Below, one piece after another: positions 1 to 64,000 of a stretch of DNA of 64,000 bases; position 1 is the first letter of the stretch, and each line of letters starts with the position of its first letter. The notes below the pieces were generated by a model that was not told where the DNA came from, did no database searches, and worked only from the letters and a program-made list of their open reading frames with translations. Position numbers and translations under genes: made by a program. Origin of the DNA: Porphyridium purpureum (lineage: Eukaryota); assembly GCA_008690995.1 (NCBI GenBank), contig VRMN01000001.1, positions 2,356,001 through 2,420,000 of the forward strand. The letters run 5' to 3'.

Positions 1-1
1 A

Positions 2-979
2 TGCCACAAGGGTGACAATCACGTCATAGTCTGACAACGTCGATGATCGCGCGTCCTGATAAGCGATGGAGCCCGCGGTTCGTCCTGCGCGATGGCTTTG
101 TGCATCCATGAGCGCACGACTCACCAAAAACTGCATCATGTTTCCGTACGCATTCTCAAGCTTCTTCGTTCGTCCCAGATCCGCATACAACATGGCACAT
201 TGCACCACATTACGCACATCCAGTTGCAACAACGCGACATTACCACTCTGTCCACCGGACGTATCCCCTAGATGTTCATCCGCGAGCTCGGAGTCCTCGA
301 GAATGGCCGGCAGCCATGGGCCCCTACTGCTGTTAGCACTTTTGATCTGCGCGATGGCGTACCGCCCAATGTCGGTGCGGACTGCTATGACGTGGCTCAC
401 CCATTTGTCAAACATGGCGTCGCACTTTTGCTCAACGAGCGCTTCGATGACGGCCGGGTCTGGAATGAACGCGGCAGTCTCTGCGTCGAGCTCTGTGATG
501 GAGAACACGCCGAGCTCTTCGTGCAATTGCACGCGCAACGCATGCACGCTCTTCAGCGCCATATGGAGTCTGAGCTCCTTTACGTATTCCCGCGCCTCTC
601 CGTAGATGCGCATCATGCGCTTGAGCACCTGGATGAGCCGGACCACTTTGACAATGTTTGCTGAGATTTGCATTTGCGCTTGCAGCTCGTCCTGCTTTGC
701 TGACACGCTGAGCGCGAGCTGCTCGGCTTGCGCCGACGCGGTCAGCAAGCGGTCCTCCATGTCGTGTATATCCTGCCGCGCCCTCAGCAGCTTGCCCACC
801 TCGTGCTCGACCTTTCTGCTGTTGCGCTTAACTGTGCGGACCATCTGCTGTGCCTCGGCCGAGATCTTGGCGTCCAGCAAGTCACGCACGGCGTCTGCCT
901 CGTCATTCTGGTACACTGCGCGAGCCGCCGCCAACACCATCTGGTCCTCGGGCTCTTGCTGCGACGGCAGCCACGACAT
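2..979 (-). CDS. SEC15: Exocyst complex subunit Sec15/EXOC6, N-terminal part (runs off the window start; absent from ORF track)
   Basis: Manual translation from ATG at 979 is open to the window edge: MSWLPSQQEPEDQMVLAAARAVYQND...coiled coil...LHMALKSVHAL...KCDAMFDKWVSHVIAVRTDIGRYAIAQ. This resembles the plant Sec15 segments FYMALKCVD and EFGDWLVEIRVVSRNLGQLAIG. Confidence 0.75.
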   Translation of the reverse strand, partial: MSWLPSQQEPEDQMVLAAARAVYQNDEADAVRDLLDAKISAEAQQMVRTVKRNSRKVEHEVGKLLRARQDIHDMEDRLLTASAQAEQLALSVSAKQDELQAQMQISANIVKVVRLIQVLKRMMRIYGEAREYVKELRLHMALKSVHALRVQLHEELGVFSITELDAETAAFIPDPAVIEALVEQKCDAMFDKWVSHVIAVRTDIGRYAIAQIKSANSSRGPWLPAILEDSELADEHLGDTSGGQSGNVALLQLDVRNVVQCAMLYADLGRTKKLENAYGNMMQFLVSRALMDAQSHRAGRTAGSIAYQDARSSTLSDYDVIVTLVA

Positions 980-1344
980 GCCCGTCGTTCCCGCCATCCT
1001 TCCACACGCCCACTCTCTCTGCTCCACTCTCCCACGCGCTCCACAATTTCCCCTTCCCTCCCCCCCTCTCAACACCACAACCCCATCACTGTACCCCCTG
1101 TCACTGCCACAGTACCCACAGAACACCCATGTGCGGTTCACCCTGTGATGTCGCATTTCATATCCATCTTCACGCGCCCCCCACCCTCTCCCAAAATTTG
1201 GCGGCTGGTTTTTGGAAGAGGATCGACCTGCTGCCACGAAGCGACTCACGTCACTAGTAAACTGCGCGATCTGTCTATATGGACGTTGTGACAACGTCAA
1301 GATTAAAAAAAATGCGCGCGTTTAAAAAATAAAAAAAGGAAAAA

Positions 1345-1367
1345 GCAACAGCAACAGCAACAGCAAC
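1345..1367 (+). repeat. (GCAACA)n microsatellite, about 4 units, in the divergent Sec15/TPR intergenic region
   Basis: gcaacagcaacagcaacagcaac read directly, next to an A-rich tract. Confidence 0.8.
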
Positions 1368-1685
1368 GAAAATAACTAGGAGAAACAGCGACTGGTGCTA
1401 AGAACCATCCACAAAACCCAAACCGGTTCGCCAAAGCCGACCGAAAGAGGGACAGACTTTGAAATCACGGACCGAAAAACGCCAAGCCGCGCGCGGTTAA
1501 GGGCGATGGGGTTGAGGTGGTGCAACGCGGAGTTTGACGGAGTGAAGAGAAGGGAACGGTGGTGGGGTTTTTGAGAGGGGGGGAAGCACGAAGGCTTCGA
1601 TGGATTGAGCACGACTAAGAGCGCGCTGTGGAATAGGAGTGGTGAGGAGTGGGAGGGAGGCGTTGGGTGGGGTTGCTGGGATGAG

Positions 1686-4600
1686 ATGGAGGAGGCTATG
1701 GTGATGCGGAGTGCGGATGGGCATGCGGCCGCGGTGCAAGAGGAGCAAGGCAGCGAGCTGGCCGCAGATGAGTTGGAGTTGTTGGCGCCCGAGGTGTATC
1801 TGGAGCAAATGGAATTGAGCCCGGAAGATGATGACTGGCTCGAGCAGGAGTTTGAGGACAGACAAATGCACAAGCAGCACGCCGCGGCGAATCAGAATGC
1901 GCCGCATGGCGGCGACGTGCCGAGTAGGTACGACCGCTCGTTCATGTTCCAGCGCGAGATCATGAGGCGGTATCGGGAGGACGAGGACGGCGGCTTTTTC
2001 TTCTCCACTCGCTCGTGCACCGAACAGCCGTCGCATACACACCCGCGCGATAAAAAGGCTGAAGCCCGTGTCGCATCTTCTATTGACAATGGAGCAGCTG
2101 AAATACCACACGGACCGAGCAGTTCCCTTGAGGAGGACGTCGCGGCGGCAGCGGCAGCGCTTGAACCCGAGCTTCAATTTCAAGAAGAGCAAGGGTACGC
2201 CTCTTCGGTGTTTCGCCAAACGGCAGCCACCGCATCCATGAACTCTGAAGAGCTCGAGCGAGACGCCGATTCTGTGCTAGAGTCTGTCCTCGCCGCTGGC
2301 AAAATTCCGCACGAATGGACAAGTGTCTACGATAAGCAGATGCGCGCTGCGCTCGTAGGCGCAGCAAAGCGACTCGGCAGGAACGCACAAGTGCATTGGC
2401 ATCTCGGTCTTTTAAATTTGCGTGCGCAGCGGTACCAAGAAGCTCGCGAATCGTTTGAAATCGCGCGCACGATCTTGCTCGAGAAAATCACCGAAATTGA
2501 GGCCGGCAGCAGTGTTCCTCAGATCCAGCGCACGGGCGCGTCAAATGTGTTCCTCGAAGCACAGCGCGCGAGGCCGAAGGCGTTCCGCGGCGCTCCTGGT
2601 GCGGCCAGGGTCGGCAGTAGCAGTGGAGGCGCTCGAACGAATCCTTTACCGGGGATGCGTGGCAGAACACGAACGATGGCCGCCGCCAATGTGCTGGACG
2701 ATCAGACAGACGAGCTGCCCGTCAGATATCGGACCTTATTAGCGCAAATAGACCATCATCTTGCACAAGCTGCGAGCTTCGGAGTGGACATGTCATCGGA
2801 CAAGATCGAACCGCAACGGAATCGGTCGGGTTCATCTGGTAGGATGGCCGCATCGTCACAATCGCAAGGGATACAAGAGCAGGAACGACTTTTGCTGGAC
2901 GCGATGCGCATGGATCCAGATCAGTATGGCATTTGGAACACGCTCGGCCTGCTTCATCTACTCGAGGGCGATCCAGAGTCGGCCAAGATGATTTTCCTGG
3001 AAATTCTCGAATCGCATCCCCACTACTTGGACGCGCTCAACAATCTTGCACTGGCGGAGTTGATCGTCGGGAATCTTACCGAGGCGAATGCCACCGTTCA
3101 GGAAGTGCTGATGCGTGACAGGACACACACTGAGGCGCTGGTGAATTATGGCTGCGTGCTGCTGAAGGCAGACCTAGCGGAGCAGGCAAGGGTGCCATTG
3201 TACGAGGCTTTAAGACAGTGTGCTAGACACATGGTCCCAGTTTTGGCGGCGAACGCGGTGCAGGATGAAGCAGACGGAGAAGCTACTAACTCAGCGAAAG
3301 GTGACAACGCACACGACATTGACTTGACTGACACGTGCGTCACAGATAGGAAGCTTCTGTTTTCCATGGCGCATTTACACACCTGTCGTGCGCTGGCGCA
3401 CGTGCCCCTGTCGGACCTTTTGCGCGGGCATGCTGGTCTATGGTCGGCCTTGGCCACACTTCACACTTCGTTGGGCGAGTGGGATTTAGCCGAGCGGTGT
3501 GCTCTTGCTGCGGAACGATCGGCTCGCAGCCCGCACGAACATATGCGATATGAGGTGCATTTTCTTTCGGTGAAGGCGCGGCGAATGATGATTACCAAGA
3601 CGACGGGCAGCACGACGCTGGCCACTGAGCAACTGCCCTCTCAGCTGAACGATCAAGAGCCGACGACGCTGCACGGTCAATATGGGCAAAGGAACAAGCG
3701 GCGTAGGTGTGAGCAGCACAATGGCGAAGGTCAAGATGAAAGCGAGGATGAGCAAGACTCACGAGCGACGCGCAGCGGAGCATCGTCGGATCGCACCGTG
3801 GACGAAGACGAAGATGATGAGCGTGAGGAGGATTTTGCCGCCCGAAGTGGGTCTGCCAAGGGAGACGAGCAGGACAGAGAAGCGGAACAGCTACATCCCG
3901 CTGGTCCTCTTGCACCTGCGTTTGCATCACCCGAGTTTGATATGCGCCATTTAGAGGCGGTCATTACGCGTCTGCGGTACATTGGACTGACGTCAAAGAG
4001 TTCTTCTGCGTTTGCAACGCTGGGGATGGTGCTCCGTCTTCGGCATGAACTTTGCGGTGACGATTGGGGTGGAAATCGGAGTTTCGGTGCAGAAGCTGCG
4101 GAACGGTTTGTCGAGTCACTGGAGCGTGACCGTTCGAACTTTTCATCATTTGTGCAACTCGCGTTGCTGCAAATCAGCGCGGGAGAGTACCAGTCTGCAT
4201 ACGACATTGCGATCGAGGCAACGAAAGTTAAAAAGACCAGTGTTGCTGCGTGGAATGCCTTTAGCGTGGCGGCGCAACTTCTTGATTCGCCCGATGAAGC
4301 TGAGTACGCCTACCACCAGGCGATGCAACTTTGCAAAAGCAACGCGCTGCGCGTGCACAGTGGTGACGCTTTCTCGAGCGGCGGTGACTCGTCGCCGTAC
4401 ATGAGTGGTGCTATTAGAAGTAGCGGTAGCGCGCTTGAGCAGCGTCCTATTGCACAGGGCCCTGAGGAAGATCTGAATACGATGGCCTGGCTCGCTGTCG
4501 CTGCTCTGTGGAACAACCTCGCCAATCTTTACCGTCAAAAAGGACCAGACCACTACAAGCAGGCGCAAGACGCATACGAGCGTAGCCTACTGGCTGGTGG

Positions 4601-4874
4601 AGAGAGCGCGGTCATGCGCAACAACATGGCTCTGCTTCACATTGCGCGTGGGTACTTGTACTTTGCCGAGCAAGAGCTCACGGCAAGCTTGAAGCTTGAT
4701 CCAACGCTGGATTGTGCGCGAAGTAATTTGCTGAAATTGCGTGCGTACCGCGCCCAGAACTTGGATACAGCAGGCGAAGTGGCGGATGGCGCTGCCACTG
4801 AAGCAGGCGATGGATCCGCTTTCGCTGCGGCTTCGAGCGCCAAAGTCTTGCCACGAGTGCCTAGCGAAAATTGA
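1686..4874 (+). CDS. Large tetratricopeptide-repeat (TPR) protein with acidic disordered inserts
   Basis: Long ORF (track start 1605 is TTG; first ATG 1686). It has TPR consensus units such as AQVHWHLGLL, IWNTLGLLHL, ALNNLALAEL, ALVNYGCVLL, LWNNLANLYR and MRNNMALLHI. From memory it resembles an uncharacterised plant TPR family. Confidence 0.85.
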   Translation: MEEAMVMRSADGHAAAVQEEQGSELAADELELLAPEVYLEQMELSPEDDDWLEQEFEDRQMHKQHAAANQNAPHGGDVPSRYDRSFMFQREIMRRYREDEDGGFFFSTRSCTEQPSHTHPRDKKAEARVASSIDNGAAEIPHGPSSSLEEDVAAAAAALEPELQFQEEQGYASSVFRQTAATASMNSEELERDADSVLESVLAAGKIPHEWTSVYDKQMRAALVGAAKRLGRNAQVHWHLGLLNLRAQRYQEARESFEIARTILLEKITEIEAGSSVPQIQRTGASNVFLEAQRARPKAFRGAPGAARVGSSSGGARTNPLPGMRGRTRTMAAANVLDDQTDELPVRYRTLLAQIDHHLAQAASFGVDMSSDKIEPQRNRSGSSGRMAASSQSQGIQEQERLLLDAMRMDPDQYGIWNTLGLLHLLEGDPESAKMIFLEILESHPHYLDALNNLALAELIVGNLTEANATVQEVLMRDRTHTEALVNYGCVLLKADLAEQARVPLYEALRQCARHMVPVLAANAVQDEADGEATNSAKGDNAHDIDLTDTCVTDRKLLFSMAHLHTCRALAHVPLSDLLRGHAGLWSALATLHTSLGEWDLAERCALAAERSARSPHEHMRYEVHFLSVKARRMMITKTTGSTTLATEQLPSQLNDQEPTTLHGQYGQRNKRRRCEQHNGEGQDESEDEQDSRATRSGASSDRTVDEDEDDEREEDFAARSGSAKGDEQDREAEQLHPAGPLAPAFASPEFDMRHLEAVITRLRYIGLTSKSSSAFATLGMVLRLRHELCGDDWGGNRSFGAEAAERFVESLERDRSNFSSFVQLALLQISAGEYQSAYDIAIEATKVKKTSVAAWNAFSVAAQLLDSPDEAEYAYHQAMQLCKSNALRVHSGDAFSSGGDSSPYMSGAIRSSGSALEQRPIAQGPEEDLNTMAWLAVAALWNNLANLYRQKGPDHYKQAQDAYERSLLAGGESAVMRNNMALLHIARGYLYFAEQELTASLKLDPTLDCARSNLLKLRAYRAQNLDTAGEVADGAATEAGDGSAFAAASSAKVLPRVPSEN

Positions 4875-5029
4875 AAATGCAAGAGTTCTGATGTGTGTAG
4901 GTAGTAATCGAGGAACAAAGTGTATAAAGAAAGACGTGGATAGATCACGCAGTGACGAGTGTGACAGGAGTAGAGACGTACGCGCGCGCATGTGCGCCCT
5001 CCCTGGCGCCGTGCGGAAGCTAAGCGGCC

Positions 5030-5737
5030 ATGAAGATTATAAATCCGTGCGTCGGGCTCGTGAGCGATGTGGAAGTGCGTGTGTTCCTTGAACAGAAGAA
5101 GGAGGAAGATCGCGCAGATCCCGGCGTCCAGATGATGCCCTCGCGCGCTGCAGAGTTTGCGGACTGTGTCATGGGGCAGCTGTTGCAGGGACCGGCGGGA
5201 ACGCAGACGCTCGAGGATGCTGCAGTTTTCCTGAGGGCGCTGGAGACGCAGCGAGTGCAACTGAGTCCGAAGGAACGGCTGTTTCTTCTCAATATTCGTC
5301 CCAGCAATCTTGTGACGCTTGTCTCCATTGTGCCTGATATTGAAAGCCGCATGGATCAAGATGCGATCACAACACTGCTGCAGACCATCAAGCGCTTGCC
5401 TGAACCACCAGTGCTTTCCGATGACGAGGAAGAAGATGATGACGGGGAAGAACGTGACAGCAACGGATCTGCAGATGAGTTTGGCGAAAGAGAGCATAAT
5501 TCCCAAGGTGTTGACCTGCACAAAGACGTGGAAAGGGAAGAACGCGCGGCGCCTGCATATCAAGGAACTGATCCTGAAAAGACAGTTGAAATGGCCGTAG
5601 AAGACGGGGAGGACGACGACGACAAGAGGGAGAACAGTGATCCGGACAGCGACGATTCTGATGCGCAGGATGGCGCTCTGTTGGCGGTCGATTCTAAGGC
5701 ATTCGACGGCGATGACAAAGCAAACGACAGCAGTTAA
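5030..5737 (+). CDS. RPC9: RNA polymerase III subunit RPC9/C17 (CRCP; Rpb4-like) with acidic C-terminal tail
   Basis: MKIINPCVGLVSDVEVRVFL N-terminus and LSPKERLFLLNIRPSNLVTLVSIVPDIESRM HRDC-like motif, both typical of RPC17/CRCP. Confidence 0.8.
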   Translation: MKIINPCVGLVSDVEVRVFLEQKKEEDRADPGVQMMPSRAAEFADCVMGQLLQGPAGTQTLEDAAVFLRALETQRVQLSPKERLFLLNIRPSNLVTLVSIVPDIESRMDQDAITTLLQTIKRLPEPPVLSDDEEEDDDGEERDSNGSADEFGEREHNSQGVDLHKDVEREERAAPAYQGTDPEKTVEMAVEDGEDDDDKRENSDPDSDDSDAQDGALLAVDSKAFDGDDKANDSS

Positions 5738-6342
5738 TGCGCGAAATGTTCATGCTTCCGCGGTGATAGCATGCTGTCTGATGCGGAAATACTGGTGCGA
5801 ACGGCTTGGGTATTGGGGTCAAACACGGTGCCTAATGCGAGTCAAGCGATCTGCTAGGCCAAGTATGTGATGCTCTGTGATATTTGGCGAGGAATTAACA
5901 GTAGCATATCCCTATGTACATTGTACGCATACTTTAGATTTGATCCTGGAGTTTCGCATAATCCAGCGTTAACTATTTAAAGTTGATAGCCAGTGATCTG
6001 AGCGTATATACTGCTATAGCGTTGCGTGGAACCCGACAAGGGTGAGCAGGTCTCTAGCGGTAGCACGCGTACGTCCACTGCCAAGGCAATTTCTGAAACT
6101 GTCATCACATAGATTCGTTCCAATTCATCTTGCCTGCCAATATCCGGCCAGCGCGCTCAGCGCTATGTTTGCTGCGTTGCGAATTCTTCTACATCAGTCT
6201 CCACTAAATACCGCAACACTATCTATTCGCCGACTGCAAACATTGATTAGTCTGAACCCGTGCGACGCCTGTCAAAGCAAAAGCATTCCACAGCAAGAGC
6301 GGCGGCACGCTGCGAAGAAAGGGCTCCTCTGTTTGCGCGACG

Positions 6343-7509
6343 CTACGCTGCCGGACGTGAATCTATTGCTTTGTCTTTCAACGAGTCTCGAAGCGCGTCA
6401 AGAGAGTACACCGTCAACTGCCTGGTGCTCTCAATCACCTCACTGGTCATCTCATTGAAAATGAGCGTCGGTTTCTCAAACTTGAAGGGCGCTCGGCGCA
6501 CATTGATAGTCTTTCTCGAGGGCGACCAGGAGTTGCTTTCTTGAACGTAGTTGTCAAACAAGACCATTTTCACTTCGCATTCGAGAGCATTTTCGAAGAA
6601 GCGCCACACGCGACCATACGCTGCGTGTGCAAGAACATCCCAAGCGATCAGAAGGTCCACTTGCGGCGGAAACGGCTCCTTCCACCACTGTAAATTCATG
6701 TACTTGACCTCGGCCTGTCCAACATCAGCAAGCAAATCAGCGTCGTCGCGCACCTTCTCGAGCTCGCTATCGTGGCTGGATGCACAAATATACTCCAAAC
6801 GATACGTGTGCTTCGCAGCAAGGCGGAGTACGGGTGCCATGTACATGGCTGTCTTGATGCAAGACACGTCCAACACACGTGCCACTTTATACTTGCGCAT
6901 GACGCGGTAAAATTTGCGGCACAGCTTCTCGTTGACGTCCTTCTTACAGTCCGGTCGTTCAAAGGACTCGTCTTCGTCCACTGCTTCCATTTCCTTCAGT
7001 TGCTCGAGAAAGCTACCATCCTGCACGGCTTGAACGTCTTCGACAGCAAAGTTTGAGAACGATGCGGCGTTCTCGCCGCTCATGGCGTTCTCGGCGCCCT
7101 CTCCAAGTTGACTTCGAGACTCGTCAGTACGGCCGAAATGGGTAGAGCCAATCGCGCTCGCAATGTCGGAAGCGCTGGATCCAGCATCCTGGCCATGCGC
7201 GTGCGGCCCCGGCCGCATCACGAGCTCGTCCGACGAGGGATTTGATTCCAAGCGTTTCAGGTTATCCTGCACAACATGCGACATGTCTCGTGACGTGTTT
7301 CCAAAGCCAACGAGCCGCACACCCGCCCGCGTCAGGATCATTGCCAGGCAAAACCCCATCACAAGCGCCCATGGCCGTTGCACCACCGTCGTGCGCAAGA
7401 ACTTGGGGACCTCGTTCCATGCGGGCGTCTCCCAAGCGGTGGGCGACTTGCCCGTATCTAGATGTGACGCGTGCGCGCTCGTTCGGCGCTGCCGGCGTGA
7501 CGCGTGCAT
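6343..7509 (-). CDS. Type II membrane protein with C-terminal class I SAM-methyltransferase-like domain
   Basis: Basic cytosolic N-tail, single TM (WALVMGFCLAMILTRAGV) and low-complexity stem. These are followed by RVLDVSC (motif I-like), VDLLIAWDVLAH (motif IV-like) and INVRRAPFKF. Confidence 0.6.
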   Translation of the reverse strand: MHASRRQRRTSAHASHLDTGKSPTAWETPAWNEVPKFLRTTVVQRPWALVMGFCLAMILTRAGVRLVGFGNTSRDMSHVVQDNLKRLESNPSSDELVMRPGPHAHGQDAGSSASDIASAIGSTHFGRTDESRSQLGEGAENAMSGENAASFSNFAVEDVQAVQDGSFLEQLKEMEAVDEDESFERPDCKKDVNEKLCRKFYRVMRKYKVARVLDVSCIKTAMYMAPVLRLAAKHTYRLEYICASSHDSELEKVRDDADLLADVGQAEVKYMNLQWWKEPFPPQVDLLIAWDVLAHAAYGRVWRFFENALECEVKMVLFDNYVQESNSWSPSRKTINVRRAPFKFEKPTLIFNEMTSEVIESTRQLTVYSLDALRDSLKDKAIDSRPAA

Positions 7510-7700
7510 CAAGACGCAGTTGTCCTACACTATTAGCTTGCGGTCTTCAAGTCTGACCGCCTACCATCTATCTTGCGCTTTTATTTCACTGATGAGCATG
7601 TCGCACCTATCGTTCTTGCCCAGGTAAAAAAAACAAACAAAAAAAACGACGTGGCGCGCGGCTCGAGTGTTTCAACTAGCAGAGGCGCTTTCGCGGACAC

Positions 7701-8474
7701 TCACATGAAGTCGTCATAGTCTGTTCCCAGGACGCCGCGGCCACCGGAACCTGGGCCACCGAGTGGATCATCGTCTCGGTCAACCATGATGTGCGTCTTC
7801 TTGGCCGTCTTCTTTTTCTTGCCTTGCGCGGCCGACTTGGCTTTCAACTTTTCATTTGCGAGCACATTGCACGTGCTGGCGAGGTCCTTGACATCGTCCG
7901 CGTCTAGTTCCCCAGTTCCTTCACGTAAAATACTCTTTAGTACGTTCATATACCGCTCCGGCCGCCGCGGATGGTACAACGGCGAAATCTTCTCCACCAG
8001 CAGTTTGACGAATTTCTCGTCGTCCTTGGATGTCTTTAGGGCAATGTTATCTAGCGTCGGCTCATCCGGATCTGCGTCTTCGTCGTCATCGGGCGCTGCG
8101 TCCATGAAGAGGTCTTTGGCGTTCTCCAGGTCGGCCTTCTCGACCATTTCCTGCATGCGCGCACGCCGCTCCGCCACAGATAGACCCTCAAGCTCCTTTT
8201 CCAGTGCATCTGCCTTGTCTCGCGCCTTGCGCGCCTCTTCAGCTTCTCGCAGCTTGATTTTTTCTTCCAGCAACTGCTTTCTGCTCTTGGGTTTACTGCT
8301 CTCGGCTTCGCTCCCATTTACCGCGGACTCGTGTGCCGACGCGGGAGCCGAAGCTGCGGCCGGTGCCGCCACCTCTTCCTCAGATTCTTGGTCTTCCTCA
8401 TCCCAAGTCGCCTTCACAGCGGCCGGCTGAAGCACCGGCTTGACTTCAAAATCGTCGGCTTCCCAATCTGACAT
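7701..8474 (-). CDS. EIF3J: Eukaryotic translation initiation factor 3 subunit J
   Basis: MSDWEADDF...WDEED acidic N-terminus, VEKADLENAKDLF, LANEKLK and the C-terminal DYDDFM hallmark. The ATG at 8474 is preferred over the track start. Confidence 0.93.
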   Translation of the reverse strand: MSDWEADDFEVKPVLQPAAVKATWDEEDQESEEEVAAPAAASAPASAHESAVNGSEAESSKPKSRKQLLEEKIKLREAEEARKARDKADALEKELEGLSVAERRARMQEMVEKADLENAKDLFMDAAPDDDEDADPDEPTLDNIALKTSKDDEKFVKLLVEKISPLYHPRRPERYMNVLKSILREGTGELDADDVKDLASTCNVLANEKLKAKSAAQGKKKKTAKKTHIMVDRDDDPLGGPGSGGRGVLGTDYDDFM

Positions 8475-9311
8475 GACGATCGCACGGCCACCAGAGAGCC
8501 ACCACCGAAGCCACCACGCACCCACGCCGCGAATATGCCAGAAGTAAGCGTGATGTCCGCTGCCAGAAGTACTCGAGTTCTTTCTGCGAAATCTACCGCC
8601 CCGCCACGCGACAAGTAATGATGACCGCTCGTTGCCACTCACACAATCCATTCAACAAACCTTCTCCCCTTCGCCCGTTTTCCACCCCGCGGGGCGCTTC
8701 GACTCGGCCAACTCGGTGCCAAGGGGTGTTCACTTAGAAGTACAGCTGCGACCTAAAGCCAGTACAGTTTAGGTACAGTGCTGATCTGGAACGAAGAGGT
8801 ACAGTTCTGTAAAGTTGCTCATGTGTGAGGGCCGTCGAAATGTGCACATGTGCAAGGTAAGATAATGGCTCAGTGACGTTGATGGGAAAAAAAAGAGAAA
8901 GAACTGGTCGACACCGCATGACAACACGCTACGCTCGCGCTCACATTGTGTTTGTCGGTAACCCCCACTACCACGTAAGATTCTGTTCCATTCCTTCCGC
9001 TTCAGATTGTTTACGCTGGGCTGTAAAAGAACGCCGGCGTCATGTCCATAGAACGCGCAATTGGTAGATGTGCCAGCATCGGGTCCGCGTCTCGCGCGAT
9101 CCACGTAAGACTAAAGAGCGGGGGGTTACAGTCGCGAGGATTCCGAGCGAGACAAATGAGCGCGTGCGGATGTTGCTCATGGATTTGGTTTCAGCTATAA
9201 AGCACGCCGCCGAGCCCGTCGCCGTCACGCGTTTGTCAATGAGATTGACGCGGAACACCAGAAAAGCAGAACATCAGAACATGCAAAGCCCGGAAAACAC
9301 AATAACAGAAC

Positions 9312-9689
9312 ATGGAAAGGCTGTCGAGGGAGTGCAAAAGGCAACTGCCACACCAGAAACAACCGTTGCACAATATTGTCGAGTACGCAGTGTGCGGGTC
9401 GCAGTGTCGGTGCGCGCCACTTCTCATCAACTTCGCGTCGTCCGAGCACCTAGAGGGGCATTCTGCGCCGCAAATGAACGACACGCAATCAAGTCCGGAG
9501 AATCACGAATCCAGCCAAGATCCCGCGTCGAGTTCTGACGCACAGGAGCGAATGGGACGCTCTCGGAGCAGAACGAGTCGACCTGACGATTATCGTCCAC
9601 ATAATCACCATCACGCTCCGGCCCGGACATGCTCGAGAAGAAAGTGTACATGCACAAACACGAGGAAACGCAAAGTCTCAAGCCAGTAG
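9312..9689 (+). CDS. Small orphan protein, tandem family copy 1 (possibly only a 3' exon or fragment)
   Basis: Ends ERMGRSRSR...RPHNHHHAPARTCSRRKCTCTNTRKRKVSSQ, paralogous to the ORFs at 11352 and 13268. Confidence 0.5.
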   Translation: MERLSRECKRQLPHQKQPLHNIVEYAVCGSQCRCAPLLINFASSEHLEGHSAPQMNDTQSSPENHESSQDPASSSDAQERMGRSRSRTSRPDDYRPHNHHHAPARTCSRRKCTCTNTRKRKVSSQ

Positions 9690-11351
9690 CTTGGATTAGA
9701 GAGCAGCAGAACTCGTGATACATCTGTGGGAAAAACAGAATGGGCATGTAAAATGGGTGTGAAGTGGGCATCAAGCATTTTTTTTAAAACTTTCTAGACG
9801 ACCTTGTCGTCTAATCTCAGAAGCAAACGACTTGCTCGCTTTCGCGCTGCTCGAGTACCCAGCCAACACCACGTGTTGAGCTGGAACTGGCCGGCCGCCC
9901 TCGCTCCAAGCCGTTTAGGTTTGGCTCCAATCCCCACCGACAACAGAGAGGCCTTTCACGAGAGATGATCCTGCAACATGACTCTTGCAAGATCCATTTC
10001 GAGGAGCTCAGATGAAGCGAAAGCCGAATCGTTCCGCTTGCTCCCTCGTCTCACCCAGTAAACAGAAGCAGAGGCTTCGAGGGACAAAGTCTCCGATGGA
10101 GACCCGTACGTAATCACCTGGTTTTGAAAATAAATTTAAATGTGTTCCTTGGAGGTGGCTCGGCAATGCCGGTGGTTTCAGCATGGCTTCGACTGGATAA
10201 CCAATGCGCATTGCACACTTTGGCGCCACGCAAAATGTTTAGTTCTCCATGTCTTCATCGGACGTGTATCTTGGTGCCCTGTTGCGCACTTTGGCTGTTA
10301 CCAGAAATGCCCGAGGTGCGAGGAATGATTGGCTCGCGTGAAGCAAGTTTGGCGTACCTCTAGCTCCAAGCTGCAGCGCGGTCTCTCAGGAACTTTCAAG
10401 CTGCGACTCCTGTTAACCCAGCCTTCTGGTCCGACACGAAATCGGAAGCGCTAGACTGCTATCTGTGGCACGCCTTTGGCCACACCAAGCCACAAGCCAG
10501 ACCTTGCAAGCCGATCGCACATGTCAAAACGTTTGCCAAGCACGGCCCTCCCGCTCCCCTGCGCCGCTCAGCCCACACGTGCGTCCACTAGAGCGCGTCG
10601 CGTACAGCTTTGAGGTACAGCAAAACTGACAGAAAGCTCGATCTGTTTGGCGTTTTCTACGCAAAACACATGATGACGTGTCTACGCGGATTTTCTATCG
10701 TTTTGTTCTCGTTCTCAAACGGGGCCGATTTATTATTCCTGTGCTGCTGACAAGGCACCAAGATGACGCGTAGCCAACGAAGAAGCGTTTTCTGTGGGTG
10801 CCGAATGTTGGGGGTAGCAAAATGGCACACGCACTCGACCGTTGCAATACGAAGAATCTATCGCAACCAGATTGACCACGGCGCGCGTGCGAGCGCTTGC
10901 CACGTGTAGGTTGGATTGGAAAAGTGCAACACGCGCACGGTGGCCCAAGCGTTGTTTGCGACACGCCGTGATTTCTTAATCAACGCTGTCGTTTTGTCAA
11001 CGGCTGTCGCTGTTCTACGCGTGTGCAACAGGAGCGCGGGCTGCAAGGCGCACCGGTCTCTTGACTCGCTTTCATTCAGCGCCTCGGCAAGTGAAGCCAC
11101 AGCGTGACATCGCGCGATGCTCTATGTGTGCACGACAGAATCGTCAGCGGTACTAGGTAACTTGCGTCGGTCCAGCATGCAAAATGCACCGCCTGTCCTT
11201 GCGCACCGGCTTATCGTGGGATTGTCCGCGCAGCTTCCGTGCATGTAGTTCCATGTGATTTACAACGGTCGATCCTCGCGATTGGAGCCACCGTGTCGAG
11301 TATTTATACGGCCTCTCACTCACTGGGTCAGAAAAGTTTCGACGACAGCGC

Positions 11352-11780
11352 GTGGTGACCAGGAGCAGCAAGTCACGTTTGGTGGGCAATCAGACAAAAG
11401 CAGAACGTAAGGGTCTCATCGAAAGTATCAAAAATCGCCTTCTCATGATTAAGTGTGGCGCGCTTAGCCGGCCGTCTCAAGAGTACCCAATGGAGATTCG
11501 TATCATCTCTGCGCCAAGCAAGCCAGACAGTGAAGACTCTTTGTCGCAATGTGTCGACAACAAGTCCGGCCAGGAGAACGAGGAGCCGGGCAGGGAGAAC
11601 AAGGAGTCCGGTCAAATCCATACCACGGGGTCTTGCGCGGAGGAGCGGGCGGGACGCTCCAAGAGCCGGGAATATGGACCTCACCATCGTCGTCCACACA
11701 ATTACCATCACGCTCCGGCCCGGCCGAGCTCGAACTCGCGGTGCCTTTACATGAAGAAGCGCAAGGTCTCCGGTGAATAG
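11352..11780 (+). CDS. Small orphan protein, tandem family copy 2 (frame open from 11259; true start uncertain)
   Basis: Ends ERAGRSKSR...RPHNYHHAPARPSSNSRCLYMKKRKVSGE. DNA similarity to copy 1 is mostly third-position differences in the motif. Confidence 0.5.
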   Translation: MVTRSSKSRLVGNQTKAERKGLIESIKNRLLMIKCGALSRPSQEYPMEIRIISAPSKPDSEDSLSQCVDNKSGQENEEPGRENKESGQIHTTGSCAEERAGRSKSREYGPHHRRPHNYHHAPARPSSNSRCLYMKKRKVSGE

Positions 11781-13108
11781 TTCTTGGCTTGTTTCCGTCA
11801 GACAGTTCGACAATTGTAAAAATGTGAAAGAACAATGTGGAAAGCAGACCACAAGAAAAACGGAGCGTTGCTCACTACAGCTTTGTTTCTAGCGAATCAA
11901 TAGAGACTGGATGTACGGACTCCGACGAAAGGTGCCCCTCCTCCGTATCCTCCATTCGGAGAAAGCCATCCCAGATAAGTGTTTTCGCGCAGCCAGATCC
12001 CATGCGGCATGTTCTTCAAGACACATCAAAACATACACGCGCTCTGCCATGGCGTCATCTCTGGCACTCCGACGCTTCCATGTCCTGGCCGGATTGCCGT
12101 AGTTCCAGAAAGACTCTCACATGGCCGCGAGAGATCGCAGCCCGTCCGCCGGTAAATGAGGTTTCCCAGGCCGCCTGACACCATGCCCAAGACCCTGCTT
12201 AACAGTTTTGCCAGCTGGGGTCATCCGGCGTCAACCAGGACTAACTCGCTGCCACGCAATGCCTTGCGTCACGCGAAAGGCCCTGCATGGCAGCGCATAT
12301 TTGATATGCCCCCGTGCATTTTCCCATGCGTGGAAGCAAGGACGGGACAAACGAATACTGGCTGGCTCGCTTTTCGGCTGACGCTGTTCACTTCTTCCCG
12401 TATCATGCCTTTCCTGGGTTCGCGCACACCGTATCCGGAGCGCATGCTCCAAACTGCTTTGCACACCTGTCTGTCCTCGCATGACCCGTACGATTTCACT
12501 TTCGCACCTGTTGATTTCGTCTACACTCGGTTTTTCTCCCCCTCCGTGCTGACTTGGATTGTGGAAAAGATAATGCTCTTTGTCACTTGATCTCCAACTC
12601 GCGCTTGATACATATTCCCGCATGAACACATGCACCCTCACGTAAACGTATGTGCAACCTGCAGCCCTCCGCCGTTTCTCCGTAGCCTAAAATAAATGCT
12701 GAACGTGACGGCCAGGTGTCGTTGAAAAGACAAACATACACAGACACAGACACACACACGCACATGAAAAGCGACTTCCCCGACGCCTTGCCGATTCGGA
12801 TCTTGCTTAATCAGAATTCTGGTTTTGATTTTTTACTTCTCGGCTGTTGTGCAACTGAACAAGGGTACCGTTTCGATGAAAAGCAGGCGCTGGCAAAGCA
12901 CGGGGCTTGATCTTCTTGTGATTCAAGTGCTAACCCGCAGGTTGACGCGTAGCTTTCAGATACGTAATCGGCCTTTTCCAATGATCTTTCGTAGCTGTGC
13001 CTGCATTGTGTCTAGTCAGATATCGCGCGACAGCACGTGAAAAGCATACGTTTGTGCTTTTTGAGAGTCTCCGTCGCGATATTTCGCAGATTCTGGTGCG
13101 GAAGGACA

Positions 13109-13537
13109 ATTGAGCTGTCTCGCGAACCCAGACGCCTATAAAGGCATGAAGCGAGAGAAAGGCGAGGACGTTTCGACGGCAGTGATTGCAGAGCAGGTCC
13201 AAACCAAGAAGAGGTAACAGGGCTGCTACGGGATACGAATACGCAGAGCTTCGGAGAAGACACGAAAATGACGATTTGCGACGAGTTTTCCAGGAGCTCT
13301 TCTCGTGACTCGTGTGACAGCAAGGCCACTTGCCACGAGTCTGAGCCATCGCTACGTACTGAGAACTGGTCGGATTGCCAAGAATCAATGCAAGATTCAA
13401 CGAGCGAAGGGCGCGTTGGACGGGAGAGGACGAGGGATAACGAATTTTCGCGCTCTCGCCGCCAACGCCGACACGCACCGGCACGAACATGTGCTTCTAG
13501 GCAATGCCCATGCAAAATTCATCAGGTTTCGGCTTGA
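13109..13537 (+). pseudogene. Tandem family copy 3, possibly decayed (in-frame TAA at 13139; ATG-started ORF 13268-13537)
   Basis: Ends GRVGRERTR...HAPARTCASRQCPCKIHQVSA. The upstream same-frame LSREPRRL resembles LSRECKRQL of copy 1 but is followed by a stop. Confidence 0.4.
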
Positions 13538-16500
13538 CTGCATAGAATTTAGACGTCTTTCTTTAATTTAAAATTGAGTCGTTCATCCAACTTCATTTCC
13601 CTGGAAGTCAAGTAATGTCACTACCTTGAGGTGCGCGCGCACTGGTCGCTTTCTTCACACAGTTAAGAAAGCCAGGAGAAATTCTCGAACCAAAAGACTA
13701 ACCTGCGCTTGCGAACGAGTGCGCCAAGATAGTGTACCAAAGCCCGTGTGCCAAATAGAATCTGCATTTGTGCGATCGGTGAATTTTCCTCTCCTCTGCG
13801 CGTCGGCTGGGAAAGCAGCGGCCAGGGTACCATCACTGTTGTCTGAGCCTTCAAATGACGCTCGCCCACTACCCACATTCGCAACAAACCGAACGAACAC
13901 TGCACGGCACCAAGTTTTCGCTCTTTCTCCGCACACCAACGCGGTCATCAATGTCCTCGCCCTTCCGCCGAGCTGCCAGGCTGCGATGAGAGAGCATTCA
14001 TTTCGTGATTCCCAGCAAGGTCAAGTACTTAAGTGCCGTTTCATCTCTTTCGATGTCGAACGGCGCACCTATTCTGGACAGTTTGCGACTCTGGTTTCGC
14101 ACCCGTGCGGAGAAGCTCGTCTCCACCGGAGACATGAAACTTCCATTCCCGACTTTTGCAATATGAAGGTGGAAAGAAGCGAAAGCCCAGAGAGGCGGAT
14201 TGACAGGCTGTATACAGGCCGCATACAGTCCACCTGCTCCTCGCCAGCGCGGGAGGCGGTGCGATTACATGTGTCCGCGGCTGGTAAGTGAGCCTGCAGA
14301 AAGAACGCCGCAACGCGCGGCAGTCCAGGAGCACGTCGATTTGAGCCGACAAGTCAGACTTCTTTCCTTGCGCTCGTGGAAAAGGCTGATTGAGTCAGCT
14401 TGAGCGCAAAGAGAGCGCGTGCGTTACGTGTTCCACAAAAGCGCATGGGGCATGCCCCATGTGCTGCGTAGACTTATTATTTTTCGCTGCTGGAAAGAAA
14501 TGATCATGTGTGTCGAGGCTGTATCAGATGCCGATTTGGATCGTAATCACTAAGTGTCTATGACAGGCGCAGGCTTCTCGTTGAACGGTAGTCTGCTATA
14601 CCCGTCTGATGAGGCGGCCGGAAAAAGACTTGGGCGTGAGGCGCAAGAGCAAGCTGTTGAGCATGGCGAACATGGGTTTGTTCGATTGCGGTTTGCCGGC
14701 GACATCGGGACCCCCTGGACGGCGTTCAAGTGGACACATACGGCAGGAACGACTTGGAGCAAATGACCACGAGACAACGAGAAGGAGCCTGCTCGGAACA
14801 GCGTTTCAGGTGTAAATCAAGACTGTTCCACCGCACCGGTACCCTCTCGTCGCGCTGCTCGCCCAGGTCGTGATTGTCTTCGGTATGTGCGAGTCTAGCC
14901 ATATGCTGGAGGCTAAACGCCGCACGCAGTGTAAGAACCAACTCAAACCAGACTTTGCGCACCTTCAAGAGGTCGAGACTGGTGATAGACTGGAGCATGC
15001 GGAAGACATGCTGCGCAGGTGCTGGAGCGTTATGGCACTTATTCTAGCGACCTTGAAGGATGTGTTGCAGGGCTTGGTGCTGGCGGGCAACGACAATACG
15101 CAGGACGGCGGACTGGCAATAAGTGCAGGTAGGCTCTTCGTCATGAATGACTCCTTCGGGCACAATATTACCCAGCTCGTTCTATTAACTCAAAGGAGAT
15201 TTGAGTCATCACACGGCTACACTGAAAAAAGGGCGGCCAGATCCGGACCTCTGGAAGTACTGAACCCGCTTTCCTGGTGCTCCCAAGTCCGAGGATAGCG
15301 CGTAAGGGCTACTGACGAATTCACAAACGTCACTTGCGTTGTGGATCAAGGCCATCAAGGGTATAGCGTAGCTGGGGCTTGCTGCTTATCTTGGCGTGTG
15401 AGATCGGGCAGGCGGTTCAGGACAGAGGTTTGGACGTCTTCTTTTAATAAGCGCTGATAACAGATTCATTCGACCCGTGCTCGCGTCTCTCGATCACCTC
15501 TTTCATCTCGGCTGGCCTTTTGGTCGCATCGAGCACGAGCTGGGGCACGACGAGCCTTGTATTTCGAATTGCCGCACCCACGGTGTGCATTGCGTCCACT
15601 GATTCCAACCTCATTCACGACCTGACGGTTAGCGCGATTCCGTCTGGTGCAGTCTTTGATGCACGCGCAACGGCCATTCAAGGCACAACAGTCCAAGCCG
15701 CCATGTCGTCTAGGTGCGACTTGCAGGCGCGCGTGGTCAAGCAGCTTCCATACCCCATTTTGTTGGACATTGTGGCTACTTTCCTTGGTCTTGTCAAGGC
15801 CAGCGACGAAGATGCGTCTCGGGTCGACCTTCTGGCACTCTACTTTTGGCTTTATGTTTGCGGTTTTGTTCAAGCCTGTTGTTGGCGTGCACATCAATCA
15901 CGCCGAGTCAAAGCTGCGTATCTTCACACGACTGAAGAAAGCAGTACGCATACGCAAGCTACGAAAGGAGCTGCGCGTGTTCAGAGAGGTAATTGTGGAA
16001 CGGGAGGAGTACGTGGGTAACTTTCGTTCCAACATTTCGTCGACGTCGACCGTTTCCGACTCTTTCTTGTACCGACGAGAGCCGAACGAGATTTCAAAGC
16101 CAGGCCCTGTGGCGACCAAGGCTCATTGAGGATCTCTTTAACAATCGCACGAGCCCGATCCTGAGCTCGCGCGCCGGATGCGGCCGAAAGAGGAGGCGGT
16201 GAACGAGTCCGTCGCGCAGGACGACGCCAGACCCGGATGAGGAGCAGCCGCCGCCGACGCGGCGCAGAGCATGGAGATAATTGAACGCTTTGTCTTTGAC
16301 CTGACCACAGAAGGCGTCGTTCGAGCTTGTCCACACCGATGCAAGCATTTCGCGAGTCCACCACGCACCTGGTAGCTGCACGCACGCGCACTGCACGCGC
16401 CAACGATGGAGGTACACGCAAAGGTACACTCAACTTGTGCGCGGCGCTGAAAGCCTAATAAAACGACCACTTTGAATCGGCGTTGTGTGGAAGGGATGAA

Positions 16501-16749
16501 CGTGTGCCGGGACGGATAAAAGAAGGTGCGTAAGCTGTGGACGCTCGGGCGGGAGCAGCGCGGTGCTCGCGGCGCCGGCGGTGGGACGCGATGGCCGTGG
16601 CATTTTTGCCGTCACCGGGAGCGAATGGCAGCTCGTGGGAATGGCTTGTCTGGATGCGCCCGCGTACGGCGCTGCTGCTGCGCCGCTGCGAAAGGAGCGA
16701 GCCGGACCCTCTACGCCCGCGTCGATGCCGATGTGCTCGGAGGGTTACT

Positions 16750-18132
16750 ATGAGCGCCGGTCTTGAGCAGGACCAGCAGGCGGTGCGTGAAGTAGGTAGG
16801 GCGCGCTCGGGAAAGGTAAGGGCAGCCACCGGCGTGTCCGCGTTGCCCCGGCCGATTCGTGCGCGGGCGGGCTCGCTCAGAAAAAGAAAGGCGATGGGCA
16901 TTCAGCACGGACTGGACGCAAAGACTCAAGCGAGGTTAAAGTCTGTGCCCACGAGAGCATCAGGTCTGTCGTCTCAAAGCGCCGCCGCCAAGCGAGCCAA
17001 GGCAGACGTGGACTCGAGCGAGGAGTCTCATGCCAGGGCGCTTGAGCAGCATGAACGCGAGGAGCAGCTCAGGAGGCTCGCATATCAACAGCACGTGCGG
17101 GAAATAAGAAGAAATAGGGAGCGTTTTCCGCCGCCTCGAAGACTGTTGAGCGACCCGCGAGACTCTTACAGTGTGGCGCGTAAGTTAAGCCAGGTGTCGC
17201 GTCCCGCGCTCGACCGGGACCTACCATCCGGCCCTACGAATCTGCAATCATCCATCAAGTCTAGTCGCGTAGCCTTTGAACAGGTCGGTGCCACGAAAGT
17301 GACCACTCTCAAGCATGCCACTGTCCCGGTCCTGGCCCCGGTCCCGGAAGCCGCAGATGGAAAGCAGAAGCCGTTTGGCTATTGGACAAATATACTGAAT
17401 ATGCAAGCCGAGCTTGAAAAGTTCCATGCGTCTCGCACGGATCTGTTGAACCCGTCGTCGCGCCCGCTGATTCCAGTGTACACTGTGCTTCTAAAAGCTG
17501 GCCGCTCGGATCTGCACAGTGCCATGCGGCGGCTTGGGGGGCGTGAGGAGCTAGCGCGTCAGCTCAAGATGCCGCTCGAAAAGGTGATTCACTGGCGGCA
17601 CAAACGAAAGGTGGACGAGGATTGTGTCGGGAGCATGGCTCCGCTGTCGTCGAAACCGGCCTCGTCACCGGTAGCTCGCCGCAAGCCTCCGGGATTCTGG
17701 CAAAGTTTTGAAATGTTTGGTGTGGAGTTCACAAAGTATGTGAACGAGCATTGTGACGGAGTTATGCCATCGTTTAAAAAAATGCGCGAGGACAAGCAGT
17801 ACTCGTTGATTCGAGCGCTCAAACTGCACGGTGGCGTCGAGGCCGCACACACTCGCCTAGGAATTCCGTTGCGCGTGGTGCGGAAGCGGAATGGATTCTG
17901 GAAGGACCGTGCGAACGTGGAGAGCGAATTGAATGATTACCTTTACGATCGCGTTTACAGACTGGGCACTCCATTGCCACCGCTGACGACCAACGAATTG
18001 ATTGCCCAAGGGCGGGGCACACTGGCGAAAGCTATCGCTGCACATGGGGGCTGGGCAAGCTTCCCCGAAGGCGCCAGTCTTTTAAGAAGAAAAGCCAAGA
18101 CGGAAGCCTGCGAAACTGAAAACAGTTTTTAA
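16750..18132 (+). CDS. Protein with disordered basic N-terminus and three helical repeats of about 65-90 aa (K-P/R-x-G-Y/F-W...L...GG)
   Basis: Repeats KPFGYW..GRSDLHSAMRRLGG, RKPPGFW..QYSLIRALKLHGG and RKRNGFW..GRGTLAKAIAAHGG. The start is uncertain (16750 or 16894). Confidence 0.75.
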   Translation: MSAGLEQDQQAVREVGRARSGKVRAATGVSALPRPIRARAGSLRKRKAMGIQHGLDAKTQARLKSVPTRASGLSSQSAAAKRAKADVDSSEESHARALEQHEREEQLRRLAYQQHVREIRRNRERFPPPRRLLSDPRDSYSVARKLSQVSRPALDRDLPSGPTNLQSSIKSSRVAFEQVGATKVTTLKHATVPVLAPVPEAADGKQKPFGYWTNILNMQAELEKFHASRTDLLNPSSRPLIPVYTVLLKAGRSDLHSAMRRLGGREELARQLKMPLEKVIHWRHKRKVDEDCVGSMAPLSSKPASSPVARRKPPGFWQSFEMFGVEFTKYVNEHCDGVMPSFKKMREDKQYSLIRALKLHGGVEAAHTRLGIPLRVVRKRNGFWKDRANVESELNDYLYDRVYRLGTPLPPLTTNELIAQGRGTLAKAIAAHGGWASFPEGASLLRRKAKTEACETENSF

Positions 18133-18167
18133 CCGTAGTCGGAACACGTTGCTTAAAAGTACACATA

Positions 18168-20447
18168 TTATACAGTTGCGAGAGATCCGGCTTTGGTCAC
18201 GAGGCGGTCCACCCATCGAACCGCCCCGCACCAGCGGAGGCTTGCCAGAATTTTGAGAGGCATAACTAGCAACGCGGCTAGAGCAGCGCTCGAGTCCTTC
18301 GATAACCACACAAAAACACGCGGATGGCACGACGCGCGAACACCATTCACCACGATGTTTTGGTTCCAAACGAGAGCGTTCACAGCCCGTGTCACACCTG
18401 CATCTTTAACGCTGAGAACGTGAAGCACATGACCCGCCGCGGAAACGAGTTGATCGCCTTGCGCCAATTCGCCGATTGTTGCTAAAGCTGGCTTACCGTG
18501 GCGCCGCGTATACACCATGTGATGTGGCGTGCCTGTCAACTGCCCCGTTCCACCATTCTCAGTATCCCAAAAGTGAACCACCAGCATCGGAACACGCACT
18601 GCAAAGTGATCATCCCGATGCTGAAGCAAAACAAGTCGCTCAAATTGCGTTGTCGCTGCATTTTCAGTACCAAACGACTCGACAAGGTCTCCTTCTTCAA
18701 GTTCGTCCAGTCTCTTCGTCATCACTAGACCTGAGGAAGGCTCTCGGACGCGCACCATGCTGTCTGCAGCGAAGCACGCCGCGCCAACATTCGAGCCATC
18801 ATTCGAACCGTCGTCGGTCACATTCGGCATGTTAGGTTGGTTGGGCCCTCCGGGATACACGAGGCCCCGCGCGTCCGCGCTGAAGCGCACGGCTCGCATC
18901 GTTCCGTCAAACAGCTCCATGCCCGAAGGACGAATGTATCTACTTTCCAATACGAAGCCGTCCGTGGCCGAATACGTCCTAGGACGTAGCTCGATTCCGA
19001 CCGACATCAGGCCCAGAGCGCCGTACGAATAGTCAATTGAAATGCCTGCAGCTCGGTAAAGCGTAGTCGATGCCGGACCTGACGTGTAATTCAGCCCGTA
19101 TCTCGCGGTCATGGCAGACGCGATCGTGTCGGCAAAGGTATACAACGATTCGTCGTCCGCACGGTCAAACTTGTACGCGTAAGGTGCGAGCACAAGCTGA
19201 CCGTAAGAGTGGACGTCGACATAAAACGCGATGCCCCGCTCGCCCTCAAGCAAGCTTCGGATGGCTTGGGTCTCCGGTTCACTGAATGCCTCCGTGCCGC
19301 GGAAAAGCGAAGAACAGATGTCATTGGAAGAAGTCGAGACACCTCCAAAACCAACAGGGTAATTGCGGTTCAAGTCGACCCCGGTGCAGGGCGAGTCTAA
19401 ATCCACTGCGCGCCTATTTTTGCGCCAGAAGCGATTGCGTTCGAATGTGTGCACGTATCCATCCGGGTTGACAATCGGCACCAGCACAAGCTCGACATTG
19501 TCCAGTAAGGCTACGATCGCCTTGTCTGTCTTCTTCGTATACTGCAAGCACAGAACTTCGGCAACGTAAATCACTGAGCTCACTGCAATCCATTCACGCG
19601 CGTGCTGCAGCCCCGTCATGACTCCGCGCACCGGAGACGACGAGGATGTGCGACCCACTCGAAAAGCATAAATGGGCCGCCCACTGGATGAGGCTCCCAA
19701 CGTGACCAGACTCAGCACCTCGGGATATAATTCGACCAGCTCCTCCATGTGTTTGTAGACGTCATCCAGATCTCGGTAGGTGTCGTAGAACGAAGAAGCA
19801 TAGAAGGTTCCGTTTTCATCCGTTGATTGGGGTAGAGGCTCTGGGCTCGATTCCGGAGAGACACTGGAGGTCCCATTCGCGTCCACGGGTTCCTCTGTAG
19901 TCTCGCTGCTCTCTTCCTGTTCGTCCGACGGATTACCTTGCCGGCCGAGCCCATCCATCTGATTTGAATGGGACTTGACCGCTGAGTCAAGGAACAATTC
20001 AGCGAGGCTATGGAGTACCACTTCCAGATCCGCAGGCGGTTGTAATGCCTCCAGCGCGGCCAACTGAGATTCGGACACGAAAATGCAAGTCCGCTCACCA
20101 TCATATCGGAGCGCATCTAAATCACCTTCACAGGTCTCGAATGCCCCAAGCGACGCCATCAAGTCGCCAATGCGCGTGGCATCCTGTTCATCCTTGGGGA
20201 AGACCGATACCGCAGCATATCCAAGCACGTCTTCGGGGGTCACACTCTCGCGCACGCTGAGAGGCACGAACGCCAGATTATTGGCGTCGACGTGCTCACG
20301 AAGACTGCGTGATTGCCGCGGAGCGTATACCCGACTCACGATCTGCTCTCTCACTTGAGTTGGTACGCCTTCGACACGCATCAGCGCCCCAGACCATAAT
20401 GTCAAAAACAGTACTAAGCACAGACTGATACATTGACACCTCTTCAT
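18168..20447 (-). CDS. Secreted M14 zinc carboxypeptidase fused to a C-terminal Hedgehog-type Hint domain
   Basis: Signal peptide MKRCQCISLCLVLFLTLWSGALMRVEG. M14 motifs are HAREW, NPDGY, WRKNR, GVDLNRNY, FSEPET, DVHSYGQ and IELR. The Hint begins at GAA|CFAADSMV (Cys codon 18774-18776), with LEEGDLV, TPHH and IVVNGVRASCH. Confidence 0.9.
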   Translation of the reverse strand: MKRCQCISLCLVLFLTLWSGALMRVEGVPTQVREQIVSRVYAPRQSRSLREHVDANNLAFVPLSVRESVTPEDVLGYAAVSVFPKDEQDATRIGDLMASLGAFETCEGDLDALRYDGERTCIFVSESQLAALEALQPPADLEVVLHSLAELFLDSAVKSHSNQMDGLGRQGNPSDEQEESSETTEEPVDANGTSSVSPESSPEPLPQSTDENGTFYASSFYDTYRDLDDVYKHMEELVELYPEVLSLVTLGASSSGRPIYAFRVGRTSSSSPVRGVMTGLQHAREWIAVSSVIYVAEVLCLQYTKKTDKAIVALLDNVELVLVPIVNPDGYVHTFERNRFWRKNRRAVDLDSPCTGVDLNRNYPVGFGGVSTSSNDICSSLFRGTEAFSEPETQAIRSLLEGERGIAFYVDVHSYGQLVLAPYAYKFDRADDESLYTFADTIASAMTARYGLNYTSGPASTTLYRAAGISIDYSYGALGLMSVGIELRPRTYSATDGFVLESRYIRPSGMELFDGTMRAVRFSADARGLVYPGGPNQPNMPNVTDDGSNDGSNVGAACFAADSMVRVREPSSGLVMTKRLDELEEGDLVESFGTENAATTQFERLVLLQHRDDHFAVRVPMLVVHFWDTENGGTGQLTGTPHHMVYTRRHGKPALATIGELAQGDQLVSAAGHVLHVLSVKDAGVTRAVNALVWNQNIVVNGVRASCHPRVFVWLSKDSSAALAALLVMPLKILASLRWCGAVRWVDRLVTKAGSLATV

Positions 20448-21569
20448 GTTTGTGGCAGCAGGCGTCACGGCCTGCTTCGAGCGTGACCAGCCAGCACACC
20501 ACCAGTCTGGACCCGCTTGCAGCCGCCTGCACCCCAAACCTTACCTGTCGACACTGTATTGATATATATACCAGTCGGATTCAAACGTGCTGAGTGGAAT
20601 TAGCGTTCCGCACTCTTCTTGAAGAACCAAACCTCACCGCGAGCATGCGCCTCATGCGAAACTCGCTACGAATTTCACAGCGCATTACACACGCGAACGA
20701 CAAACCCAGGCCAAAAAGAAGGAATGACGGCATCGTAGGTTCGGCGTGCGCCCTGTTGCTGTCTGCTCAACGGGTTGTTAGCGCCACGTGCTTTGCATTT
20801 TCGCGTCCTGTTGGGACAGAGTCACCAGTACACGAGCCACTGGAAGACAGATAACCGCCCTGTTCTTCCTTCCTGCTCCGGCAAGCCCTGCACGCAGCCG
20901 GCGCTCGATATCCAATTCGACCGTTTTTCATATGAGCAGAAGTCGAAAAAAGTAAAAATAAAAATGCAGAGCCGGGTGGCTGCCCAAGCACGCTTCGGGA
21001 GGGTGTGCCCGGTGTTTCTAGTAAAACGCCGCCGTTTCATAGGGACCCTGCGCCAGTTCCACGGAAATGGGTGAGTGCCTGCCACGTGTTGGCGCGGGCT
21101 CGGTGCGGTTGCGCTGCCGGAATGGACCAATCGGACGCTTGAATTCGCCGCCAGCAGCAGCGGCCGGCGCCCCATGGACAAGGTGAGGCGCTCCCCGCAC
21201 CGCGCGCGTTGGACAGACCCCGTTGCCTCGCGTGAGTTCCGCGTCAGCCCGCAACTGCCCGCAACTGCCCGCGTGCACGTTGGAGCGTTCGCGCGGAGGT
21301 TACGTGGGACGCGCGCATGCCGCCCCCGCGCTGTGGTGACGAAGCGCGGCGCAAGAGTCATTGCACCCGGTCCTCGGCGCACAGGAGCCCCGTCCGTACT
21401 TTTTGGAGTGAGCGCAGAATGAAAGCACTAATGGTTTCAACTTTCGAGGGCAACCGAGAAACATGTTCGGATCATCCACTACAAGTTTGAAATGCGGGTG
21501 TTTTCAAATGATTTTCATATTTTTGCACACCTCACTATACTCCTAATGTCCCCTCTAGGTGTGATCTGG

Positions 21570-24350
21570 TCATGAAAAGTCTAGAGATTTCAGAATTTCT
21601 TCCTCGTGCTCATCACTTGAGCTGACATCCGACTGAGCGCCTCGCTTCTGTACACGTGCTCCCACACGATCGCCCGCATTTGCACCATCCTTCAGCGACG
21701 GCTCCGGGGCACCTGATGTTTGAGTGCCCATGTCATCGACGGTGAGACCGCCTTCCATGGTTTCCCGCTCGCCGCGGTGACCGCTGCTACTGCTACTGCT
21801 ACTGCTACTGCTACTGCTGCCGCTGCCGCCGCTGCCGCCGCCGCCGCCGCCGCCGCCGCCACTGCCACTACCGCCACGAGTTCCATCTGAAACTGACGGA
21901 TTCGGGCTCGATTCCTCGTCCCTCTCTTCAGCGTTCGCCCGTCCGTCAGCAATACCGGGGATATCTAGTCGCAAAGCTTTCAACGATTCAGCACCGCCTT
22001 CCGGTCGCTGCTCGGGTGCCTTGGTTGGGCTCAAAACATTTTGGCCGAATTCTAGAAGGCGATGAAACAGGGACCCTCCTTCTGGGGCTCTAGCAGGAAC
22101 ATCCTGCGTACCTTCTTCGCCTGGACGAGGGACAGCTCCACTCGCGGCTCTAGACGTGGCTTCTCTTGAAGCCACGGGAAGGGGTTCGGGCGCTCGAGCG
22201 GTGTCCAGCCTGCCGGGCACTTCTGTCGCGGCACTGGGCGAGAAATTCTGGCGCTCTACGAGATGTCTCGCCGGCACTTGTCCAGATGCGCGGCGCTCTC
22301 CAGTGGAGACATTCACAGCAAAAGGGCCTCGCGGGTGGACCAAAGGTTGGAAGTCAAGTACCGCACGATTCGCAGCGCGGCGAACCGACTCAAGGCAAGC
22401 GGTGTTGGCCGCTTCCACCAGTGAGCGGAGAATGAGCGACGAGAGTGGGTCGGCACGCATGTACGGATCGCCAGCAATTGCCGCAGCGTGCACAAGATCC
22501 ACGCACGCGATGAATACACTCTCCTCAGAACCACTGGCACCACCTAAGCCATCCAGTCGCACCAAGGACAGCGCAGAAACAACAATAAAAAGCAAAGCGC
22601 GCTTCTCGCGCTGCACGTCCGGCATCAGAAGAGAAATGCTTTGTTGCAAAATGCTTGTCGTGAGTTGTAGTGCTAAGCGCGCCGTCGCACTGGCCGAGCG
22701 GAAATCGTCAGATGTCATGAGATCCACGCCGCTCCCTTGGACACTGCCCACTTTGTCGGAAGCAAGCTCCTCTTCCAGTTCAAACTGTTGTAGCGCATGC
22801 CGCTTGCGTTTGTTCAGCGAAGAACGGTCTGCACCACGTACGGGCAATGCAGAATGGAACGTCGCAGACAGGTGACCAATCTTGTGCCGCAGTCGCCACG
22901 CGTCGTGAAAACATTGCACATCGTGTGCACACATGCTCACGAGCAAGGGACACAGACGCTTTGCCGAGAGCGGCCCAACCGCTTCCACAAATGCCTGGCA
23001 TGTTTCATACCACAGGGACCTCAATGCGCCCCCGCCCACCACGGGCGTTTGACCACTTAAATCGGTGCTACTAATGCGTCCCCAATGCGAAACGCGCCAT
23101 AGAATCAACTCAACCCGCGTAGCGACGGGCATTAAGGCCGTTCCCAGAATGCTAATCACGCAGCTAAGCGAGCTCAGTGCCTGCTTATGCATTTCTCGGA
23201 AAATCACAAACACGTCTCGCGGATCCGTATTGTCAGTAGAATTGTTGGCGCTCGGCCCCGCACCAGCCAAATCGTCAAGAGCGATCAAGGCAGCTATTTG
23301 TTCCACTTCCTCCAGAAACCGAGTCAACTGAATCGTTATGCAAGGTGGTCTCGGCGTGCACTCTGAAACAAGCGCGCGATACAGCTGGCTGAATCTCTGA
23401 TTTTCGTGTAGTGTCAGCGCGACGGAAAACCCAGCTCGTTGCGAGGATTCAACGTCTGCTGACTCTTGTGGCCGCGGTGGAGGCGATGCCGACGGTTGTA
23501 CACGGGCATCTGCCGGTTTTGAATGGCGAGCAGAAGCCAGTGCGGAAGACGCCGCCGCAAACGGAAGCACGGCAGTTCGGATCTGTGCAAGTTTGGATAG
23601 AACCTTGTTCTCTAATGCACTAAACTTGGCCGGAGATGTCACTTGTGCGACCATGAGTTGTATCGACGCGGCGGCGACATCATCCTCTGTGTGCGTGAGC
23701 ATCCCATTAAGTGCGGCCTCCAACTGGACGTCAAACTGACGCATGACCGGCATGATGTACTTGAGCTTTAGCGCTGCACCCAATAGTGCTGCAGATCCCA
23801 AGAGGAGCGAAGCCGCGTGATTGATGACTGTGTTCGAGATCAAATCAAACGCCAGCTTGACCATGTGTAGCACATGCGGGGATACTGCCGTCTTTTTCAA
23901 TGCACCACAAGCCAGCGCGTCCGCAAGACGATCAATGAGAGCAGCGCAAACAAGAACCACAGAAACCGCGCTGCATGCTATGCCCGAACGGTAAGACGTG
24001 ACACAGACGCTCAACCTTGTGACGCTTTGGGTAGCAAGCTTTATCCACCAGTCACTGAGGGCGTCACTCCGACTTTGACGAATCGCAGCGAGCACAATAC
24101 GCAGTACATGCGCATCCAGATCGCCCGCACTGTCATTACCATGCTCGTCACGCGGAGTTCCAGACAGCCATCTTGTGGCTGCCTCGAGCAGCAAGGCCGC
24201 CGCGTGCGGCGAACAGTCGCGCAGCAAGCTCGTGCGCGAGATCGTTTCCAGCGCGCCTTGCGCGGAACCTGGTGTAACGTGATCAACTGCGCGGATGCAT
24301 TGCCGAACAATTACGTCCGCGGTGGACTCTACGTACACGTCGAGCCGCAT
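21570..24350 (-). CDS. Rix1/PELP1-like ribosome biogenesis (rixosome) protein
   Basis: Long Leu/Ala-rich alpha-solenoid ending in LDFQPLVHPRGP (compare PELP1/Rix1 L..HPR.P), followed by a disordered Pro/Gly/acidic tail. Confidence 0.6.
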   Translation of the reverse strand: MRLDVYVESTADVIVRQCIRAVDHVTPGSAQGALETISRTSLLRDCSPHAAALLLEAATRWLSGTPRDEHGNDSAGDLDAHVLRIVLAAIRQSRSDALSDWWIKLATQSVTRLSVCVTSYRSGIACSAVSVVLVCAALIDRLADALACGALKKTAVSPHVLHMVKLAFDLISNTVINHAASLLLGSAALLGAALKLKYIMPVMRQFDVQLEAALNGMLTHTEDDVAAASIQLMVAQVTSPAKFSALENKVLSKLAQIRTAVLPFAAASSALASARHSKPADARVQPSASPPPRPQESADVESSQRAGFSVALTLHENQRFSQLYRALVSECTPRPPCITIQLTRFLEEVEQIAALIALDDLAGAGPSANNSTDNTDPRDVFVIFREMHKQALSSLSCVISILGTALMPVATRVELILWRVSHWGRISSTDLSGQTPVVGGGALRSLWYETCQAFVEAVGPLSAKRLCPLLVSMCAHDVQCFHDAWRLRHKIGHLSATFHSALPVRGADRSSLNKRKRHALQQFELEEELASDKVGSVQGSGVDLMTSDDFRSASATARLALQLTTSILQQSISLLMPDVQREKRALLFIVVSALSLVRLDGLGGASGSEESVFIACVDLVHAAAIAGDPYMRADPLSSLILRSLVEAANTACLESVRRAANRAVLDFQPLVHPRGPFAVNVSTGERRASGQVPARHLVERQNFSPSAATEVPGRLDTARAPEPLPVASREATSRAASGAVPRPGEEGTQDVPARAPEGGSLFHRLLEFGQNVLSPTKAPEQRPEGGAESLKALRLDIPGIADGRANAEERDEESSPNPSVSDGTRGGSGSGGGGGGGGGSGGSGSSSSSSSSSSSSGHRGERETMEGGLTVDDMGTQTSGAPEPSLKDGANAGDRVGARVQKRGAQSDVSSSDEHEEEILKSLDFS
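21781..21876. repeat. Compound coding microsatellite (CTACTG)n/(CCG)n encoding poly-Gly/poly-Ser in the Rix1-like protein
   Basis: Read directly; translates to GGSGSGGGGGGGGGSGGSGSSSSSSSSSSSG. Confidence 0.9.
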
Positions 24351-24924
24351 CGGGGGAAAACAACGCTGCTGCGTGAAACCGCGGCATCACCCGCACCGCG
24401 GCGCGCACCATCTAACCAACGCGCCAGCCGTCCGCACTAATAAGGTACAGCGCGGCGGTACAGGGAGCCGTCATCCGCGAGGCGCGCTCATGGCGGACCG
24501 GTCTGGGCGTAAGAGCCATGCGAGCGGAACTCAGAGCAGGAAACATGTCGTCTGTCGATGGACGAGGCTCCATCAGGACGGCCAAACGTGAGCGCTCATT
24601 TTGCTCGCCGTTCAGGCAGATAGAGGTGCATCCCTTTTGCGTTCTGGAAAGCACGCTTGTATCTGGTGCAACCATTCACATACAGTAAAGCCACCTTTTT
24701 TGAGCGCGTTCCGCGTTGTCGTGTCTTTCTTTCAGGGAGAGGAACCGTGTTGGATGATTGGCTTCTTGACCCACTTCTGCGCGTCCCGGAGAGAGTGGGT
24801 GATTTGCGTCTCGAAAGAGGTGGCTCCGGGCTGTAAACGGAACCAGTCCTCCGCCCCAAATGATTTGATGATATTGGTGGCTATGCGGCCGCACGATTTA
24901 ATGAGCACAAAGATTCAGACCGCT

Positions 24925-27186
24925 TTATCGTCGCTTCTTGACCTTGAAGCCCTCCGATTCCGAGTCGACAAATGTGGTGTCCTGGAACTTAAGCCGCCTT
25001 GTCTTGGCATGCTTCGACTGCACGGGCTTTTCAAACACGCAATTTTCAAAGCGCACGCCGGACATCTTCGCAGCCTCAAACAGCGTGTCGCCCTTGAACA
25101 CGCAGTAGCTGAACACAACATTCTTCAACGTAGCGTCCGAAAAGTCCGCCTCCTCTTCAAACGTCACGTCTGTGAATCGCGTCTTGCTCAAGTAGCTGCC
25201 AACAAACTTGGCCGGTCCGCTGAACGAGATATTTGTGAAGCGTGCGCTGCTCACCTGGGTGCCAGATATGCGCAAAAGCGAGCCTTTTCCGAATACCGAG
25301 TCCACCAGATCAAACCTATCGAGCTTGCTCTTCGAGACGCGCAATTGGCCGCCCTCCACTACTTTCACACCGGAAACGCTCATTTTCGAAGCCTTGCTCT
25401 TGTCCACGGAAACCAAGCCTGCCACTTGCACAGCGCTCATCTTCACAGCTGCCAGCGTCGACTCCTCGATGGACAGTGTACCGTCAATGACGAGCTGCTC
25501 CATTGAAACGGCCTTCATCGAGCCCTTGAACGCGCGGAAAACGTCCTTGATCCAAAGCTTTTTCAGCTCTACCTTCGCAAGGGTGGGTTCGCGAAGGACG
25601 ACAGCCCCTCCAAAACCAATATCGTGAATCTGAACTCGATTCAGCTTTGGTTTCTCGAATACGGCCGACCCGCCAAAGAGAACCACGCTCGCGGTGCACT
25701 TCAACATTTTCAGGCCACCCATAAATGACGACTTGCGTATCTCGACCTGAGCAGAGAAGTCAACGAAAAAAAGAAAATCAAGAAAAGAAGACAAAGAAGG
25801 GAGAGCACAGAAGAGAGATCAAACGATAAAGATATTCGCGTTCTGTCAGATATCATTCTCGTCCAGAGCTGGCACCTACACTGCACGAACCGATGCTCTC
25901 AAGACCATGTACAAACACGTTACGGCCGGCAAGACGCGATAAAGGGCGCGAGCACCGGTGCTTTTTTCATGTTCCCAGCGGTACTTTTTTCTTGCTCAAG
26001 TAACACAGATTCGGAGTTATACCACTGGGAACGTAGCCCCGCATACCCGCAGTACGAATCTTGAGCGTGATTTGCCTTGCTGCCATACAATCAAACATGG
26101 TCATATGATGAAGCGAAAAGACAAACAAAGCAGACTAAAAAGAAGATGAGTAAGTGTGCAGCGTAAACGTACCTCATCGAAATCGGATTTAAACAGGTAC
26201 GGCTTCTCCATCGATGCACTGCCTGCCACCGCCACGTTCGAGACCTGCGAGCTTTTAACAATCAGCTTGTCCATGACAAGATCCTGAGCCACGTCGAGTC
26301 CACGTACTTCGCTACTGACCAGCTTTGGCGCTGTTAAACGCATGCTACCAGAGACGACCATGTTCACGAGCTGTGATTTGCTTAAATACATCTTGACCGC
26401 GTCTAGCGCGCCCAGTGCAGCATTGAACACGCGAGTTTGGTGCAAGTACGGCTTGAAGGCGCTGGTGCTACCCGCCACGCGAATGGAGCGGAGCACAGAC
26501 TTGTAAAAGTACGGCTTCTGAACAGTGAGAGGCCCGTAAACATCCACGTCGCTGACAAGTGAATCGTCAAAGTACGGCTTGAAAAGATCTGCGCTGCCCT
26601 TGAATATCATGCCGAGCAGCATGGTTGTCTTTGCGTACGGCTTGTACATGATCGCCGGTTCCATGAAAAATACACTGTTCATGTAAGATTTGCGCAGTGT
26701 CCAGGCTCCAAACCGCGACGTCGACACGAATGTTGCGTTGGACCACGCGCTCTTGAATCCGTACAATTTCCCTGTGGTGCCGACGCCCGCAAAGGTCGTG
26801 TTTCTGAGCGCGGTTTTCTTGTACGAAGCCCACTTCGACTGCTTCAGGGGCAGTGCGACCACGGCATTATCCACGCGCGCCTTGAAGATCTGGACAAAGG
26901 CGTTGTCCTGGATGTCGAACGGATCATAGGACTTTGAGGTCCAAATCGCGGCGGTATCGCGGGTGACGAACGCCGGGATGCCCGGTCGCGTGATCACAAT
27001 CAGCACGACGGCCATGATCATCATCAGCGCCGAGAACATGACTGCGGCGCCGAGCCCGACCATCACGAGCGGGTTCTCGAGCGTGTCGGCGGCGCTGTCC
27101 GGCACGCCCATGTCCTTGAGCTTCTTGTGGAACGCGGAGCCGCCCGCTCCCCCGCCCGCCGCTGGCGCAGCCCCGACCGTCGCCAT
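24925..27186 (-). CDS. Membrane-anchored beta-solenoid / pentapeptide-repeat protein; two exons (27186-26173, 25746-24925)
   Basis: TM segment LVMVGLGAAVMFSALMMIMAVVLIVI, then 21-22 aa repeats with recurrent KPY. The later units resemble pentapeptide repeats (FTDVTFEEEADFSDATLKNVVFSYCVFKGDTLF). Splicing joins the two track ORFs in phase 0 as ...KSDFDE|VEIRKS... Confidence 0.8.
25747..26172 (-). other. Spliceosomal GT-AG intron, 426 nt
   Basis: Donor GAG|GTACGT, long pyrimidine tract, TTGAC branch-like site and acceptor CTCAG|GTC. Removal restores the frame and the repeat pattern. Confidence 0.8.
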
Positions 27187-28208
27187 CGCGCCCGCCCGCC
27201 TTTTCCTTCGATCCACGCCACCTCACCCCACGCCACCACACCACACACCCACACGTTCCGTGCCTCCCGTCAAAGCCTTCACCTGCCCACTACCTTCTTC
27301 TCTCAGTCTCTCTGGCGCTGTACCGCAACCCCTCTCCATACCAAAGCGCGCCCGTTTTCCACATCTCACGTCAGTTGATCCATTTTCAAAGCGCGGACGC
27401 AAGTCCACCAAGCAACATCGCGGTACACTACCCATCTCCGTTTGTGTACAGTGCCGGGTGTTCTGTTATGCGCGTTAGTGTGTTCACGTAACGCTGGACA
27501 TCACGTTTGCGCGTGCCACACACGTTCGGGTTGATTGGTTGGTTGCGCGTGTGTGCGTGCGCATGTGCGGTTTGTATAGTAGATGGATAGAGAAATCGAA
27601 CCTCTACGCTCCAGCTGGATCAATCCACTCAGACCCACGATGAGCGAACACCTACCCCTCTTTCTCTCTCTCTCTTTCTTTCTCTCTACGTAAACGCACG
27701 CGTTTTGACACAATGCCGGTGCGAGTGTATGTGAGTGAGTGTGTTTTGATAGGCACGCGCAGTTTGCCCTTGGAGTACCAAGGAATAAAGGAAAAAGATA
27801 ACCACGACAAACAATGAGGGAAGAAAAAGATGGTTTAGGACTTGAAGAAGGCGGAAGGTGAGAAGGGTTGTTCGCATTCATTCGGTGTGGCGGGCAAGCG
27901 GACGACGGCGGCAGCGGCGACACACGTACTGGCAAAGAGAGAGAGAGAGAGTGTGTGTGTTTTGTGGGTTGTGTAGGTGACGAGCTGCTCGCGGGTTGGA
28001 GTCAGTGTGTGGGGTGAAGCGGAGATTCGGGTGGAGGAAAAGTGAGTGAGGTGGTGGGCGCGACGCAAAACAGGGGCAAGCGGTACGACCGCGCGCACAC
28101 AGCCCGGCGTGTGTTGTCAGGAGGCAGAGCACAGAGAGAGGTTGCGGGGGGTTCTCGGTTGGGTTTGATTTTGCGGTGTGGCGCGCGAGAGTCGCGCGGA
28201 GAGATGCC

Positions 28209-29537
28209 ATGGCGCCAAGCGTCGCAGGCACGTACCGGCGCCACAGTGGCGGCGCCGTACCGGGACGATCAAAGGCCTACTGTGTAAAGGCACCGCCGCC
28301 GGAGAACGTCCCTCCGCTCTCGATCTCGGATGATACCCTGGATCCGCCGAAACCGCAGCCGCCCGCGAGCCGGCGGCGCGTGACTGTCAAATTCACGTCC
28401 TCGTCACCGCGCGCCGCGAGCACTCCTCGTGGCCCCGTAGAGGCGGCGTCCTCGCGCAAACCATCTTGCGCATCGCTCGGTGCCGTCGGTGTTGCGACTG
28501 GGCCACTCGATACGGGGCTGCTTCAGAGTCCGGAGATTCTGACGCCGAGCTGGCGCAAGCGCAAGAGACTCAGCGAACTTTCCGCTGATTCGCCCCGCTC
28601 AAGCCCCGCTGCCTTGAGTTCGTTATCGGCATGTGGTGGCACCGACGTTGCGACACAACCGGGCAGGCAGACGCGCCGGCAATCATCATGGGAGCGCAAG
28701 AATCCTGCGGCTCAATCGCCCTCCCTTTTGCTGGAACCATCTTTGGGTTTGAATGGCCAAGGCGGACTGCGCATGGACACGTGCAGCTTGGCCGCAGGAG
28801 CAGATGATGTTGATGTATGGTTCGATGAGGAGGAACTCGCATTTCTGGAACGGCACGATGCCGGTGCGCGCGAAGAGCGGCAGCGATTGATGCCATCGTC
28901 CCTGTCACTGCCCACGCCTTCGTCCTCTCCCTCTTTGAAGCCTGGGACCTGCACAAGTAGTCTGGACACGAGTGCGAATGCGTCAATGAAGAAGCGATCC
29001 CGCACCTTTTCGGGATACAAGACCGCGGGCCCGCCACCCGAGGCTTTGGCCCTTCCACTTCCTCTCGAAGCGGCTCGGGAAGTCCAAAATATTCGCAGAA
29101 AGCACGCCTTGAACCAAGAAGCTCGCGCGGCGCACGCAAAGGAGTTTGACGAAAAGGACACAGCGCGTAGGTGGGAAGACGCTTTGCGTGATACATTCAC
29201 CCATGTCGGCAATGCCTTAGGCACTGTGCGTGCGAACGTTGTGGACTTGGAATCGAAAGATGCTCCGCTCGCGTCTTTACTAGCGCAAGCACTGGAGGAG
29301 TTGGAAAAGAGCGTGCAGCGGGTGAAGAAAAGTACCAATCGGTCTATGCAGTCCCTCATCAAACAAAACCTGGAGCAGCAGAGCCCATCGGACGATCTCT
29401 TGCAAGTCCGACACGGAATTCCGCGCTTGGAAGGCGAGCGCTTTTCGATCCCGGCCGGCTACTCGGACGGCACGAACGACGATCGTGGTGTCAGACCGCG
29501 CGTCGGTATTGGTGTGAGTCGAGCGATGCGAATTTAG
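28209..29537 (+). CDS. Largely disordered nuclear protein with PEHE-like motif (MSL1/KANSL1-like) and C-terminal coiled coil
   Basis: EILTPSWRKRKRL...DEEELAFLERHDAGAREERQR, basic NLS-like patches and coiled coil LAQALEELEKSVQRVKK. Confidence 0.65.
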   Translation: MAPSVAGTYRRHSGGAVPGRSKAYCVKAPPPENVPPLSISDDTLDPPKPQPPASRRRVTVKFTSSSPRAASTPRGPVEAASSRKPSCASLGAVGVATGPLDTGLLQSPEILTPSWRKRKRLSELSADSPRSSPAALSSLSACGGTDVATQPGRQTRRQSSWERKNPAAQSPSLLLEPSLGLNGQGGLRMDTCSLAAGADDVDVWFDEEELAFLERHDAGAREERQRLMPSSLSLPTPSSSPSLKPGTCTSSLDTSANASMKKRSRTFSGYKTAGPPPEALALPLPLEAAREVQNIRRKHALNQEARAAHAKEFDEKDTARRWEDALRDTFTHVGNALGTVRANVVDLESKDAPLASLLAQALEELEKSVQRVKKSTNRSMQSLIKQNLEQQSPSDDLLQVRHGIPRLEGERFSIPAGYSDGTNDDRGVRPRVGIGVSRAMRI

Positions 29538-29818
29538 GCTATTTCGGTGGATGCTGTAATTGTTGTACGATTTCCTTGAGTTGGGTCGCTGTTGCGTACG
29601 AGAGCGGGCTTCGCGTAGTCGTTGAATGTGTCCCGTCTCCTGGACAATGAGAAGCAAACCATGAAATATGAAAAAAGAGTGTATAAAATGATTTAAAAAA
29701 TGAAGCTTCTCGATGACGTCGGTCTCCGCGGAAAGGGGTAGAACGGCGAGGAGCATAACTTTCTTCGTGGCGTTGGCAGCAGCGAGCCTTCTCCGGTATC
29801 ACTTCCGGAGCCCTTGTC

Positions 29819-30928
29819 ATGGCAATGCACGCGACGCTCCGCGCTTTGGCCCGCTGCTCGAATCCGCGCGCTTACCATCCTACCCACGCCGGCACGCGAT
29901 TCAATAAGATTACCGAGCAGACAAGCACAAGATGGCGTCTTGAAGTGCTAGGCGTAGGTCCTGCGCCCGCGTTTTGTCGCAAGTTACAGCGTGGCTTCTG
30001 CACGATTACTGATGCGGTGGATCAAGGTGAGAGCGTAACAAGCGCTGTTCAAGATGGACTTGCGGGGGGAGATGAATGGCACGAAGAAACGGCATCCGCG
30101 CCTCCGCAGAAAACACCTGTGCTCTTGTCAGATCTCCCAAAGGAACTTGTGGACAAGTATGTGCATAAGCTGGGCTCGTGGCGAACCACTTTCAGGACTC
30201 CCGTTTATACGCTGCCATACCTTGAGGCTCCGGATGAGGAGATTGCAACCATGGACAAAGACATGATACGAGTGCTGCTCAAAGCATATGGCGAGCGCGT
30301 GTGGGTGCCCATGAAAGGATACATTAAGCCAAAAGGAAAGCAATCGAGGATTGAAAAGAACAAAAAGCTGCTCAACGAGCAAAAGGAGCAATGGCCAGAA
30401 ATCTGGCGCAGGCGTCTGCGAATCAGTACACAGATCACCAACAAGCAGCAGGTAAAGCGCGGCACAGTGGTCAGTAACAAAATGGATCGGACTGTCAATG
30501 TGGCCGTGCGCGTGGTTAAGTATGTGCCAAAGTTTAACAAGCACTATTTCAAGCACCACAAATTCTTTGCGCATGATGAGTACAATCTATGTCGCGAAGG
30601 AGACGAAGTCGCCATCAAGCAGCTCAAGACAGGCAATTTGACAGAGCGGAAAAACTGGGTGATCATAGAGAATTATGGTAGCCGCGTGTTGAAGAAAGAT
30701 CCGCGAAAGGAACTTCTCCTTGCGTACATCGAGCAGCGCTTACTCATCGAAAGGCTCGAAAGAGAGACGAAGCGTAAGATCCGGCCGTATCCCAAAATAT
30801 CCCGGCAGGAGCAGCTCAAGGCCGAACTCGACGCTGCAGTTGCTATGCGTGACCTGAGCATCACAATACCACCGATCCCGGGTCAAGAAAGCGCAGATAG
30901 CCAATCGCAGGATAGCGGGTCGATCTAA
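29819..30928 (+). CDS. MRPS17: Mitochondrial ribosomal protein uS17m with long N- and C-terminal extensions
   Basis: GTVVSNKMDRTVNVAV...KFFAHDEYNLCREGDEVAI...RKNW S17 signature and an Arg/Ala-rich presequence. Confidence 0.8.
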   Translation: MAMHATLRALARCSNPRAYHPTHAGTRFNKITEQTSTRWRLEVLGVGPAPAFCRKLQRGFCTITDAVDQGESVTSAVQDGLAGGDEWHEETASAPPQKTPVLLSDLPKELVDKYVHKLGSWRTTFRTPVYTLPYLEAPDEEIATMDKDMIRVLLKAYGERVWVPMKGYIKPKGKQSRIEKNKKLLNEQKEQWPEIWRRRLRISTQITNKQQVKRGTVVSNKMDRTVNVAVRVVKYVPKFNKHYFKHHKFFAHDEYNLCREGDEVAIKQLKTGNLTERKNWVIIENYGSRVLKKDPRKELLLAYIEQRLLIERLERETKRKIRPYPKISRQEQLKAELDAAVAMRDLSITIPPIPGQESADSQSQDSGSI

Positions 30929-31089
30929 GCTGGCAAGGCGGTACGTCAAATAAAGCGTTTCCAAGACTGCGCGGGCGGAGGCGGCCTCGCCAGCTGCGGC
31001 GTAACCAATCGTCATCCTCTGTCGAAAGTTCGTGTGAAAACTACTTTGCCAGTTGGCCAGCAAGAAGGTGAGAGATCGATGACGTCTCG

Positions 31090-32235
31090 ATGCTGCATGT
31101 TAGCGCGATCAACTGGGGGGTTAGAATGGCCCGTCCAGCGGCAGCCAGTCGAAGTCGGCGCGAGCACAGGCCGCCCGGAATACCATCGGTAGCATCGAAG
31201 CGGCGCGGGACAGCTCCCATCTTTTCGTCCTCGCTTGGTATTGGGGTAACCGCGGCCGCTGCGGCAGTGCTGCTGGCTGGGGCATGTCGAACGTTTTATT
31301 GGCCTCGCTCGGTGAGCCACGGATCATTAACTGCCGTGTCTTCTTCAGCGTCGCAATCACCCTCGCCATCGCCGCCCGCGGGGGAGGAACATCAAGCGAC
31401 CCTTGGCGTGCTGAATGCGCCCGTCTACTCGTATCAGTTACATGACACCCACGTTCATGACACGGACTCGTTCACACAAGGATTGCTGAGCATTGGACGT
31501 GGCCAGTTCCTGGAATCGTCAGGAGGTTTTGGCGACAGCACGATACGCAGGTTCACACTCGGTCAGAGGAAGGCAGACCAGAAGGAGCTTCTACCCGGAA
31601 CGCTTTTCGGCGAGGGAATCGAAATCGTGGGAGACAAACTGTACCAAATTACGTGGCTGAGCGAGCAAGGTCTGATCTATGACGCCGCGACCCTCCAGCT
31701 CACCGGTGAATGGAAATACAAAGGGGCTGGATGGGGGCTTGCGTACGTGCCGGAGCTGGGTACCTTGTTCATGAGCAACGGCACGTCACTTCTGACTCGA
31801 TTTGATCCGCAATCACTGGAGCCTCTCGCCAGCAATCCGCATGTGCGTGTCTTCGACGGCCCGAATGAGATCCATCTGCTGAATGACATGCAGTATGTCC
31901 GCGGAGAACTGTGGGCAAACATTTTCGGGTCCATGCTGGTAGCGAGAATCGACCCCGCAACTGGCAAAGTGAACAGCTGGGTCGACTTTACTGGTATTCT
32001 TCGACAGGAGCACATGGTCGGTCATGAGAATGTGAAACTGGACGTGTTCAACGGCATTGCGTTCGACGACGCCACCGGGCACGCGTTTGTCACGGGCAAG
32101 CGATGGCCTGTGCTTTTCGAAGTGAGCGTGCGCAACGATCACCCGTACAGCAAATCGCGCAAACAGCAGCTCCAGCCTTTCTTCCTGTACCCCGAGCGGC
32201 TCGCGCGCGTGCAACGCGCAGTCGGCACCGCCTGA
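31090..32235 (+). CDS. Glutaminyl-peptide cyclotransferase, plant/bacterial beta-propeller type, N-terminally anchored
   Basis: HDTDSFTQGL, FLESSG, FGEGI, LYQITW, GWGL, MSNGTS, LNDMQYVRGELWANI, VFNGIAFD and VTGKRWP. The start may be 31126. Confidence 0.92.
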   Translation: MLHVSAINWGVRMARPAAASRSRREHRPPGIPSVASKRRGTAPIFSSSLGIGVTAAAAAVLLAGACRTFYWPRSVSHGSLTAVSSSASQSPSPSPPAGEEHQATLGVLNAPVYSYQLHDTHVHDTDSFTQGLLSIGRGQFLESSGGFGDSTIRRFTLGQRKADQKELLPGTLFGEGIEIVGDKLYQITWLSEQGLIYDAATLQLTGEWKYKGAGWGLAYVPELGTLFMSNGTSLLTRFDPQSLEPLASNPHVRVFDGPNEIHLLNDMQYVRGELWANIFGSMLVARIDPATGKVNSWVDFTGILRQEHMVGHENVKLDVFNGIAFDDATGHAFVTGKRWPVLFEVSVRNDHPYSKSRKQQLQPFFLYPERLARVQRAVGTA

Positions 32236-32491
32236 ACAGTTGCCGTGCGCAAGACGAAGTGCGGGGCGTATCACGCCTCGCATGGCTCCTCACACTTCCG
32301 CACAACTATCACTGTACTTAGTGTACGCCACCTAAAGAGGTACACTCAGATTATGGTACAGTGAAGTTCAAGCGGGTGTGCAGTTTGTCGAGCCTAGTTT
32401 GATGAGGTCGGCCGCGAGAACGGGCTTTGATGCGACAGCAGTGGAAACAGGGACGGGACAGCGGGTCGAGGAAAGATTGGAGGGGGGGTTC

Positions 32492-33775
32492 ATGGTGGCG
32501 GCGACATTTGTGGCTGCGCCACTCGGCGTGCCCGCGATCGATCGTTCGCGCGTCGACGCGTTGTGCACGCCTCGTGGGGCTCCCGCGTTTCGGTTAGCGC
32601 TGCCCCGCGTGAGGAGTCAGCTACTGTGGCGCAGCGTACCGACAATTGCCCGCGCCGCCGCGGCACAGGGCGTTCCCCCGCGCGATGAAAGCTCGGAGCC
32701 TGCCGACGCCGCCGTCGAACAGGATGAACAGGAACGCTCAAGACCCAAGTGGGCCCCAAAGTGGATGCCGGATTGGTTGGTGTACGTAAAGGACCGTCCG
32801 TGGCTACAGCTCGCGCTGATCATGCCCCTGTATGTAGTGCACCTGCTTGTGTTTTCAAAGGTCTCGTTTCCGCTCCCGAAACGTCTCATTCTGCATGAAA
32901 AAATGACCCAGCTGGGTATGGACTCGATCACTGGCTTCATTGTGCTGTTCATCACCGCACTGTGGCGAAAGACCATGAAGCTTGGTTCCATGTGCCCAAA
33001 TCTGCTTGCTGCGGATCAGAATAACCCGCCGTGGAAGATTCCGCGCGAGCAAAAACGCAAGATTGTCTCCACGACAGTGATCCTTACCGTGGCGTACATC
33101 TTTTCCGGGTACGGCGCGTTGGTGTGGGAGCAGCTGCTCTTAGCTTTGTCGGCGATAGGACTACCGCTCACCGTGCCGACTCTTCGAGCGTGGAAGGTGC
33201 TTCTCGGGCATCTGATGTGGGTTTACATGGGCTGCAAGATCCTGGATCAGCAGCTGAAACCATTCTTCCCGCCGGAAGGCCAGTGGCTGAGGCTAGAATT
33301 CAAGGAAAATTGGGGCTGGTGGGCCATTGGCGGCTACTATGTGTCTGCGCTCTTGTTTAACATCGCCGACTTGGTCAACCAACTCGTGCTCCCGCCGTCC
33401 ATTTTCAACGGTGAGACCGTGGTGTCGAAGCTGATCAACCCTGAGAATCGCGACATGCTTGCGATGGCAATCGGAAGCATTGGTCCTTGTGTGACAGCAC
33501 CCGTTTTTGAGGAGGTCTTGTATCGCGGTTTCTTGCTGCCCGCACTGGTATTTTACTTGCCCCTCTGGGCCTCCCTACCGATTTCATCAGTGCTATTCGC
33601 GGCTCACCATCTAAACCCGGGAGGCATGATTCCGCTCACTGTGCTTGGCCTGGCATGGGCAATCCTGTACACACGGTCTCGGAACGTGCTGGTCACGATC
33701 ATTATTCATGCTATGTGGAACAGTCGCGTTTTTCTTGGCTCGCTCATTGGGTTGGATTTCTTAAGACATGGATAG
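32492..33775 (+). CDS. CPBP (Abi/CAAX type II) intramembrane glutamic protease, likely plastid-targeted
   Basis: APVFEEVLYRGF, FAAHH and HAMWN motifs, multiple TMs and a transit-peptide-like N-terminus MVAATFVAAP. Confidence 0.9.
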   Translation: MVAATFVAAPLGVPAIDRSRVDALCTPRGAPAFRLALPRVRSQLLWRSVPTIARAAAAQGVPPRDESSEPADAAVEQDEQERSRPKWAPKWMPDWLVYVKDRPWLQLALIMPLYVVHLLVFSKVSFPLPKRLILHEKMTQLGMDSITGFIVLFITALWRKTMKLGSMCPNLLAADQNNPPWKIPREQKRKIVSTTVILTVAYIFSGYGALVWEQLLLALSAIGLPLTVPTLRAWKVLLGHLMWVYMGCKILDQQLKPFFPPEGQWLRLEFKENWGWWAIGGYYVSALLFNIADLVNQLVLPPSIFNGETVVSKLINPENRDMLAMAIGSIGPCVTAPVFEEVLYRGFLLPALVFYLPLWASLPISSVLFAAHHLNPGGMIPLTVLGLAWAILYTRSRNVLVTIIIHAMWNSRVFLGSLIGLDFLRHG

Positions 33776-34042
33776 AAAGTCAGCTTCAGGCGGCGTGCTT
33801 GGATGATCCTGTCTGTCCCGTCAATGGGCTCGGGTAGTCATGTTCTTAAGTTTGCAGCTAGAAGATCGAGAACCTATCGAACTAAAGCATTACCTCCAAA
33901 AGATCCAGAAACTCCCACATGGCACTTCGAGCTGGAATCAGACTCTCGCTCCGTATTTGTCAAGGGAAAAGTGTCGACTTGACCTGCCTTACGCCTCATC
34001 TGGCCAACACAGGTTCTCGGAGCCCGGCGCGGACTACACACT

Positions 34043-35179
34043 ATGAACTGCGGTTTCTTGGAAGTGCCGTGCGTGCTTCGGTGGCAACGGCGGCCGTCGG
34101 AAAGGCCTTCAATCTCGTCTCGCCAGAACATTTCTCCACCGCCACGACCATGCGCGCCGCGCGTGCGCCGAGATCATGGACACACAGCCAGCGCGCACAG
34201 GTCCAGACGTGGTACGGTGAGAAGTGCTGGGAGTGGTGGAGTGGGCGGAGGAGACAATGACCTGTACAAGGTATTGGGCGTCGACAAGACGGCGTCCAAG
34301 GTAGAGATCAAACGCGCGTACCGGCGGCTTGCGCTCAAGGCACATCCAGACGTAAACAAGTCGCCCAATGCGGCCGCCGAGTTTGGGCGAATCCAGCAGG
34401 CGTACGACGTTCTCGCAGACGACGCCAAGCGCCGCGCGTATGATATACGGATGTCGACCGGCGCGTCTGCAGCAAGCGGGCGCCAGCAGAGTCGGTACCG
34501 CCCCTCCGCCAACGCTTGGCAGAAAGAGCAGGAAGCGTACGAGACAAATGACTCGTTCGGCGCAATCTTCAGCGATTTAATGTCAGAGCTGGGCAAGGGC
34601 GTGGCAGGCGTTGCGGGCGCTGCCGGGAGCTCTGGCGGCGCTGGCCTCGTTGACGACTTTCTAACGTTTTTGGAGAAACAGACAGGCGCAGGCTTTGGAG
34701 TGGGTGGGAGCTCGCGTACTGAAGAACGCGAATTTGAAGAGCTTTTGCGGAGTGGCAGTGCGCAAGTGCTCCAGGCCGAGCTCGAGGATGTCGACTTTGT
34801 CCTTGAGATGATGGCGGCTCGCCGTACAAAACTCAGGGAGCAGCAAGTCATGCAGGAGCGACGCCGCGCTACTGCAGTGGAAACGGGCGAACGCGCCAGT
34901 TATGACGCCGAGCTTTCGCGTGTACGGGCAAAGCTGGACAAGGTCGAGCGACAAGTAGACGAGCAGCGCGCTCGCAAAGCCAAAATCGAAGCGGCGCTTT
35001 TGCGCGCCAAGTCGACTCGTGCCGGTGACAAGGACGGCAGACCGAACGTGGCCAGTCCCAACGACGTAGCAGCGCAGCGTGCCTACGCTGCTCAGCAGCG
35101 TGCACAAGAAGCCAAGGCGCGTTCTGAAAAGCAAGTGCTGGAAGAACTCGAACGCATGAAACGCGAGTTGGGTCTGTGA
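34043..35179 (+). CDS. DnaJ-domain protein with C-terminal coiled coil, likely plastid-targeted
   Basis: DLYKVLGV...[17 protein letters not shown]...[16 protein letters not shown]-domain with HPD. Confidence 0.92.
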
Positions 35180-35262
35180 ACGTCATCGGTGAGGCAGCGT
35201 ATGTGGAACTCAGTTCGTCACATCTAGATGAATTTGGAATGGTAAACAAATAATTGCAAAAG

Positions 35263-35868
35263 TTACTGTCCTTTTTTCTGCATTCTCTCCTTGCGGTGCG
35301 CCAGCAGGCAGTACTGTCGAAAGTTTTTGAGCTCGGCCGCGCATGCCTGCTCAATGATGTTCGAAACAAACCTGCTGCGCGCCATCGAGGCAAGAAACGA
35401 TTGCACATCGTAATCGACGCGCATGATTATCATGGTGCCGGAACCATCCCCACGAGACCCCTTGTCGCCATTGTGATGGAACGATACGCGGCCACGATGC
35501 GTCAATCCGGTCAGACTCTTCCAGCTGATCAACTTACCCACGATAACTTCCTCGTCCATTGCCTCCCACTGGAGAGGTATGGACTGGACGCGTGCCTCCC
35601 AGCTGGTCTTACGCGGCTCAGCCGCATCACGCTTCACGCGTTTCACCGCGCTGCTCCATTCCGGCATGTTTGAAAAGTTTGAGAAGCGGGCGTATGCGAA
35701 GTCGGATGGCACGTTTTCGACAAACGTTTGCACTTCAAATGCGTTCCAGGTCATGCGCGGAGCACTGTGCCGAAGGGGACGCCTACCGCGCACACCAGAG
35801 GCGGAGACGCGGGCTTCTGAGCCCCACGCGCTACCCGTTAGCCCCATAGGCACGATGAAGGCTGCCAT
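35263..35868 (-). CDS. SRPBCC/polyketide-cyclase-like (START fold) protein, plastid-targeted
   Basis: MAAFIVP transit peptide, FSNMPEWSSAVKRV, WEA...ISWKSLTGLTHRGRVSF and ELKNFRQY. Confidence 0.8.
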   Translation of the reverse strand: MAAFIVPMGLTGSAWGSEARVSASGVRGRRPLRHSAPRMTWNAFEVQTFVENVPSDFAYARFSNFSNMPEWSSAVKRVKRDAAEPRKTSWEARVQSIPLQWEAMDEEVIVGKLISWKSLTGLTHRGRVSFHHNGDKGSRGDGSGTMIIMRVDYDVQSFLASMARSRFVSNIIEQACAAELKNFRQYCLLAHRKERMQKKGQ

Positions 35869-36050
35869 CTGGAAAAAATGCAAAGCTTGTTTCCCTTGAA
35901 TCGCCTCCCCGACATTCGTTCGAACGAGATTTAATGAATACACTGGCATCCGGGAGGGACACATAAAGATAATCGAAAAACAAGGAACAAAATTCGCCAT
36001 GACAATGGACCGAGCCGCTCTGCGCCGGCCCGCGCCGGATCGAAGCGCGC

Positions 36051-38060
36051 TCACCCTGTGAGACCTGAACACACAAATCCTCGAAACGCGTCGGACGCAT
36101 CGTCGTACCAGAACAGCTGCTGCCCGGCGCAGTATGACAGTGACTGCGGAACAGCAAATTTGTAAGGAGAAAGCACGCACAAGATGAACAACCCGGCGGA
36201 CGAGAGCGCGCAGATGAGTAGCGTGATCACCCAGCCTGCGAAAATACTGGCAAACTGCTTCCAATGGACTGAGTTGATGCGGCCGTCCGCCAAGCCGACG
36301 CCCACCGTGGCGCCGACCTGACAATGTGTTGTACTGACAGGAATACCGAGCGCAGCGGCAACGAGCACCGTTATGCTCGCACCAAACTCGATGCAAAAGC
36401 CGCGCGAGGCAGTTATTTTCGTCAACTTCTTGCCAAGTGCCAAAATCACCTTGTAACCCCATGCTGCAAGTCCTACCGTGATCCCAATGCCACCGATCGC
36501 CAGCACCCAAACAGGAATTCGTATGAACGCAGACGAATACGTTGCAAAACAACCTGGGTTGCAGTCTGAATAGCACGTCGAATCGCCTGCAAAAGATCCT
36601 GTTTCCGAGTACAACGAAAACGTCGCATTCTGCGCAGAAGACGTTTGCCCAGTAAGGTAGCCAAATTCAACCACACACTGCCAGTATTCCACGCCGCCAA
36701 TTTCTCCACAATATGCCTGACCATTTGGTATAGGGGCACCGTTTGCAACGACAGTCCCGTTTAGCGCACCACCACCAGTCAATGTGACACTGCTCGAAAA
36801 GGAAGACACTGTGCGCCGCGAAAGATTGCCCCCGTCCTGATACAGTTGCAGAACCGTGGTAAAGGGTGCAACCGCGTTTGCAACATCGTTGGCGCCATGC
36901 GAGAAGGAGTCAAAAGCAGCAGTGGCAACCTGAAGCCATGAGAAGACGTGTTCCGCTTTGGGATCGAAAACTTCGGCTCGCGCGTGGCGCTCCTGCACTT
37001 CCGAATCTTGTTGCACATCTGCTTCCGGATCCAAAGAAACGTGGAGTCCTATTCTCTGCAAATAGTTCGACACTTGGTCCTGGCGATGACGCGTCGATAC
37101 AAGGTCGGGGTTTTTGATTTCGAGAATCTGGCGCTCTTCCCATTGGTTGAGCCTTTTCTTCTGATACGGTACAAGAATGAACCAGGTCATGGCCATGACA
37201 ACAATGGCCGCGCCCAGGCCAATCAGCGCATTCCAAGCTCTGAGCTCTTCGGCCTGCTCCCAAAGTACGAAAAAGACGATCAAGAACGCCACGAGACCAT
37301 AGAAGAGCGGTGCGAACAATAGCCCATTGCGCACTGGATTATCAGCCCGAAGAACAAAACGTCGAACGAGCAAGAAGAAGGTGACAGAAATGAGTCCCGC
37401 CGCAACAGGCGAAACGAACCAAGAAATAAAAATACCGACGACGCCTTGGAGCTTTTCAAAACCGGAACCTTCCGAAATCCAGACCACTGCATCAACGCCG
37501 CGGTACGCAAGACCAATTCCAATGTACGCACCCACAATAGTGTGTGTTGTTGACACCGGCAGTTCAAGAAAGGTTGCGGTGATGAGCCAGGATCCTGCGG
37601 ATAGGAGCGTAATGAAATTTCCTATCATAAGCACTTCTGGCCCGTTGAGAGCGCCCTTCTCGCGATTGGTGGGGTCAAAGTAGTCGACGTTCAGAATCCC
37701 CTTGCGAATCGTCGAGGACACGCGAGAACCCAACAGTAGGGCGCCAAGAAACTCCATCACTGCGGCCACCACGCACGCCATCTTGAGCGAAACGCTGCCC
37801 GCACCCACAGACGTGGCAAAGGCGTTTGCCACATCGTTCGCGCCAATACCCCATGCGGTGATAAACATGGCAATGCCCGTGATCACCACAAGCCACAAGT
37901 AGAAATCGGTCGTCGTGACTTGCGCAGAGTCCAACAGCGCAAACGACGTGCCGTCCAAGGGCCACACGGCCTCCCCAGGCGGCGGACTCCATGGGGCTGG
38001 CGTCGGATACTCCAAAAAGTCCCGCACCACCGCCACTGCGCCGCCGCTCGCCGCACTCAT
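36051..38060 (-). CDS. PiT/PHO4 (SLC20) family sodium-phosphate symporter, algal PTB-like
   Basis: Two PiT signatures GIGANDVANAFATSVG and HGANDVANA, plus LPVSTTH and IPVSTTHCQVG. Confidence 0.95.
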   Translation of the reverse strand: MSAASGGAVAVVRDFLEYPTPAPWSPPPGEAVWPLDGTSFALLDSAQVTTTDFYLWLVVITGIAMFITAWGIGANDVANAFATSVGAGSVSLKMACVVAAVMEFLGALLLGSRVSSTIRKGILNVDYFDPTNREKGALNGPEVLMIGNFITLLSAGSWLITATFLELPVSTTHTIVGAYIGIGLAYRGVDAVVWISEGSGFEKLQGVVGIFISWFVSPVAAGLISVTFFLLVRRFVLRADNPVRNGLLFAPLFYGLVAFLIVFFVLWEQAEELRAWNALIGLGAAIVVMAMTWFILVPYQKKRLNQWEERQILEIKNPDLVSTRHRQDQVSNYLQRIGLHVSLDPEADVQQDSEVQERHARAEVFDPKAEHVFSWLQVATAAFDSFSHGANDVANAVAPFTTVLQLYQDGGNLSRRTVSSFSSSVTLTGGGALNGTVVANGAPIPNGQAYCGEIGGVEYWQCVVEFGYLTGQTSSAQNATFSLYSETGSFAGDSTCYSDCNPGCFATYSSAFIRIPVWVLAIGGIGITVGLAAWGYKVILALGKKLTKITASRGFCIEFGASITVLVAAALGIPVSTTHCQVGATVGVGLADGRINSVHWKQFASIFAGWVITLLICALSSAGLFILCVLSPYKFAVPQSLSYCAGQQLFWYDDASDAFRGFVCSGLTG

Positions 38061-38173
38061 AACGTTTCTTCAACGCCCTGCTCCCACCAACCGATTTTCC
38101 GTCCAGGCGGGTTGAGGCGGACTGCTACAACCAGGACAGATTATCTGGCTGTCCTTGTGGGGGATGAGACGCA

Positions 38174-38818
38174 ATGGAACACGACAATGCGCTGCTGGTG
38201 GAGCGGGGCCTGGGAAGCTTGGAACGCTTTTGGGATTACAAGACCGCGGAGCAGATACGGGATCTCTCGGACGAGCAGCGCGTCGCCCTGCAGCATGTGC
38301 GGCGTATATTGGCCGGCAACCTGGATCGGTATCCGGCGATTCCGTGTGATATGATGCAGGGGCAAGTATTTCTCGCAGACGCGAGCTTTATTCTCAAGAC
38401 GGATGCTATGGTCATGCGGGAAAAGTATGGCTTCACGCACGTGCTCAACTGTGCCGGGCAAGAAGTGGGCACCACAGCGGAGCAGTACGCTCCCGCAGAG
38501 ATAAAGTTGATGGTTCTGGACGCAAAGGACGTACATGGTTACGACATGATGACACACGCAGAAGCTGCGATCGCATTCATAGACGAATGCGTGCGCGCCG
38601 GAGGCAAGGCAGCCGTTCACTGTGTCGCGGGCGTCAACCGCAGCGGATGCATGGTCGTAGCGTACCTTCTATGGAAGACGCGTCAGCCTTTACTACAAAC
38701 TATCAAGCAAGCGCGAGAAGCAAGGGGCCCAATTTTGACAAACGCTTCTTTCCAGGTGCAAATCGTCAAGTATGCGAGCGAATTGGGCGTGGACCTGCGC
38801 GAGACGCCGCCACTATGA
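38174..38818 (+). CDS. Dual-specificity protein phosphatase
   Basis: FTHVLNCA, VHCVAGVNRS (CX5R intact), VAYLL and ILTNASFQVQI. Confidence 0.92.
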   Translation: MEHDNALLVERGLGSLERFWDYKTAEQIRDLSDEQRVALQHVRRILAGNLDRYPAIPCDMMQGQVFLADASFILKTDAMVMREKYGFTHVLNCAGQEVGTTAEQYAPAEIKLMVLDAKDVHGYDMMTHAEAAIAFIDECVRAGGKAAVHCVAGVNRSGCMVVAYLLWKTRQPLLQTIKQAREARGPILTNASFQVQIVKYASELGVDLRETPPL

Positions 38819-38882
38819 AAATGAAGACTGGGCTGAGTAAAAACGCCGCTCCGGCCGCATGCACTGAGCGCGCGTTCTAAGA

Positions 38883-40151
38883 TCACGCCGCCGCGTCTTT
38901 GGCCTCCACTTTTGCCAAAAACGATCCCGAGAGCTCCACAACTTGCGCGCGGCTCGAAGAGTACAGATGCGGTGAATGCTCGTCTGAGTTTAGCGCGGCA
39001 ATACTGTTCCGATCGGAACTCTTTTGCAAAACTGCAACTGCCTCTTTGGACAATGTGTCTCCAGGTGGTTGCAGCACATACGTAGGAATCAGATCGTGGT
39101 TTTGAGGTGAGGACGACGGTGCCAATGACGCCGACACATACCTGATGGACTGTTGCAGCGCATCTTGGGCTGCTGCTCCTTGAAGAGCTTCGGCTGCGCA
39201 GAGAGGTAAAGCAGTTTGAGCAGCGGACGCTTGCAGCAGACGCCGGACGTCTGTGAGCTGCGCAGGGCTGTACGAGAAAACCGGGCTCTCAAGAATCAGA
39301 CTGGCTACGCGCTGCGGCTGCTGCTCTGCGATTGCCAGCGCAACGGCGCCGCCGAATCCGTGCCCGAACACATGCACACGCGGAAGTTTGTAGTGCTCGA
39401 GAATCGCCGCGACCTGTGCGACGCGCAGTTGCACGGCATCGAGACCAATATTTTCTGGCACAGCGTCCGAGCTACCTGTCCCTAACTGGTCAAAAAAGTA
39501 CAATCGCCGCTGAGACTCTGCAAGCGCTTCCAAAGGCTCTAGATACTCATGCGGAAGCGCAAGATCTGCGATAAAGATGACAGGCAAGACTTTGGCAGCA
39601 CGTTCCTTTTTTTGATTCCCGAGGCTGCGAACAAGGATGTTGCACTGTGCTTTGCTTCCCGACAGAGCCACGGGAATCAGCTCCTCTTTCCAGTCTACAA
39701 AATGAGCCCAGAAAGGATCTTCGTCTCCGCAGAAGGCAGCCGCAGGTTCCACAGGTACTGAACTGACAAACGCCGCAGCCGCGGCTATCGCCGAAACAGC
39801 TTGGCGCCTTGTCAACACCACCGTTGCGTCATGCTTAGCCTCATGGCTCCGCGCAGAGTCAATCCCATTTGCGCAGCACACAAACGACCGCCGAGAGACC
39901 GTTCCTTGAGTAACTGCAGTCCCTGTCGGACCCGAGCGAAAAGGACAGACGCCCCGCCGGTTCGCGCAGGTTTGCGAAGAGCCGAGGTGTTCTTTTACAA
40001 CGGGCGCGAAAGACTGAAACGCGGGCGCGAAAGACTGAAACGCGGGCGCGAGAAGACCGCACCCGATGGCTTCATTCTGTGGGCTCACGGACCTTCCAAT
40101 CATACCGAACACTTGATTTCTCTCTCCCCGAGCTATAAACACAGGCGCCAT
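38883..40151 (-). CDS. Alpha/beta hydrolase fold (proline iminopeptidase-like) with bipartite plastid/thylakoid Tat presequence; nucleophile Ser absent
   Basis: EYLEPLEAL..YFFDQLGTGSSD, VHVFGHGFGG, VASLILESP and HSPHL; TRRQ...AAA twin-Arg signal. Confidence 0.8.
   Translation of the reverse strand: MAPVFIARGERNQVFGMIGRSVSPQNEAIGCGLLAPAFQSFAPAFQSFAPVVKEHLGSSQTCANRRGVCPFRSGPTGTAVTQGTVSRRSFVCCANGIDSARSHEAKHDATVVLTRRQAVSAIAAAAAFVSSVPVEPAAAFCGDEDPFWAHFVDWKEELIPVALSGSKAQCNILVRSLGNQKKERAAKVLPVIFIADLALPHEYLEPLEALAESQRRLYFFDQLGTGSSDAVPENIGLDAVQLRVAQVAAILEHYKLPRVHVFGHGFGGAVALAIAEQQPQRVASLILESPVFSYSPAQLTDVRRLLQASAAQTALPLCAAEALQGAAAQDALQQSIRYVSASLAPSSSPQNHDLIPTYVLQPPGDTLSKEAVAVLQKSSDRNSIAALNSDEHSPHLYSSSRAQVVELSGSFLAKVEAKDAAA
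40001..40051. repeat. 21-bp tandem duplication (about 2.4 copies) in the transit-peptide coding region (APAFQSF x2)
   Basis: cgggcgcgaaagactgaaacg repeated exactly. Confidence 0.9.
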
Positions 40152-40389
40152 GGAGCATGCGGAGGAATCCAGGACACGAATTTGTCTCCCACTGTTATCG
40201 CCAGAGACGCTCGGCGGGAAGAAATGTTAGGATGTACGATGCAAAAGGTTGACACTGAACAGATCAAGGTGGGTCTTGAAGTTGCGGGAAAGACGCCGCG
40301 CAGACTGAACTCGCACGCGGGCTGAGAGCTGAGCATCACACGGCCAGCGGAAAAGGGGTGTTTCGAAGCCGGCGGGGCGCGCTGCCGCG

Positions 40390-40755
40390 ATGAGCGGGAG
40401 TATGGGTGCAAAGCTGTTGGCGATACTGGATGGAAGCGCACAGACGCAGTCATCCGCTCAAAAAATCGAGGAGCTCGTGCAGTCCTGTGACGTGGTAGTG
40501 TTTGCGCTGTCGGCGTGCGGGCTGTGCATGGAGGCGGAGCAGATGCTGCGCATCAAAGGCGCGCGGTACAAAATGGTGTACGTGGAGTACCGTCTTGACG
40601 CGCGCGCGATCCGGCGCGTGCTCAGCGCCCACTACCACACGCCCACGGTGCCCGTCATCTTCATCCACGGCTCATGCATCGGCGGCCTGCAGCAACTCCA
40701 GGAACTCGAGACACACCGCCAACTCGACGCGCTTCTCTTCCCAACAACGCACTGA
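40390..40755 (+). CDS. Glutaredoxin with CGLC active site
   Basis: VVVFALSACGLC and TVPVIFIHGSCIGG (cis-Pro TVP and GG motifs). Confidence 0.88.
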   Translation: MSGSMGAKLLAILDGSAQTQSSAQKIEELVQSCDVVVFALSACGLCMEAEQMLRIKGARYKMVYVEYRLDARAIRRVLSAHYHTPTVPVIFIHGSCIGGLQQLQELETHRQLDALLFPTTH

Positions 40756-40791
40756 ACCTCTCCATCCCACTTGATGTACCTCCAGTGCCAT

Positions 40792-40840
40792 AAATTACAT
40801 CTTACAAATTACATCCAAATTACATATCTCAAATTACAAT
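40792..40840 (+). repeat. Four AAATTACA units downstream of the glutaredoxin stop
   Basis: aaattacatcttacaaattacatccaaattacatatctcaaattacaat. Confidence 0.7.
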
Positions 40841-41152
40841 ATGTGTGTGCTTTAAGTGGGTCAATCTTTCCTAATTATGGTGGAAAAAAGCAGTGCCCAA
40901 AAGCGGTGGGACAAAAAGCGTGGAAGGAATGGAAACTGCGAATTTGACACTGATCGGATGGACATTTTTGTGTATGAGTCGTGTTTCTATAAATAAAGGG
41001 AAGCTTAGAAGAAGCTAGCGGTGGATGATGAGGAAATGATGGAGATGTGACATCGGCCGCAGCGGCGGGGTTTAAGTAGAAGGGGAAGAAGGTGGGCGGA
41101 GGGAAACGAAGCAGGAAAAGAGAAGTGGAGACGTGCAGAGAAGTGGGGGAGA

Positions 41153-41707
41153 ATGGCGTTTGTGGGAAGCGTGGGAGGGGTGGGTGCGCCGGCGCGGGGG
41201 TCGTTTGTGTGCGGGCGGGCAAATGGGTGTGCGGTGAGCGATGCGCGGAGCAGTGGCGCGGCGTTGTGCGGCGCGCGCGCGCAGCGTGTGCGCGCACGAC
41301 ACGCCGTCGCAGACGTGACGATGGTGTCCATGAAGGCAAAGAACGCCGCGCGCGCGTTCAGGACTATCGAGACAAAGGAGCAGCTGGACGCCGTGATCAG
41401 CACGGGGAAGCTCGTCGTGGTCAAGTTTGGCAGTCCGTCGTGTCGCTCGTGTAAGTTTCTCGAGAAGGAATGCCCGTTTATTTCGAGAGAATTCTCGCAA
41501 GATACCGTCGATTTTGTGCAGCTGAATTTGAAGGAGTCGCGCGACCTGTTCAAAGAGTTGGGAATCAAGACAATGCCCACAGTTCACCTCTATCGTCTCG
41601 ATAAGGGTCTCTTGGAGGAAATGGCCGTCGCGCCCAATCAAATCTCAAAGCTGAAGGAGCTGATCGCTCTCCACGAACCTCTTGCCGACCAACTTGCAAG
41701 GCCATAA
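41153..41707 (+). CDS. Plastid-targeted atypical thioredoxin (SCRSC)
   Basis: MAFVGS transit peptide, LVVVKFGSPSCRSCK and LGIKTMPTVHLY. Confidence 0.88.
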   Translation: MAFVGSVGGVGAPARGSFVCGRANGCAVSDARSSGAALCGARAQRVRARHAVADVTMVSMKAKNAARAFRTIETKEQLDAVISTGKLVVVKFGSPSCRSCKFLEKECPFISREFSQDTVDFVQLNLKESRDLFKELGIKTMPTVHLYRLDKGLLEEMAVAPNQISKLKELIALHEPLADQLARP

Positions 41708-41792
41708 GATTCGGCGTGTGCGCCTCACTAACTTTTGTACCCCATCGAAGATACATCAATAAACGACACGGGGTCGTCTGCGAAAGCTAAAC

Positions 41793-43760
41793 TTACGTGG
41801 ACTGCGCTGCTGGTATGCGCATCGCCTTGGTGCTTGCGCACGCATCCCAAACGACGACATCGGGGGCCAAGCTCTCGGTAGCATCGAATGCAAGACACAT
41901 GAGCGATGCATCCGGCGTCGTGAACTCAATGACTGGTGTGAGGAGCTGCAGCTCGCGGGTGTCTCGAACATCGAGCAGCACAACTTTATGCCGCAAACTG
42001 TCCAATGCCAGACGTAGAGAAAGATGGGCCGAGAATGACCAGCGCCAATTTCTTCTCCTCAGCACCCGAGCGATCTACAACAGAAAGGACATCCTCTGAG
42101 GTATGCATATCAATCACGCCCTCGGCCATTGTCTCGCTCCAATCATTCTGGCTCCCAGCAAAGCAAATATACTTGCTCGTGTCGTCAGGTGCACTGCGCA
42201 TAAGACCCAGCAAGGACGCTAAATAACCACTCCAGCAAAACAGGTCCATGCATCGTGATGTAGCCGCGGACAACGGTGATGTGTCTGCCTTCTTTCAAAT
42301 GTACACATCCGCTCGCAAAATGAGAAAGGGCTAGTCGTGGCGCACGAGACAACGTGTCAAAATCCCTCCGACCCAGTTCGCCGCACGACTTGTACGCGAG
42401 ACAAAAGGCTGGCAAGCCGCAGTCCAAGCTCATGCTGCTCAGGCTTCAGCTTTTGATCAAGCAACTACGTCACAGGTTGTAGAAGCACACGAACATTCTG
42501 CTCTTCCTCACCATGAGCAACAACTAGTACTACTTGATGGGTACCCAAGCCCGAAAGCATGTCTTCCAGCAAGACCCGGGGTTTCACGCGCCTGTCACAC
42601 AGGCCAATGACTTGAATGAGTAACTTGGGGCGAATATACGCGGTCACGGGCCAGTGTCGAGGAGCCGGACCCGCAATCGGAATCACAGAGCCCCGCATGC
42701 TTATAGCCGTGGGCTCGGGTTTTCTCCTACCGGACTTACATTCTACTAGCCGTCATTTCCGTCGCGAATTAAGCTTGCCGTGGCTGGGTGCCTTCCAAGG
42801 ATCTCACAACAAATTGAACCGATCCGTTATCTTCAGATCCAAACCCTTTGCCGCTTTACGTCAGGGAGCGTACTTGCTCCTCGGCCAGGACTTCAAGCAG
42901 CTTTGGACTTACCGGCATGTCGCAAAATGGTACGGCGGTCGCATCAAAGCGTTCCTAAGCAAGACACATCAGGGGTTCAAGCTCTCTGGCATTGCGGTCC
43001 TTGAGCGCAGCGCACAATCTCTGGCAAAGCGACGTATTGCTTAGCCCCATGGTCTCAAACAATCCAAGATGTGTGGGTGTCTGCGAAAGTACATAGGCTT
43101 TCTCCAGTTGGTTCAAGATCGCGGGTGTATGCTTGTTGCCAGTAACTCGGCAAACACCAAGTGCATGCGATTAAAGAGCCTCATTAACGGAGAGCAATAC
43201 ATGCAATCTCCGTCAAACTACGGGCGAAAAAACGCACAAGGGACTTGAGCTGCACATTTGTCCGATTTTCTGCACAAGGATGATGTACGTCGCTCACCGG
43301 GACACGCAATGTTCATAGTTCCTTCGACCAACAAGGCTAGCTTGTCATGCCATAAAAGCTGCTTGCGCGGGTAAGAATCTGCACATGAAACATATCCAGA
43401 AGCTTGTGCACCGTTCGTGCAACGGAAGGTCACAAATTCTTCTTTGCAGCACCCTCGTGTAGCTGCCGTATTTGTGCCATGAGGTATTCGACCGTCCGAT
43501 GGAGGCCAAGACCGGCCTCAGAAGGCTTACACATTTGCGCGGAAGACGTTTTGGTCTACTTTGGAACGATCCAGTACCTCGCGTCCATTATCTGCTGCGT
43601 ACTTGTGACCAGGCATGCTCCAGTAGGTATCATATCGCACATTGCGCGAAACCCAGCGGCCCTGTCACTACGCTCACCGGCAAGGGTCAAATTCCACGGC
43701 ACACTGAGTGTCATGACCTCGCCAGTAGGCACGGAGGACGAACAAATATTCGAGCGTTCC
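41793..43760 (-). pseudogene. Putative decayed coding sequence (multiple stops and frameshifts), family unrecognised
   Basis: Protein-like segments recur across frames, e.g. AILNQLEKAYVLSQTPTHLGLFETMGL...PLMCLA*ERF...LLEVLAEEQVRSLT*, LLEDMLSGLGTHQVVLVVAHG and LRHKVVLLDVRD. Confidence 0.35.
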
Positions 43761-44032
43761 ATCCGACGCCGTCGAACGTGGCTACCGGGCAGCGGCACGC
43801 CACATCCTCCGGGTAGGTTACGGGTGCGAACAGCGTGGCTCGGCGTTGGTTCTCCAGGTGTCATCCATGCACCACTCTGCTCCCCACGGGCGAGCCGGCA
43901 ATGCCGTGCCCCGATGCGATGAGGCATCTAAAGTCACAATAAAACATTACAATGAAGTGCGGCATTACCGCGGCGGAGACGAGGAAGAGCGGCAAGGAGG
44001 GAGAAGGACGTAAGGGCGCGACGAATACGAAC

Positions 44033-44605
44033 ATGGGGAAAGTTGTGAGTGGTGTCGCGACAAGCGAGGACGTGTCGGCATGGTACATGGACGAAGAGCA
44101 CAGTGTGGACCAGCGCCAGCCGCACAAGACGGACCCGGTCCAGAGTGTGGACGCCGCGACGCTGGAAGCGCTGGGAGTGGTTCATTGGAAGTTGTCTGGG
44201 AATGAGGACGACGCGGAGCTCGAGCAGATTCGCAAGGATCGTGGATATAGCTACAAGGATGTGATTACAGTGAGCCCAGATACGCTGCCGGCGTACGAGC
44301 AGAAGATCAAGATGTTTTACGAGGAGCACTTACATAGCGATGAGGAAATTCGGTACTTGCTGGAGGGCAGCGGGTATTTTGATGTTCGAGACAAGCAGGA
44401 CCGCTGGATTAGAATTGCGTGTCCTAAAGGAACGATGATCATTTTGCCAGAGGGAATTTACCACCGCTTCACTTTGGACCATACAAACTACGCCAAGGCT
44501 ATGCGCCTTTTCATTGGCGAGCCCGTGTGGACTCCGCTGAACCGTCCGCAGGAAAGCCACGAGAGTCGCGTCAAGTACCTCACAACATTTGGTGCGGCAG
44601 CGTAG
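44033..44605 (+). CDS. ADI1: Acireductone dioxygenase (methionine salvage)
   Basis: [36 protein letters not shown] and [13 protein letters not shown]. Confidence 0.97.
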
Positions 44606-44795
44606 AGAAGACCAGACACCGAGCCGCATGATCCCGAGGTAGCTTGCCACTAAAATGAGAACCAAGGAAGAATCGGAAGTTCTGAAATGTGCGTATTTTG
44701 ATCCTTTCTATTAGTAAACGTCTTGAGAGCGGCTTGTTCGAGCTCCAAAAGCGTGGCAGCTGGACGTGGCGATGAAAGTGTGACAAGAAGTCGTG

Positions 44796-46304
44796 ATGCA
44801 GCAGTACGTGTGGGTGAGTGGCTCGGAGCAGAGCGACACAGACGAGAGCCCGGGGTCTGTGGCAAGCGGTCAGTCAACATGCTCGCCCGGCAAGGACAAT
44901 GGGGGAAGTCCAAGCTCGTGTAGCGCGAACGTCGCTCGTGAAGAGAGCGAGAAGAGCATCGCCAGTGCGCTGAGCGACCTGATTAAGAACCGCAATCGAC
45001 TGCGCAATGGTGGTCTGTTTCGTAGCATGGAGAAGCGAGGCATCTCTGGCTGCGCGTTTGATGATGGCCTGAAGCGCGCGCTGTGCTCAATGCAGCTCCC
45101 GAACAACCGCACGGGCCGCCTGCAGTTCTCGGAAAGCGTGTTCTGTGGCCAATTCTGTGCTGATGGCTCCAAGTTTGTGTGCGCGTGCAAGGCAGACTGT
45201 ATTCGCGTTTACGATACTTCAAATTCAACCTGCGCGTCTAACCAAGCGACCAGAAAGGATGCCAATGCTCCCGATGCTGCGACCAGTGGGGCACACGTAC
45301 GGCGCGGGTCGCCGCCTGTGTCCGGCGATGAGTGCGAAACGTACGGCTGGAGGCTGCAGGGCCTGATTTTGCCGCAGTCCGTAGGCTGGGCCGTGGTCGA
45401 CGTGGACGTGTCGCCGCGTATGGACTGGCTTGCGTACACCTCATGGTCCAACAGCATTTCCCTCGCGCGCCTCGACGGTTCGCAGAACTATGCCATTGAG
45501 CTTGACCGGTGCAGTGGTGACGTCATGTGCCTCTTTTCCATCCAGCACACCAGTGACGGGCGCGAGATTGTTGGTGGTGGCTCCGACGCATGCATTTACT
45601 TTGCTGATTTGGAGAGCAACACGGTCACGCGTATCCGCGCGCATGCGGATGACGTCAATTCTGTTGCTTTTGTAGACGCTGATGGACAGATGATCATTTC
45701 GGGATCGGATGACTCACTGATCAAAGTGTGGGATAGGCGATGTCTGCAAACCGTCAGCACAGACCAGAGCCGACCGTCTGCACGGGTTTCCATGCAGCAA
45801 AAGCCCGTGGGCGTTTTCCAGGGACACTCGTTTGGGATTACACACGTAACATCGCGCTTTGACGGTCGTCTTATCCTCAGCAATTCAAAGGACCAGTCAG
45901 CCAAGTTGTGGGATTTACGCATGCTTCGAGAGTGCGCACTTCCGGACGGCCTGGCCCGGCGGCGGCGCCATTTCGATTACCGCTGGGACATGGTGGACTA
46001 TGCGTCAACTCCGCAGCACCCGAACGACAGCTCGCTCCGCACATTCCGCGGACATCGCGTTCTTCAGACACTCATTCGAGGCTATTTTACGCCACCGTCA
46101 ATGGGATCTGCACATTGTGTTCTGGGCTCGCATGACGGCAGCATTCATTTTTACGACATTGTTAGCGGAGAGACCGTGCAGATCTTGTCAGGGCACCGAA
46201 ACACCGTGCGCGACGTCAGTTTGCACCCGTCAGAGCCACTGCTTGCCACTAGCAGCTGGGACCAAACTGTGTCGCTTTGGAACTATCAAGCTATTACTTC
46301 GTGA
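44796..46304 (+). CDS. DCAF11: WD40 protein DCAF11/WDR23 (LEC14B-like)
   Basis: AHADDVNSVAF, SGSDDSLIKVWDRR, SNSKDQSAKLWDLR, FDYRW, GHRVLQTLIR and VRDVSLHP. Confidence 0.9.
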   Translation: MQQYVWVSGSEQSDTDESPGSVASGQSTCSPGKDNGGSPSSCSANVAREESEKSIASALSDLIKNRNRLRNGGLFRSMEKRGISGCAFDDGLKRALCSMQLPNNRTGRLQFSESVFCGQFCADGSKFVCACKADCIRVYDTSNSTCASNQATRKDANAPDAATSGAHVRRGSPPVSGDECETYGWRLQGLILPQSVGWAVVDVDVSPRMDWLAYTSWSNSISLARLDGSQNYAIELDRCSGDVMCLFSIQHTSDGREIVGGGSDACIYFADLESNTVTRIRAHADDVNSVAFVDADGQMIISGSDDSLIKVWDRRCLQTVSTDQSRPSARVSMQQKPVGVFQGHSFGITHVTSRFDGRLILSNSKDQSAKLWDLRMLRECALPDGLARRRRHFDYRWDMVDYASTPQHPNDSSLRTFRGHRVLQTLIRGYFTPPSMGSAHCVLGSHDGSIHFYDIVSGETVQILSGHRNTVRDVSLHPSEPLLATSSWDQTVSLWNYQAITS

Positions 46305-47669
46305 ACGGGCGACCAAAATCAGCGGAAAAAGAACGACGCAATCATGCTCCATGAGCGCAGCTTCAGCATGTTCCTCGTGTGTTCATTGTAAAGAAAAAAA
46401 AAAAAAAAAAGTCTAGTGAATCCTCTCCGTGCTTATTCCCTTTCGGCTGCGCATCTTCTTCCGCAAGCAGAAGCTGCCTTTTTGAGCGTTCACGTGTGGC
46501 GCGACGACGGCACACGCCCAGGCGCAGATTAGACGGGGGCACGGTGGTCGCGAGGCCGCCGATTGTAGCAATTGCCGACGGAAATCTGCGCCGGTTCGCT
46601 TTGAGATATGACAAGAAAAGGACCGGCGTCGTTCTCTCTGCCGATACTTCTGGGAATTTTTGATGCGGATTGCCATGCATTCCAGCTGCGCGTTCTCGAC
46701 ATTGTACAGATTCTAGTGATTTGCACGGACATGAGGAGCCACGGATCACGTTCGTACGTGAGGACGACTCTGCACTGACCTAAATTTGACACAGCGGCTG
46801 TGAAGCACGTGTGCATTTGCAACAACGCTTCGCCCGTTTGCGGCTTGGGGCCCAGCAACAGCAGAACAGATGAAAGACCTAGGTCCATCGAATCAGGCCG
46901 GACCTGGGTTCATACTCGGTACTGAGAAAGAAACACGAGTATCTGCGATATTGAAACAAAACGTCGCGACTGAGACACTGCTATGCAAGGAAGCATGGGC
47001 CAGTTGAAAGGTACATCAGTGATCGGTCGAGCGCGTGTCTGCGGCCCAAAAGAATTTCCGGAGACGCGTGATCTGATTCCAGACCAAAGCACGATCTCAA
47101 GCCACGTCCACAGCGACTAAGCGGCCTGCATCCAGCGATGCTTTTCTTCGCATTTCTGACCCAAACCGGCCGACAACGTGCAGAGTGATGCTCATTTGGG
47201 GTCACTTTAAAAGTAACCGTGATCAGAAGCGAGTGGGCCACCACCTGCGTGTACACGGACCAATTTCGACATTCTCCTCTAGCTCCTGCTCATCCGTCTC
47301 GACTCGTGCGCACTGTCACAAGCCCGCGCTTGCTCAGTCCCCGGTGAGCTGTTAAACCAAGTCTGGGTCCGCATTCATTTCCTTAAAGTATTGGCATCAG
47401 ATCCCAATTCCACCACGCAACCATCTGCTTCAGTTCATCCCATACCGCCACCATATTCGCCCGTCGCCTTCGCCGGCGGTACCTGTCTCTGAGTTTCCAT
47501 CTACGTTCAGACCTGGCTTTTCCAGCGAGTCCGGGCACCAAGTTCCTCTACTCTCTCCCGTTTCTGCGACACGACGGCTACGCCAAGCTCCTGCATGGCC
47601 CGTCTCGCGGTTCCAAACATCTCGCAGCCACATGCTCCACATCCCGTCCGCCTTCATCGGTTAACGAAC

Positions 47670-47733
47670 AAACCAATAAACCAACAAGCCGACAAGCCGA
47701 CAAGCCGATACTCCAATAAACCAATAAGCCAAT
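47670..47733. repeat. Degenerate 8-bp minisatellite, 8 units (AA(A/G)CC(A/G)A(T/C))
   Basis: aaaccaat aaaccaac aagccgac aagccgac aagccgat actccaat aaaccaat aagccaat. Confidence 0.8.
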
Positions 47734-48270
47734 CCACCAGAATCGTTTGATTCGCAAGATGCTGAGCGGCTCTCTTTCGAAGTTGCGTATCCGGGTGACG
47801 TGTTGAAAAAGACAGTTTGTGTCAAATGGCCCGGTTTTAGTAGAAAGTCCAAAGCAACGGTTACTTTTGGCGCCGGGGGGGTTTTCACTCGGTCGTGGCC
47901 AGAATTTTATCGATGCAGACGCGTCGTTCAAGTGTTGCGTTCCATTTTTCCGCGTGAGTCAGGATTTACTCATACCAACTCGGTGTGATATGCTCTAGTT
48001 TCTCACTTGGTTCTGGGATGAACCGCATTTCGCACGCTCAGCCGGCCGGTTTTTCCGCGTTTCTCGCGTGGCGCGCCGCGGCGGAGTGGATTGGAGTCTT
48101 GGCGGGTTTGGCGTCAGTATGCTGCTGATGAAGTGAGTTGGTGAGCGTGTGGCATTGGCCATTTAGGACAGAGCGTTGTGGCCTTGGCAGTGCGGCCGGG
48201 ACCCGAAGACTGGCGGTCGTGGGGCTGCAGGGATTGTGGACTTCTGCCGCGCAGAGGAGGGTTTGGAGAA

Positions 48271-50331
48271 ATGGTCGCGATCTGCTCGACGCGCGCTATG
48301 GGCTGGGCGGTCGCGCTTGTGATCGGGGTCTTCGCGTTGGCGGCGTGCTTGTCGGGGTCGCACGCATGCACGACAATGGTGGTGGGGCGCAAGGCGTCCA
48401 CGGAAAACGCGCCGATGTGCACTCATAATGATGATTGCCTGGACTGCGACTTTCGCGTCGACAAGACGCCCGCAGCCGAGCACGGAAAGCATGCGATGCG
48501 TGACGTGTACTTGTACCGCAACCGCTATCCGACCAAGGTCGTGGAAGACCGCGCGCCGGCGTACAGGAAGCAGAACCTGGTCGACCTTCCCCAGAAGCAC
48601 GAGTGGAAGTTCACCCCCATTGGAGAAATCAAGCAGGTGGGCGAGACGTACGGTCTCGTGGAGGGCGGCTATGGCATCATGAATGACCAAGGCCTGGCAA
48701 TTGGTGAGTCCACGTGCGCGGCCCCTTGGGGCAGCCTGCCTCTCGGCTACAAGAACGGCTCGGCACTGTTCGCGGTCGACACACTCATGATGCTCGCTCT
48801 CGAGCGCACAAGCAAGGCACGCGACGCGATTCGGCTCATGGGCAGTCTGGCCGAGGAGTATGGTTTCTACGTCGAGGACTTTCGCGACCTGGATTTACGA
48901 ATGAGCGGCGGCGAGGCACTGACGGTGATTGACGAGGAAGAGGCATGGGTAATGCATCTTGCGTGCGATCCTTCGGGCAAGTCTGCAATCTGGGCCGCCC
49001 AGCGCGTACCGGACGACCATTTCGCCATTATTGCAAATCAGTTCATTATTCGCCGGATCAACCCAAAGTCAGATGATTTCCTCTATTCGAGCAACATGTG
49101 GGATGTGGCCAAGTCGCAAGGTTTGTGGTCCGAGACGGATGGTCTGCTCGACTGGACGAGGGTGTTCTCTTTGTATCTGCCGGGCGATAGCCTCCGCACG
49201 CCGTATTCGACGCTGCGACAGTACGCGCTGCTCAAGGCCGCGCAACCAACGCTCGACATCAACATCAAGACCGATTGGATCGCTTCAGACTACCCATTTT
49301 CCGTGAAGCCGGCTCGAAAGCTCTCCGCACGCGATTTGATGGAATTCAGTCGCAATCAGTTTGAAGGAACAGAATATGACCTCACGCAGGGACCCGGATC
49401 GGGTGCACACGGGAATCCGGATCGATATGACGGTGGACCGGTGGACGGTATCACGCGCGAGCAATTGTTTTCGACAGGCGGTTACCCGCGAGGCACGTCC
49501 ATCCATCGCACGATCTACTCAATGGTGGCGCAGTCGCGAGGTGCAACCAAGGGGCCGCTCGCCGGGCCTCTGTTGTGGATGGCCTTCCATGCTCCGCGTA
49601 CCAGTATCTTCTCGCCGATCTATGTGAACGCACTGGAAATGTCATCGGCACATTCGACAGGATCCATGTTCAACTATGATTCGGGCTCAATGTGGTGGGC
49701 AGGCTGCCGCGTAAGCAACTATGGGAAGCACTGGTACCGCCACGCGCTTCCACACATAGTGGCTGCCCAGGACGATGCAGAACTGTCGTTCATGGAAGAC
49801 GTGGAACGGCTCGATCAGCACGTGGCCAAGATGTCCCGCCATGACGCGCTGAAGGCATTGACGGCATTTACCGTTGAGAGCGGTGACAAGGTATTGATGA
49901 AGATGCATAGTCTTTTTGACGAGCTGGTGACATACTTCCATGATGGTGCGCACCTTGTGAACCAGACTGCGACGGAAATTTCTTTCCAGCATTTGTTTTA
50001 TCCGCTGTACTGGCTGAAGATGACAAACTTTTTTGTGCCGCCACTCAATCACCCGGTAGAGCTACACGGAGCAGCCGTGCCGGATCTCGGCGGTCACGAA
50101 GTCCATGAGAGTGGAGCGCCTAATGACAACGTACCCTCCGGAGGTCGCTCGGATCTGCGCGGGGAGAGCGGAATCCAGACTGCGACGTCTCTGCTCGCGG
50201 AGGCGTCAAAGGGTCCGTTCGCGCTTGCCGGTGTGGTTGTCATTCTGACGGCACTTGGCGCGTCATTTTTCGCGGGTTCTTGGTTTGGGAAGAAGCAAGC
50301 CCGACGCGATGGTTATGCGTCTCTTGCTTGA
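48271..50331 (+). CDS. Peptidase family C69 (dipeptidase A/secernin-like Ntn hydrolase), type I membrane protein
   Basis: Signal peptide ending SHA|CTTMVVGRKAS (N-terminal Cys nucleophile), MNDQGLAIGESTC, LALERTSKARDAI, WAAQRVPDDH and ANQF; C-terminal TM plus GYASL. Confidence 0.9.
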   Translation: MVAICSTRAMGWAVALVIGVFALAACLSGSHACTTMVVGRKASTENAPMCTHNDDCLDCDFRVDKTPAAEHGKHAMRDVYLYRNRYPTKVVEDRAPAYRKQNLVDLPQKHEWKFTPIGEIKQVGETYGLVEGGYGIMNDQGLAIGESTCAAPWGSLPLGYKNGSALFAVDTLMMLALERTSKARDAIRLMGSLAEEYGFYVEDFRDLDLRMSGGEALTVIDEEEAWVMHLACDPSGKSAIWAAQRVPDDHFAIIANQFIIRRINPKSDDFLYSSNMWDVAKSQGLWSETDGLLDWTRVFSLYLPGDSLRTPYSTLRQYALLKAAQPTLDINIKTDWIASDYPFSVKPARKLSARDLMEFSRNQFEGTEYDLTQGPGSGAHGNPDRYDGGPVDGITREQLFSTGGYPRGTSIHRTIYSMVAQSRGATKGPLAGPLLWMAFHAPRTSIFSPIYVNALEMSSAHSTGSMFNYDSGSMWWAGCRVSNYGKHWYRHALPHIVAAQDDAELSFMEDVERLDQHVAKMSRHDALKALTAFTVESGDKVLMKMHSLFDELVTYFHDGAHLVNQTATEISFQHLFYPLYWLKMTNFFVPPLNHPVELHGAAVPDLGGHEVHESGAPNDNVPSGGRSDLRGESGIQTATSLLAEASKGPFALAGVVVILTALGASFFAGSWFGKKQARRDGYASLA

Positions 50332-50751
50332 GCGATCAGTTGCGTGAGAGATCAGTCGGATGAGTGTGACGCTTAAATCCTACAGCAGGGCTTCAGGTTC
50401 GTGAGCTCGCAGTGCAACCTCGCCGATGAATCGGCTTCCACAATATATCTGAAGCTCTTGCGTCAGCAGGCGATGAAAATTCTCGAGCCGATGCCACTTT
50501 TTTGAAAGCCGTCAAGACTGGGAGTGGTCTTTCGTGCGATTTTGAGACATGCCGGGGAAAGGAAAACGAAATAAACGACTAGTGACAAGGAGTCGCACGC
50601 CGGCGCGATGGACAAGGATGACAATAACAAGACAAATTTATCTCTACTATCCTACGTCGATTCCGAATCCTCTAGCCTCATTTCCCTCACGCTTCGCACT
50701 CGCCATGACGGCCACATCCGTTCACTGGCGCGAAGAACTCACAACTGACAC

Positions 50752-52818
50752 CTAGTCATTCTGAATCACAATTGGTGCCGTCGTCGTTGACTTGGTGTTT
50801 GAGACCTTCTGCGGTGGTACAACTACCGCGTGCCTTTCCTTATCTTCGTCAGTTTCCTCTTGCGGTTTTGTCGGATTGATGAGCTCCCACATGAGCGTCA
50901 TAAGAATTGGCGAAACCAAACTAGAGGCACCGACGATCGCCCAGAGCGTAGCGCTGTGGCGCTCACCATGCAGAGGGCAGTACTGCGTGAGCAGCCAGCC
51001 AGACATGCCACCCACGATTAACTTGACGCTGAAAAGCGGCGCGCTGGCAAGTGAAGAGTACAAACCCTCTTGTCCTGATGACGACAAACTCAGAACGTAT
51101 TCGTAGGTACGCGGACTGTAGATGGCTTCGCCGACGGAGAGCGTGAACATGAACAGAAACACTGCCCAATAGTGATTCCCCAAGCAGATCCAAAACGGCG
51201 CAATCGCAGATACGTATGAGCCAACGACAATCATGGTATAGCTGTCCACTTCGCGCGTCATCATACCAATCACAGGGACGAAGAAGATGATCAAAAAGGG
51301 ATTGATGGCGTAAACTAGCCCAAAAGGTGCCGATGGTCCGAACTCACGCGTCAAGTACTTCGGAAGTGTAGCGTCAACGTGGCGGAACACCAGGCGCACG
51401 CCCACCATCAAGAAAGTAAACAGCGTGAGCCGCCAGAACGCCACTGATCGTAGCACCTCCATAGTTGAGTCCCATGCACTCTGTTTGTTCGGTTCAAACT
51501 CGACCACGTTGCCGTCGTCGTCGACTTCGATTTCGCGGACGCCCATCCAGACGGCCAAAATCATGAGAAACGTGGAAATTGCCGAAGTGAGAAGCACAAC
51601 ACGTAGCGCGCTGAGGTCATATCCAGCCACTTGTAGGCCCTGCGGAAAGAGACCGCGAACAATGTCAACGAGCGGACCGGCAATAAGCGCCGCGATGTTC
51701 ATGATCGAGTAGTAGAAACTGAACGCGAACGTGCGGTTTGCTGCGTTTGTGTATCTCTTGATTCCAATGGACAGAATTGGAATGCCAAGACATTCCGCAA
51801 AGGGCAAGAAGATGTACAGTGTCGCGAGCACAACAAAGCGGCTCGAGGTAAGTGCCAGTACAAGCCGCGCGCTACACCCGACGAGCGCGCCAATAATGAG
51901 AGATTGACGCACCCCCATCAGGTCAATCACCCAGCCGCACACCACGCCGAATACAGTGGACATGAGCCCATAAGAACCGTAAGCCCAGCCGGCTTCGGTG
52001 TCGTCCATCCCAAATTCGTCTGTCAGGTACATGGTCAGAACCAGCGCAAAGCTGAAGTACGAGTACGATGACAAGAACTTCATAATGTAAATTACCCACA
52101 GCTCGCGGGGAGCATCGCGCAGCTCGTTCCACCGACCGAACGATTTGCGTGCAGCGCGATGCAGCCGTTTCGCGCCGCGCCGAAACTTTTTCCACGTGGA
52201 CTGGATCACATTGTCCGGTGGCCTGAAAGAGGCCGTTCGCATATACATCTTCCCTTCCAGCTTTGGACCCTTGGCCGCGTCTGACTGCCTTTTTTTCAGC
52301 AATAGGTCAATCTCTTCTTGCGTGGCTCCCTGGGCAGCAGCGTCCGATAGTGCGCCATCCTGCTGCTCCTCACCTTCGTCCTCGTCCTCCTCCTCCTCAT
52401 CAAGTTCCTGTGACGCGTCCTCGTCGTCGCTATCCTCATACACGGACGCATAGGAGCGGCCATATGCTGCCGATAAGCCAGCCGTGCCATGTTGCGCATT
52501 GCGTTGCTGCTGTTGCTGCTGCATCAGTTGATACTGTCGCAGCCGCGGGCGCACATCGAACGACGAGGCCATCTCCGGCACCGGGAAGGGCACCCAGCTC
52601 GTGGCCTCACCGCCCGGGTTCAAGAACGACTTTTTCGCGTGGTGTTGTCGATGCAGGTGCCTGTTCGGACCATGCTGTGCGCCCGCTGCCTGCGCGGCGG
52701 GAGCCGCCGATGGCGCATTGACCGGCGGCAGGCCTACCGTCCTTCCCGTCCGAGCTCCTGCCGGCGCCGCCGCCGCATCTAGCGGCGCCTGCGTCAACGG
52801 CGTCTTCTCATCCGCCAT
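50752..52818 (-). CDS. MFS transporter (POT/PTR-like) with long acidic cytosolic N-terminus
   Basis: About 12 TMs; GWVIDLMGVR (motif A), AFSFYYSIMNIAA, INPFLII and GEAIYSPRTYEY. Confidence 0.85.
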   Translation of the reverse strand: MADEKTPLTQAPLDAAAAPAGARTGRTVGLPPVNAPSAAPAAQAAGAQHGPNRHLHRQHHAKKSFLNPGGEATSWVPFPVPEMASSFDVRPRLRQYQLMQQQQQQRNAQHGTAGLSAAYGRSYASVYEDSDDEDASQELDEEEEDEDEGEEQQDGALSDAAAQGATQEEIDLLLKKRQSDAAKGPKLEGKMYMRTASFRPPDNVIQSTWKKFRRGAKRLHRAARKSFGRWNELRDAPRELWVIYIMKFLSSYSYFSFALVLTMYLTDEFGMDDTEAGWAYGSYGLMSTVFGVVCGWVIDLMGVRQSLIIGALVGCSARLVLALTSSRFVVLATLYIFLPFAECLGIPILSIGIKRYTNAANRTFAFSFYYSIMNIAALIAGPLVDIVRGLFPQGLQVAGYDLSALRVVLLTSAISTFLMILAVWMGVREIEVDDDGNVVEFEPNKQSAWDSTMEVLRSVAFWRLTLFTFLMVGVRLVFRHVDATLPKYLTREFGPSAPFGLVYAINPFLIIFFVPVIGMMTREVDSYTMIVVGSYVSAIAPFWICLGNHYWAVFLFMFTLSVGEAIYSPRTYEYVLSLSSSGQEGLYSSLASAPLFSVKLIVGGMSGWLLTQYCPLHGERHSATLWAIVGASSLVSPILMTLMWELINPTKPQEETDEDKERHAVVVPPQKVSNTKSTTTAPIVIQND

Positions 52819-53242
52819 TGTCCACGCTCGCTTGCCACCGCGTCGGGCGTCTGCTCTCCGTCTCGCCGCCACCACCACCTCCACGGCCTCCGCAGAGACG
52901 GCTCACCTTCCCGGCTCGCACGCAGATTTCCATGTCCATTCCATCCAGCTCACCACATGCCGGCGCCGCCACTGAACGCGCACAAACAAACTGTACTCTG
53001 TGGTACAGCTGGAAGGGCACGTGACGCGATGCCTGGTGGCCAGGGTGCGTGCGAACGAGCTGGCAAAGGGACCGTCGTGTCTTTCTTTTCTTCCGTTTTA
53101 ATTTTTCACTGCTCATGTGGGCACTGAGATGAGACTCGCAAATTGGTAGAAACGCAGGATACCTTGCGCCACGTCTCGCACGCCAATGAAGCTCCGAGTA
53201 GACTTTGCGACAGCGCGGCCCGTTGAGTCGGTCGACGCGGCT

Positions 53243-53962
53243 TTACATGGCGTTCGCCTTGCCTTCGATGACGCGGTCAATCAGACCGTAGTCCTTGGCT
53301 TCGTACGCAGACATGAAGTTGTCGCGGTCCAGGTCGGTGACGAGCTTCTCGTAAGGCTGGCCCGTCATTTTGCTGTATTCGTTGACCAGATTCTTCTTGA
53401 TGCGCAGGATCTGCTCGGCCTCCACCTTGATGTCGGACGCCTGACCCTGTGCGCCTCCCATAGGCTGATGGATCATCGTACGCGAGTGCGGCAGAGCGCA
53501 TCTGCGCCCGCGCTCTCCGGCGCCAAGAAGGAACGACGCCATCGACGCCGCGAGCCCGACGTTGATCGTGATGATCTCCGACTTGACGTGTCTCATCGTG
53601 TCGTACATGGCGAGCCCGGCAATCACGCTGCCACCCGGCGAGTTGATGTACAGGTAGATGGGCTTGGTGTTGTCCTCAGACTCCAGATACAGCATGACCG
53701 CAATGATCTGATTCGCAATCTCGTCGTCAATTTCCTGGCCCAAGAAGATGATGCGCTCACGGTACAGGCGGTTGTAAATATCCACCCACTCGGCTTGCGG
53801 GGCGCCCGGGACGCGGTACGCCACCTTGGGCACGCCAATCGGCATCATGGTGATGCGGCCCTTGCTCGCGCTCGTCGAGGTCGACCGCGCCGTCGCCACC
53901 GCGGACACACGCGCCCCGCGCGAAGCCAGCGACGCATGAGCGCCCGTCACTACGAATCCCAT
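53243..53962 (-). CDS. clpP: Plastid ATP-dependent Clp protease proteolytic subunit, cyanobacterial ClpP3-type
   Basis: Transit peptide, then MPIGVPKV...[32 protein letters not shown] (Ser), MIHQP (His) and DRD (Asp). The start is 53962 or 53974. Confidence 0.95.
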
Positions 53963-54993
53963 ACTGCCCGTCATCCTCCCTTCTCTCTCCCGCGCACTCC
54001 CGCTCCTCCTCTGCCCCTTTCCTTCTTGCACCGTCCGCGCGCTTCTTACCCAACCTCCCTTTCCACCATGCTGGAGTCGTCTCGACTTTACCTTGTCACT
54101 GTACACCCCGCACGCTCGCGATTTTTACTTTTCCACGGACATGCGTCACCTCGGTTCGAGCAGCAGGGTCAAAATGCGTCGCCGCAGCAACGATGCCGCG
54201 GCACGTGCACATGCGCCAAGCCCGTTTCTCTCACAGCCAGCGCACGCTCTGCGTGATCATCTCACCCCAAAACCTCTCACACATTACATAAGCACGCGCG
54301 CACACACACACCGCACAACCTCACCGAACCTACCATCCAGACCAAAACCCACACACCCCACGCACCCGCTACCTCCACGCCATCTCACACACCAGACACA
54401 CCACATACCCTCCGCCGCTCCTTCTTCCTCGCACACGTGCAGATCCCGTACGCCGACGACATCACACTCACGCATCCATACTGTCCATCCTGTCCATCCC
54501 GTCCATCCCACCTCCCCGCACACCCGCAACCAATTCACCCCCCACAATCACCACGTCCAAACGAAAAACCTCCGCACAATAGCACAAGTACACTCATCAC
54601 TGTACACTCACCGCTTTTGTTTATCAAACCGCGATTCTGAAACACGCCTTCCCGTTTTTCTCTCTCGACACCGGCTTGACCCACTCACGCACTCACTCCA
54701 AACTGGATATGTGCAAAATCATAGAACCGATCGGGTTTGGTATGCGGTTTTTCGTTCTTAATTTCATGGGCGTCCTGTGTTCGTTCTGTTGTTCGGAGTG
54801 CAGCGAAGGTGTGCTGAGTAAACGGTGTTGAGTTTGTATAAGAAGCGACTGCCGAAGTTGGGGGGAAGGGGGAAGGGGGGGAAAAAGCCTCGGGGGAAAC
54901 GAGCAGCGTGGTAGAGCGGAAAAGCAGGAGCTGGGGGGGTGGAGCGTCGCAAAGGAAGGAGAGCGTGAGGGTGTGTGTGAGTGAAGAGGGAGA

Positions 54994-55704
54994 ATGCCGC
55001 TGTTTAAGAAGGAGGCGCCGGTGCAGTATGTGACCGCGCCGGCGCCGCGCGCGCCCGTGAATATGAACGTGCATGAGCATAACATGGAAATGCGCATGGG
55101 CTCGCTCGAATCCAAGTTGCGCAAGTGCGACGAGGACCTCGCGCTGTACAAGCGTGAGATGCAGCGCTTGAAGCCAGGGTCTCCGCAGTACGAGATGTAC
55201 AAGCAGCGCGCCTTTCGCGTGCTGAAGCAGAAGCGCGTGTATCAGAAGCAGTTTGAGCAGACGGGCAAGCAGCAGTTCAACATGGACCAGATGAAGTTTG
55301 CTAAGGAGCAGGTGCAGGACGCGCAGGCAAGCGTGAGCATGATGAAGGACGCCAACAAGGCAATGCAAAAGGATATGAATAACATTGATCTCGACGAGGT
55401 TGAGGACCTGCACGATGAAATGGAGGAAATGCTGATGGACGCTAGCGCCATCACCGATACACTGGGTCGCACATACGACCTCGGGGACGGCATCACAGAC
55501 GCCGACCTCGAGGCGGAGCTGGATAATGTTGAGGCGGAATTATTCGTGGGTGCCGGTGCCGGCGTGCCTAGCTACATCCAACCGAGCTACGTGCCTGTGG
55601 CCGGTTCAGCGCAAGCCGCGGGCAGCAATGCGCAGCACGCGAACATGGATCCTATAGCGCAACTAGAGGCCGCCCAGTTTGGTGGCTCCGGCCAAAGGCG
55701 CTAG
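54994..55704 (+). CDS. VPS60: ESCRT-III Snf7-family protein Vps60/CHMP5
   Basis: KQRAFRVLKQKRVY, QQFNMDQ, IDLDEVEDLHDEM, LGRTY and DLEAELD. Confidence 0.88.
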   Translation: MPLFKKEAPVQYVTAPAPRAPVNMNVHEHNMEMRMGSLESKLRKCDEDLALYKREMQRLKPGSPQYEMYKQRAFRVLKQKRVYQKQFEQTGKQQFNMDQMKFAKEQVQDAQASVSMMKDANKAMQKDMNNIDLDEVEDLHDEMEEMLMDASAITDTLGRTYDLGDGITDADLEAELDNVEAELFVGAGAGVPSYIQPSYVPVAGSAQAAGSNAQHANMDPIAQLEAAQFGGSGQRR

Positions 55705-55959
55705 GAGGTATCCCGCGCACGCGTCTCTATCAATGTGAGGTCTTGAAGTGTATGGCGTGGCCGTCGTGCGTTGTTTTGCGATTGAGAGCACCTTGTGCGC
55801 TGACCATATTGCCACGTGGCTCATGGCTCGTGGCTCTTATGAAGTATATTCATTAAACGGAGTTTGACGCTCGTAATCTTCGTCGAAATGGTGCGAGCTC
55901 ACAATTCAGTTAGTACTGAAAAGCTGGGAGGGGTTGTCCTGAGAGCGTCTTCTCCGGGG

Positions 55960-57906
55960 ATGAAAAGAAATACAGGCGAAATGCGGCAAAAGGCCCAGTA
56001 CCGTCCGCCGATGACGGGCTCCATGCAGGCTCCGGCGACGGCGTCTGCGCCGTCGCCGCGTGTTATTTCAGCGCCACGCTTTGGCACCCGCAAAAGCCGT
56101 GGTATCGAGCTTAGCCTGTTCGCGCTAGGCGTATTCATTGGTGCAGCCCTCGTGTTTCAAGCTGCGGATCGAACGCTGCGCGATCGCGCCGCGCTGATCG
56201 AAGAGAGAATCCAGCGGGCGCGCTCAGCATCGGATGCACTCGGACGGAAGGGGGCAATTTCAGAACGTGGTGGAAACGATGCGGCAGTGCAGCCGGCATT
56301 GGAAGATCCGAACGCCATGCATATTGTTCCTTCATGTATACCAGTGCCCAGCACTACTGCAGATGTCACACGCGAAGAATCGCAGGTGGTCTACGCTGAA
56401 GAGCAAGCCCAGACGGACGCGCAGAAACCGGTATTGAAGGGGAAGCGAAAAGTTACAAAGGTTGTAGAGTTGGACGGCCCTCAATGCAGCACTTCCTTTT
56501 CTCTCATGGCGCAGGAGCCGCTTGTACATTTTTCAAACGGGCGTACGTCGGTGTACGTCGCCAACGTCTTCGTGTCCGCGTCGGGCGACGTGCGCATTCT
56601 GCTGTGGTGTTCGTGGGTACCGCTTGCCTCCAGTGACGCGCATTTGTCGAGTCACATCAGCAATGGGCTGCTGGATATTGAGTTTGTCATCTCTGCGACG
56701 GGCCAAGTCGTGCCATGTTCCATTTTAAGTCCCAAACAAGCGGATTTCACGGTCCAGATTGTGGTTTGCGAGACTTCTTCTGTTCTTGCAAATCGCGCGG
56801 AGCAACACAGTGCAGACGATGCACCTCCGCTGGAAGGCGTGCTTCGTGTCAAGGAGAATCTCATCGAACGGCTCCGCGCAAAAAAGTTTGACGAAACGGT
56901 ACCATTCATGTCTCCTGTCGAGTTAGTTGCATGTCGGTGGGATGCGGCAGCGGGGCACACACCGATTAAGCGCTCAGAATCGGGTAAATTTTCGTCGGCA
57001 CTAGTCACCATGATCAAGGTGAGCTACGTCGGCGCGGGTCTTAACATGAAAACCGGGCCGTTCATTTCGGAGCGGCTGCGCGAATGGGTTGTATACCACT
57101 TGGCGCTTGGCTTCTCACACATATTTGTTTATGTCGACGGCAATGCGGCGTCGACCAATCAGATTCTGGAGCCGCTGATTCGTGCTGGCTTGGTTTCAGT
57201 AATGGGTGTGCGCCGCAGAGATGTGCCCGCGGCAATTTGGAGGCACGGCCTTGGTATCAAGAGATTTGATGCGCTTGCATCGCAACAACTTGTGGTGTTT
57301 TCAGCACATTATGATCGATACCGATCGTATTTCGATTACATGTCAGTTCTGGACGTGGATGAATTTCTGTACGCCAATGCCAGCGTTGTGTATGCAGGCT
57401 ACTCTATGCCAAACACGAGCCTGCTTGACGCCTTTCTCGAGTATCAAATTGAAAGCAGTCGGTCTCCCTCGCGTCTGAATAAGCCGGCTTGCGTGTTTCG
57501 ACTGCATTGGTGGTACTTATTCAGGACGCCTGGTCGGGAGATTCGACGCGTCGTACGAGACTATCAGAGCAGGCAGACAAACGCGACGGCCGCGAAACGC
57601 GGTAGCTCAAAGACGATCTTCAATGCGGGTGCGCACCAGTATCTCGACCAGCATGGGCCGACTCGTGGGGTAGGGGCATGCACCGGCGGCGAGATCTACG
57701 TAAAGCCCGAAGTGGCGCATGCGGTTCATTTTCGCGCGACAGCTCGCGACTTTGTTGATCAGTGTCGCTTGGACACACCGCTCAACATGAGCTACATGGA
57801 GGATACATGGAACCGCATCGTACCGCCCTTCCTGGATCGAACGCGCCACGCGTTCAATATCAATGTCGACGACGAGTGGATTGGAACCATTTTACCTCTG
57901 GGATAA
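55960..57906 (+). CDS. Type II membrane glycosyltransferase, GT92/DUF23-like (GT-A fold)
   Basis: TM LSLFALGVFIGAALVF, LREWVVYHLALGFSHIFVY and YMSVLDVDEFLY (DxD). Confidence 0.8.
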   Translation: MKRNTGEMRQKAQYRPPMTGSMQAPATASAPSPRVISAPRFGTRKSRGIELSLFALGVFIGAALVFQAADRTLRDRAALIEERIQRARSASDALGRKGAISERGGNDAAVQPALEDPNAMHIVPSCIPVPSTTADVTREESQVVYAEEQAQTDAQKPVLKGKRKVTKVVELDGPQCSTSFSLMAQEPLVHFSNGRTSVYVANVFVSASGDVRILLWCSWVPLASSDAHLSSHISNGLLDIEFVISATGQVVPCSILSPKQADFTVQIVVCETSSVLANRAEQHSADDAPPLEGVLRVKENLIERLRAKKFDETVPFMSPVELVACRWDAAAGHTPIKRSESGKFSSALVTMIKVSYVGAGLNMKTGPFISERLREWVVYHLALGFSHIFVYVDGNAASTNQILEPLIRAGLVSVMGVRRRDVPAAIWRHGLGIKRFDALASQQLVVFSAHYDRYRSYFDYMSVLDVDEFLYANASVVYAGYSMPNTSLLDAFLEYQIESSRSPSRLNKPACVFRLHWWYLFRTPGREIRRVVRDYQSRQTNATAAKRGSSKTIFNAGAHQYLDQHGPTRGVGACTGGEIYVKPEVAHAVHFRATARDFVDQCRLDTPLNMSYMEDTWNRIVPPFLDRTRHAFNINVDDEWIGTILPLG

Positions 57907-58406
57907 ACCCAGAGAGCAGACCTTCACATCTTCGCTTTGCAGTCACACACCACCGAGCGCATCGCCGCACTCAACCCGACCCATCGTGCCGCCGCTCCTA
58001 TCACTGACCATGTATGCACATCCGGTTCTCAGAGCCGCACGCGGCCCGCCCCCACGCTTTTGCACGGCGTTCAAGGACCCGAGCGTCCAGCACCGGAATC
58101 GAATTACGCCGTACCACACGGAAGACGATCAGACCTCCCGCCTGTCCCACGTGTCGCACGTGTCCCACTCTTCGCCAACGCCAACTGTACTCCATCCAAC
58201 GAACTGTACTGAGAAGTGCGCCGTTAACTGTTAACGTGTTTTGTGGCGACTTTCGAGCGCGAGCGATTGGCGGATGGCACAGAAGGTGGGAAGCGCGGGA
58301 CGAAGAAGGAGGGAAACGGCGCAAGAGTGAACACGGGAAACCACGCTACAAGTGTGTGATCAAGTGTGGGTTGGGCGTCACTTGTGGAGCGATCGGGCTG
58401 CGCGCG

Positions 58407-59471
58407 ATGGCGATGGGAAGAGTGCGCGGTCTGAGTTCCGCGGCAGCGGCGATGGGTGGGAGCGCGCCGAAGCAGTTTAAGGCCACGTTGTTCCCGGGCG
58501 ATGGAATCGGGCCGGAGATTTCCGAAGCAGTCGTGAAGATCTTGCACGCGGCCAAGTGCCCGATCGAGTGGGAGACACACATTATCGATGTGCGCAGCAA
58601 GAAGCCGGGCGAGATGCTCGTGTCGCGCGAGGCGCTGGACTCGGTCCTGCGGAACGGATGGGGCCTCAAGGGACCCATGGAGACGCCGATTGGCAAGGGG
58701 CACCGCTCGCTCAACCTCACCTTGCGGAAAGAACTCGCACTGTACGCAAACGTGCGGCCTTGCCTCTCCTTTCCTGGCGTAAAGACGCTTTACGAGAACG
58801 TCGATGTTGTCACCGTGCGCGAGAACACAGAAGGCGAGTACTCGGGCCTGGAGCACGTGGTGAGTCCAGGCATTGTAAAGTCTCTGAAAGTGATCACACG
58901 CGACGCATCCATGCGAATCAACGAGTTCGCCTTCAAGTACGCCCGAAATAATGGCAGAAAAAAGGTGACCGTGGTGCACAAGGCCACAGTGATGAAGAAG
59001 AGCGACGGCCTGTTCCTGAAATGCTCGCGCGAGGTCGCGAAGAACTACCCGGACATTGAGTTCGAGGAGCTGCTGATCGACAACGCGTCGAGTTTTTTGG
59101 TCTCCAATCCATCACGCATGGACGTTATGGTCATGCCAAACTTGTACGGTGATATTATCTCCGATCTATGCGCAGGGCTGATCGGCGGGCTCGGCCTGAC
59201 ACCAAGCTGCAACATTGGCGAGAACTGCGTGCTTGCCGAAGCGGTACATGGGACTGCGCCAGATATTAGCGGGAAAAACCTTGCCAACCCAACAGCTCTG
59301 CTGTTCTCGGCGATCATGATGTTACGGGAGATGGGACTGCGTGAGCAGGCCAGCTCTATTGAGAGCTCAGTGTTCAGAGTGCTCTCTGAGGGTAAGATCA
59401 GAACTGGCGATTTAGGCGGAAAGTCCTCCACCACAGAGTACACGCAAGCCATCATTGACAATTTGAACTAA
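58407..59471 (+). CDS. IDH3A: Mitochondrial NAD-dependent isocitrate dehydrogenase, catalytic-type subunit
   Basis: TLFPGDGIGPEI, SLNLTLRK, RENTEGEYSG, MPNLYGDIISDLCAGL and EAVHGTAPDI; the track's upstream extension is probably UTR. Confidence 0.93.
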   Translation: MAMGRVRGLSSAAAAMGGSAPKQFKATLFPGDGIGPEISEAVVKILHAAKCPIEWETHIIDVRSKKPGEMLVSREALDSVLRNGWGLKGPMETPIGKGHRSLNLTLRKELALYANVRPCLSFPGVKTLYENVDVVTVRENTEGEYSGLEHVVSPGIVKSLKVITRDASMRINEFAFKYARNNGRKKVTVVHKATVMKKSDGLFLKCSREVAKNYPDIEFEELLIDNASSFLVSNPSRMDVMVMPNLYGDIISDLCAGLIGGLGLTPSCNIGENCVLAEAVHGTAPDISGKNLANPTALLFSAIMMLREMGLREQASSIESSVFRVLSEGKIRTGDLGGKSSTTEYTQAIIDNLN

Positions 59472-59764
59472 GCGCGATACGTTCCTGCCTACAGCGATCA
59501 AGCTGCGGCTCGGATGCCCTGTTTGCGTAATTCCAAATGTATTAAAGGCGAAACGTTTCTTCCTTCTTCTTGAGCGCCTTGGTCTGCTCCTCCAGTCAAC
59601 AGCAGAGCCGTGTGACAGGCTGCCATCCGTCGCACTTTGTGAGGGCGATCCCCTTCCACACCCATGAGGTTGTGGAGCTCCATTTTATGCGCATGTTAGT
59701 TCGGAGGACGGGCGGGAAGGAACAGCTCGCAAGAGTCGGCGAGGGCTAGCTGGGGCGCTCGGCC

Positions 59765-60883
59765 ATGATGCTCGCGCCGCTAGTCCCTCCATTCCGGTTC
59801 GCGGCGGTGGAGGAAAATGTTTACCGAGGGGCATACCCGTCTCTACGCAACATGCGCTTCCTGCGACGGCTCAAGCTCTCATGCATACTTTGTCTTGCGC
59901 CGCCGGGGCCCGGAAGCGGGCCTGGTGGCGCTGCGTCGGGCGACCTTGCGGAATTCTGTGAGGCGGAAGGTATCCGCTTGGTGTACTTTGAGGTGAACAA
60001 GTACGACGACAGCGTGACGATGAGTCAGAGCATAGCAGCCAAGATTGTGTCACAGATGATTCGTCCAGAGAATCTGCCTCTGTACGTACACTGCCGTGAC
60101 GGAGGGAATAACACCGGGCTAATCGTCATGTGCCTCCGGCGCTTGCAGAATTGGTCACTGTCGGTAATCTTTGACGAATTCTGCCGCTTCATCAAGACCG
60201 GTGAAATCTCCCGCGAAGAGTGCCAGTTCGTCGAGTCCTTCCGTGCCGAAATCGAGATCCCGCGTGTCATTCCGGCGTGGCTGTGGCAAGGAATGCGCAT
60301 TGGCGCGCACCCGACTCTGCGCTTGAGAACGGCCCCCGATGTGCACCTTTTAGATGCCCCGCCACACTTCACAGACGCGAAGCATGCTGCGGGAGCAGCC
60401 ACGTACGTTTCGGCTGCAGGTGCCTCGTCGGCGGCGACACAAGGCACAGCACGACCGGGTGCCAAGGCAGGCGAGCGAGCGATGAGCGGTGAAGCCCAGG
60501 TCATCGCGGGAGCGGATACTCGTGAAGCGATGAAAGAAGATGGCGAAGCAGGTGGAAGCCTTGGCATTCACAACGGAGACGGCGTTCACCGCGCAAATCA
60601 GCGGAAAGCAGCGCAAGCAAGGGAAGTGAACTCGTCCACTGCACCGCCCAAAGCTTTTTCCACCGAAGCCATCCAGGAGCGAGATCGTAAATGGGCGCAC
60701 TTGATGGAGGCGTTTTCACTGCAAGATCCGAAGTCCGCGTCTCTGGAACTCGCTTTCTCTAACAACCTAGACGCGCTCTTTTTGGACGTGCCCGTGAGCG
60801 ACAGGAGAAAAAATAAGAAGAGCACTCGAATTGTTGTCAGCCCTGCCATTGCCGGGCTGGCACTTGAGGGCCTCGAAATGTGA
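59765..60883 (+). CDS. Siw14/OCA-family tyrosine-phosphatase-like protein, Oca6-like (CX5R Arg absent)
   Basis: LVPPFRFAAVEENVYRGAYP, LPLYVHCRDGGNNTG and CLRRLQNWS..IFDEF. Confidence 0.8.
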   Translation: MMLAPLVPPFRFAAVEENVYRGAYPSLRNMRFLRRLKLSCILCLAPPGPGSGPGGAASGDLAEFCEAEGIRLVYFEVNKYDDSVTMSQSIAAKIVSQMIRPENLPLYVHCRDGGNNTGLIVMCLRRLQNWSLSVIFDEFCRFIKTGEISREECQFVESFRAEIEIPRVIPAWLWQGMRIGAHPTLRLRTAPDVHLLDAPPHFTDAKHAAGAATYVSAAGASSAATQGTARPGAKAGERAMSGEAQVIAGADTREAMKEDGEAGGSLGIHNGDGVHRANQRKAAQAREVNSSTAPPKAFSTEAIQERDRKWAHLMEAFSLQDPKSASLELAFSNNLDALFLDVPVSDRRKNKKSTRIVVSPAIAGLALEGLEM

Positions 60884-60922
60884 CATCCAAGTGCGTTGAT
60901 TCTTTTGCGCCTGACAAACTAA

Positions 60923-61978
60923 TTATTCCTTCAACAAGAAGCCAAACCTGCCGAGCTCGGCGCTCGTCAGTCCGACAAGCTGTGCGCTCATCGACCACAA
61001 CTTCTCCTCCGTGCTGGGGTTACAGTCGGACGAGCTTAGCTGATGTTCCTTGGTGATGTGGTAGTAGAAGCCGCCAGAATGTGTCGAAAGCTGCGGACTT
61101 GTTGCACAGTACACAGATCCTAGCGCACCGCACCGAGGGCTAATGAGAATGTGTGAAATCATTGCGTCGTAAAGCCACGAAATAACGGTGCCCAAGTTAC
61201 GCGACACTTCGGTGTGGACCATTCCTGGATGCACCGCGTTCACGGTCAGGTCACGACCACAACTAGACCCGCTGAGCTTGCGCGCCAGCGTTCGATTGAA
61301 AATAAGGTTACATAATTTAGACGAGCCGTATGCCTCGAAAGACCAATACGGCCGTCTTTGGTACCCAATATCGTCGAGATCCAGCGCGTGGAAGACGTAA
61401 GCTAGCGACGCCACGACGACAATACGGCCTTGCGGATTCATCGCGTCAAGCAGTAGAAGCGTGAGTAAGAAATGACCCAGGTGGTTCACAGCAAAGTGCA
61501 TCTCCGGAACGCCATCTTTCGAGGTCTCAAGCGGGACGCCAAGAATCCCGGCGTTGAGAATGAGCGCATCCAGAAGTGTGTTTTCAGCTTTGAGTGTGGC
61601 CGCTAGCTTGCGCACTGATTCAAGCGAACCCAGATCCAGCTCCACAACATCCAGTAAGCCCGCGGTTGTGTGTGTACCCTTGCGCTGCAACGAGGTACGA
61701 ATCTCGGCGGCGGCTAGCTCGCCCTTTGACTTGGAGCGGCACGCTATAATGACATGCGCACCCATTCCTGCCAGCATTCGCGCGGTCTCCTTGCCAATGC
61801 CAGTGTTTGCACCTGTGACAAGCACTCGCTTGCCGCGTGCATTCGTTGCGCAGTCGGCGCCGATCACGCGCTCGCGAATGAAGTAGCTCTGCACCAGCTG
61901 ATCGAGCGCCACCGTCAGCCAGGCATTCAGCGACCACGATCCTCGAGGCGACAACAGCGCGCTTAGTTGCGCTCCCAT
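60923..61978 (-). CDS. Short-chain dehydrogenase/reductase, RDH12/13/WWOX-like
   Basis: VTGANTGIG, LNAG, NHLGHF, YGSSK and HPGMV; MGAQLS N-terminus is a possible myristoylation site. Confidence 0.92.
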   Translation of the reverse strand: MGAQLSALLSPRGSWSLNAWLTVALDQLVQSYFIRERVIGADCATNARGKRVLVTGANTGIGKETARMLAGMGAHVIIACRSKSKGELAAAEIRTSLQRKGTHTTAGLLDVVELDLGSLESVRKLAATLKAENTLLDALILNAGILGVPLETSKDGVPEMHFAVNHLGHFLLTLLLLDAMNPQGRIVVVASLAYVFHALDLDDIGYQRRPYWSFEAYGSSKLCNLIFNRTLARKLSGSSCGRDLTVNAVHPGMVHTEVSRNLGTVISWLYDAMISHILISPRCGALGSVYCATSPQLSTHSGGFYYHITKEHQLSSSDCNPSTEEKLWSMSAQLVGLTSAELGRFGFLLKE

Positions 61979-62362
61979 GATAGTAGCCACCCTACCTACG
62001 AGCCTCTGCGAAATGAACGCCGGCCACTGCTGCCAAGTTTCGTTCTGGGGCCACACAAGAGTTTTATGACCTCTTTGAGCCGAACGGATTGGTGAGCGTT
62101 GGAATGCACAGGCGGCACGCGAGAGCAGTCAGATTTACTTTAAGGATGAATGCGAAGCCGCTTGCACAAGGACATGTTGGACATCTCACAGTTTACTACA
62201 CCACTCCAACTTGCCCTTCGCTTCCGACTGGTCAAGTGTTTACCCGTCTCCAAGTGCATGCAACAGGTAACTTCCATGTGCTGAGATGGGAAAGATCCAA
62301 CATGAACGCACACAATTAGGAACACACTATCGGCACGCAACATGGGCGTAACAGCCCTGCTT

Positions 62363-62725
62363 CTACTCGGAGTGCACGCTGACAACAGCGTCCACGACAA
62401 AGCGCTCTCCTTCCCGCTCGGAAATTGCCCACCGCACAATGTCGCCATGCGCAGCCGTCAACTCTCGCTCGATACGAGAGCGCAACACGGCGGGCGCTTC
62501 GTTCAGGACACGAGCAACTTCAATCTGCACGAACGTGAGCTGCATCTTCCCCTTGTGACGGTCGGCGTGAGATAAAGACATCGCCGCACGGCACTTGCCA
62601 TTCCTGAGAGGCGCCGAGGCCCTGCTCATTCGGCAAGAACGTCCGCGTTCGCCTCGCAAGCATTCAAGATGCTGCGAATGCCCACTTTGCGGCGCGGGAC
62701 TCGCAATGGCGACGAGAAACGCCAT
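62363..62725 (-). CDS. Small plastid-targeted protein resembling a cyanobacterial hypothetical family
   Basis: MAFLVA transit peptide, then LTFVQIEV...LRSRIERELTAAHGDIVRWAIS...VVDAVV. Confidence 0.6.
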   Translation of the reverse strand: MAFLVAIASPAPQSGHSQHLECLRGERGRSCRMSRASAPLRNGKCRAAMSLSHADRHKGKMQLTFVQIEVARVLNEAPAVLRSRIERELTAAHGDIVRWAISEREGERFVVDAVVSVHSE

Positions 62726-62897
62726 AATGCGCAGCTATCGGCGTGAGTAGCCCGTCGTGAAAGACTCCAAAGGAAAAGTAAGTTTACCAGTCCACGGAAA
62801 CTACTTGTAAGACTGTCAGACCATGTCAATCAAGTTAATTAGATACGCAGGTTCGCTTGAGATACACGTAGCACGAGAGGTGAGTGAAGCGGACGCC

Positions 62898-64000
62898 TTA
62901 AGAATTATACGGAAGAGGTGGTGTCCATTGGATCCTGGAAGGATCAACAAGAAGGCCACGCGATCCTAGCTTCATTTTCATCACGCGACGCATGTCAATG
63001 ATGTGAAGTCCCTCGTAGTACTGAATAAGTTCGAGAACCTGCAACGTCCCAATGATATCTTCTGTCTTCATCATGGTGCGATCGCGGATAGCCTCGATAC
63101 TGATGCTGCCGCTGGTCTCATTCTTGAGCAAGTCGATGAGCAGCTGCGACCAGAAGCTGCGATACCCGAGCAAACCCAGGTCTGAAAGAGGCTTTTCAGG
63201 TGAGCCGACCTTGTTTTCTAACTTGCTCAGCTCGTAGCTGAATGAAATGAGGAACTTGCCGTAGCCCTTGCGCTGAAACGCCGGCAGCGTCAGAATGCAC
63301 GCGACGTTGTAGTTTTCCTCAGACTGCTTCTCTTTGCTAAAATAACCGACGAGATGATGACCCTGCTCATCGCTCTCGGTCATGATGTAGAAAAGGAACG
63401 GGTCCACGTCGTAGTACAAGGTCTTGTGGTCCAAAAACAGTTTCGCAATGTAGCACAAGTTGCGACAATATGTGCGATTCTTCTCGCCGTCAATTTCCCA
63501 CATACTTACATTATCCTTGCGATAGATTTCAATGCCGAGCGGGTGTCGGATCACGCAACGCTTGGAATGACGGATTAGTGCGTCGTGCGTGTGTAACATT
63601 TTCAAGCAAAACTCACAGAAGAACACGCGCGAGCAACCCTCAAACTCCTCAGGAAATGGCGAGTAGTACCATGCGTTCATTTCGTGCTTCCCGAGCACAA
63701 TTGTCGATATATTCTTCACATGGTGCGCATGGTCGTCGTGCCCACCTGTCGACGCGGCCGTCCCGCTCCGGCTCTTCTTCTTCTTCGCACTGCCATCGCC
63801 CGCTTCACTTTCCCGCTTACGTTTACCATCACTGGACAACGCCGCTGCTCCCTTTGCTTGAGGCGCTATGTTTTCCTTGCCGCGACCTCCGGTCGTCGGC
63901 GATGCTGGCTCATCATTTGAATCATTCGGTCGCTCCGTGTCTGAACCCTCCGGATACGTATTTTTGGCCGAGTCTTTCTTTTTCCCCTTGCCACTCTTCT
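62898..64000 (-). CDS. MYST-family histone acetyltransferase (MOF/Esa1/HAM type), 5' end outside the window
   Basis: WYYSPFP, C2HC finger CEFC...H..RC, FLDHKTLYYDVDPF, NVACILTLP.FQRKGYG and GSPEKPLSDLG; the frame stays open to the window end. Confidence 0.95.
   Translation of the reverse strand, partial: KSGKGKKKDSAKNTYPEGSDTERPNDSNDEPASPTTGGRGKENIAPQAKGAAALSSDGKRKRESEAGDGSAKKKKSRSGTAASTGGHDDHAHHVKNISTIVLGKHEMNAWYYSPFPEEFEGCSRVFFCEFCLKMLHTHDALIRHSKRCVIRHPLGIEIYRKDNVSMWEIDGEKNRTYCRNLCYIAKLFLDHKTLYYDVDPFLFYIMTESDEQGHHLVGYFSKEKQSEENYNVACILTLPAFQRKGYGKFLISFSYELSKLENKVGSPEKPLSDLGLLGYRSFWSQLLIDLLKNETSGSISIEAIRDRTMMKTEDIIGTLQVLELIQYYEGLHIIDMRRVMKMKLGSRGLLVDPSRIQWTPPLPYNS

Follow-up and report, generated by a model that had tools for sequence, protein, structure and literature searches.

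Small families of disordered orphan proteins are common in eukaryotes. Small basic proteins of chromatin, or that bind RNA, such as transition protein 2 and protamine 2, are disordered chains of ~100 aa with a high content of Arg, Ser, His and Cys, RS-like repeats and a C-terminal signal that is basic. Metallothioneins are dominated by Cys, which makes up roughly a quarter to a third of their residues. Orphan gene families have been described, some of them explained by homology detection failure (Weisman, Murray, Eddy 2020, PMC7660931). For nuclear targeting, one study gives SV40 PKKKRKV as a classical monopartite nuclear localization signal (NLS) with the consensus K-K/R-X-K/R, and reports that an RKRK signal outside this consensus still sent GFP to the nucleus in the case of one virus protein (PMC10807245). 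For 14-3-3 partners, the mode III motif is described as S/T-x(1-2)-COOH preceded by basic residues (PMC12421828).

We compared these systems with three small same-strand genes, A, B and C (Table 1), within a 64-kb stretch of Porphyridium purpureum DNA (the window). Like the orphan families, A, B and C are short, fast-evolving, expressed and constrained, have no detectable homologue and do not differ from them in kind. They resemble transition protein 2 and protamine 2 in size, disorder, composition, RS-like repeats and basic C-terminus, but have no sequence match to them and carry an acidic head; the likeness is one of analogy and not of membership. Protamines have a net charge and an Arg + Lys content much above those of A, B and C (Arg + Lys 16-18%, whole-chain net charge +2 to +7). 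With metallothioneins and zinc knuckles the three proteins share small size, Cys and His residues, probable regulation and, in A and C, a His-Cys-Cys-Cys set; however, they are low in Cys and lack a repeated CxC/CxxC array. The four ligands of a putative His/Cys zinc module are present in two of the three members and are not family-wide.

Three tandem paralogs

A, B and C are a genuine tandem paralogous family, as the sequence-only reading had proposed from their shared C-terminus, and the interval that it gave, 9312..13537, runs exactly from the ATG of A to the stop codon of C. A C-terminal core of ~60 aa is common to all three and stands well over background both in tblastn and with leave-one-out HMMs. 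Against the window, tblastn aligned A with B at 51% identity over 63 aa (E 1.5e-14), A with C at 38% over 52 aa (E 1.1e-7) and C with B at E 6e-4, and the best non-family E values were 0.012-0.028 among the matches listed. Searched against 1315 six-frame ORFs, the HMMs recovered the omitted member each time: A at E 1.8e-16 (top outsider 0.037), B at 7.5e-14 (0.0068) and C at 6.7e-6 (0.13). They detected no fourth copy in the window. The pentapeptide HAPAR occurs three times in the window, always in a family member; in 60 Markov simulations it averaged 0.33 occurrences and reached at least three in a single simulation. The similarity of the leaders is weak at best, since shuffles reached the observed score in 7/500 (B-C), 39/500 (A-B) and 164/500 (A-C) trials. 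The local neighbours are eIF3j and other cellular genes.

Table 1. Coordinates of the genes, transcripts and promoter elements at the locus (positions in the window)
Feature	Coordinates	Strand	Description
Gene A CDS	9312..9689	+	125 aa; acidic Ser-rich head, basic tail with HHHAPARTC-x4-C-x-C, RKRKVSSQ end
Gene B CDS	11445..11780	+	111 aa, or 96 aa if the second ATG (11490) is used; MKKRKVSGE end
Gene C CDS	13268..13537	+	89 aa; Arg-rich stretch, HAPARTC-x4-C-x-C, KIHQVSA end
Gene B mRNA	11368..11860	+	Sharp 5' ends at 11368-11372; polyadenylation sites 11835, 11843 and 11860; unspliced
Gene C main mRNA	13200..13590	+	Twofold rise in depth from bin 13183-13213 to bin 13214-13244; polyadenylation site 13590
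TATA box, gene A (TATAAA)	9196..9201	+	116 nt 5' of ATG 9312; putative function, from position
TATA-like box, gene B (TATTTATA)	11301..11308	+	~70 nt 5' of the main mRNA 5' end
TATA box, gene C (TATAAA)	13137..13142	+	131 nt 5' of ATG 13268
Upstream ORF at gene A	9281..9538	+	85 aa; out of frame, overlaps A
Convergent RNA 3' of A	9770..10530 (ends approximate)	-	~2x eIF3j depth; no conserved ORF seen
Convergent RNA over 3' end of B	11800..12600 (ends approximate)	-	RNA-seq
Convergent RNA over 3' end of C	13570..14200	-	5' end beyond the examined stretch; RNA-seq

No homologue was found in the databases searched, and from sequence comparison a lineage-specific origin is inseparable from homology detection failure. 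The three-protein alignment matched none of 257 candidates at E<=1, none of 3314 longer candidates at E<=10 and, among 1.84 billion representative proteins, none at E<=0.001. PDB returned no match, NCBIfam and PHROGs matched none of the three proteins, and in Pfam nothing exceeded the cut-off (nearest DUF4820, 15.3 bits vs 27). The ESM Atlas, queried with B alone, gave no usable match. At the DNA level, viral contigs (80 candidate stretches) and prokaryote genomes (526 candidates) contributed nothing. One of 575 metagenome candidates did match and was rejected, being an ATG-less alternative (shadow) frame over an apparent bacterial membrane-protein gene. The exact translations of five ORFs were all absent from a collection of 15 billion proteins that contains two of five neighbours. 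These blank searches say little, because even the paralogs reach no more than 22-53 bits in mutual comparison; together with the 51-52% identity of the nearest eIF3j relatives, this suggests that homologues would probably be hard to see. Listings of mainly open-access literature gave nothing relevant to the family, and gene-level expression tables could carry the three genes under locus names.

Transcription and coding constraint

Stranded RNA-seq detects sense, unspliced RNA from all three genes. Relative to the neighbour eIF3j, RNA depth is 20-36x for B (depth 557-2480), 3-7x for C and 0.3-0.5x for A, whose evidence is sense reads (depth 15-28 in bin 9368-9588). Gene C has weaker starts further upstream, back to ~12772. 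No supported splice joint was found in 7600-14200, where the sole joints were a jump from 8903 to 7626 between A-rich tracts (2-3 reads) and one from 11620 to 11769 (3 reads, one run). Since the transcripts are unspliced and the 5' end of B is sharp, A, B and C are not last exons, a possibility that the sequence-only reading had raised. GT-AG intron candidates spotted by eye were rejected because RNA-seq has no splice joints there.

A TATA box accompanies each family copy, compared with 3/29 other genes, and expression may be regulated and not housekeeping. At gene A the start at 9312 is predicted, and in-frame ATGs at 9474 and 9552 would give shorter products. An out-of-frame ATG 31 nt upstream, in a similar context, opens an ORF in whose frame both listed variants are non-synonymous (2/2) and whose GC3 is 0.45; it could reduce translation of A and may thus have a regulatory role. 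The three antisense regions have no six-frame similarity to one another over background, and paralogy of these RNAs was rejected on that ground.

Several comparisons point to selection on the C-terminal part of the proteins, as the sequence-only reading had supposed. The core pN/pS is 0.54, 0.51 and 0.63 for the three pairs, with all bootstrap intervals below 1; these values are biased downward, as the alignment was protein-guided and its region had been picked for similarity. The reading frame of the genes has the lowest pN/pS of the six frames in 3/3 pairs, and the alignment gaps (3, 6 and 9 nt) keep the frame. DNA similarity is high in the core (z 15.1, 4.7 and 4.2) and ends at the stop codon (z 0.8, -1.2 and -0.2 over the following 100 nt). 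All five listed strain variants in A (2/2) and C (3/3) are synonymous (P 0.0006-0.0016), in a small test that covers 40 of 106 variants and in which the eIF3j control had 1/3 synonymous. Variant density in the C CDS (3/265) is not significantly lower than upstream (11/478, P 0.40). GC3 is 0.60 in A and 0.68 in B, inside the range of 19 window genes (0.56-0.82), and slightly under it in C (0.53).

The codons quoted in the sequence-only reading are present; its statement that differences fall mostly at third positions does not hold, the counts at positions 1/2/3 being 25/15/24 (A-B), 26/26/41 (A-C) and 23/31/37 (B-C). Synonymous sites are near or at saturation between copies, and saturated for A-C. 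Its caveat that the copies might be partly decayed finds no support in view of the open frames and the synonymous variants. We consider it very probable that A, B and C are a real protein-coding family, with translation as the expected outcome of their mRNAs.

A coding family of this kind is at odds with the idea that the RNAs act as such, or with their convergent antisense partners, and that the ORFs are relics. The missing exact translations, the minus-strand RNA opposite each copy, the competing upstream ORF at A and a core of C that folds better than shuffles (z -2.5) would fit this idea. However, the frame-specific constraint, the frame-keeping gaps, the end of similarity at the stop codon and the synonymous variants argue against it. 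Folding of A (z -0.75) and B (z +0.29) is no better than in shuffles, the covariation term of the consensus fold is unfavourable (+1.56, from three sequences), Rfam gives no match and the antisense regions lack mutual similarity. We hold a non-coding or decaying origin to be distinctly improbable. That the copies are what remains of a transposon or of a viral gene, for example one for a basic nucleocapsid-like peptide, is very improbable. The genes are short, basic, His/Cys-containing and repeated at ~2 kb, but the copies are flanked by neither terminal inverted repeats nor long direct ones, the viral-contig, PHROGs and Pfam searches were blank, none of 14 Pfam-scanned proteins has a mobile-element domain, and the flanking genes are cellular.

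Protein features and possible functions

The head of each protein is acidic and Ser-rich (net -4 to -7) and the tail basic (net +9 to +11, pI 11-12). Hydrophobic residues make up 11-15%, and the composition hints at neither a signal peptide nor a membrane stretch. The proteins are predicted to be disordered; the AlphaFold model of B has no confident fold (mean pLDDT 56.7, pTM 0.13), a poor model being frequent from three sequences whatever the protein. HAPAR, R-x-G-R and V-S form invariant islands in an otherwise fast-changing chain. This much of the C-terminal pattern first described is kept; V-S does not directly precede the stop codon, as one or two residues intervene in all three proteins. 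The proposed His/Cys plus KRK module likewise stands in part: KRK is present in A and B and absent from C, which has KIHQVS, and the Cys cluster is present in A and C and absent from B. The classical NLS pattern is matched in B, whose KKRKV is also how the SV40 signal ends; RKRKV in A fails all NLS patterns tried, and C is Arg-rich only.

We assign a probability of about 0.4 to the reading that intron-free tandem paralogs with TATA-box promoters produce small disordered proteins whose basic tail serves nuclear entry and binding of DNA or RNA. If the family is indeed coding, a nuclear nucleic-acid-binding function has somewhat less than an even chance. An old tandem duplication would have created the three copies, consistent with the saturation at synonymous sites, and their mRNAs would be translated into small disordered proteins. 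The tail could direct these to the nucleus, through a good motif in B, an atypical one in A and mere Arg-richness in C, and could bind nucleic acid non-specifically, with the acidic head and Ser phosphorylation possibly damping that binding. Basic disordered tails serve many roles, and charge by itself does not prove nucleic-acid binding. Counting against the nuclear reading are the lack of KRK in C, the position of A outside NLS patterns and the weak expression of A with its competing upstream ATG.

Alternatively, the proteins could be inducible inhibitors or adaptors, in which HAPAR and the terminal V-S-x(1-2) dock a partner, for instance in the phospho-dependent mode III of 14-3-3. This is unlikely, and the invariant islands are what would be expected of it. 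The ends partly match the mode III pattern as given in PMC12421828 (S-x(1-2)-COOH in 3/3, upstream basic residues in 2/3), but C lacks the basic residues and the terminal pattern is weak evidence because 9/27 other window ORFs end in S/T-x(1-2). Similarly unlikely is a role in binding or buffering of Zn or Cu through H-x5-C-x4-C-x-C, with TATA promoters inducible by metal or oxidative stress. A and C, the pair whose synonymous sites are saturated, carry all four ligands at the exact spacing, His + Cys reach 9-13% of residues, and one His and one Cys, no more, are invariant across the family. Against this, two of the three Cys positions are occupied by Ser and Tyr in B, whose expression is the highest in the family, Cys (3.6-7.9%) is far under metallothionein levels, Pfam shows no metallothionein or zinc-finger match, and the best-kept residues, A-P-A-R and R-x-G-R, are not metal ligands.

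A bolder version of the nuclear reading is improbable: lineage-born, stress-switched, protamine-like microproteins would package chromatin or RNA, with the acidic head gating the HAPAR tail, a new His-Cys-Cys-Cys zinc module added in A and C, antisense RNA tuning each copy, and an extremely abundant B mRNA apparently missed by annotation.

Implications for the alga

Given how common such families are, specialists would find this one useful but not surprising unless it had a chromatin-packaging or new metal-binding role. The three genes are a genuine and highly expressed family, seemingly absent from public protein collections. Because its mRNA so far exceeds that of eIF3j, a core translation factor, B lends itself to inexpensive proteomics, GFP tagging and knockout work, and the short TATA promoter of B may suit expression work in the source alga.

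Three related ORFs with a common core

G+C content is about 55% across the whole window. Long, uninterrupted eukaryotic-type ORFs fill it densely, among them those for an Rpb4-family protein, a TPR protein and a Hint-module carboxypeptidase. The closest clusters to the window's ClpP are mostly eukaryotic, algal or plant, and its N-terminal extension begins with a Phe-containing motif. Set beside the usual traits of red-algal transit peptides and genomes, these features point to a single-celled red alga, probably Porphyridium-like. Three small-protein ORFs (A, B and C) lie on the plus strand between the eIF3j gene and 13.6 kb.

Features of the window discussed in the text
Feature	Position	Strand	Remarks
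eIF3j ORF	7701-8474	minus	
ORF A	9312-9689	plus	125 aa
Abundant RNA	9770-10530	minus	about 2 times eIF3j depth; no ORF >67 aa
ORF B	11445-11780	plus	111 aa
RNA overlapping B 3' end	11800-12623	minus	130-aa ORF at 12231-12623
ORF C	13268-13537	plus	89 aa
Long hairpin in C coding region	13409-13470		z -2.5; 4/200 shuffles equally stable
M14 zinc carboxypeptidase fused to C-terminal Hint module	18168-20447	minus	TATA box 123 nt upstream
Two adjoining ORFs, repeat-like sequence	24925-27186	minus	

Tblastn against the window connected A with B (E = 1.5e-14), A with C (1.1e-7) and C with B (6e-4), the best non-family E among the matches listed being 0.012-0.028, and leave-one-out HMMs in every case ranked the member left out far above the 1312 other window ORFs. 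Given this separation from outsiders, the tandem pattern described by the sequence-only reading is real; the same HMMs found no fourth copy in the window. Alignment of the C-terminal core of about 60 residues showed E-N, Q, S, R-x-G-R, R, R, HAPAR, C and V-S to be invariant. Of the common His/Cys plus KRK module proposed earlier, HAPAR and one Cys are kept in all three, but KRK is missing from C and the Cys cluster from B. Nor do differences fall mostly at third codon positions, which account for 24 of 64 (A-B), 41 of 93 (A-C) and 37 of 91 (B-C).

The public eIF3j model has 316 aa from an upstream ATG (7701-8651, minus strand); the Pfam match spans 257 aa from 8474, read depth drops near 8650-8700, and the annotated start may lie too far upstream. 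The adjoining ORFs at 24925-27186 are possibly another tandem pair; in the first of them, the one that was scanned, Pfam gave pentapeptide-repeat matches.

Constraint and transcription

Measured on a protein-guided alignment, which counts against it as evidence of selection, core pN/pS is 0.54 for A-B (bootstrap 0.34-0.84), 0.51 for A-C (0.37-0.68) and 0.63 for B-C (0.46-0.87), and for every pair the ORF frame gives a lower value than the five other frames. Corrected dN/dS is 0.39 for A-B, 0.26 for B-C and undefined by saturation for A-C. Gap lengths of 3, 6 and 9 nt are also seen in an independent DNA alignment. Equal DNA conservation past the stop codons had been named among the observations that would count against selection; we found the opposite, with strong similarity in the core (z 15.1, 4.7 and 4.2 for the three pairs) and none in the 100 nt past the stop (z 0.8, -1.2 and -0.2). 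The strain variants listed within A (two) and C (three, from a single contig of sequencing run X4) are all synonymous (5/5, P = 0.0006-0.0016), an argument against which the eIF3j control counts (1/3 synonymous). The argument is further limited in that the A variants are among 40 of 106 variant rows listed and that C does not have a significantly lower variant density than the region upstream of it (P = 0.40); no listed variant falls inside B.

Nineteen runs from 8 studies, their RNA status mostly guessed, each contain half or more of the words sampled from 7600-14400, and reads were mapped from 7 of 24 listed runs. Three raw-read runs of one further study are stranded, as judged by eIF3j. The proposed check for transcription came out positive: in stranded runs sense RNA covers all three ORFs, at depths relative to eIF3j of 20-36 (B), 3.1-7.3 (C) and 0.27-0.51 (A), calculated from bin means. 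Transcript ends were mapped for B and C only. The 5' ends of B are sharp at 11368-11372, the one at 11372 being marked by 507 molecules next to a depth of 1101 (run X22), and its poly(A) sites are at 11835, 11843 and 11860. Depth over C rises from 188 to 388 near 13214, a position that lies 3' of a short upstream ATG at 13146, and poly(A) is found at 13590. The first ATG past the B 5' end is B's own start, as it is for the main start of C, and no splice joint was listed. A, B and C are complete single-exon genes rather than the last exons suggested earlier.

Upstream of the B start, positions 11124, 11343 and 11348 carry variants whose frequency in the three raw-read runs is close to one half; a second copy, a mixed culture or the presence of two alleles could account for them.

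Putative promoters and convergent RNAs

TATAWA or TATTTATA has 16 matches in the window, both strands counted together. On the plus strand of 8600-14400 it matches only three times, once ahead of each ORF, 116 nt (A), 144 nt (B) and 131 nt (C) from the ATG; 3 of 29 other long ORFs, their starts being unverified first ATGs, have such a box within 300 nt, at 107-137 nt. Since the box is retained while the flanks otherwise have no remaining similarity, selection on it is suggested, in copies that are not independent of each other. From box to main 5' end the distance is about 70 nt in B and roughly likewise in C (9196-13268), wider than in plants and animals, where 25-30 nt is the rule.

A minus-strand convergent RNA follows each copy, reaching or overlapping its 3' end. 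Six-frame similarity among the three is not above background, and RNAs of this sort may be nothing unusual where a genome is compact. In the RNA at 9770-10530, three of the four variants listed for its minus-strand ORF (at most 67 aa) are non-synonymous; this transcript is likely a long non-coding RNA. The ORF at 12231-12623 may be coding, with 3 of 5 listed variants synonymous, but a read-end cluster at 12586 falls within it. The hairpin within C has no counterpart in A or B.

Protein properties, rival readings and relatives

With a GRAVY of about -1.35 and few hydrophobic residues (11-15%), the three proteins are hydrophilic; their Ser-rich head is acidic (net charge -4 to -7) and their tail basic (+9 to +11). 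No fold emerged when AlphaFold was given the three-sequence alignment (pLDDT 56.7, pTM 0.13), which fits disorder but would also follow from so shallow an alignment. The C-terminus of B carries the consensus NLS KKRKV; the RKRKV of A is outside the consensus, though it resembles a working atypical nuclear signal (PMC10807245); C has an Arg-rich run only and no consensus NLS. A motif scan placed RS-like and CK2-type sites in all three. In the model we favour, whose gene-level steps are observed and for which we infer translation, location and binding, TATA-regulated genes would produce small disordered proteins, the basic tail would promote nuclear entry and could bind nucleic acid, and the acidic head with Ser phosphorylation would act as a brake on the tail.

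Metal binding, predicted from a residue pattern, is a rival for A and C, which carry that pattern, but B lacks it. The proteins may instead be short-motif or 14-3-3 partners, a role proposed from a C-terminal pattern (PMC12421828); such endings also occur in 9 of 27 other window ORFs. That the ORFs are non-coding is disfavoured by the frame-specific constraint and the synonymous variants, by the lack of an Rfam match, by an unfavourable covariation term (+1.56) in the consensus RNA fold of the three sequences, and by A and B folding no more stably than shuffles (z -0.75 and +0.29). An origin as mobile-element remnants is likewise disfavoured, with no relatives in Pfam, PHROGs or viral contigs and neither terminal inverted nor long direct repeats flanking the copies.

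No homologues were found in Pfam, NCBIfam, PHROGs, PDB or, for B, the ESM Atlas, among 5.8 billion clustered proteins, or in viral or prokaryotic contigs, and the family profile had no match among 1.84 billion representatives. A single metagenome match was rejected because it proved to be a shadow frame within a gene of bacterial type. A protein collection containing two of five neighbours tried and a longer eIF3j model has none of five exact translations of A, B and C, so the genes are probably unannotated, other gene models being conceivable. As evidence of novelty the blank searches are weak, because scores between the paralogs are no higher than 22-53 bits, the closest relatives of eIF3j show 51-52% identity, and ORFs near 100 aa are frequently left out of transcriptome protein sets. 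For many orphan genes, homology detection failure is the explanation (PMC7660931). Taken together, A, B and C make up a genuine family of three small proteins, expressed, under constraint, probably missing from annotation and without detectable relatives; the family is new, its kind ordinary.

Follow-up and report, generated by a model that had tools for sequence, protein, structure and literature searches.

Here, we found that a single reading frame of Porphyridium purpureum, at 18168-20447(-) of the window (the whole stretch of 64,000 nucleotides analysed), combines a signal-like start, a probable activation peptide, a complete M14A carboxypeptidase, a linker, a Hint domain of the Hedgehog type and a tail of two helices (Table 1). 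The original prediction that an M14 carboxypeptidase and a Hint domain share one gene was borne out: the 759-aa frame has exactly these ends, and Pfam matches both domains, Peptidase_M14 at aa 231-513 and Hint at aa 557-711. The motifs on which that prediction had been built were all found, namely HAREW (aa 282-286), DVH (411-413), IELR (485-488), AACF (556-559), QHRD (609-612), TPHH (640-643), VNGVRASCH (700-708) and ALAALL (722-727). As the best explanation, which we hold tentatively, a self-cleaving Hog tail would hand the enzyme over to an alcohol of the membrane, for which a sterol is the most probable candidate.

Table 1. Features of the M14-Hog gene and its product (positions in the window)
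Feature	Position	Strand	Basis
M14A carboxypeptidase-Hog fusion frame	18168..20447	(-)	one ATG-to-stop ORF, 759 aa; joint-free RNA-library contigs
Predicted signal peptide, aa 1 to about 28	20364..20447	(-)	hydropathy peak 1.9 at aa 4-25 after MKR
Probable activation peptide, Propep_M14-like, aa 62-167	19947..20264	(-)	Atlas structure TM 0.60 to PF02244, feature score 0.90
Acidic Ser/Glu/Pro-rich disordered spacer, 48 aa, aa 168-215	19803..19946	(-)	pLDDT < 50; sequence
M14A catalytic domain, aa 216-528	18864..19802	(-)	Pfam, CPA alignment, residue map, structure superposition
Pro/Asn/Asp/Gly linker, aa 529-557, last residue Ala557 (-1)	18777..18863	(-)	sequence
Hedgehog-type Hint domain, aa 558-708	18324..18776	(-)	Pfam, AlphaFold/Foldseek, profiles, Atlas
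Cys558, Hint Cys1	18774..18776	(-)	aligned to Cys1 of 1at0/6tyy; Cys in 19/19 relatives
His610, at Hedgehog Asp46 (natural D46H)	18618..18620	(-)	aligned to His46 of 6tyy; His in 17/19 relatives
TxxH of block B, Thr640 and His643	18519..18530	(-)	motif map, profile, relatives
Cys707, at Hedgehog Cys143	18327..18329	(-)	profile alignments; Cys in 10/19 relatives
Two-helix tail (SRR/ARR position), aa 709-759	18171..18323	(-)	helix 720-736 with Pro730 and Lys732; amphipathic helix 740-758; no HWY

Is the fusion a property of the genome or of a gene model? In 20 of the 24 sequencing runs listed, half or more of the words of the gene are present, 4 of these runs being recorded as RNA; the runs X21-X24 contain almost none of them, which proves nothing about absence. 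In all four runs examined, both domains lie on a single jointless contig, which spans the entire frame in three runs and all but its first 55 bases in one, and all four lack cover over the upstream interval 20824-21225, as RNA would give. The stop-free frame and these jointless contigs rule out a gene-model artefact as the source of the fusion. For the proposed check on transcripts, both domains are thus covered without a joint, but such contigs alone do not establish a single mRNA, because they continue into the convergent neighbour at 16591-18132(+). That RNA contigs cross both genes suggests that their 3' ends overlap. The neighbour encodes 513 aa in which a G-(Y/F)-W motif is repeated three times, its stop lies 35 bases from that of the M14-Hog gene, and its product gave no Pfam match above the cut-off.

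Between runs, we observed eight variants in the frame, five changing an amino acid and three silent; none breaks the frame and none falls on a catalytic residue. Five of the eight lie in the Hog part (202 aa), as four non-synonymous and one synonymous change, so that this part holds four of the five amino-acid variants. These counts speak against the reading that we favour, yet selection cannot be measured from as few as five variants.

The surrounding genes are ordinary eukaryotic ones (Rpb4, an eIF3 subunit, Snf7 and a MYST acetyltransferase), and the 64-kb window holds one Hog domain, that of the M14-Hog gene. Also present are a pentapeptide-repeat protein (24925-25722(-)), a frame of 369 aa (29819-30928(+)) in which long extensions flank a ribosomal S17 domain (aa 215-284), and two further peptide-processing enzymes, a glutamine cyclotransferase (31090-32235(+)) and a Peptidase C69 (48271-50331(+)), which lie in the same window as the M14-Hog gene. 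In public collections the fusion protein forms a sequence cluster with one member, and both of its domains are already annotated there.

The enzyme part was predicted to be an M14 peptidase with all ligands and catalytic residues, and the comparisons made agree with this. Peptidase_M14 is matched with an E of 3e-68, the alignment to bovine and human carboxypeptidase A reaches 5e-51, and the model superimposes on human CPA4 with a VIA Z of 43.7 and an rmsd of 2.0 over 304 residues. In the alignment and the residue map, the zinc ligands His282, Glu285 and His413 correspond to CPA positions 69, 72 and 196, and Arg342, Asn360, Arg361, Tyr464 and Glu486 to positions 127, 144, 145, 248 and 270. The domain has the residues expected of M14A (the zinc ligands, Arg127, Asn144-Arg145, Tyr248 and Glu270), and carboxypeptidase activity is predicted. 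Ile471 occupies CPA position 255, which we take to be a site with a role in A-type versus other substrate preference, and the mapped pocket residues are uncharged; from both we infer a probable A-type preference for hydrophobic C-terminal residues. The best-scoring single-domain M14 proteins are bacterial or metagenomic (222 bits versus at most 163 for arthropods). In a quick tree of 37 selected rows, all of them other than fungal or protist, the domain nests among bacterial and metagenomic rows, and its grouping with animal rows was not rejected (p-AU 0.43).

Upstream of the enzyme, the proposed signal peptide agrees with hydropathy, which is its sole basis, and the proposed prodomain-like region is matched as Propep_M14 in the Atlas (aa 62-167) but not in Pfam. 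A custom activation-peptide profile was likewise negative for this segment, and the AlphaFold pLDDT here is mostly 35-66. We consider aa 62-167 a probable divergent zymogen peptide on the strength of the structural match, and the acidic spacer that follows it a likely site of the activating cleavage.

The Hint domain was correctly recognized as Hedgehog-type. The Pfam match to PF01079 scores 35.3 bits against a cut-off of 29.7 and is therefore barely above it. The AlphaFold model of aa 550-759 (pLDDT 86.8) shows a beta-rich Hint core followed by the two helices of the tail, and a Foldseek search with the Hint model matched it to two Hedgehog structures, 6tyy and 1at0, with E values between 1e-8 and 3e-8; the intein 8ubs shared the top ranks with them about equally. 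With a profile of the Hog relatives, all matches at E<=0.001 (four of four) are Hedgehog entries, and the Atlas likewise favours Hedgehog. A single-sequence search of the PDB with the Hint part gave no useful match, and NCBIfam gave none. We rejected an intein or a bacterial BIL, as there is no His-Asn end and the profile prefers Hedgehog by more than 20 orders of magnitude; unlike an intein, the domain is not inserted in a host domain, but ends in ASCH and passes into a helical tail.

The active site of Hedgehog comprises C1, D46, T69, H72 and C143, of which C143 is required (PMC12054796; papers given by PMC number are cited here for the accessible part of their text). All five positions are occupied in our protein, by Cys558, His610, Thr640, His643 and Cys707. 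The Asp of QHRD, originally assigned to the Hedgehog FLDRD position, is not the catalytic residue, because it is His610 that aligns with His46 of 6tyy, the structure of a D46H variant. Such a D46H protein processes in cells (PMC12054796), and D46H/D303H stays active, takes coprostanol and epicoprostanol far better and tolerates a wider range of sterols (PMC9163320). The residue preceding Cys1 is Ala557, which makes the cut site Ala-Cys where that of Hedgehog is Gly-Cys; we found no paper on tolerance at the Hedgehog -1 position.

A search with the Hog part against 1.84 billion representatives, in which relatives more than 50% identical would hide behind the M14-Hog protein, gave 24 other proteins at E<=0.001, with a Pfam Hint domain in 20 and an M14 domain in none of the 24. 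We aligned 19, omitting three repeat-driven matches without Hint and two fragments without Cys1. Twenty relatives were looked up, eight of which bear red-algal names (Porphyridium, Timspurckia, Bangiopsis) and one that of a brittle star. In the alignment of 19, Cys1 and His72 are present in every relative, Thr/Ser69 in 18, His46 in 17 and Cys143 in 10; the tail proline and the Lys/Arg next to it are each kept in 18, and Gly(-1) in 5. A hand-chosen red-alga-like subset of 11 (the eight with red-algal names and three others) has His46 in 11 and Cys143 in 9, and neither Gly(-1) nor a His at the H374 position in any; in 9 of these 11, helix 2 carries a hydrophobic residue followed by Asp where HWY would sit. 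Given these counts, His46 and a free -1 residue are traits of the family, and the conservation of His46 suggests selection for a second-step base. The tree of the Hog domains is poorly resolved, with the M14-Hog protein as a long branch.

The N-termini of the relatives are unrelated to one another, ranging from short Cys-rich and long unassigned regions to a cupredoxin and a trypsin. Since the closest tails thus carry unrelated N-terminal domains, M14 is one cargo among many, and the parallel originally drawn with the peptidase-derived N-domain of Hedgehog is coincidental. The trypsin-like protein (P0137) is secreted-looking, with intact triad motifs, and its Hog part has His46 and Cys143, with an HGY motif and a further His, in helix 1; as judged by these residues, it is more Hedgehog-like than that of the M14-Hog protein and may be the better candidate for sterol ligation. 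P0130 joins a plastocyanin/azurin-type copper-binding domain via a Thr-rich linker to a Hog part with Gly(-1). P0127 and P0136 (Bangiopsis) and P0124 (a Porphyridium aerugineum cluster) have N-terminal regions of 430-460 aa without a Pfam match, and Trp or Val before Cys1. P0138 (Amphiura) and P0123 have Tyr at position 46 and no Cys143; in P0138, Gln also replaces the block-B Thr, and its Hog part may be inactive.

In human SHH the two tail helices are sufficient, the loop is dispensable and the N-terminal cargo is exchangeable; H374, F377, R381 and the HWY motif matter, and H374A, H433A and Y435A block cholesterolysis (PMC7242414). Helix 1 of our tail aligns to the first SRR helix of Drosophila Hedgehog and is hydrophobic, with a borderline transmembrane hydropathy of 1.82. 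The prediction of an amphipathic tail was right for the next helix (aa 739-756, moment up to 0.83) and wrong for the peptide it quoted, which is hydrophobic and of low moment (0.03-0.31). Counted from the proline, Ala725, Val728 and a Lys stand at the positions of human SHH 374, 377 and 381. We found no HWY-like tripeptide in the tail, the register of helix 2 being a manual guess, and we rejected RWV (aa 744-746) as a counterpart, as Trp745 is conserved in 0 of 19 relatives. The architecture of the tail, a Pro-kinked hairpin with a basic residue, is retained, and the sterol-specific residues are absent.

We propose that the precursor enters the ER, where the two-helix tail would dock on the luminal face of the membrane. 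Cys558, aided by Thr640 and His643, would then form a thioester with Ala557 by an N-S shift, possibly relayed to Cys707 as in Hedgehog, and His610 would activate the hydroxyl of a membrane sterol for attack, leaving the pro-enzyme esterified at its C-terminus and tethered to the membrane. A separate protease would cut the acidic spacer, and with the activation peptide lost, a surface enzyme could trim hydrophobic C-terminal residues.

The two chemical steps of this proposal differ in how far they can be trusted. Self-cleavage at Ala557-Cys558 we regard as likely, judging from the residues retained; given cleavage, the chances that a sterol is the acceptor appear to us about even. The difference arises because the hairpin is kept but the His and the HWY motif used for cholesterol ligation by SHH are missing. 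Sterol transfer is favoured, by analogy, by five Hint positions filled with residues known to work, by the retained hairpin and by the exchangeable cargo of SHH; red algae, moreover, make cholesterol-type sterols (PMC10817344). Against it stand, in the sequence, the missing equivalents of H374 (Ala725), F377 (Val), HWY and Gly(-1), as well as a fusion known from one cluster member, a Hint score near the Pfam cut-off, the long branch and the share of amino-acid variants (4/5) in Hint. Of the self-lipidating surface enzyme originally proposed, the domain architecture is supported, as are its assignment to the Hedgehog type and its ability to self-cleave; tagging with a sterol is plausible only.

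The same evidence can be read without an adduct: the tail would hold the precursor at the membrane and water would resolve the thioester, releasing a free, soluble pro-carboxypeptidase. This possibility, which we consider unlikely but take seriously, fits the intact first-step residues, the loss of the SRR residues for cholesterolysis and the unconstrained -1 residue of the family, and Hedgehog without a working SRR indeed cleaves without attaching cholesterol (PMC7242414). However, the relatives conserve His46 and the Pro-kinked helix, which is more than hydrolysis seems to need, and residue 46 of Hedgehog keeps unproductive cleavage in check (PMC13738340). It is less probable again that the tail no longer cleaves efficiently and acts as a membrane or sorting anchor only, or that the fusion is recent and drifting. 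The single-member cluster, the long branch, the low Pfam score, the excess of non-synonymous changes (four versus one) in the Hog part and the borderline transmembrane helix 1 would all agree with such a decay, but every catalytic residue is kept, including a cysteine (Cys707) that only 10 of 19 relatives retain, and none of the eight variants touches a catalytic residue or the frame, five variants again saying little on selection. We think it improbable that the tail is an adduct-recognition region whose acceptor is not a sterol but another lipid, a hydroxyl of a matrix polysaccharide or a protein, to which the enzyme would be cross-linked, since a hydrophobic and amphipathic hairpin fits a membrane rather than a glycan and no direct evidence points to such an acceptor, even though the red-alga-like tails replace HWY by a helix-2 pattern of their own (9 of 11) and such tails were already set apart as ARR by Burglin in 2008 (PMC2362128).

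Returning to transfer to a membrane sterol, it may be extended, rather doubtfully, to the whole family: with a His base, no need for Gly and many unrelated secreted proteins esterified with a sterol or another membrane lipid, red-algal Hog tails could be a self-contained C-terminal lipid anchor alternative to GPI. If true, the carboxypeptidase would represent a naturally sterol-anchored enzyme from outside the animals, and it would show directly that the chemistry of Hedgehog predates Hedgehog. Whether Hog attaches sterols outside animal Hedgehog has been a question since 2008, when secreted Hog proteins were described across protists and red algae and the addition of a sterol or similar moiety was postulated (PMC2362128). 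The M14-Hog protein is a good test case, as its Hint site is complete and the part that would be released is an enzyme from a well-studied family, which can be assayed and easily traced to membrane or medium. In addition, the Hog family bears naturally the Asp46 to His change that chemists made deliberately, and tolerates many -1 residues; a member that is active could therefore ligate proteins to a broader set of lipids. If hydrolysis is all that occurs, the tail of the M14-Hog protein still explains the release of a surface protein by these algae.

Sequence searches gave no second M14-Hog protein, including among the 119 other top M14 matches (the best 120 of 5813); two of the M14-Hog searches spanned 417-1329 aa, one gave three proteins and missed known relatives, and partial orthologue transcripts could escape. 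As no second M14-Hog protein was found, the fusion is without backing from conservation. In the literature outside subscription journals and supplements we found no M14-Hint fusion; the accessible part of PMC8778642 has no bearing on it, and the word 'peptidase' is absent from the main text of PMC2362128. Sterol ligation by a non-animal Hog was likewise not found in the literature, including the accessible parts of PMC13738340, PMC7906309 and PMC4695875. Kelch-Hog genes are known in Cyanidiales (PMC9812998; PMC13353863), and their function was still called unknown in 2026.

How does the protein compare with known systems? It belongs to the non-Hh Hog proteins and to M14A, not to the Hedgehogs. 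Two sequence features of a cholesterol ligase of the Hedgehog type, Gly(-1) and the SRR residues including HWY, are absent, while the active site is of a working type. With Hedgehog HhC (PF01079; MEROPS C46; 1at0, 6tyy, 6td6, 7e2i) it shares the Hint fold, Cys1, TxxH, Cys143 and a helix-turn-helix tail with a conserved Pro and a basic residue, but it has His for Asp46, Ala for Gly(-1), neither an H374 equivalent nor HWY, and almost no loop between the helices; M14 takes the place of the Hedge (HH_signal) domain, for which PF01085 gave no match. With M14A pro-carboxypeptidases (bovine CPA1, human CPA2 and CPA4, carboxypeptidase T) it has in common the probable activation peptide, the fold (Z 43.7), the zinc ligands, the catalytic residues and the Ile at 255 of the A-type, whereas the acidic spacer of 48 aa that follows this peptide is its own, as is the C-terminal Hog. 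The glomeromycotan AIG1-Hint proteins (GmGIN1-type) also place a recognisable enzyme domain upstream of Hog, but their cargo is a GTPase, a signal peptide is absent and the tail is more Hedgehog-like. Cyanidiales kelch-Hog (K+H) proteins likewise join a folded red-algal domain to Hog via a low-complexity linker (PMC9812998; PMC13353863); there, however, the cargo is a kelch propeller instead of a peptidase, and the genes form a described subtelomeric family, in contrast to a single gene among housekeeping genes. The non-Hh Hog proteins of PMC2362128 also have a signal peptide, a variable N-terminal domain and a C-terminal Hint with a helical tail; here, the N-terminal part is probably the complete zymogen of a known enzyme family, and the motif-J cysteine is kept where the red-algal sequences of that paper have Ser, Thr or Asp. 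Hog tails on unrelated secreted domains are known in red algae, and what is new is an M14 cargo on such a tail.

What the first reader, a model, noticed from the sequence alone, without database searches (positions are those of the whole stretch)
28533..28890. Split PEHE motif: a candidate MSL1/KANSL1-like MOF partner in an alga
Seen: EILTPSWR and, about 90 aa later, EEELAFLERHDAGAREERQR in an otherwise disordered protein. Established, from memory: human KANSL1 PEHE reads EILTPSWREV...DAAFAALHAKCEEMERAR and MSL1 reads PSWR...VFSKRHAKLELDEKRR, and PEHE binds the MOF/KAT8 MYST domain. Inference: this may be the scaffold of an NSL/MSL-like H4 acetyltransferase complex, described mainly in animals, with an unusually long Ser-rich insert between the motif halves. 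A MOF-type MYST gene lies in the same window (62898-64000), although that proximity may be chance.
Basis: partly seen in the sequence, partly recalled or inferred. Interest (0 to 1): 0.75.

Follow-up and report, generated by a model that had tools for sequence, protein, structure and literature searches.

The report
Stretched PEHE-like motif in an alga
An alga (likely a red alga) transcribes a gene for a protein, predicted to be mostly floppy, that holds an exact copy of the first half and a worn copy of the second half of the animal motif that grips the histone-acetylating enzyme MOF, so it is likely a distant, stripped-down partner of the alga's related enzyme, but binding is untested and chance resemblance is not excluded.

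Summary
Both motifs are real: aa 109-116 and 207-226 of an intronless, transcribed 442-aa ORF (28209-29537, +). The 90-aa spacer is coding and varies between strains. Motif A is identical to KANSL1's EILTPSWR in tool-retrieved KANSL1 proteins. Motif B is the best PEHE-helix match in the protein (F-x-x-R-H..E-R-x-R; shuffle P about 0.0003-0.012), with a predicted helix. Against membership: no Pfam PEHE hit; 4 of 7 invariant helix-block residues differ (EDLSD and the Glu at His+4 are lost); Trp-to-His spacing is 101 against 28-68; no other KANSL1 or MSL1 block is present; and no orthologue was found, red-algal or other. The nearby MYST gene is a plant/algal HAM-type enzyme whose closest solved relatives are KAT7 and Esa1, not MOF; it lies 33 kb and 18 unrelated ORFs away. 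The complex prediction could not be run. Verdict: probably (about 70%) a highly diverged descendant of the KANSL1 PEHE motif. Most likely it is a minimal MYST-binding adaptor (0.45) rather than a full NSL/MSL scaffold (0.10); chance resemblance is 0.28. If real, the PEHE-MYST module reaches beyond animals and their close relatives into Archaeplastida.

The parts
28209..29537 (+). Intronless ORF, 442 aa (P0001); orphan; about two thirds predicted disordered
   Evidence: no homologue
27865..29677 (+). Approximate transcribed span (stranded RNA reads; molecule ends pile up at 27865 and 29677)
   Evidence: run X24
28521..28556 (+). Block A, aa 105-116: L-Q-x-x followed by the exact KANSL1 core EILTPSWR (aa 109-116, 28533-28556); the family's preceding E, K, Y and K are not kept
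28554..28568 (+). Basic cluster aa 116-120 right after block A; fits a classical monopartite NLS (consensus recalled, not tested)
   Evidence: sequence
28557..28826 (+). 90-aa spacer: transcribed, low pLDDT, 7 non-synonymous and 1 synonymous fixed differences in another strain; two haplotypes at 28598-28714
28827..28886 (+). Block B, aa 207-226, predicted helix; keeps F212, R215, H216, E223, R224, R226 of the PEHE helix; lacks the E-D-L-S-D turn and the Glu at His+4
29064..29378 (+). C-terminal helical hairpin / coiled coil, aa 286-390, pLDDT up to 95; no family or specific fold match
62898..64000 (-). 3' part of a MYST acetyltransferase gene (full protein P0003, 499 aa: Tudor-knot, zf-MYST, MOZ_SAS); algal/plant HAM-type; the inferred partner, not part of the same locus

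Best explanation
The protein is likely a highly diverged descendant of the KANSL1-type PEHE motif, and is predicted to work as a minimal adaptor that would grip the alga's HAM-type MYST acetyltransferase through two short elements joined by a disordered loop. Shown: both blocks, their order, transcription without splicing, a variable spacer, and block B's match to real PEHE helices. Predicted: the block B helix and the C-terminal hairpin. Inferred by analogy with MOF-MSL1 (2Y0M, 4DNC): block A lies along the MYST domain, the 90-aa spacer loops out, and the helix docks through F212 and H216. The basic cluster after block A would take the protein into the nucleus, and the C-terminal hairpin would oligomerise or recruit a lineage-specific partner in place of the WDR5/KANSL2/MCRS1 contacts. 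The outcome would be stimulated or targeted H4 acetylation, more NSL-like than H4K16-specific, because the long MSL1 anchor helix is absent.
For: Block A: E, I, L, T, P, W are invariant in 19 of 19 retrieved KANSL1-like proteins and all kept, plus S, R and the upstream L and Q. Block B: best 24-aa window of the whole protein under three PSSMs, anchored on H216; shuffles of aa 117-266 reached the score in 8, 163 and 36 of 20,000. The first two PSSMs come from loci picked by block A alone. hhalign of that set against P0001 aligns block B with P 1.7e-4, probability 49%. With block A held fixed, block-B HMMs were matched or beaten at best-domain level by 1 and 16 (22-sequence HMM) or 20 and 35 (4-sequence HMM) of 3000 shuffles. 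A profile of this segment plus L120 retrieved 19 non-self hits, all KANSL1/PEHE-like, 16 carrying PF15275. Real members tolerate long spacers (Trp-to-His up to 68), and one of them (P0142/L120) also falls below Pfam's cut-off (22.6 and 25.6 bits against 34). The helix 207-227 is predicted from the single sequence. The spacer takes 7 amino-acid changes in 8 fixed strain differences, the motifs none. One other red alga has a single MYST (PMC10227436, passages), and disordered NSL1 homologues are noted as hard to detect (PMC4588387, passages).
Against: No Pfam PEHE hit at E up to 10 for the whole protein or its parts. Only 3 of 7 invariant block-B columns are kept: E(-11), S(-8), D(-7) and E(+4) differ. 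P0001 scores 5.6-12 bits where members score 17-74, and unrelated window ORFs reach 11.7 and 12.3 under two of the three PSSMs. The whole-domain HMM score (12.5 bits) adds nothing beyond block A: 2521 and 2830 of 3000 shuffles that keep block A score as high. Spacing is 101, outside 28-68. No other KANSL1 block is present. No orthologue was found in 5.8 billion clusters (only 7994 candidates scored), 1.84 billion representatives, the ESM Atlas or JGI metagenomes. None of the 19 hits is named as an alga although red-algal MYSTs are plentiful in that database; the search may have been crowded by vertebrate KANSL1. The lack of motif changes between strains is not significant (P 0.30).
Confidence: 0.45

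Rival explanations
1. Chance resemblance: a fast-evolving nuclear disordered protein whose Thr-Pro site next to a basic NLS-like cluster happens to read like KANSL1, with an ordinary acidic-to-basic helix 90 aa later; its real function would lie in the C-terminal hairpin.
For: Motif A marks a PEHE protein in only 5 of 120 metagenome loci. Block B alone is no stronger than the best windows of unrelated ORFs here. Pfam is negative, 4 of 7 invariant columns are lost and there are no orthologues.
Against: For this family alone the joint expectation is about 1e-7 to 2e-6 per proteome (independent-residue model). The second block is in the right order and is the top window under every profile. 0 of 58 motif-A decoys with at least 24 open codons reach the score, a weak control because only 13 loci, PEHE ones included, have 110 or more codons downstream.
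Confidence: 0.28
2. True PEHE ancestry but a decayed or half-functional motif: one block still binds something (MYST weakly, or another partner) and the protein no longer acts as a MYST activator.
For: The acidic E-D-L-S-D turn and the Glu at His+4, invariant in 19 of 19 members, are lost; from recall only, the Glu of that turn is a MOF contact in MSL1. AlphaFold2 pairs aa 200-206 with aa 55-61 as strands, which could mean that this stretch has a new use.
Against: Exact retention of eight residues over such a distance is hard to explain without selection; F212, R215 and H216 are kept; four acidic residues (206-209) still precede the helix.
Confidence: 0.17
3. A bona fide KANSL1/NSL1 scaffold of an intact NSL-like complex (MYST, WDR5, KANSL2, KANSL3, MCRS1).
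For: Block A is KANSL1-type rather than MSL1-type. Arabidopsis has sequence orthologues of MOF, KANSL2, KANSL3, MCRS1, WDR5, OGT and HCF1 but no listed KANSL1 (PMC6607013 Table 1), which leaves a gap that such a protein could fill.
Against: WIN, HPxLS, WxWL, DIxNIVIP, RxFP and C-terminal LKL blocks are all absent, whereas Capsaspora P0130 and the unnamed P0142 keep several. The protein is 442 aa with the PEHE-like part in its N-terminal half.
Confidence: 0.1

Closest known systems
KANSL1/NSL1 and KANSL1L PEHE region (NSL complex scaffold; e.g. P0135, P0132, Capsaspora P0130)
   Same: Exact EILTPSWR, upstream L-Q, downstream F-x-x-R-H-x6-E-R-x-R helix in the same order, helix ending near His+11, mostly disordered chain.
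   Different: No E-D-L-S-D, no Glu at His+4, Trp-to-His 101 against 28-68, no DIxNIVIP, WIN, HPxLS, WxWL or RxFP blocks, less than half the length, own C-terminal helical hairpin.
MSL1 PEHE (MSL complex; PDB 2Y0M chain B, 4DNC chain D)
   Same: P-S-W-R, then F-x-x-R-H...E-[KR]-x-R (alignment of MSL1 to a retrieved PEHE).
   Different: No direct match at E up to 10. No N-terminal coiled coil and no AFG triplet of the MSL3-binding half (PMC2893135, passages). The long anchor helix D500-K541 with R516, R519 and W520 (bioRxiv 10.64898/2026.03.03.709310, passages) cannot form, because the predicted helix stops at 227 before Pro229 (mapping inferred).
P0142 / locus L120, an unnamed metagenome KANSL1-like protein
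   Same: Long Ser/Pro-rich spacer (60), sub-threshold Pfam PEHE score, closest block-B wording; BLASTP E 7e-4 pairwise.
   Different: It keeps EDLSD, the His+4 Glu, HPxLS, RxFP and the C-terminal LKL block, which P0001 lacks; its organism is unknown.
Plant/algal HAM-type MYST (for the gene at 62898-64000)
   Same: Tudor-knot, zf-MYST and MOZ_SAS; 66-70% identical to named red-algal MYSTs, about 59-62% to streptophyte ones.
   Different: Not shown to be MOF/KAT8: solved-structure scores are KAT7 335.6, Esa1 334.9, Tip60 322.9, KAT8 316.1 bits; no tree was built.

Membership tests
PEHE domain (Pfam PF15275) | Score at or above the gathering cut-off (34 bits) | tested here: not met
   No hit at E up to 10 for the whole protein, the two-motif region or either half. 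The test also misses a long-spacer member, P0142, at 22.6 bits.
PEHE domain (Pfam PF15275) | Block A core E-I-L-T-P-[ST]-W-R | tested here: met
   Exact; six columns invariant in 19 of 19. The comparison set was found through this motif, so its invariance is partly circular; named KANSL1 records confirm the wording.
PEHE domain (Pfam PF15275) | Helix F-x-x-R-H-x6-E-[RK]-x-R downstream of block A | tested here: met
   F212, R215, H216, E223, R224, R226; helix predicted; P about 0.0003-0.012.
PEHE domain (Pfam PF15275) | Acidic turn E-[DE]-[LMV]-S-D before the helix | tested here: not met
   19 of 19 members have it; P0001 has F, D, E, E, E in these columns.
PEHE domain (Pfam PF15275) | Invariant Glu at His+4 | tested here: not met
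   Ala220 against Glu in 19 of 19.
PEHE domain (Pfam PF15275) | Trp-to-His spacing within the family range | tested here: not met
   101 against 28-68 in 19 members; the spacer is not an intron.
PEHE domain (Pfam PF15275) | Binds the MYST HAT domain | not testable with these tools
KANSL1/NSL1 scaffold | WIN motif for WDR5 (PMC4018492, passages) | tested here: not met
   Absent in P0001; present in 13 of 19 comparison proteins, absent also from Capsaspora P0130 and P0142 by the same pattern.
KANSL1/NSL1 scaffold | Other conserved blocks (DIxNIVIP, HPxLS, WxWL, RxFP) | tested here: not met
   Pattern and block-HMM scans: no hit, or no better than shuffles (428 and 655 of 3000).
KANSL1/NSL1 scaffold | Mostly intrinsically disordered | tested here: met
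   259 of 442 residues under pLDDT 50 in a single-sequence model, which is weak evidence.
KANSL1/NSL1 scaffold | KANSL2, KANSL3, MCRS1 and WDR5 in the same genome and complex | not testable with these tools
   No genome is held. The window's WD40 ORF scores 65 against a WDR5 cut-off of 250.
MSL1 | N-terminal coiled coil for MSL2 and MSL3-binding second half of PEHE (AFG) | tested here: not met
   N-terminus without predicted helix; the only long helices are C-terminal; no AFG in the sequence.
MSL1 | Extended anchor helix past the His with R516, R519, W520 | tested here: not met
   Predicted helix ends at 227, followed by Met-Pro; numbering mapped by inference.
MOF/KAT8 (neighbouring MYST gene) | Chromo-barrel, C2HC zinc finger and MYST HAT domain | tested here: met
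   PF11717, PF17772, PF01853; shared with Esa1/Tip60/HAM types, so not diagnostic.
MOF/KAT8 (neighbouring MYST gene) | Groups with KAT8 rather than other MYST subfamilies | tested here: inconclusive
   KAT7, Esa1 and Tip60 outscore KAT8 by small margins; no tree, because no animal KAT8 or KAT5 sequence was among the 120 stored hits.

The most novel reading that the evidence does not exclude
The PEHE-MYST docking module predates the split of Archaeplastida and Opisthokonta. Red algae keep it as a short, split, fast-evolving adaptor that Pfam misses, which points to the 'missing KANSL1' of plants and other eukaryotes being hidden among orphan disordered proteins, and to an ancestral NSL-like H4 acetyltransferase complex in early eukaryotes.
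Probability: 0.35. Interest if true: 0.78.

Novelty: new variant of a known kind. Interest (0 to 1): 0.5.

Why it matters
A 2019 review lists Arabidopsis orthologues for seven NSL subunits but none for KANSL1, the scaffold that binds and activates MOF (PMC6607013, Table 1); the worm lacks a detected one too (PMC4588387). A working PEHE in a red alga would make the age of the MOF-PEHE module and of NSL-type complexes directly testable with one small peptide and one MYST domain. It would show that the two PEHE halves work across about 100 residues, and it gives a recipe (two short blocks, free spacer) for finding hidden KANSL1 relatives in plants and protists. If it is chance, it is a useful warning: an exact 8-residue match marked a real PEHE in only 5 of 120 loci.

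Tried and rejected
Intron as the explanation of the spacer: in-frame GT-AG pairs exist, but RNA reads and contigs show no joint; rejected. Pfam Alfin (E 0.12 and 0.017) and NCBIfam IcmG (E 0.016 against a cut-off of 200 bits): below cut-offs, treated as chance. ESM Atlas: top feature score 0.78, none usable for aa 100-232. Fold searches: no Foldseek match at E 0.001 or better; VIA-align best Z 10.1 over generic helical hairpins, under the level that the tool calls meaningful for helical bundles. A possible match of aa 339-347 to KANSL1's WxWL coiled coil, seen by eye: no HMM hit; rejected. My own whole-PEHE HMM first looked significant (12.5 bits, 0 of 3000 shuffles), but the null that keeps block A removed it; not counted as support. 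Synteny with the MYST gene: 33 kb and 18 Pfam-annotated unrelated ORFs lie between; noticed after the fact, not counted. The Pfam scan of an insert-free version was not run; block-wise profiles were used instead. No whole genome is held, and the record behind L120 is not held. Kadlec 2011 and Huang 2012, which define the MOF contact residues, are not held, so contact residues are recalled only. Earlier scan findings: none. Literature searches that found no report of PEHE/KANSL1 in algae or plants: (listings only, library limited to open papers).

Full report
1. Observation. The two motifs lie in one ORF, 28209-29537 (+), 442 aa (P0001): block A at aa 109-116 (28533-28556) and block B at aa 207-226 (28827-28886), 90 aa apart. 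Stranded RNA reads from run X24 (1008 laid) cover the + strand from about 27865 to 29677 with no joints or indels; contigs of three further runs recorded or guessed as RNA show none either. The spacer is therefore coding. In that strain 14 fixed differences fall in the ORF: 2 non-synonymous and 3 synonymous in aa 1-108, 7 and 1 in the spacer, 0 and 1 in the motifs, none in aa 208-442; three low-share variants in the ORF were left out of this count. The absence of amino-acid changes in the 28 motif codons is not significant (P 0.30). A single-sequence AlphaFold2 model (mean pLDDT 54.9) gives a helix at 207-227, strands at 55-61 and 200-206, and a confident hairpin at 286-348 and 352-390. The host is likely a red alga: the window's MYST is 66-70% identical to named red-algal MYSTs and about 59-62% to streptophyte ones.

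2. Standard searches are blank. Pfam gives no PEHE hit at E up to 10 for the whole protein, the two-motif region or either half. P0001 is the only hit among 7994 scored candidates of the 5.8-billion set and in the 1.84-billion phmmer search. The ESM Atlas gives nothing usable, the PDB sequences give no MSL1 hit, and 199 pattern matches in metagenomes include no relative. No genome is held.

3. Getting real PEHE sequences. Five read as KANSL1-like. L015, L036 and L083 pass Pfam's PEHE cut-off (43-52 bits against 34); L120 scores 25.6 bits (E 1.8e-5) and L010 10.4 bits. L083 in turn hits MSL1 in 2Y0M and 4DNC. So block A alone is a poor marker (5 of 120, in mostly non-eukaryotic or off-frame DNA). 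A two-row profile of P0001 aa 96-232 and the L120 segment retrieved 20 proteins among 7990 scored candidates: P0001 itself, L120's own protein, and 18 others. Sixteen carry PF15275, one is a Capsaspora protein named PEHE-domain-containing, and one is KANSL1-like by sequence. The E-values of these 18 are only 0.03-9.9, and none is named as an alga.

4. How good is block B? PSSMs of the 24 columns around the His, from 4 loci chosen by block A alone, from the 3 animal-like ones, and from 14 distinct segments, all place their best window in P0001 on H216 (12.1, 6.2 and 5.6 bits). Shuffles of aa 117-266 reach these scores in 8, 163 and 36 of 20,000; whole-protein shuffles in 7, 219 and 26 of 8000. 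None of 58 decoy loci with 24 or more open codons does. But members score 17-74 bits left out, and 30 other window ORFs reach 11.7, 12.3 and 1.5. hhalign aligns the same block with P 1.7e-4. Block-B HMMs give best-domain exceedances of 1 and 16 of 3000 (22 sequences, partly chosen with P0001's help) and 20 and 35 of 3000 (4 independent ones); at full-sequence level the counts are 135, 277, 16 and 32. A whole-region HMM of the five loci gives 254 and 55 of 3000. My 22-sequence whole-domain HMM aligned aa 105-226 as one domain with a long insert at 12.5 bits, above 3000 of 3000 plain shuffles, but 2521 and 2830 of 3000 shuffles that keep block A score as high, so it is no extra support. That favours descent without proving it.

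5. What is lost. Column by column against 19 KANSL1-like proteins (P0124-P0142), P0001 keeps E, I, L, T, P, W, R of block A and the upstream L and Q, but not E(-6), K(-5), Y(-2) or K(-1). In block B it keeps H, E(+7) and R(+10) of seven invariant columns, plus A, F, R and R(+8), and differs at E(-11), S(-8), D(-7) and E(+4). Trp-to-His spacing is 101 against 28-68. WIN, HPxLS, DIxNIVIP, WxWL, RxFP and C-terminal LKL blocks are absent, whereas the unnamed long-spacer protein P0142 keeps HPxLS, EDLSD, RxFP and LKL. The MSL1 anchor helix (D500-K541; R516, R519, W520; bioRxiv 10.64898/2026.03.03.709310, passages) has no counterpart, since the predicted helix stops before Pro229; the numbering is mapped by inference.

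6. The MYST neighbour. 62898-64000 (-) encodes the C-terminal 366 aa of a 499-aa Tudor-knot/zf-MYST/MOZ_SAS protein. Solved relatives score KAT7 335.6, Esa1 334.9, Tip60 322.9 and KAT8 316.1 bits; the N-terminal segment ranks KAT7, Tip60 and KAT6A above KAT8. It is HAM-type, not demonstrably MOF. It lies 33 kb away, beyond 18 ORFs with unrelated Pfam families, and I do not count the proximity. It remains the natural partner because Pyropia has a single MYST (PMC10227436, passages); whether this genome has others could not be checked.

7. Mechanism. The most likely reading (0.45) is a KANSL1-derived two-part MYST-binding motif on a minimal adaptor: block A along the HAT domain, spacer looped out, helix docking through F212 and H216, nuclear import through the basic cluster at aa 116-120 (NLS consensus recalled), and a lineage-specific coiled-coil hairpin for other partners. 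Sequence, transcription and motif statistics are shown; helix and hairpin are predicted; binding, localisation and any effect on H4 acetylation are inferred. That PEHE binds the MOF HAT domain is taken from PMC4018492 and PMC6607013 (passages); the specific contact residues are recalled from papers that I could not read. Rivals: chance (0.28), decayed PEHE (0.17), full NSL scaffold (0.10). No interface prediction was obtained.

8. Novelty. PMC6607013 (section 4 read whole) lists no KANSL1 orthologue in Arabidopsis or worm; PMC4588387 (passages) says that disordered NSL1 homologues are hard to detect; PMC6115402 (passages) only speculates about a rice NSL complex from OsMOF and OsWDR5. PMC2893135 and PMC13380446 (passages) describe PEHE in animals; PMC11109948 (passages) added nothing. 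Searches (listings) showed no report of PEHE or KANSL1 in algae; the library lacks most subscription papers, and supplements were not read. Databases already annotate a PEHE protein in Capsaspora, so the motif is not strictly animal-only. I do not file P0001 as a PEHE member, since defining features were tested and not met; it looks like, and probably descends from, one. Rating: new variant of a known kind, interest 0.5.

Noticed in passing
window 28598-28714 (and the 5' half of the gene): All four DNA runs laid show two haplotypes at roughly equal depth, differing at 5 sites in 57 bp (4 non-synonymous); the 5' contigs of three of them have well under half the depth of the 3' contig. This suggests a heterozygous (diploid or mixed) 5' half and a uniform 3' half.
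   Followed up: partly
window 28204-28287: An out-of-frame ATG 5 nt upstream of the main start opens a 27-codon overlapping uORF; the main ATG has the stronger context (read from the sequence).
   Followed up: no
window 28803-28826 and 28371-28391: aa 199-204 resemble a WDR5-binding acidic-hydrophobic motif (consensus recalled; a similar core is quoted for SUMV-1 in PMC4588387), and AlphaFold2 pairs aa 200-206 with aa 55-61 as strands. Untested.
   Followed up: no
L120:3-623 (-), proteins P0123/P0142: A compact 543-aa KANSL1-like protein from an unnamed, GC-rich metagenome record, with a 60-residue Trp-to-His spacer, below Pfam's cut-off but keeping five KANSL1 blocks; possibly a non-animal KANSL1.
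   Followed up: partly
window 18171-20540 (-): A zinc carboxypeptidase (Peptidase_M14) fused to a C-terminal Hint module, which suggests autoprocessing.
   Followed up: no
window 24928-27222 (-): Two adjacent repeat-rich ORFs, one with pentapeptide repeats and one without a Pfam hit; possibly one spliced gene or a tandem pair, divergent from the PEHE-like gene.
   Followed up: no
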